Assembly: GCF_964213995.1 (NCBI RefSeq)
Contig: NW_027590629.1
Coordinates: 62,001 to 126,000, forward strand
DNA length: 64,000 nucleotides
Direction: 5' to 3'
Origin: Mustelus asterias
Lineage: Eukaryota
Under the pieces are notes generated by a model. It was not told where the DNA came from. It saw only the letters and a list, made by a program, of their open reading frames with translations, and did no database searches. This document shows positions 1 to 64,000 of this stretch, one piece after another; position 1 is the first letter of the stretch; the number at the start of each line of letters is the position of its first letter. Both the position numbers and the translations under genes were made by a program.

Positions 1-671
1 CGACTGAGAGATGACTCAGAGAGAGGATACATGCTGTAATACGTGAACAAGTATGTTTGTGTCTTCTTTCCCTTTAACCTTCCATGGGACGTTTTAGCTG
101 GTGGAAAGACCAGCACTTTTTGTCTGTCCCAAATTTCCTTGAATCGACTGGTTTTCGAGGACAGTTCTGAACATATTAAAGAGTCAGCCATTTTTCTGTC
201 CGTCTGGAGTCACATCTTTGCGAGACCAGGTAGTGATGGCAGATTTCCTTCATCGGGGAATCAGAGAGGTTTCCTATGGTCGCCATTAGTACCTATTCCA
301 GATTTATGAATTGAACTGGAATTCCACTAGCTACAATGCTCCGACTTAAATCCCTGTCCCCACATCAGTGTCCTGGGCCTCAGGATCACTTGCCAAATAA
401 ATTAATATTACGTCACCATCTGCGCAAACAATAAATGAATGACCGTGTTGATGCAGGAATGAATGACTGTTGAATGAATGATAGTTGTATGAGTATGGGT
501 TGGATGCCGGGATATTTTGATTGAGGAATCAGTGAGTGGACTGATGGATGCATTGATAGATGGTACTGAAAGATGCTGTTCTACATTCCCATATTTGTGC
601 TTGATGGGTTCATAAATTGAAACAGCTCCTTTATTCCATTTCTGTCAGTCTAATACCTCCAATCCTTCCAG

Positions 672-1152
672 AGGTCTGGGTGAAATTCAGCCCCAGTTTT
701 TCGGGAGTAAGTAACGAAGAGAAGGACGAGATATTCCTGCGGCACGGGTGGTTCATTTCTCTGCTGATGCTAAATCTTCATATCCAAGATAGATAGAGGG
801 AACATGATTAGTTTGAGGAGGGAGGATTGCAATATCTGAAACATGTGGTTCTTTCACGTACAACAAATCAGTCAACATGTCCTCGCCCAAATTAGTGAAG
901 ATAACGGGCTGAATAGTAAATAATATGGCAACAGAAATATTGTGAGACTCACTGAACAACTCCAAGTGTTACATTATTTCCCAAAACAGTGTAATAATGA
1001 ATCGGAATTTAAAGAATCAGTAAAATCACATGAAGTACAGATAGCTTCATTTATATCATCACTTTGGAAATCATCGCACACTCCAGCTATGTATCAGGAC
1101 TTTCTGTGTGACAATGAGTTGATTACTTGTCAATAAAGCGCAGAGGCTGCTG
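672..1152 (+). pseudogene. Exon-like block of an unidentified decayed gene (paralog 14284-14754)
   Basis: ccttccAG acceptor and GTagct donor in both copies; broken + frame VQQISQHVLAQISEDNGL..NIVRLTEQLQVLHYFPKQCNNESEF vs VQQITQQIITQISEDNKL..NIVKLTGQLEVLNYLPELCENESGF; several stops; family not recognised. Confidence 0.3.
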
Positions 1153-1294
1153 GTAGCTGCTCATTATCCTCGGTCTGAATGTATTCAATTTCCCATTGAA
1201 TTCTGGGACAGATTTTATTCCTTGTTGACAAAAAGGCCAATACAATGTCAATAAATGTTAATATCAATAAATCATACGAAGCAAAGTTGTATAA

Positions 1295-1830
1295 AATGAA
1301 ATACTGAAAACAAACAGAAAATGCTGCAAAACCTCAGAATGTCTGACAACATCTGTGGAGACAGAATAGAGCCAACGTTTCAGGTCTGGATGACGCTTCG
1401 GCAGAGTGTTCCTGATGCATTGGAGAGATCATCATTTTTTCTAACAAGGTGTCAGAGAAGCTGCATAACTTTCGTGTGAAATGGGAATAGTTCAAATAGA
1501 TACTGTTTAATTATGTACATTATTTCGAGCCACACACAAGTTGCATCAGTTTACATACCGATCCCAAATATCATAATCAACTTCTCCATGCCAACTAACT
1601 TAATCAACGCCTCAATCACTAACTATATCCGAAAGAAACTTTCTAATCCCTTTCCATCCTCATCATTTCCCAATGTCATCATCTTCAATTCCTCCAAATA
1701 AAGAAGGATCTTCCTGACTCGGAACTTTGACTCTATTCTCTCTCCACAGGTGCTATCAGACCTGTTGAGATTTTCAGAATTTATTGTTTTGTTTCAGTTT
1801 CCAGAATCCGCAGCATTTTGCATTTATCAA
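1295..1830. mobile_element. Old Penelope-like remnant with inverted termini
   Basis: 1295-1410 and 1700-1830 are opposite-orientation copies of the GAAAATGCTG..ATCTCAG..CATCTGTGGAGA terminal; decayed hammerhead core on - strand at ~1369-1408. Confidence 0.55.
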
Positions 1831-2407
1831 AATGCAGAATATAATTGGTGAAATAATTGTTTATCTGTATGAATCGATGTTAATTGGTGAACTGGAACAA
1901 CCCCGCCTGGGTATTCCCCTCTAAGACACTCATCAACCTGACTTGGACATATATTACCGCTCCTTTACTGTCCTTGGGTCGGAAGCCAGGAGAACCCTCC
2001 CTAACAGCACTGTGGGTGTATCTTCTCTGCAGGTTGTGCAGTGGTTCAAGAAGGCGACTCACCACCAGCTTACCGAATGCAGTTAGAAATGTGGAATAAA
2101 TTGTAGCTCAGACAGTGCCGCTCACCTTCCATAAAGTAATTTTAAATCGACTATTCTTTGTGAGTGAATGAGAACTGGTGAATGCATTTATTAAATTGTG
2201 AATGGATGGTCATTGGTGAAAATAATCTTTCTGAACATTTATAACATTCTCCTTTTTGCTGGAAGATTTAAGGTTGAAGTTTATTTATTAATGTCACAAG
2301 TAGGCTTACATTAACACTGCAATGAAGTTACTGTGAAAATCCTCGAGTCGCCCGACTGCGGCGTCCGTTCGGGTACATTGAGGAAGAATTTAGCCTGGCC
2401 AGTGCAC

Positions 2408-2952
2408 CTTGATGTGGAGATGCCGGCGTTGGACTGGGGTGAACACAGTAAGAGTTTTAACAACACCAGGTTAAAGTCCAACAGGTTTATTTGGTAGCAA
2501 ATACCATTAGCTTTCGGAGCGCTGCTCCTTCGTCAGATGGAGTGGAAATGTGCTCTCAAACAGGGCACAGAGACACAAAAATCAAGTTACAGAATACTGA
2601 TTAGAATGCGAATCCCTACAACCAGCCAGATCTTAAAGATACAGACAATGTGGGTGGAGGGAGCATTAAGCACAGGTGAAAGAGATGCGTGGTGTATCCA
2701 ATCAGACAATACACATCTCTTTAACCTATGCTTAATGCTCCCTCCACCCACATTGTCTGTATCTTTAAGATCTGGCTGGCTGTAGGGATTCGCATTCTAA
2801 TCAGTATTCTGTAACTTGATTTTTGTGTCTCTGTGCTCTGTTTGAGAGCACATTTCCACTCCATCCGACGAAGGAGCAGCGCTCCAAAAGCTAATGGTAT
2901 TTGCTGCCAAATAAACCTGTTGGGCTTTAACCTGGTGTTGTTAAAACTCTTA
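2408..2952. mobile_element. Penelope-like pseudo-LTR pair in inverted (palindromic) arrangement
   Basis: ~2447-2690 is the near-exact reverse complement of ~2712-2953; same terminal (GTAAGA..AACAACACCAGGTTAAAGTCCAACAGG) as the GIY-YIG element at 39569; 8-bp TSD CAGTGCAC at 2400-2407 and 2953-2960. Confidence 0.88.
2504..2540 (-). ncRNA. Minimal type-I hammerhead ribozyme (Penelope-associated)
   Basis: - strand reads ccau CUGACGA a ggag-cagcg-cucc GAAA gc UA augg: intact core, stem I ccau/augg, stem II ggag/cucc, palindromic AGCU stem III. Confidence 0.8.
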
Positions 2953-3814
2953 CAGTGCACATTACCAGCATGCCTTTTCGGACTGTCGCAGGAAACTGGG
3001 GCACACAGAAGAAAATCCATACGTACACAGGAGGAATGTGCAGACTCCACACAGGCAATGATCCAAGCCAGGATCCAAACATGTGGCGCTGGTGCTGTGA
3101 GGCAACAGAGCTAACCACTGTGCCACCCTGGCACCTACCATTTCACATGATGCATGATTCAAATTCATCATACTTTTTGCAAAGTAAGCCAATGGAAGAG
3201 ACTGCTACAGCTGCAGACATATCTCAGTTCATAGTATCACGGAAAGATCTTTGCTAGGGTCACGCTTGAAATATATCATCTGCTTGCAGACTGGGTATTC
3301 CTGATGTGCAGTTTAGTGATTGTGTTGGAAGATTTACTCCAGCCAACAACTTCTCCATGTTCCATATGTGTCCGTGTCTTTAACGTACTTCGGTCAATCT
3401 CGCTAAGACATTCAACACCTTCAGGAGGGCAAGGCCCACGGGATTTTGGTGATAACTGGCTCCTAATATCCATCCATGTTATTGAAACGATAACACACAA
3501 TGACAAATGGTAACTTAATGGGCAGCACTTGTGGCAGAGCTAATGTTTCAAAAATTGTCCTCCTCAATCATCAGAAAAGGTGACACATGTAAAAGAAGCC
3601 AATCTGAATTGGATGTGTTTATTGTGTGTACATCATGTACTGTAAATGGAAGGATGCAATTGATCATTTTGAAATTAATTTCTATAAAACATGATATATT
3701 TCACAAAACACACGCACACCAAGATGATCAATTTTTGTTCCACCAGGATCACTCGATTCCAGAAATGATTTAAAATGAATCCAAATGTAGATACACATTT
3801 TAAATTAAAAGGTG

Positions 3815-4700
3815 AATAGAGAGTGCGTGCCCTTGACATCGACACAGCATTTGACCGTTTGTAGCATCAAGGAGCCCGAGCGAAAGTGCAGTTAATGGGA
3901 ATCAGGGGGGAAACAGTCCACTGGCTGGAGCACAAAGGAAGATGGTTTTGGTTGTTAATGGTTGTTAATCATCTCAGTCACAGGGCACTGCAGGAATTCT
4001 TCAGGTTAGTGACCTAGCCCCAAGCTTCAGCCATTATCAACATTCATGTGTGGCATATTCACTGATGATTGAACAAAGTTCAGCATCAGTTCCGACTCCT
4101 CAGGTACTGACACAATCTGCGTCCATATGAAGCAAGACTTAGAAAACATTCAGTCTTGTGCTAATGACTGGAAAGTAACATTAAAGCCACACAAGTGGCG
4201 GGCAATGACCCTCTCCAATAAGGGAGATTCCAACCTCTTCCCTTGACACTAAGTAGCATTACTAGCGCAGAATCCCTCACTATCAACATCCCGGGCATTA
4301 TACTTCGTGAAAATCTGAACTGGAACAAGCATTTAAATCATGTGGCTATAAGAGCAGGTCAGATGCCAGGAGTTCTGCGGCGAACAGCTCACATCCTGAA
4401 TTCCCAAACCCTTTCCATCATCTACAAGGCAAAAACGAGGAGTATGAACAAAGAACAATGAACAGTACTGCACATGAACAGGCCCTTCTGCCCACCAAGT
4501 CTGTTCCAACACAAATGATTGAATGTTCTCTACTCGCCTGACTTGTGCCACTCAATAAGTTCAATGCCATTCTGGAAAAAGTAGCTGTTTCGAAGAACAC
4601 CCCATCCACCACCTTCCCAAAGCTTGCCACCACATTCTCAAAGGAAATTATGCTTTGGCAACAAAAGTTGACTTGATCATCAAAATCCCATGAAGTATTG
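3815..4700 (+). mobile_element. Old CR1/L2-clade LINE 3' fragment (with small inserted tail at ~4447-4515)
   Basis: Decayed RT/C-terminal peptides (LNWNKHLNHVAIRAGQMPGVLRR); same family at 14970, 19890, 53570 and 56570. Confidence 0.75.
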
Positions 4701-4729
4701 TTAAACATATCATTTCTGCTTATATTCAA

Positions 4730-5760
4730 CTCGCCTCTGACCCTGTCTGTGTTACACTAGACTCTGCCCGGATCACATTCCAGGAGGCCCTATCTAAATT
4801 TTTTTCCTGCACTCGGCTCAATATCAGCTATTCATGTACGAAGCACAGGCCCTGTTAATATTATAATTTCTAAGCAATGGCTGCACTTATCCATGTCTCT
4901 GCTAATCTGACAAGAGGCCGTGTCTTAATTCTAACTGCCTCAGAACATTTACCACTCTATAGTAGACTGGAAATATGTCTTCATGCATTACACATGGTCT
5001 GTCACAGTTAGTTTGCTGAAAGTTCATTAGATTTTAATAATCTAGTTCCTTTTTAAGTTCATGCTGCACCAGTCCATGTATTTGATTATTTAAGACTATG
5101 TCATGTCGCAGTTTTATTGTACTTTGCCATACCTCCTAATTGCTGCATTGTCCGAATCTCAGTGTGTATCAGTCTAGGTCCTGTATGAACAATTACTCCG
5201 AATAAAGTGGGCTCTGTCTCAGTTTATATCAGTCAAGGTACTGTATCAGTAATTATCACTAACACACTGGACTCTGTCTCAGTTTAAACCTGCCTCAGTC
5301 CTGTATCAGTAATTATTACCAATGCACTTGGCTCCATCTCAGTTCATATAAATCTCGTTCCAGTATCATTAATTACTCGGCGCTGTCTCAGTTCATGTCG
5401 CACAAGCTCCTATATCAGTAAAACTGCGCTAGACACTGTCTCAGTTTTCTTTTCCTTGACAATGTCATTTAAAAAAATGTTTCTTTCATGGGATGTGGGT
5501 ATCATTGGAATTTGGCATTTGACCATCCCCACATGACACTCGGCACTAACTCATTTCTATTGTGTTGGATCAGGCCCATGTTTATATTAAAATACAGTCT
5601 GACTCAGTTAATACTCTACTAGACCAGAACTCAGTTTATATTGCACAAGACATTCTCTCGGGAAATGTAATATTTGATACTGACCCTGTATATATTTCAC
5701 TAGACTGTGTCAGTGTTATTCCTGCACTAAACTATGCCTCTGTTTGAATTATGTCTGTAT
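4730..5760 (+). repeat. Degenerate ~27-30-bp minisatellite array (TGTCTCAGTTTATAT core)
   Basis: Recurrent CTGTCTCAGTT / CTGTATCAGTAATT motifs, ~60-bp higher-order period at 5210-5400. Confidence 0.75.
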
Positions 5761-6109
5761 TACTACACGGTTCTGCGAGAAGAAGAGATAATATGTTGGG
5801 ATAAAAACGTTGCTATCAGGCAGGATCCAGAAGCGGGCAGTATTGGATCGACAGTATTTGGTTGGTGCAGTCTTTGAGGGCCGAAGGGCCGTTTCCTCTG
5901 CTGTAACTTTCTTTGTTTTTTGTTCTTTGTTGACAGTGCATGCTACACAGGGCTTGGTATCCATTTTCAATGCAGACAGCAGAAGTAGATTTCAGGTATC
6001 GCTTCTTCTTTTCCAGTGCCCAAAACCTCATAGAGTTTGCAGTTGCAGAAGGATGCAGAGAATTGTGTTCTCCCAACCACTTTCATCATTACTGGCATTG
6101 ATCAGTGCA

Positions 6110-6450
6110 GTAAAAACTGAGACCATGTCAAATGCAATGTGAATGTTGACAGGGTCAATTGCAGAAATAAGATACAAACAGAGACAGATCTGAATTAATA
6201 TAAACAGAGACAACGTCGAGTTTAAAATAAACAGAAACATGGTAATGTATAATGTAAACAGAGACAGCGTCTAATTTAGTATCAACAGATAAAACATTCA
6301 GTTTAATATGAGTAGAGACAGGCAATATAAAATTCTACGTGCAATATAAAAAGAGTTAGGTTCTAGTGAAAAATAAACAAAGGCATGGCCTCATAATATA
6401 AGCTGACACAGGGTAAATTTACTTTAATATAAAGAGACAGGTTCAATCCC
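6110..6450 (-). repeat. Same minisatellite in reverse orientation (ATATAAACAGAGACA core)
   Basis: Repeated AAACAGAGACA every ~27-28 bp, the reverse complement of the 4730-5760 core. Confidence 0.75.
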
Positions 6451-7110
6451 CATGAAGTTTGTAGAGACGGCCGACTGTCCCATCAAAAACTTACAGGACA
6501 GGCGTAACATGGGGTTAGCTGTAGAATGCAAAGTTCCCTCTGCATTACCAAATTAAACACTCCCAAGGCAGCAATAGCATGAGTTAGATACAAAGTAAAT
6601 GTCCCTCTACACGATCCAAATCAAACATTCCCAGAACAGTATACTGTCAATAAACAGAGTGAACCTCCCTCTACAAAGTTTGCTCAAACAAAATGAAGGC
6701 AGAAAGAGTATGGACTCTCTGCTACGTAAAACCTCTTCTGCACTCTTCGGGAGGCAGGTTTAAATTAGTGCTAGGCACAGGCAAAAGACCGTCTACACAG
6801 TTCCATAAAGCACACCCAGGTCAGGTACAGCAGAGATCAGATACGGATTAAATCTTCCTTGACAAAATCATATCAACCATTCAAAAGGCAGGTACGGTGA
6901 GTTTGGATGCAGAATAAATATTCCTCGACATTGTCCAGTCAAATACTCCAAGGACAGGGATAGCATCGGCTCAATATGAGGAAAGATCCTTCGGTACTGT
7001 CACATCGAATCCTGATCACTCGGTTCAGCCGAGGTTAGATACAGCAGAAAAAGTATCAAACATTCTAAGATCACAGAATGCTCAATAAATCTTTGAGAGT
7101 AAATCTCACT
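6450..7110 (+). repeat. Degenerate ~66-bp tandem repeat
   Basis: CCCTCTACAC..ATCAAACACTCCCAGG.CAGG..AGCATG.GTTAGATACAGAGTAAA recurs at ~6536, 6603, 6668, 6733, 6789, 6856, 6922; paralog at 23700-24050. Confidence 0.8.
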
Positions 7111-7914
7111 CACGGATTCCAATTCATTGAAATAAATTATTTTGGAAGTCTATAACTCCAGCTGAGAGAATTCATTGGGTCGACATTGACTTCATGTTGT
7201 GGAGTGAAGGTGATGAACCATTGTGGAGCGACAACACACAGAAACAGACAGGAGAAAGACAGAGAGATGAAACACAGGAAATTTCAATGAATACATTTGG
7301 CGTGCCATTATATTTCGTGATCAGAGGGATTTTTTCCTAATTCTGGACATAGCTATCATCATGACGTTTTTATTCATATAATTTAAAATGATAACTTTCA
7401 ATAATGTTGAAAATCAATTATTGCTGGAATCAGTTGATTGATTTGTATGTTTGGCACGATTTCTGCACTGTGTTATTGGGGAAATATTTGTTGAGTTTTT
7501 GTCTGTCAACAATGTAATCTGGAATTTCTATTTCTGTATTTATTTACATAAAAACCTCACTATTTACAATGAAATGTTCATGGCAGCAAAACCAGATAAA
7601 CCGCCGCTTATTGATCAGTTTCAACTCAAAATAGCGGTTTATTTTAAGAATATTAGCAGTTGATTGAAAATTAATAGAAACTTTTTGAACATTCATTATA
7701 CAAGAAAATAATACATTCTATTTCAGAATTTATTCTTAAAGTTCTGATGTCACAATAAATAAACAGGCAGATATTCCACTGAATGTCAATTTGATTAATG
7801 ATTTAATCTGTTCAAACTAGACAAGTTAAAACAAACAGATCTGATGTTGAAATATTCCTGTCACAAATAGTGATCACACTCACACAAGGGAAGAATAAAA
7901 AATCCTGTGTGGTT

Positions 7915-8415
7915 ATCACCAAGAGATACAGTTAGCATTGCTGCCTCACAGCGACAGGGAATCGGGTTTGATTCCAACCTTGGGTGACTGTGTGTGGTTT
8001 TCACATTCTACCCATGTCCATGAGAGTTTCCTCCTGGTGCTCCGGTTTCCTTCCACAGTCCAAGGATATGCAGGTTAGGTTGATTGGCTATGATAAATTT
8101 CCCCTGAGCGTCCAAGGATATGGAGCATCCATATAGGGTTAGAATCCTGAAAACGCAGAAGGAGGCCATTCAGTCCATCAAGTCTGCACCAGCTTTCCAG
8201 CACAGCATCCTTCCCAGGCCCAAGGTAGATTGGCTATGCTAAACTGCCCCTTGGTGTCTAACGATGTGGTTAGGGGGATTAGCGTGTGAATATTTGTGGT
8301 TGTCGGGATAGGGTGTAGTCTTGTCCTAGGAGGGTGCTCTGCTGGAGAGCCGCTGCAGACTTGATAGACCGAACGGCCTCTTTCTGCACTGTGAGGATTC
8401 TATGATTCTATGCTG
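7915..8415 (+). mobile_element. HE1-like SINE(s), composite
   Basis: GTTAGCATTGCTGCCTCACAGC head, CCACAGTCCAAGGAT body, GATTCTATGATTCTATG tail; absent from duplication copy 2. Confidence 0.75.
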
Positions 8416-8974
8416 CTATGATCAGGCAGAAGAGTGACTATAATCACATTGATGTCAGCGTTTCCAACGTATTACAACTGTCATGTTGGTACAGCTTGCA
8501 TTTATAGAACGCTTTACCCCACCTCATGTCGCCCCAAAATTCTCAAACCTCACTGATGCATCTTTGCTGAATTTAGTCAGTGCTGTAATGTTGGAAATAC
8601 AGTAGGTAATATGTGTACAACAAGCATCCACAAACAGAGATGTGATAAATGGCCCATACATTTGAGATTTTATTTGAAGAATGAGTATTATGGTAGGATA
8701 TTGGGGAGAACAGCCTTGCTTTTTAGAATTATATCAATGAGATTTTGCATCCTGGCATCGATCTGAAATGTGAATCTGCTTCTCTCTCTGCTGATGCCCG
8801 TTGACCTGCTAAGTAGCACTTTTTAGTCTTAGATCTCCGGAATCTGCAGCACTTTGCACTGTTTTTATTGATCGTCTGGATGTGAGCATCACTGACAAAG
8901 CCAACATTAATTGTCCCTGCTAAGAAGGCGGTTGTGAACCACCTTGTTGAAAACTTGCCCTCTAGATGATTTTA

Positions 8975-9350
8975 AACCAGCCTCCCATCCATTGACTCTG
9001 TCTACACTTTCCACTGCCGTGACAAAGCAGCCAGCATAATTAAGGACCCCACACACCCCGGACATTCTCTCTTCCACCTGCTTCCGTCGGGAAAAAGATA
9101 AAGAAGTCTGAGGTCACATACGAACCGACTCAAGAACAGCTTCCTCCCTGCTGCCATCAGAATTTAGAATGGACCTACCTTGCATTAAGTTGATCTTTCT
9201 TTACGTCCTAGCTATGACTGTAACACAACATTCTGTACTCCCTAGTTTCCTTCTCTATGTATGGTATGCTCTGTCTGTATAGTGCGCAAGAAGCAATACT
9301 TTCCACTGTTTGCTAATGCATGTGGCAGTAATAAATCAAACAAATCAAAT
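8975..9350 (+). mobile_element. Rex1/Babar-type LINE 3' fragment
   Basis: Homologous to 54670-55020; ends in AATAAATCAAA(C/T)CAAAT tail; another copy at 11110-11390. Confidence 0.75.
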
Positions 9351-9519
9351 TATTATTTGATTTCCTATAGCAGTTTTGATATAACTGATTGGCTTGCTCG
9401 GCAATTTCAGTGGTGGCTAAGAGTCATTTTCATCACAGTGGAAATTGGGTCTTGTCGGACAGATAGGGTAAAGAAAGGAATCTTCGGTTTTCAGTTATTT
9501 CAAAAGCGTTTGAAGTATA

Positions 9520-9715
9520 AAATGAAATTGCTGCGGATGCTGAAATCTTCAACTAAAAGAGAAAGGTCTGGAAAATCTCAGCATCTGTAAGGAGAGAAAA
9601 GAGCTGACATTTGGAGTCCAGATAAGCTTTTGTCAAAGCTTTGACAAAAAGTTCTTTTCTCTCTTATAGATGCTGCCAGATCTGCTGAGATTTTCCAGTA
9701 TTTTCTTTTTATGTT
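9520..9715. mobile_element. Penelope-like inverted terminal pair
   Basis: Arms centred on the palindrome TTTTGTCAAAGCTTTGACAAAA (~9628-9649). Confidence 0.65.
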
Positions 9716-9804
9716 GTTTGAAGTGTCGTTGGACGGCATAAATTGATTCTGAATCTCTGGGGCGTACGAATTGTAGGATAGTCGAAGGCTATCGTACTGA
9801 AGAA

Positions 9805-10920
9805 TGTATCTGCGATAGCTTCCTTGAACAGTATGTAATGGAACCAACGAGGGAACAGTCTATCCTAGGTCTGGTCCGGTGTAATGAGACAGGAATAATT
9901 AATGGTCTTATAGTTAGGGATCCTCGCAGAAGAAGCGATCACAGTGTGGTTGAATTTGAAATACAGATGGAGCGTGAGAAGGTAAAATCCAATACACGTG
10001 TCCTGTGTTTAAACAAAGGAAACTACAATGGGATGAGGAAGGAGTTGGCTCAGGTAGACTGGAAGCAAAGACTTTATGGTGGGACAATTGCGGAACAGTG
10101 GAGGACTTTCAAAGCGATTTTTCACAGTGGTCAGCAAACGTATATATCAGTGATCAGGAAGGACCGTCGAAAAAGAGATAATCAGCCATGGATAGCGAAG
10201 AGAATAAAGGAGGATATCAAATTGAAAGAAAATACAAACAAAGTGGCAAAGATTAGTGGGAAAATAGAGGATTAGGAAATCTTTAAAGATCAACAGAAAG
10301 CCACGAAAAAAGCTATAAGGAAAAGTAAGATGAATGATGAGAGTAAACTAGCTCAGAATATAAAAACAGATAGCAAATGTTTCTACAAATAGAAAACAAA
10401 AAAAAGTGGTTAAAGTAAACATTGGTCCTTTAGAGGATGAGAAGGGGGATGTAATAACTGGAAATGAAGAAATGTCAGAGGTATTGAACATATAGTCATT
10501 GGAATTCAGAAGAATGCGGGGAGAATCTTACAGAAGCATTACGATTGGGAAGGAAATTGATAAGATAGAACCAGGGAAGTTGTTTCCACTGGCAGGTGAA
10601 ACCAGAACTCGGGGGCATGTCCCCAAAATAAGGGGGAGCAGAATTAGGACTCAGTTGAAGAGGAAATTCTTCACACAAAGGATCGTGAATCGGTGGAATT
10701 CCCTGCCCAGTGAAGCTATTGAGGCTACGTCATTGCAGCTTTTTAAGGCAAGGAAAAATATTTTTCTGAACAGAAACGGAATTAAGGGTTATGGTATACG
10801 GGCTGATACGTGGAGCTGAGTCCACAAAAACGTCGGCCATGATCTTATTGAATGGCGGAGCAGGCTCGAGGGGCCAGTTGGCACATTCCTGCTCCAAGTT
10901 CTTACGTTCTTATGTTCCTA
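9805..10920 (+). mobile_element. CR1 LINE, internally deleted
   Basis: ORF 9838-10275 is homologous to the N-terminal part of the 799-aa CR1 ORF (EPTRE..SDH); jumps at ~10495 to the C-terminus (RTRGH..FFTQR..WNSLP); CTTATGTT tail. Confidence 0.9.
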
Positions 10921-12119
10921 AGGTACCAAAAACATTGCCCAGGGACCTGACGGACCCAGGCATCCAGTTGCTGCCAATAATGAACGCGTTGGCTTTCCAA
11001 GTCAGTCTCAGGGAGCCTCAGGGACACCCGGTTTCTGCCTCTGGCTGAGTCAACACAACCTCTGATAAGACACTTTTAAAAATATGGAAGACAAACATGC
11101 AAAAAGAACCATGCACCCCGGACATACTCTCTCGCCTTTTTCCATCGCGATGATACAAAATCCTGAGGACATTTACAAAGCGAATCAAAAACAGCTTCTT
11201 TCCTGCTGCAATCAGACTTTTGAATGGACCTAACTCGCATTAAGTTGATCTTTTTCTACACCCTAGCTATGAATGTAACATTACATTCTGCACTCTCTCC
11301 CTTCCTTTCCTATGTACTGTATCGTGCGTGAGAAACAATAACTTTCACTGTGTACTAATATGTGTGCTAATAATAAATCAAATCAAATTTATCAAAAACA
11401 CCGAGGATTATTCCAGGTGAATTGATTGCTGACACTGCAACATTCCAGAAACAGACTAATACTGAGGCAGCAAGAGTGAAATCCATTGTAATGTCTCTGC
11501 TAGTCCAAGAGATGAAATTGCATTTGATTATCTGTTATAGAAAAGAAACTATTTCATTGTAAATTAAATGCCTTCATTTCTGCACCCCTTTACAAGTGAA
11601 TAGACATAAACAAGGTGACATTACCTTATCAGGGTAAAGACGTCAGTCAGATTTGCAATAATTCTGTGTCTCTAACACATTGCAGCAAAATTATAACTTA
11701 TTGGAGGAATTATTATCGATTTATGTAACTACATGCTGGGATGATTGTATTTCAGGTGTAGATAGCTATCAGTGTAATTTAGGACTGGATATAAGAAGAA
11801 GGGAAGCAATGGCTTAGCATTATCGCTCGACAATTAATCCACAAATTCAACTAATGTTCACAGGATCCGGCTTCCAATCCCGCACACGGCAGATGGTGGA
11901 ATTTAAATTCAATAAAAACATCTGGAATTAAGAATCTACTTATAACTCATTGTCGATTATGTAGAAACCTATTTGCTTCACTAATGTCCTTCAGGGAAGG
12001 AAATCTGCCTTCCTTACCCGTTCTGGTCGACGTGTGATTCCAGAGCCACAGCAATGTGGCTGCCTCTCAACTGCCCTCGGACAAGGGGTGGGCAATAAAT
12101 GCTGATCATCCAGCGGCAC

Positions 12120-12432
12120 CCAGAGCAGAAGGAGGCCATTTGGCCTATCGGGCCCGCACCGACAACATTCCCACCCAGGCCCTATCCCCATCACCCCACG
12201 TATATTCCTTGCTAATTCCCTTGACACTATGGGACAATTTATCATTGGCAATCAACCTAAGCAGCATAATTTCGGACTGTGTGAGAAAATAGGCAGACAA
12301 TAGGACCATGTGAGTAAATAGACAGAACGTGCAGGTTCCACACAGACAGGGACTCCACACAGACCCAAACCGGGAATTGAATCCAGGTCCCTGGCGCTGT
12401 CCGGCAGCAGTGCTAACAACTGTGCCACCAAC
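12120..12432 (-). mobile_element. HE1-like SINE
   Basis: GGTGGCACAGTTGTTAGCACTGCTGCC head on -, GGCCTCCTTCTGC tail. Confidence 0.8.
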
Positions 12433-14969
12433 GAATGAATTCAAAAAAGAATCTCCTCATATGATATAATGTTACACCTTATATTTCCCCAACAGCTCCT
12501 TAACCCTGTGAAAATTAACGGTGAAAGAAGCCTGGTTGACTGATAATTAATTGAGCTGACAGAGATACATAAAGTTGAAATCGATTTTGACAGAGAAATT
12601 AATGAATCAGAACCAACATGGCGATCAAGAAAGTTCTCCTTCAGCATCCCAATCATTGCAGCTCTTTTAATTGGCCACCGGCTGTCTAACATTCATTAGT
12701 AGTGGAATACAGGACATCAGGACTTTGCAGCATATTGCACAATATCACAAGAATAAATGTTTTATCTTCCACTGAACCAGGTTATGAACTGGTCATTTCT
12801 TCACTCATTGGCAGCTATGAGAGGGAATGTTAAATAATCGAAATCAGATTATGCTGCACAACAGAACATGGTGCCAATCACGTATTATTGACGTTGTCTT
12901 TTTAAAGAGGTGCAGAACACTGAGAATATTCCAGGTATCCGCGCTGTTCAAGACAGCTATATGATTTTCTTTTCCTTTTAATTATTTTCATTTTTGGGCC
13001 ATTACACTGATCTCATTGGGCTGAGGAATTGGGGACATCAAAATCTCTTTCTTGCACTTCATGACGTTGCTCACAAAGTGACTTTAATTGTTGGAAGGAC
13101 ATTTATTTGGAAGTTATACAAATGAAATAGCGTCCAGCCAATTTACTAGTTTCCGACACTGTTGAACCATAAAATGAACAGTGCAGTCATTTAAAATATT
13201 TGCTTGGAAGGAATACCATTTAAAACGTGTCTTTCTTGTGGGAATCAAATATTTATTGCATAACTGGCTAAGTCCCATTTTATCCCTACAGATTCACGTT
13301 AATCTGTCCCACGCAGTATTTGGCGTCAGTCCAACCTGCTGCCAAATACCCGAAGATATTTACAGGAAGCATCTGAGGGTGTTTGTTCAGCAAATCAAAG
13401 ATCTGTTTCCTCAGTACTGAGCGCTTGGCTGCAAGCCAACTTCAAACTGTTAGCATTGTCAATGGGGCCTATTTATAAACAAATCTACCCAGCAACAGCC
13501 CTGGAGGCAACTCAATTATTTTTAAGTTGTAAACCTAAATGAATGTTTCCCATTTCTTCGGAAAAGAAAAGTTATCCAGTTTCTCTGGCTCTTTGTTAGC
13601 AACAATGATGATCTCTCCAACACAACAGAACACTTTGATCGATGGATAGATTTAAATACAGGCAGATTGTGAGAGTTTGTCCAGAGAGGTGATATATTTT
13701 CGACAACATAAACATATATTCTTGTGTTTTATTTCACTTAATTCTTCCATGGGACGTGGGAGTCCCTGGAAAGACCAACATTTCTTCACTGTGCCTAATT
13801 TCCTTTGAACTGAGTGGTGTGCTATGGCATCTCGGAAAGCATTGCCCAGTTACGCATATTGCTCTCCATCTGGAGTAACACCCTGGTGAGACCAAGTAGG
13901 GATGGCAGATTTCCCTGATTGGGGAATCAGAGAGGTTTATCTGGTCACTGTCAGTATGAATCCAGATTTATTGATTGAATTCAAATTCCACCAGTTGCCA
14001 TGTTCGGATTTACTCTCGTTTTCCCACATCCCCGGCCTGGGCTTCTGGATTCCGCCACCATTTACACAAAAGATAAACAATTGCTTGTGTTGATGCAGGG
14101 ATGAACGATAGTTGGATGTCTGAATGTTTTCATTGAGGAATCAGTGAATGGACTGATGGATGTGACGATAACTGGTCCTGAAATTTATTGTTCTACATTC
14201 GCATACTTCTGCTTTACTACTTCAAAAATCGAAGCTGTTTCTTTATTACAATTGTGACAGTCTACAACCTTTAATCCTTCCAGATTTTCTGGGTGAATTC
14301 CATCCCCAGGATATCGGGAGCAAATGAATTGAACCTCACTAAGAGTAGTCTGATTTTCCCCCATGCTGATGATGAATCTTCAAATCCAAGATGGAAAGAG
14401 GGAACATGATTAGGTTGATGAGGGAGGATTGTAATATTTGGAACGTGGCCTTTCTAGTGCAACAAAATCACTCAACAGATCATCACCCAAATTAGTGAAG
14501 ATAATAAGCTAAAAAAATAAACAACGTGGGAACTAAAATATTGTGAAACTCACTGGACAGCTTGAAGTTTTAAATTACTTGCCAGAACTGTGTGAAAATG
14601 AATCGGGATTTTAAGCTTCTATCAATTCACATTAGATACAGATACTTTCAGTTATACAGTCATTTTAAAAATGGTCACACACTCCATTTATATATCAGGG
14701 GTTTCTGTGTGATGATGAGGTGATCACTTGTCAATAAAGCGCAGAGGCTGCTGGGTAGCTGCTACTATTTGGTTTAATTCCATTTCCCGCTGAATTCTGG
14801 GGCAGATTTGATTCTTTGGTGACAAAAAGCCAATGTGATCTCAATACAGTTGAATCTCAATAAGTTATATTAAATAAACTGCAATTATATTTGCATCAAA
14901 TAAAATACTGACAATAATTGGTGAAATATTAATTTATTTTTGTGAATTGAAGATTATTAGTAATATTGG

Positions 14970-15700
14970 CTCCAGGCAATGACCATCTCCAAAAAGAGAG
15001 AATTTGCCCATTGCCCCTTGTCACTCAATGATATTACAATACTGAATCACCCACGATAAACATCGTCGGGGTTACCATTGGCTAATTACTGAATTAACTA
15101 GGTATATAAATGCTGCGGCTGGAATATCAGGTCAGTTTGCTGTGAGTACCCCATGTCCTGATTCCCCAAACCTGTCTACTACCTACAAACCACAACTCAG
15201 GCGTCTAATACAGTTCTCTCCACTTGCTTGAATGAGTGCAGCTCAAACAGCATTCAAGAAGCTTTATCGCATTCAGGACAAAGCAGACGGCTTGACTGGC
15301 ACAGCATTTGCAAATGCTCTCTCCCTCCAGCACCGACAAACAAGGGCAGCACAATGTACCATCTGCAAATTTCACTTTAGGAACTCACCAAGACTCCTTT
15401 GGCTGTACCTGCCAACCACATGTCAGTTACCATCTGAAGGACAGGGATAACAGTTACCTGGGAGTATCACCTATAAATTTCCCTCCAAGTCATTCACAAA
15501 TTTGATCTAGAAAAATCTCGCCCTTCCTTCATTGTCGCTGGATTAAAATCCTAGAACACCCTCTGTAACAGCTCTGTGTATATACCTATACCACAGGTTC
15601 TGCAGCAATTCAAGAAGGCTGCTCACCACCAGCTTACGAAGGACAATTCGGGATAGGCAACAAATGCTGACTCAGCCAGCAACGCCCACATCACTTCACT
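14970..15700 (+). mobile_element. Old CR1/L2-clade LINE 3' fragment
   Basis: WMSAAQTAFKKL..IQDKA peptide and 3' UTR matching 53900-54200. Confidence 0.7.
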
Positions 15701-16424
15701 TAAAATTTAAATATATTCATGTTTATGAATGGATGATAACTGGTGAACAAAATTATGCAACTTTGTGAATGGATGGCAAATGGTGAAAATAAATACCAAT
15801 TTTATGAACATTTATGACCTTTTTCTCTGCTGAGGGATAGGATCCGTTCCGCAGGAGATGCTTAATTCAAAAACATCACACAATCTGAAAACAAAGCCGA
15901 CAGAGGACATTGCAACAACTACAGATATATCTTCATCATAGCATCACGGGAGAGGCCTTTGCCAGTGTCACACTTTAAAACATTCATCTGCTTGAAGACC
16001 GGGATTATCCTGTAGCACATTGTTGTGTTTGTGTTGGAATATTTACTCGAGAAAACATCTGCTCCATATGCCATACGTCCGTATCTTTACCATACTTCCG
16101 TGAATCTCACAAAGACGTTCGACACGAGCAGCAGAGCAGGGACTACAAGATTTGGGGGAAATTCGCTCTCCACCAAAAACCCTCAGTCTCATTCATGATA
16201 CAGAAGATGACAACTTACAACCACAATTGGTAGCTTCATATGCAACAATTGTAGAAGAATCAAAGTCCCAAAAAATGTCCTCCTCATCATCAACAAAGGG
16301 GATATATGAAAAAGAAACCTTTCTGAAATTGATGTGCTTACTGTGTGTCTAACTTTTATTGTAAATGGAAGAATGCCGGTTCTCATTGTGAAATAGAATT
16401 GCAAACCATATGACATTTTTCAGA

Positions 16425-16620
16425 CAACGCACACAGCCACACACACACACATACCCACACACCCACATTCTCTCCTGTTCTCATTCTGTCTCATACATTC
16501 TCCTTTTTTTGTGATGATGTTTCTGTGTGATGTTTTTGAATCATGCATATCCTGTCTCCTTTTCATATATACAGACACTTGCGGAAGTACAAACACGCAC
16601 ACGCGCGCACACACACACAT
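16425..16620 (+). repeat. (CA)n microsatellite tracts
   Basis: CA runs at ~16430-16465 and ~16593-16619. Confidence 0.85.
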
Positions 16621-16859
16621 TTTCCTTCAACTTCAGACTCCACCTTGGCTTCCTGGGAGGCTTCAGAGATAATGACCTCAACCAACGCAGCTGGAATGAT
16701 GAAGAAATAAACTTTCCCCAACGCCATAATTGCTGAGCTGGGCGTTAAAGGTCCCATGGTCACCAACGAAGGCCTGATCAACATTCCTCTTTCGAACCAA
16801 GATGAACAAAAATACATTACCATGGATTGAGGCATTTTGCTCTGATGCCAACCTGGCAA

Positions 16860-19480
16860 ACTAGGAACAGGAGTAGGCTACTCAGCTCCTCGAACTCGCC
16901 CCGCCGTTCAATAACGTCATGGCCTATCTGTAACCTTATTCCATGTACCTGCCCTAGGCCCATATCCCTTGGTAACCCTGTTCAATAAAAAAAGCTATCT
17001 CAGACGACAACTTCACAATTGAACCAGCACCCACCAGCTTTTGAAGAAGAGAGTTCCAAACTTGCACCGCTCTCTGCGTGTAGAAATGCTTTCTATCAAC
17101 TCTCCGGCATGGCTTGACCCTATTTAAAAAATATATATATGGCCCTTTCTTCTAGTGGAAACATTTCATCCTGATTCGGCCTGTCCTTCCCTGCAAAGAC
17201 TTTGTAGATCTCTGTCAGAGCACTCTTCAAACTTCTGAATTCGAGAGAAAAAGTCTTAATTGTTTAATTTCTCCTCGCAACCTAATCCCTTAAGACCAGG
17301 TATAATTCTGATAAACCTGCATTGAACACCCTCCAGGGCCAACATATTTCCGAAGTGTGTGGCCCATACCTGCTCACAGTGCTCTAATTGGTGTCTAACA
17401 AGGATTTTGCACAATTGCAGCACAACAAGGGTGAGGTTAGGGCCGGTCAAGGACAGTAGTGGGAACTTGTGTATGGAGTCAGTAGAGATAGGCGAGGTGA
17501 TGAATGAATACTTTTCATCAGTGTTCACCAAGGAGAGGGGCCATGTTTTTGAGGAAGAGAAGGTGTTACAGGCTAATAGGCTGGAGGAAATAGATGTTCG
17601 GAGGGAGATGTCCTGGCAGTTTTGAATAAACTGAAGGTCGATAAGTCCCCTGGGCCTGATGAAATGTATCCTAGGATTCTTTGGGAGGCAAGGGATGAGA
17701 TTGCAGAGCCTTTGGCTTTGATCTTGGGGTCCTCGCTGTCCACAGGGATGGTGCCAGAGGACTGGAGAATGGCCAATGTTGTTCCTCTGTTTAAGAAAGG
17801 GAATTGAAATGACCCTGGTAATTATAGACCGGTTAGTCTTTCTTCAGTGGTTGGTAAATTGATGGAAAAAGTCCTTAGGGATGGGATTTACGACCATTTA
17901 GAAAGATGCGGATTAATCCGGGATAGTCAGCACGGATTCGTGAAGGGCAAGTCGTGCCTCACAAATTTGATCGAATTTTTTGAGGAGGTAATTAAGTGTG
18001 TTGATGAAGGTAGGGCAGTTGATGTCATATACATGGATTTTAGTAAGGGGTTTGATAAGGTCCCCCATGGTCAGCTTATGATGAAAGTAAGGAGGTGTGG
18101 GATAGAGGGAAAGTTGGCCGATTGGATAGCTAACTGGCTGTCTGATCGAAGACAGAGGGTGGTGGTGGATGGAAAATTTTCGGACTGGAGGCAGATTGCT
18201 AGCGGAGTGCCACAGGGATCAGTGCTTGGTCCTCTGCTCTTTGTGATTTTTATTCATGACTTAGAGGAGGGGGCTGAAGGGTGGATCAGTAAATTTGCTG
18301 ATGACACCAGGATTGGTGGAGTAGTGGATGAGGTGGAGGGCTGTTGTGGGCTGCAAAGAGACATAGATAGGATGCAAAGCTGGGCTGAAAAATGGCAAAT
18401 GGAGTTTAAGCCAGATGAATGTGAGGTGATTCATTTTGGTAGGACTAATTTAAATGTGGATTACAGGGTCAAAGGTAGGGTTCTGAAGACTGTGGAAGGA
18501 CAGAGAGATCTTGGGGTCCATATCCACAGATCTCTAAAGGTTGCCACTCAAGTGGATAGAGCTGTGAAGAAGGCCTATAGTGTGTTAGCTTTTATTAACA
18601 GGGGGTTGGAGTTTAAGAGCCGTGGGGTTATGCTGCAACTGTACAGGACCTTGGTGAGACCACATTTGGAGTATTGTGTGCAGTTCTGGTCACCTCACTG
18701 TAAGAAGGATGTGGAAGTGCTGGAAAGAGTGCAGAGGAGATTTACCAGGATGCTGCCTGGTTTGGAGGGTAGGTCTTATGAGGAAAGGTTGACGGAGCTA
18801 GGGCTGTTCTCTCTGGAGCGGAGGAGGCTGAGGGGAGACTTAATAGAGGTTTATTAAATGATGACGGGGATAGATAGAGTGAACGTTCAAAGAATCTTTC
18901 CTCGGGTGGATGGAGCTATTACAAGGGGGCATAACTATAGGGTTCGTGGTGGGAGATATAGGAAGGATATCAGAGGTAGGTTCTTTACGCAGAGAGTGGT
19001 TGGGGTGTGGAATGGACTGCCTGCAGTGATAGTGGAGTCAGACACTTTAGGAACATTTAAGCGGTTATTGGATAGGCACATGGAGCACACCAGGATGATA
19101 GGGAGTGGGATAGCTTGATCTTGGTTTCAGATAAAGCTCGGCACAACATCGTGGGCCGAAGGGCCTGTTCTGTGCTGTACTGTTCTATGTTCTATGTTAC
19201 ACCTGCATCTCTATACTCCAGTCCTTTACATATGAAGGCCAGCATTCCATTGGCCTTCTTGACTATTTTCTGCATCAGTTCGTGACATTTTAAGAAGCTA
19301 TGCACCTGAACCTCCAAATCTCGCTGGCCATTCACTGAATTTAACATTGTGCCTTTCAAAAAAATGCCTTGATCTATATCACTTGGATATTTGACTTTTC
19401 TTGCCATTATCTACGCCGTTAATGAATGTTGTAAATAATTGAGGCCCCAAGACAGATTCCTGCTGGACACCACTTAACCT
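16860..19480 (-). mobile_element. Old CR1 LINE fragment (host of nested + strand CR1)
   Basis: - strand peptides QRDLEVQVHSFLK..KKANGMLAFI (19192-19407) continue as LVRHQLEHCEQVW..ALEGVQCRF (17256-17420). Confidence 0.85.
17427..19198 (+). mobile_element. CR1 LINE, 5'-truncated, RT region with few disablements
   Basis: KSPGPD, QHGF, DFSKGFDKV, GVPQGSVLGP, FADD motifs; stops at 17805 and 18855; TGTTCTATGTTCTATG tail. Confidence 0.95.
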
Positions 19481-19889
19481 GCATTATTCAGCAACGTACA
19501 TCTACAATTAGTTGCACCTCAAATTTTGGCACCTTCCGCAGAAGGGGATATTGTATTACATTTATGGATGTGAATTATTGATATATTAATATCGTCGATC
19601 ATACCTGACAACGATATTTTCACAGTTAACTGTAATTGCAGAGTGTTGCCAGCAGATGGAATTGAAATCTTGATGGGTTACATTATACGAATCAGGCACT
19701 GCCTCAATAAATACTACACTGAACCCTGTGTCTGTTCATTTTGAACTGGCCTCCTTATGGAGAAATGTTAGAAGGGGCCCTGTCTCTGATTATAGTATAT
19801 TATATCATATGGCACCCTATTTCAACTCATATTGTACCAGTACATGTCAATGTATACATCACACAATCGCTCTGATCCGAATTTCTACA

Positions 19890-21700
19890 GGCAGGATGTA
19901 ACTTTGCACTTCTCCCATATGCAATCCTGGATGGTAGTGGACATTTAAACAAATAACTGCAGCAGAAGCCTCAAATAAAACCCCAATTCTTAATGATGGG
20001 ACAGCTCAGCAAATGGGAAAAGAAACCAGACTGAAGCAATTGCTACCATCTTCAGTCAGAAGTGCGGAGAGGAAGTTCCATCTCGGCCTCCTCCTGAGGT
20101 CCCCAGCATCACAGATGCCGATCTCCAACCTGTTCAGTTAATTTCACATGATAACATGGAACATCGGAACAGGAGTAGGCCATTCAGCCCCTGGAGAAAG
20201 CTCCGCCATGCTATATGATCATGATTTATCTGTTGTCTAACTCGGTGCTGAAGGCATTGGACACTGTAAAGATTATTGGTCCTGACAATGTCTCAGCAAT
20301 AATCATGACGGTTTGTGCTCTGGAACTTGCTACACCCAATCAATCTGTTCAAGTACAACACTGTCATATACCCAACAGTGTGGAAAATTGGCAGGCATGC
20401 CCTATTGCAAAGGCAGGAGAAATCCAACCTGACCAATGACTGCACCCTGAGTCCTCACCCGATCAACGTAATGGAAAGTGTCAAGGATCCAATAAGCTAT
20501 AATAATAATCTGCTCAATGATGCTCTGTTTGGGTCCCACGAGGAGCACTCGGTTTCAGAAATCATTTAACTTAGTCCAACTGTGGTGGAAATAGTTGATT
20601 TAATGAAGTGATTTGAGAGTGTCTGCCTCTACATCAACGCAGCACTTGACCGATTGTAGCATCAAGGAGCCTCAGAAAAGCTGCAGTCAATGGGGTTCTG
20701 GAGGAAAACATTGCACTGGATTCAGCCATAGCGAGCACAGAGTAAGATGGTTGTGGTTGTTGAAAGCCAATCATCTCAGTTCCTGGGCATTTCTGAAGGA
20801 ACTCATCAGGATGCTGTGCTCGGTCTAATCTTCACCCTTCATTACAAGGTCAGAAGTGGGATGTTCACTAATGATTACACAATGTCCAGCACATTTATGA
20901 TTCCTCAGATACTGAAGCAGACCGTGTCCATGAGCAGCAAGACTTAGAAAACATTTAGGCTTTGGTTGTGAAATGACCAGTGACATTCACACCACCCACC
21001 TGACACTCTCAAGTAAGAATGATTCCAAACATCTCCGCTTGTCATTAAATGGAATGACTACAGTTGAAACTCCCATCATTCTGGCAATTACCATTGAAGA
21101 AAAAGTGAACTGGGACAGCCATGTAAATAATATTGCTACAAGAGCAGGTCAGATGCTGTGAGCGTTGTGTAACTCACATCCTGACTTCCCAATCCCTAGC
21201 CATTGTATACAGGGCAAAAATCAGGAGTGTGATTGAATATTCTCCACTTGCCTGACATGTGGCCCTGAAGGAACACACAAAAAGCTCGATACCACCCAGA
21301 AAAAAATCAGGCGGCCCGATGAACACACCACTTTAAATATTCACTCTCAGCATCACAGATGTACAACTCTCTGAGTGTGAACCATAAACAATTTGTATCG
21401 CAGCAACATATTCCTTCGATAGCACCTTCCAAACACATTAACTCTGACACTTAAAAGGACAAGGTCAGCGCATGCATGAGAACACGATCACCTGCAAGTG
21501 TCCATAAAACCCACATCCCATCTTGACTGGGAATTATATCGCTAAACTTCAGTATCCATAGATAGAAATCTTGCAATTCCCTTCCTACCAGCATTCAGTT
21601 TGGAATGCAATGATTCAAGAAGAGGACTCACCACCACATTCTCAAAGGAAAAAAAGAATTGGTAACAAATGCTACTTTACCAGTGACACCAAAATCTCAT
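19890..21700 (+). mobile_element. Old CR1/L2-clade LINE fragment
   Basis: Decayed RT peptides (GPDNVS, YPTVWK, VNWDSHVNNIATRAGQML). Confidence 0.75.
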
Positions 21701-21729
21701 TAAATAATTTTGAACATGTCATATCCCTG

Positions 21730-23700
21730 CTTATATTCAACTAGCCCGCACCTCTGTTTGTATAGTAATAGCCCATGTCTCGATCACATTACAACATGTC
21801 CTTTCTCTGTTATTTATCTACTCGACTCATTATCAGTTGTCCGTACATGAGGCCAAGGTCCTGTTTTCACGTCACTTTCTGAGTTATGACCGTGCTGAAC
21901 TATGTCTCAGTTGATCTGGGCGGCGCGGTGGCATAGTTGTTATTTCACAGTGGCAGGGACGAGGGTTCAATTCCCAGCTTCGGTGAATGTCTGTGTGGAG
22001 TCTACATGGGATCCCCCAGGTGCTCTGGTTTTCTCCCACAGTCCGAAAGTGGTGCTGGTTAGGTGCATTTTGACCATGCTCAATTCTCCCTTACTGTGAC
22101 CAAACAAGCGCCAGAGTGTGGCGACTCGGGGATTTTTACAGTAACTTCATTGCAGTGTTAATGTAAGCCTACCTGTGACACTGATAAATAAGCTTTAAAA
22201 GTTTAATCTGGCAAAAGGCTGTGTCTCAGTACCTAAGGTATCAGAACCTTTATCTGCTTATACTAAACTGGAACAACATCCATCTTGCATGACAAGAGGT
22301 TTGGTCACAGCCATTGCTCTAATAGTTCATGAGATCAACGAAACTCGATCGTGTTTTAGTTAATGCCGCACCAGTCCAATTATTTGTTTATTTAACACTA
22401 TGGCTTGGCTCTGTTATTATTGCATCATGTGATCCATCTAATTTACTGCATTGCCCATATCTTAGTGCGTACCAGTCCAGATCCCATATGATTAATTACT
22501 ACCAATGCCCTAAATTCTGTCTCAGTTTATATCAGTCTAGGTACTGTATCAGAAATTACTAACAATAGACTAGACTCTGTCTCAGTTTATATTAGTCCAG
22601 GTCCTGTATCAGTAACTACTACTAATGCACTGGGCTCCGTCTCAGTTAATATTGGTCTCGACATTCGCGGGAAGACATTAGTCTCTGTCTCAGTTTATAT
22701 CGCACGAGTTTCTGCATCCAGTTACATTGCACTGGATAACGTCTCCGTTTTTCTTGTACTAGTCGATGTCATTCATATTTTTAAATGTTTCTTTCATGGG
22801 ATGTGGGTGTCTCAGGTAAAGTCGGTGTTTCTCCTTTACCTTCCCACAAGGCACTCGGCACAACCTCATTTCTATTTTACTGGATCAGGCCTCTGTTTAT
22901 ATTAAAATAGCTCCTGTCTCTGTTAATACTCCGCTTGACCAGAACTTAGTTTATATTGCACGAGACCCAATCCCTGTTTATATGATATTTGATCCTGACT
23001 CTGTCTATATTTCACGAGACCAGGTCATTGGATGTTTACTCTGTTTGAATTATACTTGCATTACCTCACGGTTCTATGAGGTGGAGAGATAATATAATAC
23101 ATAAATAGGCTGTGCTAAAAACATCTGTATTCAGAAGGATCCTTAAACGGAAAGTATTGGATCGACAGTGCATGCTGTTTTGATATCCATTTTCAATGAA
23201 CCAGCATGATTAGACTTCAGATATCACTTCTTCTTTTCCAGTTCCCAAGGCCAGTCTCCATCCGAGAGAGTTGCGTGTGTAGGAGGACGCATAGAACTGC
23301 GTTCCCACAGTCACTTTTCACATAATTGGGCATTGTCTAGTGCAGTAATAATTAGTCCTTGCCCAATATAAATTGAACCTGAACATGGTTAAGTGCAGAA
23401 ATGAGACAACATCTCGTTTAGCAGAGAGACAGGTCTACATTAATAAAAGCAAAGTCATTGTCGAACTTAATATAAACCGAGACATGGTGATGTGTAATAT
23501 AAACAGAGACAGCATCTAGTTTAGTATAAACAGAGAGCACGTCGAGTGTAATATGAACAGAGAAAGGGGATAGTTCACTAGAAAACGGGAAAGGTCCGAG
23601 TGGAATATGATCAGAGACATAACGTTCTTTAACATATAGAGACACAGAGATTAGTTAATTTTACATAAGCAGAGGTAGGATGACAGATGAGTGCAATATG
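21730..23700. repeat. Opposed minisatellite arrays (+ 21730-23060, - 23335-23700) around a ~270-bp core; SINE at 21917-22195
   Basis: Paralog of 4730-6450. Confidence 0.7.
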
Positions 23701-25140
23701 GAGGCAGGGACTAGTGCCCCATCAAACATTCCAAGGGCAGGTGTAGAATGGGATTAGGTACTGAATGTAAAGCTCTCTCCACATTGCAACATTAAACACT
23801 CCCAAGGCAGGTGCAGCACGGGATAAATACAAAGTGATTCTCCATCTACACTGCCCCAATCAAACATTTCCAGAAAATATAGACTGTTTAGAATCATTAA
23901 AACTCTCTCTACACTGTCCATTAGACAATTGGATGGCTGGGACAGGGCGGGTTAATACAGCGAATAATCAAGATGCATGTTCGAGTAAAGCTCCCTCTAT
24001 AGTTTCCGATTAATTGAATTAGATCCATTTCGTCAGAAGTCTCTGAACAGGGCTGAGAGAATACATTAGCTGGAGTTTGACTTGATATTGTTGAGCAAAG
24101 ACAATGACCCATCGTGGGGAGACAAGAAAAGACACAGAATCAGACAGGGGAAAGACACAAGAGACAAAGCATAGGAATCCTCCAAAATATATTTGCCGTG
24201 TCATTATATTTAGAGATTAGAGGGAATCTTTCCTCATTTTGAACATAGATAAGATCATGGCTTGTTTTGCGCATATAACTGATGAAAAAAAAATCCAAAA
24301 AACAATCAGATTGGAATCCATTGAGTTATTTGTACGTTTGCCTCTATTTCTGTGCTGCGTTGCTGGGGAAATATGTATTGATGTGTTTGTCAATCAATAA
24401 ATCTAATCTGGGATTTCTCTTTCTGCGTTTATTTACATAAACACCTCATGAATGAAGTGTTCACGGCTGCAAAACCAGATGAACAGTTACTTATTGATTA
24501 CTTTCAATTCAAAATAGCGGTCAAGCATATTGACAGTTGGTTCAAAATGAATAGAAGATTCGTAAATTCCCATTAGAACAGATGCTATTTAATCCAAATA
24601 AAAAAAATCTTCTAATCAAGAATTTGTTCTGAAATTTCTGATGTCACAATAACTAAAACATATTTGAACAAGCTAGTATTCCACTGAATGTCAATGTGAT
24701 TGTTGATTTAATCTACTAACACTAGACAAGTTAAAACATCAGGCAGAGGAGTCATTACAATCACATTAATCTCAGAGTTTTCAATATATCAAATCTGGCA
24801 GTTTATAATGTTAACATTTGGAAAGAACTTGCATTTTTATAATGCTTTACCCCACCTCAGGTCATCCCAAAGCATTTTAAACTCATTGATGTATTTTCGC
24901 TGTCTTTGTCACTGCTGTAATGTTGGACATTCAGCAAGTATTTGGTGCACAACAGGTTCCCACAAACCGAGATGTGATAAATGAACAGTAATTTTGTGAT
25001 TTTAGTTGAAGAACGAACGGCCCAAGCTACTGGGGAGAACAGCCCTGTTCTATAGAATTTTACATCCTGTCATTGACCTGAAATGAGAATCTGATTCTCT
25101 CTCTGCTGATGCCCACTGGCCTATCCTTTTGTTGCTTTTC

Positions 25141-25445
25141 ATAGATCATAGAATCCTATAGAAGGAAGTCATTCGGCCCATCGAGCCTGCACCAAGCACA
25201 TTCCCACCCAGTCCCGATCCCCATTTACCCTAGTTAGTCCCTCTGATACCAAGGGGCAATTTATCATGGCCAATCGATCTAACCCGCACATCTTTGGACT
25301 GTGGGAGGAAACCGGAGCACCCGGAGGAAACCCACGCAGACACGGGGAGAATGTCAAACTCCTCACAGACAGTCACCCAAGCCAGGAATCGAACCTGGCT
25401 CCCTCGCGCTGTGGGGCAGCAGTGCTAACCACTTTGCTGTCCAAA
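25141..25445 (-). mobile_element. HE1-like SINE
   Basis: Head ..AGTGGTTAGCACTGCTGCC, B-box GGTTCGATTCC, GATTCTATGATCTAT tail on -. Confidence 0.9.
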
Positions 25446-25569
25446 ATATATATTTTTTGAAGCTTACGGGATTTGGTCAACATTTGACTGAATTGTTTTA
25501 AAGTTACTGAAAATACATTTTTTCGTCGAAACTAACCTGGAGTTTGCCAACTTTATTAGGATCTGACAC

Positions 25570-25642
25570 GCAGACAGCGAGGAATTGAACCTGGTATCTA
25601 TTGATCCATAGTCAGACACGTCATCCATTGCGCCACCGGGAC
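25570..25642 (-). pseudogene. tRNA-Arg(ACG)-derived pseudogene (anticodon decayed to ATG)
   Basis: - strand GTCCCGGTGGCGCAATGGATGACGTGTCTGACTATGGATCAATAGATACCAGGTTCAATTCC aligns with the gene at 57510. Confidence 0.9.
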
Positions 25643-28600
25643 ACATTTCTTTCAAATCTCCGGAATCCGCAGTAGTTTGCACTATTCATTCTCTGGATTT
25701 GAGCACCACTGACAAAGTCAGCATTAATTGCCCATCCTGAGAAGGCGTTTGTGAACCATCTTTTTGAAACAAATAGGCCCTCTGGGCGGTTTTATTTGTG
25801 TTTGACTTTCTGCAGAAATTTTGAAACACCTAAATGGCTCTTTCAGCAATTTCAGAGACACTTCAGAGTCAACTTCATCACTGTGGAACTGGAGTCACAT
25901 GTAGAAGAGATAGAGTAAACATAGATTCTTATTCATTCGTGGGACTTGGGTGTCACTGGCTAGCCAGCATTTGGTGCCCATCCCTAGTTGCCCTTGGGGG
26001 GAAGTTGAGAGGTAACCACATTGCTGTGACTCGGGAGTCACGTGTAGGTCAGACAAGCTAAGGACGGCAGATTTCTTTCCCTGAAGGGACATTAGTGAAC
26101 CAGATGCTGTTTTACAACAATCAACAATGGTCCCAGTCATCAATAGATTCTTAGTTCCAGATATTATTTATTGAATTCAAATTCCACCATCTGCCGTGGC
26201 GGGATTGAATCCAGATCGTCAGAAGATAGCTGAACATTAAGTACATCGAAACCAGGAGCCGGAGAAGGCCATTCGAGCCTGATCCGTCATTCATCATGAT
26301 CATGGATGATTTCCTATCTAAAGGCCACATCATTGCATTCTGTCCACACCCCTTGATAGCATTAAAATCTAATCACAAACCTATTTATTTCTTGAATATA
26401 TGCAGTGATATGGCATCCATAGCCTTCTGTGCTGGATCACTCCGCATGTTTACTAGGCTCTGAAGCGAAGAGAACTTTCCTCATTTCTGTCCGAAATTGG
26501 CTACCCTGTCTCTTGAAGCTTCATCCCTTGTTTGAAACTCCCAAACCAGCGAAAGTATCCTTCCCTCACCTAGCCTGCCCAGCTCTGTTAGAAATCAGTT
26601 AATTATTTATACGTTTATTTATTATTAATGTCACAAGTAGGCATATATTGACAATGCAAAACGATATTGGGAAAATGCCCTGAGGCCACAGTCCAGCGCC
26701 TGTTCGAGTACACTGAGGGAAAATTTAGCATGGCCAATGCACCTAACCAGCACGTCTTTCCGACTGTGAGAGGAAACCGGTGCACCCGAAGGAAACCCAC
26801 GCAGACATGGGGACAATGTGCAGACAGTGGCCCAAGCTGGAAATCGAATCTGAGTTCCTGGCGCTAGCCACTGTGCTGCAGTGCCACCCTCATTTTATAT
26901 GTTTAATATGTTTCAATCACAAATTTATATGTTTCACCCAGATCCCCTTTCATTCTTCCAAATTCAAGTGAATCCATGTGGTGGAGATGCCAGTGTTGAA
27001 CTGCGATGAGTACGGTAAGAAGTCTCACAACACCAGGTTAAAATGCAGCAGGTTTATTTGGAATCACGAGCTTTCGGATGCGCCGCTCCTTCATTAGATC
27101 AGTCAAGTGAATACAGGCCCAACCGAATCAGTCTCGCCTCCTAGGACAGTCCCACCAATTCCGGTATCAGTTGTACTCCCCACAGACCCTTTCTTATTTA
27201 GCGCGATCAGAACTACACGCACTACACCGGGCGTGGTCCTATGAAGGGCCAGCATAACTGCAATAAGACTTCCCTAATTCCGAACTCAAATCTTCGTGCA
27301 AAGAAGGCCTTCCTAATTGCTTTCTGTACATGCCTCTCCAATTTCATTGACTGGTGGACAAGGACACATAGATCCATTTGTACATCGCACTTCCTAATAT
27401 ATGTTGCTTTCTGCTTTATACACCAGTATATAACTGCACAGTTAGTTACATTTACTGCATCTGCCACTTGTTCACTCATTCACTCAACTTGTCCAGATCA
27501 CATTGAAGCCTCATTTCATCCTCCGCACAGCTCATACTTCCACCCAGTTATGTATCGCCAACCCTTTTGAACATGTTAATTTGATTCCCTCATCCAGATC
27601 CCACAGTTATACAGCGCCAAGGACCGGCTTGGGTCACTGTCTGTACAGAGTCTGCACGTTCTCCCCATGTCGATATGGCTTTCTTCCGGGTGTTCCGGTT
27701 TCCTCCCACAGTCCGAAAGACATTCTGGCTGGGTGCATTGGTCATGCTTAATTCTCCCTCAGTGTACACAAACAGGGGCTGGAATGTGACGACTCGGGGA
27801 TTTTCACAGTAGCTTCATTGCAGTGATAACATAAGCCTATTTGTGACTAATGAATAAATTTAAAAAGTTGGCACCCTGGGCAACCCCACTATTCGCTGAC
27901 TGCCACTCGGAAAAAAGACCCATTTATTTCCACTCTCTTGCTTCTTATCTGTCAACGAATTCTATACCTATGCCAATACTTTACTCCCCATCTCGCTTGC
28001 TTTATTTTGGCCTCCTAATAATTTATGAAGAACCATCTTAAATGTCTTCTTGAAGTGCAAATACACCATGTACACTGGTCCCACCTTGCCTATCCCATTA
28101 TTTGCATTCTCAAAGAACGCAAGTAAGTTTGTTAAGAATGGCGTCTTTATTAAGCCCATGCTGGGTTTATCAAATTCCGTTAATGCTTTCCAAATATTTT
28201 GCTGTCATGTCTTATATAAGTTTCAAACAACTTCGGTGATACTAAAGTCAGGCTGTAATTCATCATTTTTACTCTCCCGTCCTTTGTATACATTGAGGTG
28301 ACATTTGTCACCCTCCAATCTGTAGGAACTGTTCCAGAGTTTATAGAATTTTAGAAGATGACCACCAATGCATCCAATATTTCCAGGGTCATTTCCTTTC
28401 ATACTCTGGGATGTAGATTATCAGGCCCGAGTGACTTATTAGCATTTAACCCCATTAATTTCCCCAGCATGATTCTCCTACTAATACTGGTTTTCTACAA
28501 TGCCGTCTTCCAACTCGCCCCTTAGTTCCCTATCATTTCTGGGAGGATAGTTGTGTCCTCTTTTATGAAGGTGATGTCAAACTTTGTGTTCGATTCATCC

Positions 28601-28762
28601 AACATTTCTTTGTTCCCCATTATAATTTCCCTGGATTCTTGCTGTAAGGTACCTACACTTGTCTTGACTAATCTTCATCTCTTCAAATATTCATATAAAC
28701 TTTTACAATTAGTTTCTATGTTCCCTTCAATTTTATTCTCATACTCTATTTTCCTCCTGGAT

Positions 28763-31315
28763 AATAAGAACATAAGAACATAAGAAATAGGAGCAGGAGT
28801 AGGCCATCTAGCCCCTCGAGCCTGCCCCGCCATTCAATAAGATCATGGCTGATCTGACGTGGATCAGTACCACTTACCCGCCTGATCCCCATAACCCTTA
28901 ATTCCCTTACCGATCAGGAATCCATCCATCCGCGCTTTAAACATATTCAGCGAGGTAGCCTCCACCACCTCAGTGGGCAGAGAATTCCAGAGATTCACCA
29001 CCCTCTGGGAGAAGAAGTTCCTCCTCAACTCTGTCTTAAACCGACCCCCCTTTATTTTGAGGCTGTGTCCTCTAGTTTTAACTTCCTTACTAAGTGGAAA
29101 GAATCTCTCCGCCTCCACCCTATCCAGCCCCCGCATTATCTTATAAGTCTCCATAAGATCCCCCCTCATCCTTCTAAACTCCAACGAGTACAAACCCAAT
29201 CTCCTCAGCCTCTCCTCATAATCCAAACCCCTCCTCTCCGGTATCAACCTGGTGAACCGTCTCTGCACTCCCTCCAATGCCAATATATCCTTCCTCATAT
29301 AAGGGGACCAATACTGCACACAGTATTCCAGCTGCGGCCTCACCAATGCCCTGTACAGGTGCATCAAGACATCCCTGCTTTTATATTCTATCCCCCTCGC
29401 AATATAGGCCAACATCCCATTTGCCTTCTTGATCACCTGTTGTACCTGCAGACTGGGCTTTTGCGTCTCATGCACAAGGACCCCCAGGTCCCTTTGCACG
29501 GTAGCATATTTTAATTTGTTTCCATTGAGATAGTAATCCCATTTGGTATTATTTCCTCCAAAGTGTATAACCTCGCATTTCTCAACGTTATACTTCATTT
29601 GCCATATCCTCGCCCACTCACTCAGCCTGTCCAAATCTCTCTGCAGATCTTCTCCGTCCTCCACACGATTCACTTTTCCACTTATCTTTGTGTCGTCTGC
29701 AAACTTCGTTACCCTACACTCCGTCCCCTCCTCCAGATCATCTATATAAATGGTAAACAGTTGCGGCCCGAGTACCGATCCCTGCGGCACGCCACTAGTT
29801 ACCTTCCTCCAACCGGAAAAACACCCATTTATTCCGACTCTTTGCTTCCTGTCGGATAGCCAGTCCCCAATCCACTTTAACACACTACCCCCAACTCCGT
29901 GTGCCCTAATCTTCTTCAGCAGCCTTTTATGGGGCACCTTATCAAACGCCTTTTGGAAATCCAAAAACACCGCATCCACCGGTTCTCCTCCATCAACCGC
30001 CCTCGTCACATCTTCATAAAAATCCAACATGTTCGTCAAGCACGACTTTCCCCTCATGAATCCATGCTGCGTCTGATTGATCGAACCATTTCTATCCAGA
30101 TGCCCTGCTATCTCCTCTTTAATAATGGATTCCAGCATTTTCCCTACTACAGACGTTAAGCTGACCGGCCTATAGTTACCCGCCTTTTGTCTCCTTCCTT
30201 TTTTAAACAGCGGCGTAACATTAGCCGTTTTCCAATCAACCGGCACTACCCCAGAATGCAACGAGTTTTGATAAATAATCACTAACGCCTCCACTATTAC
30301 CTCTGACATTTCTTTCAATACCCTGGGATGCATTCCATCCGGACCCGGGGACTTGTCCACCTTCAGTCCCATTAGTCTACCCAGCACTGCCTCTCTGGTA
30401 ACATTAATTGTATTAAGTATTTCTCCTGCTGCCAACCCTCTATCGTTAATATTTGGCAAACTATTTGTGTCCTCCGCCGTGAAAACCGACACAAAAAGCT
30501 TATTTAAAGACTCAGCCATATCCTCATTTCCCACTATTAACTCCCCCCTCTCGTCCTCCAAGGGTCCAACATTCACTCTAGCCACTCTATTCCTTTTTAT
30601 ATATTTATAAAAACTTTTACTATCATTTTTTATATTAATTGCTAGCCTAGCTTCATAGTCTATCCTTCCTTTCTTTATCGCTTTCTTAGTCTCTCTTTGT
30701 TGTTTCTTAAATTTTTCCCAATCACTTGTTTCTCCACTATTTTTGGCCACTCTGTACGCAGCTGTTTTTATTTTAATACTCTCCTTTATTTCCTTCGTTA
30801 TCCACGGCTGGTTCTCCCTTTTCTTACAATCCTTGTTTTTTGCTGGAATATATTTTTGCTGAGAACTGAAAAGGATCTCCTTAAAAATCCTCCACTGTTC
30901 CTCAGCTATCCTACCTGCCAGCCTGCTCTCCCAGTCTACCTTAGCCAATTCATCCCTCATCCTATCATATTTCCCTCTGTTCAAACAGAGGACACTGGTT
31001 TGAGACCAAACTTTCTCCTCTTCCATCTGAATCAGAAATTCGACCATATTGTGGTCACTAGACCCAAGAGGGTCCTTCACAATAAGATCCTTAATTCTAC
31101 CTACCTCGTTACACAATACCAGATCCAAAATAGCTCGTTCCCTCGTCGGTTCCGTAACATGCTGTTCAAGGAAACTATCCCGACAGCATTCTAAGAACTC
31201 TTCCTCCATTCCACCCTTACCGACTTGAGTCTGCCAGTCAATGTGCATGTTGAAGTCCCCCATGATTATTGCCGTTCCGTTTTTACACGCATCCCTTATC
31301 TGCTTGTTTATAGCT
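28763..31315 (-). mobile_element. Young CR1 LINE, 5'-truncated
   Basis: Uninterrupted ORF2, 3' UTR and (TTCTTATG)n tail at 28763-28790. Confidence 0.97.
28864..31263 (-). CDS. CR1 ORF2 fragment: C-terminal part of APE endonuclease plus complete reverse transcriptase (799 aa)
   Basis: GDFN and SDH endonuclease motifs; KSPGPDG, NYRPVSLTS, QHGF, DFQKAFDKV, GVPQGSVLGP, FADD; N-terminal endonuclease half missing. Confidence 0.95.
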   Translation of the reverse strand: MGDFNMHIDWQTQVGKGGMEEEFLECCRDSFLEQHVTEPTRERAILDLVLCNEVGRIKDLIVKDPLGSSDHNMVEFLIQMEEEKVWSQTSVLCLNRGKYDRMRDELAKVDWESRLAGRIAEEQWRIFKEILFSSQQKYIPAKNKDCKKRENQPWITKEIKESIKIKTAAYRVAKNSGETSDWEKFKKQQRETKKAIKKGRIDYEARLAINIKNDSKSFYKYIKRNRVARVNVGPLEDERGELIVGNEDMAESLNKLFVSVFTAEDTNSLPNINDRGLAAGEILNTINVTREAVLGRLMGLKVDKSPGPDGMHPRVLKEMSEVIVEALVIIYQNSLHSGVVPVDWKTANVTPLFKKGRRQKAGNYRPVSLTSVVGKMLESIIKEEIAGHLDRNGSINQTQHGFMRGKSCLTNMLDFYEDVTRAVDGGEPVDAVFLDFQKAFDKVPHKRLLKKIRAHGVGGSVLKWIGDWLSDRKQRVGINGCFSGWRKVTSGVPQGSVLGPQLFTIYIDDLEEGTECRVTKFADDTKISGKVNRVEDGEDLQRDLDRLSEWARIWQMKYNVEKCEVIHFGGNNTKWDYYLNGNKLKYATVQRDLGVLVHETQKPSLQVQQVIKKANGMLAYIARGIEYKSRDVLMHLYRALVRPQLEYCVQYWSPYMRKDILALEGVQRRFTRLIPERRGLDYEERLRRLGLYSLEFRRMRGDLMETYKIMRGLDRVEAERFFPLSKEVKTRGHSLKIKGGRFKTELRRNFFSQRVVNLWNSLPTEVVEATSLNMFKARMDGFLIGKGIKGYGDQAGKWY

Positions 31316-31959
31316 TTGGTCTTCTTTTGTTGAATTCTAAAACGGTTCTAAACCTCAGGCTTGTTGCTTCTTCTGGTAAATTTTACATATTTTAGAACAA
31401 AGAAATAAAATTTCCTCTCGTGAAAGACATTCGAGAAGAAGATGAGCTTTGACGAAGTATGATGTTCACAGTAACTTCATGACAGTGTGAATGTAAGCCT
31501 ACATGTGACTAAGAAATAAACTTTAAACCTTTAAACTTTAATTGCACACGATGTTTGTTTCAGCTTAATCAATTAATTGAATTGAAATTCCCCACCTGGG
31601 GGAACCTTGAGGTAAATGCTCTGGGGAATTGGAATTACTGTCCCAGAGCATTTACCTCAAGGTTCTGGAATGCTAGCTTAATAATGACATTGCTATACTA
31701 CCCCGCAGGCAGGAATATCATCACTTCTAATAATGGAATAACTGAACATTCAGCACTGAGTCACAGGTTGGATCACGTGCTCAGGTGGATGTTGTGGGAA
31801 TTGAACACATTACCATTTGACTCAAAAATTATGTTGTTTTCACTGAGATTAGACTGTTAACTGACTACAGTTTGTGTCTTGACATGATGACATTTAGCTC
31901 AGTGCGCCTAAAGGCTGAGATCTGTGTCCAATATTATACGATACATTTATACATTATAC

Positions 31960-33960
31960 ATTGATACATTCGGTCGTTTCTCTCGTTATGCTACATTAGG
32001 CCATCTCTCTATTTATGCTACAGTTGGTCCGCTCAATTATTACTAGAGTAGACCACGGATCTGATTATATTACATCTGATCCCATCTCCTTTTATATTAC
32101 ACAGGATTTGTCTCTTTACATTGCATCAGAGACTGTCTCTGTTAATTCAACGCACGATCATGTGTATGTTGCCTGGCATTTAATTGTCAGAAGCAACTCT
32201 TCTCCTCGCCTTGAATCTTATTTTAACAGAATGGCAATGACGAATGGGAATCCATGTAAAAGTTCCATCAATTCCTAAACTGACATCGCAAAACACGTGA
32301 GGTAGAAGGTGTTATAGAGCTTAACGTTGATCACAGAATCCTACAGTGTGGAAGGACGCCATTCAGCCCATCGAGCCTGCACCGACCACAATCCCACTCA
32401 GCCCTATCCCCATGACCCCATGCATTTACCCTAACTAGCCCTTCTGAACTAAGAGACAATTTAACCATCCGGGGATGCAGCAGGATACAGATTAGTTGGA
32501 GACTTGGGCGGAAAGATGGCAGATGGAGTTTAATCCGGACAAATATGAGGTAATGCATTTTGAAAGGTCCAATAGAGACAGGAAATATACAGTAAATGGC
32601 AGAACCCTTAAGAGTATTGATAGACATAGGGATCTGGGTGTACAGGTACAAAGGTCACTGAAAGTCGCAATGCAGGTGGAGAAGGTAGTCAAGAAGGCAT
32701 ACGGCATGCTTGCCTTCATCAGCCGAGGTATTGAGTTTAAAAATGGGCAAGTCATGTTGCAGCTTTATAGAACCTTAGTTAGATCGCACTTGGAATGTAG
32801 TGTTCAATTCTGGTCACCACACTACCAGAAGGATGTGGAGGCTTTGGAGAGGGTACAGAAAAGATTTCCCAGGATGTTGCCTGGTATGGAGGGCATGAGC
32901 TATGAGGCGAGGTTGGAGAAACTTGGTTTGTTCTCACTGGAGCGACGGAGGTTGAGGGGAGACCTGATTGAAGTCTACAAGATTATAAGAGGCATGGATA
33001 GAGTTGATAGTCAGAAACTTTTTCCCAGGGTGGATGAGTCGATTACCAGGGTTTAAGGTGAAAGGGGCAAGGATTAAAGGAGATGTACGAGGCAGATTTT
33101 TTACACAGAGTAGTGGTGCCTGGAAGTTGTTTCCGGGGGAGGTAGTGGAAGCGGACACGGTAGTGACTTTTAAGGGGCTTCTTGACAAGTACATGAATAG
33201 GATGGGAATAGAGGGATATGGTCCCCGGAAGGGTCGGGGGCTTTAGTTCAGTTGGGCAGCATGGTTGGTGCAGGCTTGAAGGGCCGAATGGCTTGCTCCT
33301 GTGCTGTAATTTTCTTTGTTCTTTAACACCAATCCACCTAACCCACACATCTTTGCACTGTGGGAGGAAACCGGAAAAAACCCACCCAGACACGGGGAGA
33401 ATGTGCAAACCCCACACAGACAGTGACCCAAGCCGGGAAACGAACCCGAATCCTTGGCTCTGTGAGGCAGCAGGGCTAATCACTTTGCCACCGTGCGCTG
33501 CACTATCAGAACAGCTGAGCTTTGAGTTTGTTTCCTTTAGAATCGAGCAGGTTATGGGAGATTTAGTACAGAAATTCAAAGTTATGTTTGGGAAATGTTT
33601 TACTCATTTGGAAGAAACTGTTATCCACTGGCAAGAGGACCAGTATACAGAAGGCACTTGCTTACATTACACCAGTGCATAATTCTATTTATGTTGTACC
33701 ATAACCTGTCATTAATTATATGACAGTAGACACTGTTTCTCTTTATACGCATCCAGTCATTTCTCTCGTTATGCTACACGGAGCCATCTCTCTATTTATG
33801 CTGCATTCGATCCTCTCAATTAGTCCGAGAGTAGACCACGGATTTGATTATATTACATTGGGTCCCATCTATTTTTATGTTAAACAGGATTTGTCTCTTT
33901 ACATTACATCAGAGGCTATCTCTATTAATCCAACATGCGACTATGAATATGTTGCCTGTC
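31960..33960 (+). repeat. ~200-bp direct duplication within minisatellite-derived DNA (31975-32175 ~ 33760-33960)
   Basis: Shared TCTCTCGTTATGCTACA..GAGTAGACCACGGAT..CAGGATTTGTCTCTTTACATT..TATGTTGCCTG. Confidence 0.8.
32330..33500 (-). mobile_element. HE1-like SINE split by a + strand CR1 3' fragment (~32470-33325)
   Basis: SINE tail at 32330-32468, head at 33330-33500; CR1 ORF 32496-33056 (WQMEFN, QRDLG-like, LVRSHLE). Confidence 0.9.
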
Positions 33961-34758
33961 GAGATATTGTCAATCACGATATAATATGGATGTGCCTGTC
34001 CGATATCAATCATTCTTGTCTGGAAGAGTAGGTTTATGTTTTACTAATATCTGTAAGTAAATGTGATAAACGTCTAATTGCTCTGCTATCGTGTGGGTAA
34101 TATTTAGCGTGAACGTTATAACAATTTCTCAGTGATTCACTGACATTGGGAGACAAGTCAATATTTGAACATACGTGCAGTGTTCGTTGCAATACCTTCA
34201 AGCAACCTCCATTGTGATGCATTTTATTAGTTGAATATTGTGCTGCATTGTGTCAATTTGACACAGACTTTAGCGATAAAGATTGATTCACCTGTCTTAT
34301 TTATAGCTTCAACTGATACACTGACTATGAAACAGAATTGTGTACACGCAATATCGCCAGATGGGCTCCCACAGGCTAAATGTATCCAATCATTAATTGC
34401 TCATCTGTTTCAGAGAGAAATAAAACGAAATAGCCACAGATCAAGTGTTCACAGTTACGTTATGTTTGAATAGAATTTTTAAAATATATTTTCTGCAATT
34501 TGTATTGTTATCTTCGAAACTATTTTTCAGTTTGGGATGTGTTCATCTGTCTAGGCCCGAAGCTTTGTTATTCCCTCGCTAAATCTCCTTATCTTACTTT
34601 CCTCGTCAAAATCAATCCATAAAGCTGTCCCTTTATTGGCCATCCTTTCAGTAATCTGTTCAAATATCTCGTTGCTCAAAAACAAGATGCTGTGGATTCA
34701 TGGGATCTAGAAAAAAAATGCCAGAAACACTCAGCAGATCATTCATCATAAGTGGAAT

Positions 34759-34900
34759 NNNNNNNNNNNNNNNNNNNNNNNNNNNNNNNNNNNNNNNNNN
34801 NNNNNNNNNNNNNNNNNNNNNNNNNNNNNNNNNNNNNNNNNNNNNNNNNNNNNNNNNNNNNNNNNNNNNNNNNNNNNNNNNNNNNNNNNNNNNNNNNNNN
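34759..34900. other. Assembly gap (142 N)
   Basis: Run of n. Confidence 1.
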
Positions 34901-37900
34901 CAGTCGTCTACAGCAATGCCTAGGCCATGCCTCTTTATATACTGCATGTGACTCATTTGAATCATTATTGCAATAGATCTTATATATGTTTACAATACAT
35001 AATATGCCGCTTCATTTATTATTACATGAAGACATACCGTGATAAATGCTACAAATCATCATTTCTGAACTTTTGTTCAGTCAAGAGGCCATTTCTGTTA
35101 CATTCGTCTCCATCTCAGATACATTGTGCTCGGCCCTATGTCATGCACTACTGAACGCATCCGTGCCTCATTTTGTATTACTTTGGGTCCTAATAATAAA
35201 GCCAACACTGTCTCAGCAATTGGTTTTCCATAAAATGCGTCTCACAGATGGAAAGAAAGAAGTGCCAAGCGAGATGAAAAGATGGATATTAGCTTAAAAA
35301 ATGTAATATATTGTGTCGATGAATGGGGTTCGAAGAATGCGTTTCGTCTTGTTAATAACTATTAGGTGTTGCGGAGAATATCTAATTGCTCTCGTATTGT
35401 CTGCAATATTTTGTAGAAAGCTTGGAATGAAACTTGTAACATCCGCTTGTTCAAAAGCGATTGAGGAACATAATAAACGTATGCTACGTTGCACTGCAAA
35501 TAGACACTAAAGGGCAATTCAGCATGGCCACTCCAACTAACCTGTACATCTTTGGACTATAGGAGGAAAGCGGTAAAGCTGGAGGAAACCCACGCACACA
35601 CGGGGTGAATGTGCAAACACCACAGTTACACAAGGCTTAAATGGAACCTGTGTCCGTAACAGTGTGAGGTACCACTGCTAACCACTGTGTAAATAATTGC
35701 GATTACTTTTAAACATCATATGGTAATTTATTCAGTATTTACTTACACATTCTATCTCTCAGTCAATGCCTAAAGTGAATGAATTGCCCTGGACGCTCTT
35801 GAATGTGATGCAGAGCTGGCCATTCGGCTGCCAAGGCACTGCATCTTTCAAATGACTCACTGAACTTCTCTCCTCTCTTTCTCAGCCTCAGGCTCAGGCT
35901 GCACCTAAATCAGGTAACTTTTCTTCTCTCTCAGTCTCCATTAACTCACTTACACAGGTACCCAGGAGACGGATCTGGCGACTAAAAGGTGTTTATTTCT
36001 TTTGCTTAAGGCACCTTGTGATTGAAAAGATAAAGCACAAAAATCTCATGAGAGGAAAATTCAGTGCCGGAAACAAACCAGTTCACTCACTTAACCTCTC
36101 TCCTCGATTTCTCTCACACAGCACATAACACACTTAAACTTTATATTTTAGAACACCTCTGCGGGAAAATAAAATGTTGCTTTAATTTTCCCTCTTTACT
36201 CTCAGTGATAATCTTCGATCCATCTTCACTTCAATTAATCTATTTAAACTCCAAATATGATCATTTTCTTGATTCATTAAAATGGCAATGAAAGTGGATA
36301 CAATGCTGAGACCGGCAGCAATCTGTGTGGTTGTTCTTGATGCTGTCAGAGTGAGTTCACCCTCACAGGCAGGAAGACTGTTCACGGTGATAACATCAAA
36401 CTGGCCCCGGTTGTTTCACTCTCAGGTAACACAACTTCCTGTTTCTCTGCTGCCGGTTCCAAACCGCACATCTCACTTCTGAGCAGAAAATAAATCCATG
36501 GACCACAATCTGGTGAGAACATCTGTCAATATGGCCTTTATCTGTACACAGAGTCAGGGCAGAGTCACACAGATCACATTGCGGTGATATTTACAAATGA
36601 GCCTGGTGTGATCTGCTTAGAGTTTCCATTCCCGGACATAACTCGATGGTCAGTGGATTAGTCACTGAGCTCCCCCGGGTTCCGTGAAGGAAGGGAATGA
36701 TAGCTGTTATCTCGCATTGTTTGATCATTTTCTCTCCATCTGCTTTTTATTTTTTGTTCCTCAGCTTTTATCGTCAGCAACCTGTTTTTCTTTCTGCTAA
36801 CTCTCCCGGTGTCTCTGTCTATCTCCTATCTTTTGAACACTTTTATTAATATTCATAATCATGAAGTTTTGAGTGGGGTAATTAAAGAGAGAATCTTTCA
36901 ATTGGGAGGACGGTCAGCAACCAATGGGCACAGATTTATTTTATTGAGCAGGGAGACAGAAATATAATTGTTTACTTTTACACAAGAGTTGTTATGAACT
37001 GGAATGAACAGCTTGAAAGGGTGATCGAATCAGATTTCACAGTAACTTTAGAAAATAAATAAGATATATCCTTCATGGGGTTAAAATTTGAAGGATTTTC
37101 AAGAATGGGACCAGTTTAATGGTTCATCTATGTAATTGTCCTCGCATCCTTTTTGTGTCTCTCCCTGCCCTTCATTGAGACTCAATAGAATGCAATATTT
37201 ATACAGCTTTCGTCTTGTTTTAAGATAAGAGTATCACTTTGAACAAATTAGCATCGGATCGATTGTTTAGGAAAAGCACAATTACCCTTAATATTTATTG
37301 CACTGTTCTTTTTTCCTCCAATGAAGTTTTCATATTTAGACTTTTCAGTCATCGTATGTCCTAATTCTGTCTGTAAATGTGGAACTGTTTGTAGGAAAGA
37401 GAAGAAACAGATTACTTTCTGTTCCTCTGACAGATTCACCATTGTTACCTCAGATAACAGAAATTTATGGAGCCCGCCACGATTGTCCCCCTTGGGAATA
37501 ACAGCTCTTAGTCAGGTCGAGTCAGTCACTCCTGCGGTCGTCATCGGGTTTTCAATCCGTGTTTGCCACACAAATCCCTACGAGACTCGTCATGACAAAG
37601 AAACCTGCGCTAAGGCCCTAGAAATGATTGCTTCCTTATATCAGTTCCCAGTCCGACTCCGGGCCCAGCTGTCTCTGTTAGTGATACACTGGAGCCGGTC
37701 ATTCAAATTATAATATTCTAATTCTCCATGATTATTTCTGGAAACCGTTAGCCAATCAGTTGTGAATTAGAACCTATATCTGATTTTGTTTCATTTGACA
37801 CCTGCCGGTTATTATTGGACAAATTACTTTTTTCGAGAAAGATCACACGGTCAAAAATGTTTATTTAAATGTTATATCATGTTCTGTCTCTCTTATTCCC

Positions 37901-49944: not shown

Positions 49945-51139
49945 TGTTAGCGGCTCCGTAGCCCAATGGGACTGTCTTGAAATGTTGCAACATTCATTGG
50001 GAATGCTGTAGACACATTAATCTAAGAATGATTGAAAATGGTTAACAATGTCACAGAACGATGAGAGGCTCATCAATCCATCAGATCTTTGCGAATTATT
50101 TTATGAGGAGCTAAACAATGAATATGTCGTTGCGGGATTGGTGGGTCGATGGGCCTGTTCCTGTGCTGAACTGTTCTTTGTTCCAATTTCAATTTCCTCC
50201 TCTCATTCCATGAAGTTGATGTTTCTCCCTTTTAAGTCATTGAAAAAAACCCATTTGAAGAAGGAGTTTCTGCGGAATCCATGTAGAATTTGCTTTAACA
50301 ACCTTTCCCTTACCCAATGGCAGGAAGTATTGGATTTAGCTTCCCGATATAGTTTTCAATGTAAACATATATTTATTTATGCAATTGATTTCATATCGAT
50401 TTTAGAAAACGAATTTAAATCTGATGAAGCATCTCCTCATTATTTCTGAATTATATCTAATATAACTACATTTACTCCACAGCCTTCCACAGGGTGTGGA
50501 ATATAACCGACGAGAATAAATCACCTACACCTGAAGTAGTCTTCTTGTTTTGTCCTCCTGTGTCCTGAACATCCGATCCGAGAACCTCGAGAATCGATGG
50601 AGAATCTGTCTTATTCACACGGACTTCACATAGGGCAATACAGTGGCACGGTGGTTAGCACTGCTGTTTCACAACACTCGGGACCCAGGTTCAATTGAAA
50701 TTCCTCCTTAGTGTACACGAACAGGCGGCGGAATGTGGCGACGAGAGGATTTTCACACTAAGTTGAATTATTAATTGCAGTATTAATGTAAGCCTGGTTG
50801 TGACACTGGTAAATATGTTTTGGACACGGACACATCCAGAATATGTTTGGCGTTAAAAATAAATGCATCCATTATTGCTTAGTCTGCAAAAGGGTCCACG
50901 TCGATTTGTCAATCAATGATCAGCATTGATGAGAAATAGATTTCTGGCTGCTCCTGCTGTTAAAATGTCGTGTTCCATCGCAATGAATATCTAACACGAT
51001 ATTGCCGCACTTACACCACACCAGGGAATTCCAGTTCAGGAAGTTTACTCTGGAGCTCGCACACTTTTTACGTTGCCAATGAGTCCATTTCTCTTTTGTG
51101 TGTCAATGGCTGTGCTAATCTGCTTGGTTATCTTTCTTA

Positions 51140-51370
51140 GTGATTGTCCGTGTGTCTAGTGGAACAAGCTGCCAGAGAGAGTAGTAGAGGCGGGTACAAT
51201 TTTATCTTTTAAAAAGCATTTTGACAGTTACATGAGTACGATGGATATAGAGGGATATGGGCCAAATGCGGGCAATTCGGATTAGTTTAGGGGTTTATAA
51301 AAAAGGGCGGCATGGACATTTTGGGCCGAAGGGCCTGTTTCCATTTGTAAACCTCTATGAATCTATGTTT
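51140..51370 (+). mobile_element. CR1 extreme 3' fragment
   Basis: Matches 62870-63095. Confidence 0.85.
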
Positions 51371-51924
51371 GAATCGATCGGTTTGGGAATCTATCACTTA
51401 GTTTACTTGTCTCTGTGTTGATTCTGGGCAGTATCCGAGGCTTCCAGTGAGCACGGAGGTGGAGGTATTCATGCATTATCATGGTTAGCAATGCAAACTA
51501 GTAGGTGTCAGAAATCTGCAGAATAATTCTGGATTTATAAAGAGAGACGTTAGAATTGATGTCACTTTCTGGGCATATATCCATATGGTTATATATCCTT
51601 ATTCGTGTTGGTCTTTCCACGGGGCCGTGCGTGTATCTGTTCTCCGCATGTCTGCTGGGTTTCCTCGGATGCTGTGGTTTCCTCCCACAGTCCAAAGATG
51701 TGCAGATTAGGTGGATTGGCCGTGATAAATTGACCCTCGTGTCAGGGAGATTATGTGTGCGGTTACGGGAATAGGGCCTCGGTGGAATTGTGGTCGGTAC
51801 AGAGTCGCTGGGCCGAATGGCCTCCTTCTGTACTGTAGGGGTTCTATGATTCTATGATCTCCAGATGTGTCAGTCTTTGCAGGTTGCCGTGTGTGTACCT
51901 GTTTCCAATATCCGGCTGTGCTGT

Positions 51925-51938
51925 CCGCGGGAGGGCGC
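51925..51938 (+). promoter_or_regulatory. Candidate CTCF site upstream of V segment 1
   Basis: CCGCGGGAGGGCGC fits the CC(A/G)C..G(A/G)GGGCGC core, ~185 bp 5' of the ATG. Confidence 0.45.
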
Positions 51939-52120
51939 TCTCTGATCACTTATGAAAGATCACGATCCCCTTCTGCAGGAAGCGACTGTTTGAAGGTGTA
52001 AAGATGGGCGGAGAGATGGAGTCACCTTCGATCTCATAACATCCCCCTGACTGTTTCAACTTCTCCAATTGCAGATTTGATGCGGACAGTGATCAGTCTC
52101 TCTGTTTCTGAACTCGAACC

Positions 52121-52597
52121 ATGGGGGTGAAACTCTGTCTCACTCTGGTTATTGTCCTGATTACAGGTCTGTCATTTTGAACTTCTGCGTGAACTCTGCC
52201 AGTCACCACATTCATTCCCCATTTCCATCTCGAGGGGATTATTCCGTTGTTGTTACTCCTTCTAACCCACTGCGTGTCTGTTCCCTATTTTCAGACATGA
52301 GTAACGGTGACTCAGTGTCCCAGTCAGAACCAGGAGTTGAAGCAGCAGAGGGTGAAGAATCAGCAATACCCTGCAGTTACTCGGGACAGAGTTTAACTAT
52401 ACAACATTACCTGTTCTGGTATCGCCAGTATACACACCGAGCTCCTCGTTAACTGCTCAGAGCCGCTAATTTACCGAAACGGCTCCAGGTTTTGAACACT
52501 GCAGCGGGAATCTCAACCTGAAACAAAGCACTTTTCACTTGCCCATGGAAGATTTGAAGGTGACAGATAGCGCCGAGTATTACTGTGCACTGAGAGC
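52121..52597 (+). pseudogene. TCR alpha/delta-type V segment 1 (pseudogene)
   Basis: Leader 52121-52166 MGVKLCLTLVIVLIT, GT-AG intron 52167-52294, V exon GDSVSQ..IPCSYS..LFWYRQY..DSAEYYCALR; TAA at 52450-52452 plus a frameshift before APGFEH. Confidence 0.93.
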
Positions 52598-52636
52598 CAC
52601 AGTACATGAAGCTTCATACAAAATCTGGCACAGGTC
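52598..52636 (+). other. Recombination signal sequence of V1 (degenerate 23-RSS)
   Basis: Heptamer CACAGTA 52598-52604, 23-nt spacer, poor nonamer GCACAGGTC. Confidence 0.7.
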
Positions 52637-53159
52637 GATAGTCAATGATTCATTGTCAGGACAACACATGGGGTTAACCTTCAGAGAAAATTTACTCATA
52701 GTGAACGTGACAATACAGTCCCGTCTGAGTGTTTTCTCTCACTGAGGTTACTGATTGTCACTGTTGGGAAATTTGACATGTTTTTACTCATCTTACTATC
52801 ACATCAAGTCCAATCGCTCCCCGATCCTTTCACACAAACCCTCAGATCTCCCAGGTGAACCATGTCATCAGACAGACCACACCTTTCAAAAGTGATCAAA
52901 TATCAAAGGCAGGCTCAGAGTTGTCACATGTTGAAGTCGCTGGGTTAAAATTATTGACTGTAACATGTGTACTTTATAAACAAAAAACCCCAGTTGCAAA
53001 CAGTCGAGGTAACAATATTGGGCGGATATTTTGCTGGTGCTTAAAGTCCACAAATGCTGATGCGGTGAGTTATTTAAACAATTTCGGCTTTCACTCGAGG
53101 TGTCAGAACTGCTTTGTAGAAAGTTAAACAATTTTTATTTTGCTGCCTAATAACGTGCA

Positions 53160-53249
53160 GGCTCGTTGGTCTAGGGGTATGATTCTCGCTTAGGGGATCT
53201 CGCCCCGTTAGCATGCAAGAGGTCCCGGGTTCAAATCCCGGACGAGCCC
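53160..53249 (+). tRNA. tRNA-Pro(AGG) with 18-nt intron (53196-53213)
   Basis: Exons match canonical vertebrate tRNA-Pro except one G>A at 53217 in the anticodon stem; anticodon AGG 53192-53194; insert lies between nt 37 and 38; TTTT at 53263-53266. Confidence 0.88.
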
Positions 53250-53569
53250 CTCATTTATTTCGTTTTGACCAAAATATTGTGTTCAAAAGGAGATATTTTG
53301 ATTTGTTTAAGGTGCAAACGGCGGGATGGCTTTCTGCTGACTGGCTCCGAAAAAGAGTCATAAAGGCACAGAATTTTGCAGCACGGATAGAGCCCACTGG
53401 GACACCCACACGGCAGGCGCGGACACCCATCATGTCTGCGCCTGCCACGTGACAGCTGGACGGGAAGCGTTAGTTCTGATTCTCGCTCCACAGATACTTC
53501 CAGAAATACTGACATAACCCAGTATTTTCTGTTTTTATTTCAGATTTTGAAAGTCCGCAGTGTGCTGCA

Positions 53570-54200
53570 TTATATCAGACTTTGGGCTGACAAGTGGCAA
53601 GTAACATTCGCGCCACACAAATGCAAGACAATGTCCATCACCAATAAGAGAAAATCTAACCACCGCCTCTTGACAGTCAATAGATTTTCCATCACTGAAT
53701 CCCCCATTGTTAACATCCTTACGGTTACCATTGACCAGATACTCAATTGGACTCGCCACATAAACACAATGGCTACAAGAGCAGGTCAGAGGCCAGGAAT
53801 ACTGTGGCGAATAACTCACCGCCTGACTCCCCAGAGCCTGTCCACCATCTACAAGGCACAAGTCAGGAGCGTGATGGAATATTCCCACCTCGCCTGGATG
53901 GGTGCAGCTCCAACAACACACAAGAAGATTGACATCATCCAGGACAAAGCAGCCCGCTTGATTGGCACCACATCCACAAGCATTCAATCCCACCACAGCC
54001 GATGCTCAGTAGCAGCGATGTGTATCTAAAAGATGCACAGTAGCAATTCACCAAAGGTCGGTAGACAGCACCTTTGAAACCCAAGACCACTTCCATCCAG
54101 AAGGAAAAGGGTAGTAGACACATGGGAACATCATCACCTGCAAGTTCTCCTCCAAGTCACTCACCATCCTGACTTGGAATTATGTTGCCATTCCTTCGCA
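53570..54200 (+). mobile_element. CR1/L2-clade LINE 3' fragment
   Basis: ORF 53547-54029 (WADKWQVTFAPHKC, YKAQVRSVMEY, WMGAA). Confidence 0.85.
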
Positions 54201-54294
54201 TGGCCTCATTCTGTGGTGTACTCATTTTCTGGTTTAGTGCGTACCTCACCCTGAGGCCGTGAACCGCAAAGCATTTTCTCATTTCTCATTTCTG

Positions 54295-55025
54295 TCATCT
54301 CTCCCTCAATGTCAACAAAACGGAGATTGTCATTGACTTCAGAAAGCGTCGAGGAGAACATGCCCCTGTCTCCATCAAAGGGAACGAAGTGGAAAGGGTC
54401 GAGAGGTTCAGGTTTTTAGGTCTCCAGATCACCAACAACCTGTCCTGGCCTCCCATGCCGACACTATAGTGAAGAAAGCCCATCAACGCCTCCATTTTCT
54501 CAGAAGACTCAGGAAATTTGGCATGTCAGCTACGACTGTCACCAAGGTTTACAGGTGCACCATAGAAAACATTCTTTCTAGTTGTATCACAGCTTGGTAT
54601 GGCTCCTGCTCTGCCCAAGACCGCAATAAACTACAAAGGGTCGTGAATGTAGCCCAATCCATCACTCAAACCAGCCTCCCATCCATTGATTCTGTCTACA
54701 CTTCCTGCTGCCTCGGCAAAGCAGCCAGCATAGTTAAGGACCCCACGCACCCCACACATTCTCTCTTCCACCTTCTACCTTCGAGAGAAAGATACAGAAG
54801 TCTGAGGTCACGTACTAGCCGACTCAAGAACAGCTTTTGAATGGACATTACCTTGCATTAAGCTGATCTTCCTCTACACCCTGACAATGACTGTAATACC
54901 ACATTCTGCACTCTCCAGTTTCCTTCTCTATGAACAATACGCTTTGTCTGGATAGCGCGCAAGAAAAAATGCTTTTCACTGTATACTAATACATGTGACA
55001 ATAATAAATTAAACCAAATCAAATC
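54295..55025 (+). mobile_element. Rex1/Babar-type LINE 3' fragment
   Basis: KKAHQRLHFLRRLRKFG..YRCTIENILSSCITAWYG..RTSRLKNSF. Confidence 0.85.
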
Positions 55026-55288
55026 GTTTCATTTCTCCTGACTTCCAGACTATTCCTGTTGTTACATTTCCTCCCTCCTGAGTTTCAGTCGTTTCAAATT
55101 CCCACATTTTTCACCTTTTCCCGTTGTAATGAAAGGCCATGGACGTAAAAGTTGAGCGTTGTTTCCCTGTCCACAAATTCTGCCGGAATTCCTAAGTTTA
55201 TGCAGCATTTTCCACCTTCGCTGCAGTTATCTGATCGGCTTTGAATGGCCAAGAGAACATCTTTTCTTTCAATCAGTTGCTGCTTATA

Positions 55289-55369
55289 GGCTCTTTGGTG
55301 TAGGGATATGAATCACATTTTGGTATGCCTTAACCACCGAGATCCCGAGTTGAAATCCGAGACTAGCCC
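55289..55369 (+). pseudogene. tRNA-Pro(TGG) pseudogene with extra sequence 3' of the anticodon
   Basis: GGCTCTTTGGTGTAGGGATATGAATCACATTTTGG..GAGATCCCGAGTTGAAATCCGAGACTAGCCC; 81 nt vs 72 nt canonical. Confidence 0.8.
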
Positions 55370-55719
55370 TACTGTTTCTTCTTATCCCTGTTACATCAAA
55401 ACATCGGAAGCAGGAGTAGGTCATTGGAACATCATCTACCATTCATTGTTATCATGCCTGATAATCAAATTCAATACTCTGATCCGCCATTTAGCCCCAA
55501 GAGCTATATTAAACTTCTCTTGAAATCATAGTGTTTGGCCTCAACTACTTTCTGTGGAAGTGAACTCTGCAGATTCACCACTCTCTGGCTGAAGGAAGTC
55601 TCATCATCCCAGCCGTTATCCTCAAACTATAATCCCTAATTCTGGACTCCCCACTAACGTGAACATTCTTTCTGAATCTACCCTGTTTCATCCGGTCAGA
55701 ATGTTATAAGGTTCCATTA

Positions 55720-56040
55720 GAATCATAGAGTCCCTACAGTACAGAACGAGGCCAATTCGGCCCATCAAGTCTGTACTGACCGCAATCCCATCCAGGCCCC
55801 ACTCCTGTAACTCCATGCATTCACCCTGCTAATCCCCCTGACACTAGGGCCAATTTAACACGGCCAATCAACATTAGCCGCACGTCTTTGGACAATGGGA
55901 GGAAATCGGAACACCCGGAGGAAACCCATGCAGATACGGGGAGAATGTGCAAACTCCACACAGACAGTGACCCGATGCCAGATTTGAACCCCGGACCCTG
56001 GCGTTTTGAGGCAGCAGTGCTAACCAATGTGCCACCCAAA
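55720..56040 (-). mobile_element. HE1-like SINE
   Basis: GGGTGGCACATTGGTTAGCACTGCTGCC head, GACTCTATGATTC tail on -. Confidence 0.9.
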
Positions 56041-56123
56041 ACACGTCTGCCCAGAAATAGCCAGGATTAGTTGGCAAGAAATGCATTTGCCAATGTTGGA
56101 CACCTCAGTGTTAAAATAAGCCG

Positions 56124-56197
56124 CATCCATGAAGGGACTCGAACACACGCATCCTGGTTTAGGAAGCCAGTAGCCTTACGCATTAGGTCACCTGAAC
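56124..56197 (-). pseudogene. tRNA-Arg(CCT) pseudogene
   Basis: - strand GTTCAGGTGACCTAATGCGTAAGGCTACTGGCTTCCTAAACCAGG..GTTCGAGTCCC vs canonical GCCCCAGTGGCCTAATGGATAAGGCACTGGCCTCCTAAGCCAGG. Confidence 0.8.
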
Positions 56198-57509
56198 TAT
56201 AGGTGAGCTACTGCTGCAGCTTTAAAAAGCTGTATATCTCCATCCACATAGACAGTGACTAACCCCAGAATCGAAACCAGGTCCCTGGTCTTGTGAGCCA
56301 GCAGAACTAACCACTGTGTCGCCCTCTCCCACGAAGATTTGATCAGATTTCATGAGCTGCAGATTTTGTCTTTTTCTTTGCAATGCAGGCTTTGGGATTG
56401 GTTCACATGGGGTTTCGTTTGCGAATCTGAGCACAAACTGTGAGAAATATATCAACACAACACAATCGCTCGAAAATAAAGATATGATCAACAGGGTTGG
56501 CTATGTAACTTGACGTTCATTTTATCTCCATTCACCTCTTCAACTGGCCCCATCATTATGGTTTCAATGAGCTGCCTGGATGTTTCTTTTTGTTCATGTG
56601 GGTGTCGCTGGCTAGATCGGCATGCACTGCCCATGAGTGTTTAGCCTTGAGAAAGTAGTGGTGAGCTGCATTCTTGAAACGTTGCAATCCATTTGTACAG
56701 GTACACTTACTGTGCTGTTAGGGAGGGAATTCCACGAATTTGTCCCAATGACAGTGAAAGAACGGCGATATATTTCCAAATCAGAATGCTGAGGGACTTG
56801 AGGGTGGTGTTGGCTGTGTGGCGTTGGAGGGGGGTGGGGGGGTGGGGGGGGGGGGTGGGGCGGGGGAGCTGCCAGGTGGAAACGGTCTTGGGTTTGGAAG
56901 ATGCTGTCTAAAGTGCCTTTGGTGGATTCCTGCATCATGCAGACAAGTGGAGAATATTCTATCGCACTCCTGACTTGTGCCACGTCGAACGTGCACTGTT
57001 CATTGGGAGTCAGGAGGTGAGTTACTCCCGCAGGATTCCCACCGTCTACCCTGCTCTTTTAGCCACTGAATAAACTGATAACATGTGTGCTGAGTCAAAA
57101 TAGGTGTGTCTTCTTTCCTGCTCGGTTTGTCGTGAATTTTCAGCACTTTTGTCTTTTCCTGAATGTATTTTGAGGCTCAAGTAAGAGCCAATATCATATG
57201 ATTGTAAGATACTATATTCAGGTAATATTCATTAGTGGATTCACTGGCGGGAGGGGTCCGGTTTCGAGTCATGTTGTTGACGCTGGATTGATATCGCAGA
57301 GAAGCAGGCTGAAGCTTTGGGAACCAGGGTTCGAATTCCAGCGCAGCAGGTTAACTCAATTCAAGGCAAAGTAGAATTACTGTAAGTGAGTGGAGAAAAT
57401 TGTAATTATGCAACATTTCCTCAGTGAAACGAATACGTTTTGAACATGTTTCTGCCGATTTTGAAGCCTCGGACCGATATGTAAACATTGCTGCATGTTG
57501 TTTTGCCGT

Positions 57510-57582
57510 GGGCCAGTGGCGCAATGGATAACGCGTCTGACTACGGATCAGAAGATTCCAGGTTCGACTCCTGGCTGGCTTG
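57510..57582 (+). tRNA. tRNA-Arg(ACG)
   Basis: Matches canonical vertebrate GGGCCAGTGGCGCAATGGATAACGCGTCTGACTACGGATCAGAAGATTCCAGGTTCGACTCCTGGCTGGCTCG except C72>T (G1-U72); anticodon 57543-57545. Confidence 0.95.
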
Positions 57583-57689
57583 GTTAGTTCACAAACCCCA
57601 CATTCGTGTGGATGAAAAACGTGTTTACACAAATTTTGGACCAATTCAGAGAGATGTTGACCAAATGCAATCAGCTTCTATGAAGAAAT

Positions 57690-58055
57690 TTATCTTAGCT
57701 AATTATTTTTTCAAAAAAATGTTGACTATTTTAAGAAAAAATTTACTGATAAGTTTCAATTAAGTTTTTTTAAAAAAATAGTTTCTTTAAATGACGAATT
57801 CTCGTTAAAGTATTTGGGAAAAATATGTTAGCATGTTTAAGCTACCTTTTAAAAAGTTGGAAATTTCTCGAAAAATACGTGGAAACATTACGTTTTTCAA
57901 AATGTTGAAAACATTTTCTAAAAAGTTGATGAACTCTGATTAAACATGTTTAATTTTAAGAAGCAAAATACACAGAAATGTTTTTAAAAAGTTGACAAAT
58001 TCCAGTTAAAGCAGATGGAGGAATTTCTTTGGAGTAAGTTTAATTTTGAAAAGTT
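57690..58055. repeat. AT-rich degenerate short-period tandem repeat
   Basis: Recurrent TTTT(T)AAAAA(A)GTTG / AAAATGTT units about every 20-25 bp. Confidence 0.65.
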
Positions 58056-58636
58056 CAAATTAGCCAGAAGTTTCTGGTTTGTAATGCTGGGATTGTTGTC
58101 CATTGGAGCGAAGGAGATTGAGGAGCGATTTAATCGAGGTGGACTAAATTAGGGCAAGTTTAGAGGGGGAGGGGCAAATTTTAAGATATTGGGCAAGGCG
58201 CGGGCGAAGAAGATTTGGAAGCAACATTTTATCCACAGCAAGTGCTCAGGACCTAGAACTCATTACCTACGAGAAGATTGGATGCGGTCAATTTAGGTAA
58301 TAGAAACTCTGAGGTGGACATGGACTTCCTGAGAAAGAAGATGAGTCTCCAGGAACATTCTTTAGGCAGGTACATGGATCTCCTCGATGACATTGAATCT
58401 GAAGATCAACCTGTGGAAGCACACCCCTTCCCCGGCCATCGCCCCCACCCACTGTTGAGAACAGTACAGCACAGGAAACAGGCCCTTCGGCCCTCCAAAA
58501 TGTTTGATAAGAACCCCGCTGATATTAAATGCAAGGGCATCAAAATCAAAAAGGGTATTTTGGAACACTGGTTCTTCGTTGTATATATTTTCAATTTCAT
58601 ATAACGGGAAAAAGGATATGCAAAATATTCAGACTA

Positions 58637-58960
58637 TTGAATGGGAACTCCCGACATTTTGAATGGGAACTCCCGACATTGTTACAAGGACAACATTCAC
58701 CATTTCCCTCATTGCCACCACCGCAGAAGCTGTCTTGGCTGAAGGGCCAGCATTGCGGTGAATCCTCGTTTCGGTCCCGCTGTGGGGAAAACAACTTCGT
58801 TGATTCGCTGGCCCTGCTCTGACGTAATAAACTGGAGAACAAAGAGTTTGTGAGCTGATTGGATGAATTGGAGAATCAGGGACATGATTGGGAAGTCATC
58901 AGTTGATTCGTTTGGGAATTAACCAATCGCTGGAGAGACCGAATATATATGTAAATATCT
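58637..58960 (+). promoter_or_regulatory. Putative promoter of V segment 2
   Basis: Tandem 22-bp duplication each with GGGAACTCCC; CRE-like TGACGTAA 58820-58827; ATTGG/CCAAT boxes at ~58858, 58887, 58923; TATATAT at ~58944. Confidence 0.5.
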
Positions 58961-59022
58961 TCACCCAAACAATTACAGATTGAACCCATTCTGTTTATTT
59001 CCGCAATAAACTCCCTGCAAAC

Positions 59023-60530
59023 ATGTTGGGTCTCATTTTGTATTCATTTCTCACTGTTTCAGCTCTTTTGCCTGGTAAGTCTGCAAGGGACATAAACTTC
59101 TTCTTGCAAGCGATGTCGACAGTAATTTAGTTCCGCTTTGCTGTTGATGATAATGTGATCCATGCTCTGATGTCATGAGTTACAATAGAATAACACCTTA
59201 ACTTTCAATATTCCTAAATTTCTGCCGGTGTCGCGACTGGAGACTCAATATCAAAGGAGCCGGTTACAGCGATGAAATTTGAATGGGATTCAAAGAACAA
59301 AGAACAAAGAAAATTACAGCACAGGAACAGGCTCTTCGGCCCTCCAAGTCTGCACCGATCATGGTGCCCGACTGAACTAAAACCCGCTACCCTTCCGGGG
59401 ACCCTATCCCTCTATTCCCATCCTATTCATATATTTGTCCGGACGCACCTTAAAAGTCACGATCGTATCTGTTTCCAGTGCCTCCCCGGCAGCGTGTTCC
59501 AGGCACCCATCACCCTCGGTGTAAAACACTTGCCTCATACATCTCCTTTAAGCCTTGCCCCTCCCACCTTAAACCTATGCCCCCTCGTAATTGACTCTTC
59601 CACCCTGGGAAAAACCTTCTGACTATCCACTCCATCCATGCCCCTCAGAATCTTGAAGACTTGTATCAGGTCATCCCTCAACCTCCGTCGTTCCACTGAG
59701 AACAAACCAAGTTTCTCCAACCTCTCCTCATAGCGAATGGGCGGCACGGTAGCACAGTGGTTAGCACAGTGGTTAGCACTGCTGCTGCACAGCTCCAGGG
59801 ATCTGGGTTCGATTCCCGGCTTTGGTCACTGTCTGTGTGGAGTTTGCACATTCTCCTCGTGTCTGCGTTGGTTTCCTCCGGGTGCTCGCATTTCCTCCCA
59901 CAGTCCAAATATGTGCGGGTTAGGTTGATTGGCCGTGCTAAAAATTGACCCTTCGAGTCCTGAGATGCGTACGTTTGAGGGATTAGCGGGTAAATATGTA
60001 CGGAGATAGGGGTAGGGTCTGGGTGGGATTGTGGTCAGTGCAGACTCGATGGGCCGAATGGCCTCCTTCTGCAGTGTAGGGCTTCTATGATTTTAATGCT
60101 CTCCATGCCAGGCAACATCCTGGTAAATCTTTTCTGTGCCCTGTCCAAAGCCTCAACATCCTTCTGGTAGTATGGCGACCAACATTGAAAATTACATTCC
60201 AAGTGCGGCCTAACTAACGTGCTATAAAGCTGTAATATGACTCGCCAATTTTTAAACTCCATGCCCCGTTGACCAATAGGTTAACGGCACAGCAGCTGGT
60301 GCATATTACATTCAATTGTACCGCCAGGACCGGGAGAAGGCTCCCAGCAAAAAGAACGGAGAAAGCCCCCATCTTCTTGATCTATATCTCTTATTATGGA
60401 GATATTTCCAGCGCAAAGGGTGTGGGAACACTATTTCTGCATATATAGAGACATCGAAATGCGAGGGGAATTTCAGCATGTGTGAGCTGCGGCTGTCGGA
60501 CAGCGCGGTGTATTACTGTGGACTGAGAGA
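59023..60530 (+). pseudogene. TCR alpha/delta-type V segment 2 (pseudogene, split by CR1)
   Basis: Leader 59023-59074 MLGLILYSFLTVSALLP + GTAAGT; acceptor mutated to CCG (59225-59227); GVATGDSISKEP..KFEWDS, CR1 insertion, then YYIQLYRQDREKAP..ELRLSDSAVYYCGLR. Confidence 0.92.
59293..60268 (-). mobile_element. CR1 3' fragment inserted in V2, itself carrying a + strand HE1 SINE (~59739-60092)
   Basis: ORFs 60035-60262 and 59535-59747 are contiguous CR1 peptide once the SINE is removed. Confidence 0.93.
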
Positions 60531-60569
60531 CGCAGTGACAGAAACCAGAGGGAGCCTGGTATGAAAAAA
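60531..60569 (+). other. 23-RSS of V2 (inactivated)
   Basis: Heptamer CGCAGTG (invariant CAC lost), 23-nt spacer, nonamer ATGAAAAAA. Confidence 0.8.
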
Positions 60570-61550
60570 AACATTGCCCCAGAGTGACAAGATGAACGGA
60601 CCAGAGAATGGTAATATTATTGGGCTATAAATAGAGCATGATTCACTCTGTGGTGCTTCTATACATTTTCGGTATTGCTGATATTCACAACAGGAGAGGC
60701 GATGGCCGAGGGGTATTATCCTGAGACTATTAATCCAGAAACTCAGCGAATGTTGTGCGGACCCGATTCAATGAAAACAATATCGACAACTAAGAATCTA
60801 TTGACGACCATGAAGCCATTGTCGATTGTCGGAAAACCCATTTTGTTCACTAATGTACTTTGGGGAATGAAATCTGCCGTCCTTACCTGGTCTGGCCTAC
60901 ACGTGACTCCAAAGCCAAAACAATGTGGTTGATCTCAACTACCGATGGACAACTAGTGGTATCCATGTCCCACACACAGAAAAAATTCACTGGAATCACT
61001 GTTAACACTGTCCTGATAATAAGGCTAATGGACGTATTGAGAAAAAAAAGGCAAGGACAGAACTATTTAGCCTCCATTAGCTTCCGGGTCACAGTAAGAA
61101 AATAAGGGTTTTTTGTGGAATGTCAATTATTGAGCATGTTCAAAAAAATCAACAGCTTTTGGAAGCCTAATGGCATTAAGCGCTATGCAGATAGCGCGGG
61201 AAAGTGGCGTTCAGGCTGATCAGCCCTGATCTAACTGAATGACGAAGCAGAATCGAACGACAGCATGGCCTACTGCTGTTCCCATGTTCCTGTACGCCAT
61301 TTTTCTACATTCTTCCCCAAGTCAATCGCTAAATGTGTAAGTTATCTCTGTAAGGATGATTATGTTAATCCAGCTCACGGTGCGTCTGGTTACTGTCTGT
61401 TATCTCACCACCTGGGTGTCACACAGCACCACTGGAGACAGAAGGGAGGGAGCTGAGAACATACGAAAAAAGGAAGCTGATTATTGAAGGCTGGGATTAG
61501 ACCGGATAAAATCAAACACGCAGCTCCCCTTTTACAGAGCGACAGCGGCA

Positions 61551-63192
61551 ATGCAGCTGCTGTGGGGATCATTCCTGACAGGTAATTACGTGCAAAAAAC
61601 ATTGCACTGTTTCACACGTTTCCCGAGCTTGGTTCCAGACCACAAATTAATCATACGCCCTTCTGACCATTTTCTGTGTTGTTATTTCCATATTTGAGAC
61701 ATGGAGATTCTGTCATCCAGCCGCTCACATCAGATGTGAAGAGAGAAGGCGAGATCGTGATTTTAACCTGTAGCAATGAAACCAAGCACGCTGAATGTCT
61801 TCTTCACCGCTCTGTCCACCTGTGACTCCACTTTTAAGGAGCAGAGAGCGACGATAGGTTGTACTGGTACCGACAACATCCAGACACGCAGCCCGTGTTT
61901 ATAGTGCGGAAAGAGACTGATAGTTATGAAAATAAAGCAGATGTTTTTAAAAGTCGCTTCTATGTAGCTAATGTAGCTATGTCGGAGGTAGCTAAATTGA
62001 TACAAATTGGCTTGATGACAGAAGCCACAGGGTGGTTATAGAGGGTTGTTTTTTAAACTGGAGGCCTGTTACCAGCGTTGTGCCTCAGGGATCAGTGCTG
62101 GGTCCACTGTTATTTGTCATTTATATTCATGATTTGGGTGAGAATATCGGAGGCATGTTTAGGAAGTTTGCAGTTGACACGAAGATTGGTGGCATAGTGG
62201 ACAGTGAAGAAGGTTATCTCGGATTGCAACGGGATCTTGATAAATTGGGCCAGTGGGCTCACGAATGGCAGATGGAGTTTAATTTAGATAAATTCGAGGT
62301 TATGCATTTTGTTAGATTGAACCAGGGTAGGACTTACTCAGTTAATGGTAGGTCATTGTGAAGAGTTACAAGGCAAAGGGATCTAGAGGTACAGGTTCAT
62401 AGCTCCTTGAAAGTGGAGCCACAGGTGGACAGAGTGGTGAGGAAGACATTCAGCGTGCTTGGTTTCATTGCTCAGAACATTGAATACAGGGGTTGGGACG
62501 TCTTGTTGAAGTTGTACAAGACATTGGTAAGGCTACACTTGGAATACTGTGTACCGTTCTGTTCACCCTATTATAGAAAGGATATTATTAAACTAGAAAG
62601 AGTGCAGGAAAGATTTACTAGGATGCTACCGAGACTTGATGGTTTGAGTTATAAGGAGAGGCTGGATAGACTGGGACATTTTGCTCCAGAGCGTAGAAGG
62701 TTGAGGGGTGATCTTATAGAGGTCTATAAAATAATGAGGGGCATGGATCATCCAGATAGTCAATATATTTTCCCAAAGGTAGGGGAGTCTAAAACTAGAG
62801 GGCATAGGTTTAAGGTGAGAGGGCAGAGATGCAAACTTGTCCAGAGGAGCAGTTTTTTCACACAGAGGATGGTGAGTGTCTGGAACAAGCTGCCAGAGGT
62901 AGTGGTAGAAGCGGGTACAATTTTGTCTTTTAAAAAGCACTTCGACAGTTACATGGGTAAGATGGGTATAGAGGGATATGGGTCAAATGCGGGCGATTAG
63001 GAAATAGCTTTGGATTTATTTTTAAAAGGGCGGCATGGACAAGTTGGGCCGAAGTGCCTGGAGATCCATGCTGTAAACCTCTGTGCCTTCATGACTCTAC
63101 GTCTATCTCCAGACCTCGTATAAATTCATGAGTTTAAGTATATTTGATCTGAGCCTGACTGATGCTGCCGTTTATCATTGCGCGTCCAGACT
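61551..63192 (+). pseudogene. TCR alpha/delta-type V segment 3 (pseudogene, two CR1-derived insertions)
   Basis: Short leader 61551-61581 MQLLWGSFLT + GTAATT; acceptor mutated to CAT (61689-61691); HGDSVIQP..VILTCS, insert, ESDDRLYWYRQHPDTQPVFI..KSRFYV, CR1, YLQTSYKFMSLSIFDLSLTDAAVYHCASR. Confidence 0.93.
61966..63095 (+). mobile_element. CR1 3' fragment inserted in FR3 of V3
   Basis: ORFs 62032-62361 and 62407-63000; flanking TCTATGT (61959-61965) / TCTACGT (63096-63102). Confidence 0.93.
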
Positions 63193-63231
63193 CACAGAGA
63201 TAGAAAGAAGGCTCACTCTCATTCAGAAACC
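63193..63231 (+). other. 23-RSS of V3
   Basis: Heptamer CACAGAG, exact 23-nt spacer, nonamer TCAGAAACC (7/9 to ACAAAAACC). Confidence 0.9.
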
Positions 63232-64000
63232 TGCTTAACACTGGAGATGTGAGCTCGTGGCGACTGAGGATTGCTGAGACTCATGGCCAGATGTTAAGTG
63301 AGTTTTCGGCCGCTCAAACACAAACAGAGGAAACCAAGTTAACCGCAGATGCAACTGACACCTAACTCTTTCCAGCCGCAATGGAGAAAACAAACTGCAG
63401 AATCCAATCTGTCAGGCAGATCCAGCACAGAACCATACTCGACTCATTCTTCCAAAAGACAATCATGCCGCTTTTCTGGTCTGGCTCCACCAGTCGGTGG
63501 TGAGCTGGATACCAGTGAATGGAAATACCTCAAGCTGCGACACAATTAACGTCCTGGTCGTGGGAATGTTTCCATTGCCTGCGACCGCGGTTGGGAATAA
63601 AAGTCTTCTTTGTTAATTGGGGACAGTTCTCAAAACATTACAGGCATTGAACCCACCGTCATTGCACTCAACAGCAAATTTCAAAGCTATCTGTGTAGAA
63701 AACAACTCGCATTCAATTTCACAGGAGTCATAAAATCCACAGGTTGCATCACAGTAACAATAATACAAATCAGGAAAGATTTGGCAGAAACATATTTTGA
63801 AAAGATAATGAATACATTGAATCTCCAGAAAGAAGGCCATTTACCACTCAGCACCAACAGAGGAAGCTCATGCATCACGTATTCATGACCACTGCAGCTA
63901 ATCCACCAAGAAGTCGCATGGCACTGGGGAATGAGGGCTTTCATTATTCTCATCATAAGTCACCAACTCAAAAATCTGCAAGCATCCTTATAATTTGCCT

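Follow-up and report, generated by a model that had tools for sequence, protein, structure and literature searches.

The window, by which we mean the whole 64,000-nucleotide stretch of Mustelus asterias DNA analyzed here, carries a tRNA-Pro body at 53160-53249 (contig label G000:C597), with the anticodon AGG at 53192-53194 and an insert of 18 nucleotides (53196-53213) between G37 (53195) and U38 (53214). With its intron search enabled and at its default threshold, ARAGORN called this gene tRNA-Pro(agg) with an intron of length 18 at position 38; this call and the sequence itself agree with the preliminary description, which had placed an 18-nt insert exactly at 37/38 of a tRNA-Pro(AGG). Run without the intron search, the same program returned Lys-CTT, which we discarded as an artefact, and a run at relaxed threshold, whose 111 calls were mostly spurious, was superseded by the default-threshold intron run. 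An Rfam scan of the window gave no match to the intron-bearing tRNA-Pro gene. Two mir-3926 Rfam matches at 53407-53451, with a palindrome behind them, lay far under threshold and were rejected.

Table 1. Features at and around the intron-bearing tRNA-Pro gene (window coordinates)
Feature	Position	Strand	Remarks
5' exon of tRNA-Pro(AGG), nt 1-37, with internal A box	53160..53195	+	same sequence as the intact intronless gene L061/L146
Intron at canonical position, 18 nt	53196..53213	+	G -3 (53211) opposite U32, A -4 opposite U33, U -5 opposite A34
3' exon, nt 38-73, B box 53228-53238	53214..53249	+	A at 53217 (position 41), giving the C29.A41 mismatch
First T4 run past the gene (14 nt away), a likely Pol III terminator	53263..53266	+	function inferred
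Inner 5' flank, hypervariable across family copies	53140..53159	+	diversity 0.256 vs 0.047 farther upstream
Duplicated array unit (part) around the gene	51640..54770	+	homology to 29 other loci, ~1.4-3.1 kb, 87-98%, often reaching the edge of the tested stretch
Intronless tRNA-Arg(ACG) neighbor; its family served as negative control	57510..57582	+	
Intronless tRNA-Val(CAC) neighbor, with stem mismatches	47151..47223	-	

Elsewhere in the window, a decayed Arg-ACG-like gene lies on the minus strand at about 25570-25645 (B box at 25591; no ARAGORN or Rfam call). Retroelement open reading frames occupy 17808-18857 (+), 28864-31347 (-), and 39873-40715 (-) and include two reverse transcriptases, one of 827 amino acids with an endonuclease domain; a weak GIY-YIG match fell below cut-off. 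There is a single run of 142 N at 34759-34900.

A DNA similarity search of the 3.68-Gb genome with the window gene gave 40 scored matches among 554 candidates, and the 30 loci fetched from it have kilobases of flank in common with the window (87-98%). Since this common flank extends over kilobases on both sides, the window copy is part of a segmentally duplicated array and not a SINE: it and 29 relatives share flanks and end at the T4 run, whereas tRNA-derived SINEs are dispersed, have flanks unrelated to one another, and carry a body or tail that is not tRNA. Genome-wide, a strict Pro pattern matched 142 times with an insert and 9 times without, and a loose pattern 237 times with (84 AGG, 126 TGG, and 27 CGG, 100 of the 126 TGG being among the matches listed) and 14 times without. 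The nonstandard anticodon GGG was found in none of the 27 insert-bearing matches with C/G-GG. Overlapping duplicates (L058-L063, L112, and off-center matches in L138-L151) were removed before counting, and 133 of the 237 insert-bearing copies were fetched for detailed comparison. The 37/38 position is built into the search pattern, and the counts may be inflated where unplaced contigs repeat haplotypes (pairs 98-100% alike). One further intron-bearing Pro-CGG gene (L038:2390-2479) fell outside the patterns through one stem change, so that in this respect the counts are lower bounds. Of 76 genes of Arg-ACG, a control family located in the same arrays, none has an insert, and patterns read backward over the genome gave no match; the insert pattern is therefore not a product of chance. 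An earlier idea, that the insert is an internal duplication specific to this copy, was dropped in view of so large an insert-bearing family. Such a family had been proposed in the preliminary description, to be given up if the insert were unique to this copy; the insert recurs in 237 Pro matches, and the family is wider than proposed, including TGG and CGG as well as AGG.

Single sequences hold many of these copies: 27 lie on C71, 19 on C85, and two on C19. Many insert-bearing copies are decayed, but exons identical to those of an intronless gene apart from base 34 occur in ten of the 27 on C71 and two of the 19 on C85, where ten more are one base off. Among the 107 fetched copies that have no SINE head behind them (see below), 28 match an intronless gene exactly apart from base 34. 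A search for intronless Pro copies allowing up to three mismatches returned 30: 22 decayed ones and eight that look intact, with each of the three anticodons represented among the eight.

The inserts of the 133 fetched copies are 11-19 nt long (18 nt in 97) and comprise 90 distinct sequences in 23 single-linkage groups. The preliminary description paired U32 with G(-3), U33 with A(-4), and A34 with U(-5), all of which are present in the window copy, and corresponding pairs can form in most distinct introns: 32:-3 in 81 of the 90, 33:-4 in 89, 34:-5 in 77, and 35:-6 in 84. It extended the helix through GGGG (53193-96) with CCCC (53203-06); this pairing does form when the cloverleaf stems are forced, but its fourth G is private to the window copy, and position 36 can pair with -7 in only 12 of 90 introns. 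The family-wide continuation is that of G35 with intron position -6. In the correct register 331 of 360 pairs can form, as against 181 and 194 when the register is slid by one. Intron position -5 follows the anticodon, being T opposite A34 in 34 of 40 introns, A or G opposite U34 in 34 of 36, and G opposite C34 in nine of 14. When introns were grouped into family units, 20 of 26 units paired at 34:-5, where shuffling gave 11.6 (p 0.0008); for coarser families the figures were 12 of 16 and 6.9 (p 0.009). These p values are optimistic owing to the common ancestry of the units. The tandem genes L037 and L051, 1.4 kb apart, have nearly the same intron, one with TGG and the other with CGG; this is a recent anticodon switch in which intron position -5 has not yet changed.

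The pairings found here agree with the bulge-helix-loop architecture and A-I pair described for pre-tRNAs (PMC10275265; passages of PMC10485636 and PMC6614914). The A-I pair joins C32 or U32 to an antepenultimate A or G of the intron and leaves a 3-nt bulge (PMC10275265; passages of PMC6614914), and its strength matters (passages of PMC6614914). The window copy has U32.G at this place. Nine of the 90 distinct introns have no A-I pair, and the main CGG array family (six distinct introns) has U at -3 and hence none. The lengths found fall within the 6-133 nt given for canonical introns in passages of PMC4090602, and complementarity with N33-N35 is seen in 89, 77, and 84 of the 90. The ruler mechanism calls for an intact mature tRNA body, which many family copies have; the window copy has C29.A41 and a predicted misfold. 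By these sequence-level criteria the feature is a canonical eukaryotic tRNA intron. The genome contains one exon of the TSEN family, a PF01974 match above cut-off (E 3.8e-4).

Among 30 non-redundant copies of the window family, diversity is 0.024 in the exons, 0.227 in the intron, and 0.068 in the 200-nt flanks; the 20 nt just upstream are more diverse still (Table 1). When changes were counted on a tree built from the distal flanks of 28 loci of this family, exons changed at 0.33-0.37 times the background rate per site, the intron at 1.6 times, and the inner 5' flank (20 nt) at 3.1 times. Ascertainment favors conserved exons, since the search patterns fix 24 of the 72 exon bases and L001-L030 were the top similarity matches; exon positions outside the search pattern stand at 0.33 times background in the window AGG family. 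The CGG family has 6.5 times background upstream, 2.7 times in the intron, and 1.45 times at exon positions outside the pattern, and the TGG family with 13-nt introns has 3.1, 2.6, and 0.73 times, respectively, the last not significantly below background. The tree test found no upstream excess in the TGG-18a family (0.36 times, with a background that is probably inflated), in which pairwise diversity is 0.121 upstream as against 0.068 farther out. According to passages of PMC6130373, active tRNA genes are marked by a conserved body together with inner flanks and an intron that are hypervariable, and the hypervariable inner flanks of the window family point to transcription of its genes. Public sequencing runs matched at contig level (21 listed, best share 0.35, none at half) provide no evidence for expression or species range.

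Retrocopies point the same way. In 26 of the 133 insert-bearing copies, the gene and a short trailer are fused, within 80 nt, to the head of a SINE. Two or fewer exon differences are found in four of these 26 as against 76 of the 107 copies without a SINE head, and in the fused copies similarity to the array genes stops within about 15 nt on either side. Such fusions are as expected of reverse-transcribed pre-tRNA and point to transcription. The SINE head behind many Pro copies looks to us like HE1. A table row of PMC3747384 lists HE1 for both sharks and rays, and this likeness is one reason for taking the genome to be probably that of a shark.

One decayed intronless copy, L138 on C3, bears a 43-nt trailer segment matching that of the C71 family of intron-bearing TGG genes (88%, E 9e-12) and keeps 4 nt of that family's leader; the sequence that follows it we take, from a motif, to be LINE-like. 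It is the one among the 22 decayed intronless copies that points to an intron-bearing source, and it lies 5.5 Mb from intronless genes. Because intron position and helix are common to families with unrelated trailers, the intron likely predates the trailer of L138, and L138 has likely lost it. L138 is thus likely a fossil of splicing, from which the intron was removed before reverse transcription, but it could have arisen by a template switch of the reverse transcriptase. L138 has no target-site duplication, and none that is convincing was found in seven candidate retrocopies (three 8-mers). The 30 intronless copies with up to three mismatches include no second case like L138.

The remaining decayed intronless copies (L139-L141, L145, L147, L149, L163-L171, and L173-L178) mostly consist of the gene and a short trailer fused to a piece of SINE or LINE, although L175 may be a DNA-level duplicate. 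They cluster by the intact intronless genes. The distance to one is no more than 2 Mb for 14 of the 21, where chance would give 0.09, and for 18 of the 21 it is no more than 14 Mb on the same chromosome; most carry the trailer of that gene. Inserting retroelements may thus pick up nascent pre-tRNA made at a locus close by. In L078, L085, and L171 a decayed Pro copy lies directly 5' of another tRNA-like sequence (Val-like in L078, with His- and Thr-like calls in L085 and a tRNA-like stretch in L171), possibly a product of template switches involving several tRNAs.

We consider it probable, from these sequence patterns, that RNA polymerase III transcribes the Pro intron family, with its AGG, TGG, and CGG members, and that the ordinary TSEN/RtcB pathway removes the introns. 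The individual steps are drawn from established tRNA biology. Pol III would read through the internal A and B boxes up to the T4 run; the pre-tRNA would fold with a helix between U32-G35 and intron positions -3 to -6 and with a bulge of 3 nt; TSEN, guided by its ruler and the A-I pair, would measure from the tRNA body and cut both intron ends; and RtcB would join the exons, giving the same tRNA as the intronless genes do.

Two other accounts deny this output. In one, an insertion killed a single Pro gene that the array then amplified, and the eight intact intronless genes make all tRNA-Pro. The copies do sit in recent segmental duplications, many are decayed, every anticodon has intronless genes, and CGG exons are not below the distal background; against this, introns have diverged into unrelated families while exons have stayed identical to those of intronless genes (10 of 27 on C71), the anticodon pairing is kept and covaries, the hypervariable inner flanks point to transcription, and, more weakly, GGG is found in none of the 27 C/G-GG matches. 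We regard such dead passengers as very improbable. Hardly better placed, and still quite improbable, is a family that is transcribed but poorly spliced, its pre-tRNAs mostly degraded and selection acting on Pol III-bound DNA (as chromatin barriers, for example) and not on tRNA output. Retrocopies nearly all keep the intron (26 fused to SINEs with it, one copy without), although those that keep a trailer would be expected to come from early transcripts. The A-I pair is U-A or U.G, or absent as in the CGG array family, and its strength matters (passages of PMC6614914). Yet conservation in the AGG family extends over the whole exon and not the A and B boxes alone (0.33 times background outside the pattern), and covariation at 34:-5 would have no reason unless an RNA helix were used.

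The window's own copy must be judged apart from its family. The preliminary description reported a C.A mismatch in the anticodon stem and guessed that this copy may be decaying; the mismatch is real (C29.A41, 53187/53217), and the guess fits both it and the predicted fold. A41 is the only exon change in this copy, and the first intron base, G (53196), is found here alone among the 30 closest loci, T standing in the others. Predicted energies, computed without modified bases, put the spliced cloverleaf at -22.1 kcal/mol as against -28.1 for L003, a cost of about 6 kcal/mol for C29.A41. In the predicted free fold of the pre-tRNA (-39.4 kcal/mol), the intron is paired to the D and anticodon arms. 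This fold lies 10.2 kcal/mol below the cloverleaf-forced one, a gap that ties for second worst among 57 near-intact copies (median 2.8). The mismatch and predicted misfold likely impair this copy, and it is probably not a working gene. That it works despite its changes is doubtful, even with A and B boxes intact, a single exon change, an A-I pair, a T4 run at +14, and the same mismatch in L002 (97.6% identical to the window locus over 3.1 kb).

As for history, we give a modest preference to a scheme in which a cartilaginous-fish lineage gained two spliced intron families, Pro and Arg-TCG, after the split from bony vertebrates, so that most Pro genes would depend on TSEN, the intron would have co-evolved with anticodon switches, and the genome would hold a DNA fossil of splicing. 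A single intron gain in a Pro gene of a cartilaginous-fish ancestor would have come first. Duplicated genes that switched anticodon, with intron position -5 changing to match, would then have brought the intron to all anticodons, and segmental duplication would have amplified the genes into arrays subject to birth-and-death turnover. About eight intact intronless genes survive, so the spliced genes would add dosage and would not be the only source; and since the intronless genes cover all three anticodons and yield the same product, splicing need not be essential. That the Pro intron may be "lineage-specific" follows from statements in the literature.

In tRNA-Arg(TCG), 59 of 60 pattern matches (on C85 and related contigs; L153-L161) have an insert of 16-22 nt at 37/38, with G at -3 opposite C32 in all (read by eye, with 10 loci in context), and the one intronless match is L152 on C24. 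Judged on sequence features, this is a second non-standard intron family.

The same splicing mechanism could also have another origin, in an old eukaryotic or chordate Pro intron kept in sharks and lost elsewhere, an account of origin that is compatible with splicing as proposed here and that we think unlikely. In its favor, older databases list a single low-scoring human Pro-AGG prediction that contains an insert. Divergence among the intron families is deep, and the two introns of a chromosome-anchored pair on C19 are unrelated to each other, although tRNA introns evolve fast and divergence is no proof of great age. Budding yeast has ten intron-containing tRNA-Pro(UGG) genes (passages of PMC4090602). 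Against an old intron, passages of PMC12530127 describe introns as essentially absent from metazoan tRNAs outside Tyr-GUA, Ile-UAU, Leu-CAA, and Arg-UCU, so that retention would need many losses. The C19 locus (L064, G000:C19:64524705-64526503), a candidate old locus for dating the intron, has one Pro-AGG gene on each strand. The exons of both are near-perfect, with a D-loop change common to the two; T4 runs follow at +3/+4, and the 18-nt intron of one is unrelated to that of the other. An intronless Pro-TGG gene, L172 (G000:C4:147246917), has the same D-loop change and a compensatory 31-39 swap (G-C for C-G).

In recent surveys the metazoan intron set consists of four tRNA types. The Pro family bears on the origin and persistence of eukaryotic tRNA introns. 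If our reading is true, a vertebrate tRNA intron gain becomes datable, in a genome where one and the same tRNA has genes both with and without the intron. The chemistry of the proposed splicing is ordinary, but tens to hundreds of intron-bearing Pro genes beside about eight intronless ones, all for the same mature tRNA, make direct tests possible: of the time of the gain, of the effect of the intron on modification (e.g., at 34 or 37) or on tissue expression, and of the weakest A-I pair that TSEN accepts (U-A, U.G, or even U.U). For annotation, tools blind to introns miscall the insert-bearing Pro genes as Lys or miss them.

In the titles and abstracts of the open-access literature searched, no Pro intron family of a vertebrate or shark is named, and the passages of PMC8450103 add nothing on Pro introns. 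Abundant intron-containing tRNA loci in shark genomes are reported in passages of the Squalomix preprint (bioRxiv 10.1101/2025.06.08.657570). Its main text names no isotype (0 matches to proline, Pro, isotype, or spliced), and those passages test neither splicing nor selection. Metazoan introns are described in passages of PMC12530127 as prevalent in Tyr-GUA, Ile-UAU, Leu-CAA, and Arg-UCU and essentially absent from other tRNAs, as the preliminary description had it in listing Tyr, Ile, Leu, and Arg without Pro; passages of PMC12168002 agree on the four families and give four spliced types for human. By body and anticodon the window gene is Pro and belongs to none of them. The four families are spliced by TSEN and RtcB (passages of PMC12530127 and PMC12168002; PMC10275265), and the shark genes resemble them in a short 37/38 intron, an A-I pair, a short anticodon-intron helix, a 3-nt bulge, and an intron sequence that varies among members. 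They differ in isotype (Pro, with three anticodons, and also Arg-TCG), in numbering tens to hundreds of copies in segmental arrays, and in that intronless genes with these anticodons persist. Isotype and canonical intron class are shared with tRNA-Pro(UGG) of budding yeast (10 genes; passages of PMC4090602), which is fungal, has one anticodon and an intron in all copies, and uses a different ligase pathway. The gain of an intron in Ala-UGC of Lachancea thermotolerans (passages of PMC4090602) is similar in placing a canonical intron in an isotype that is intronless in relatives, whereas the shark family is that of a vertebrate, involves three anticodons, and has been greatly amplified.
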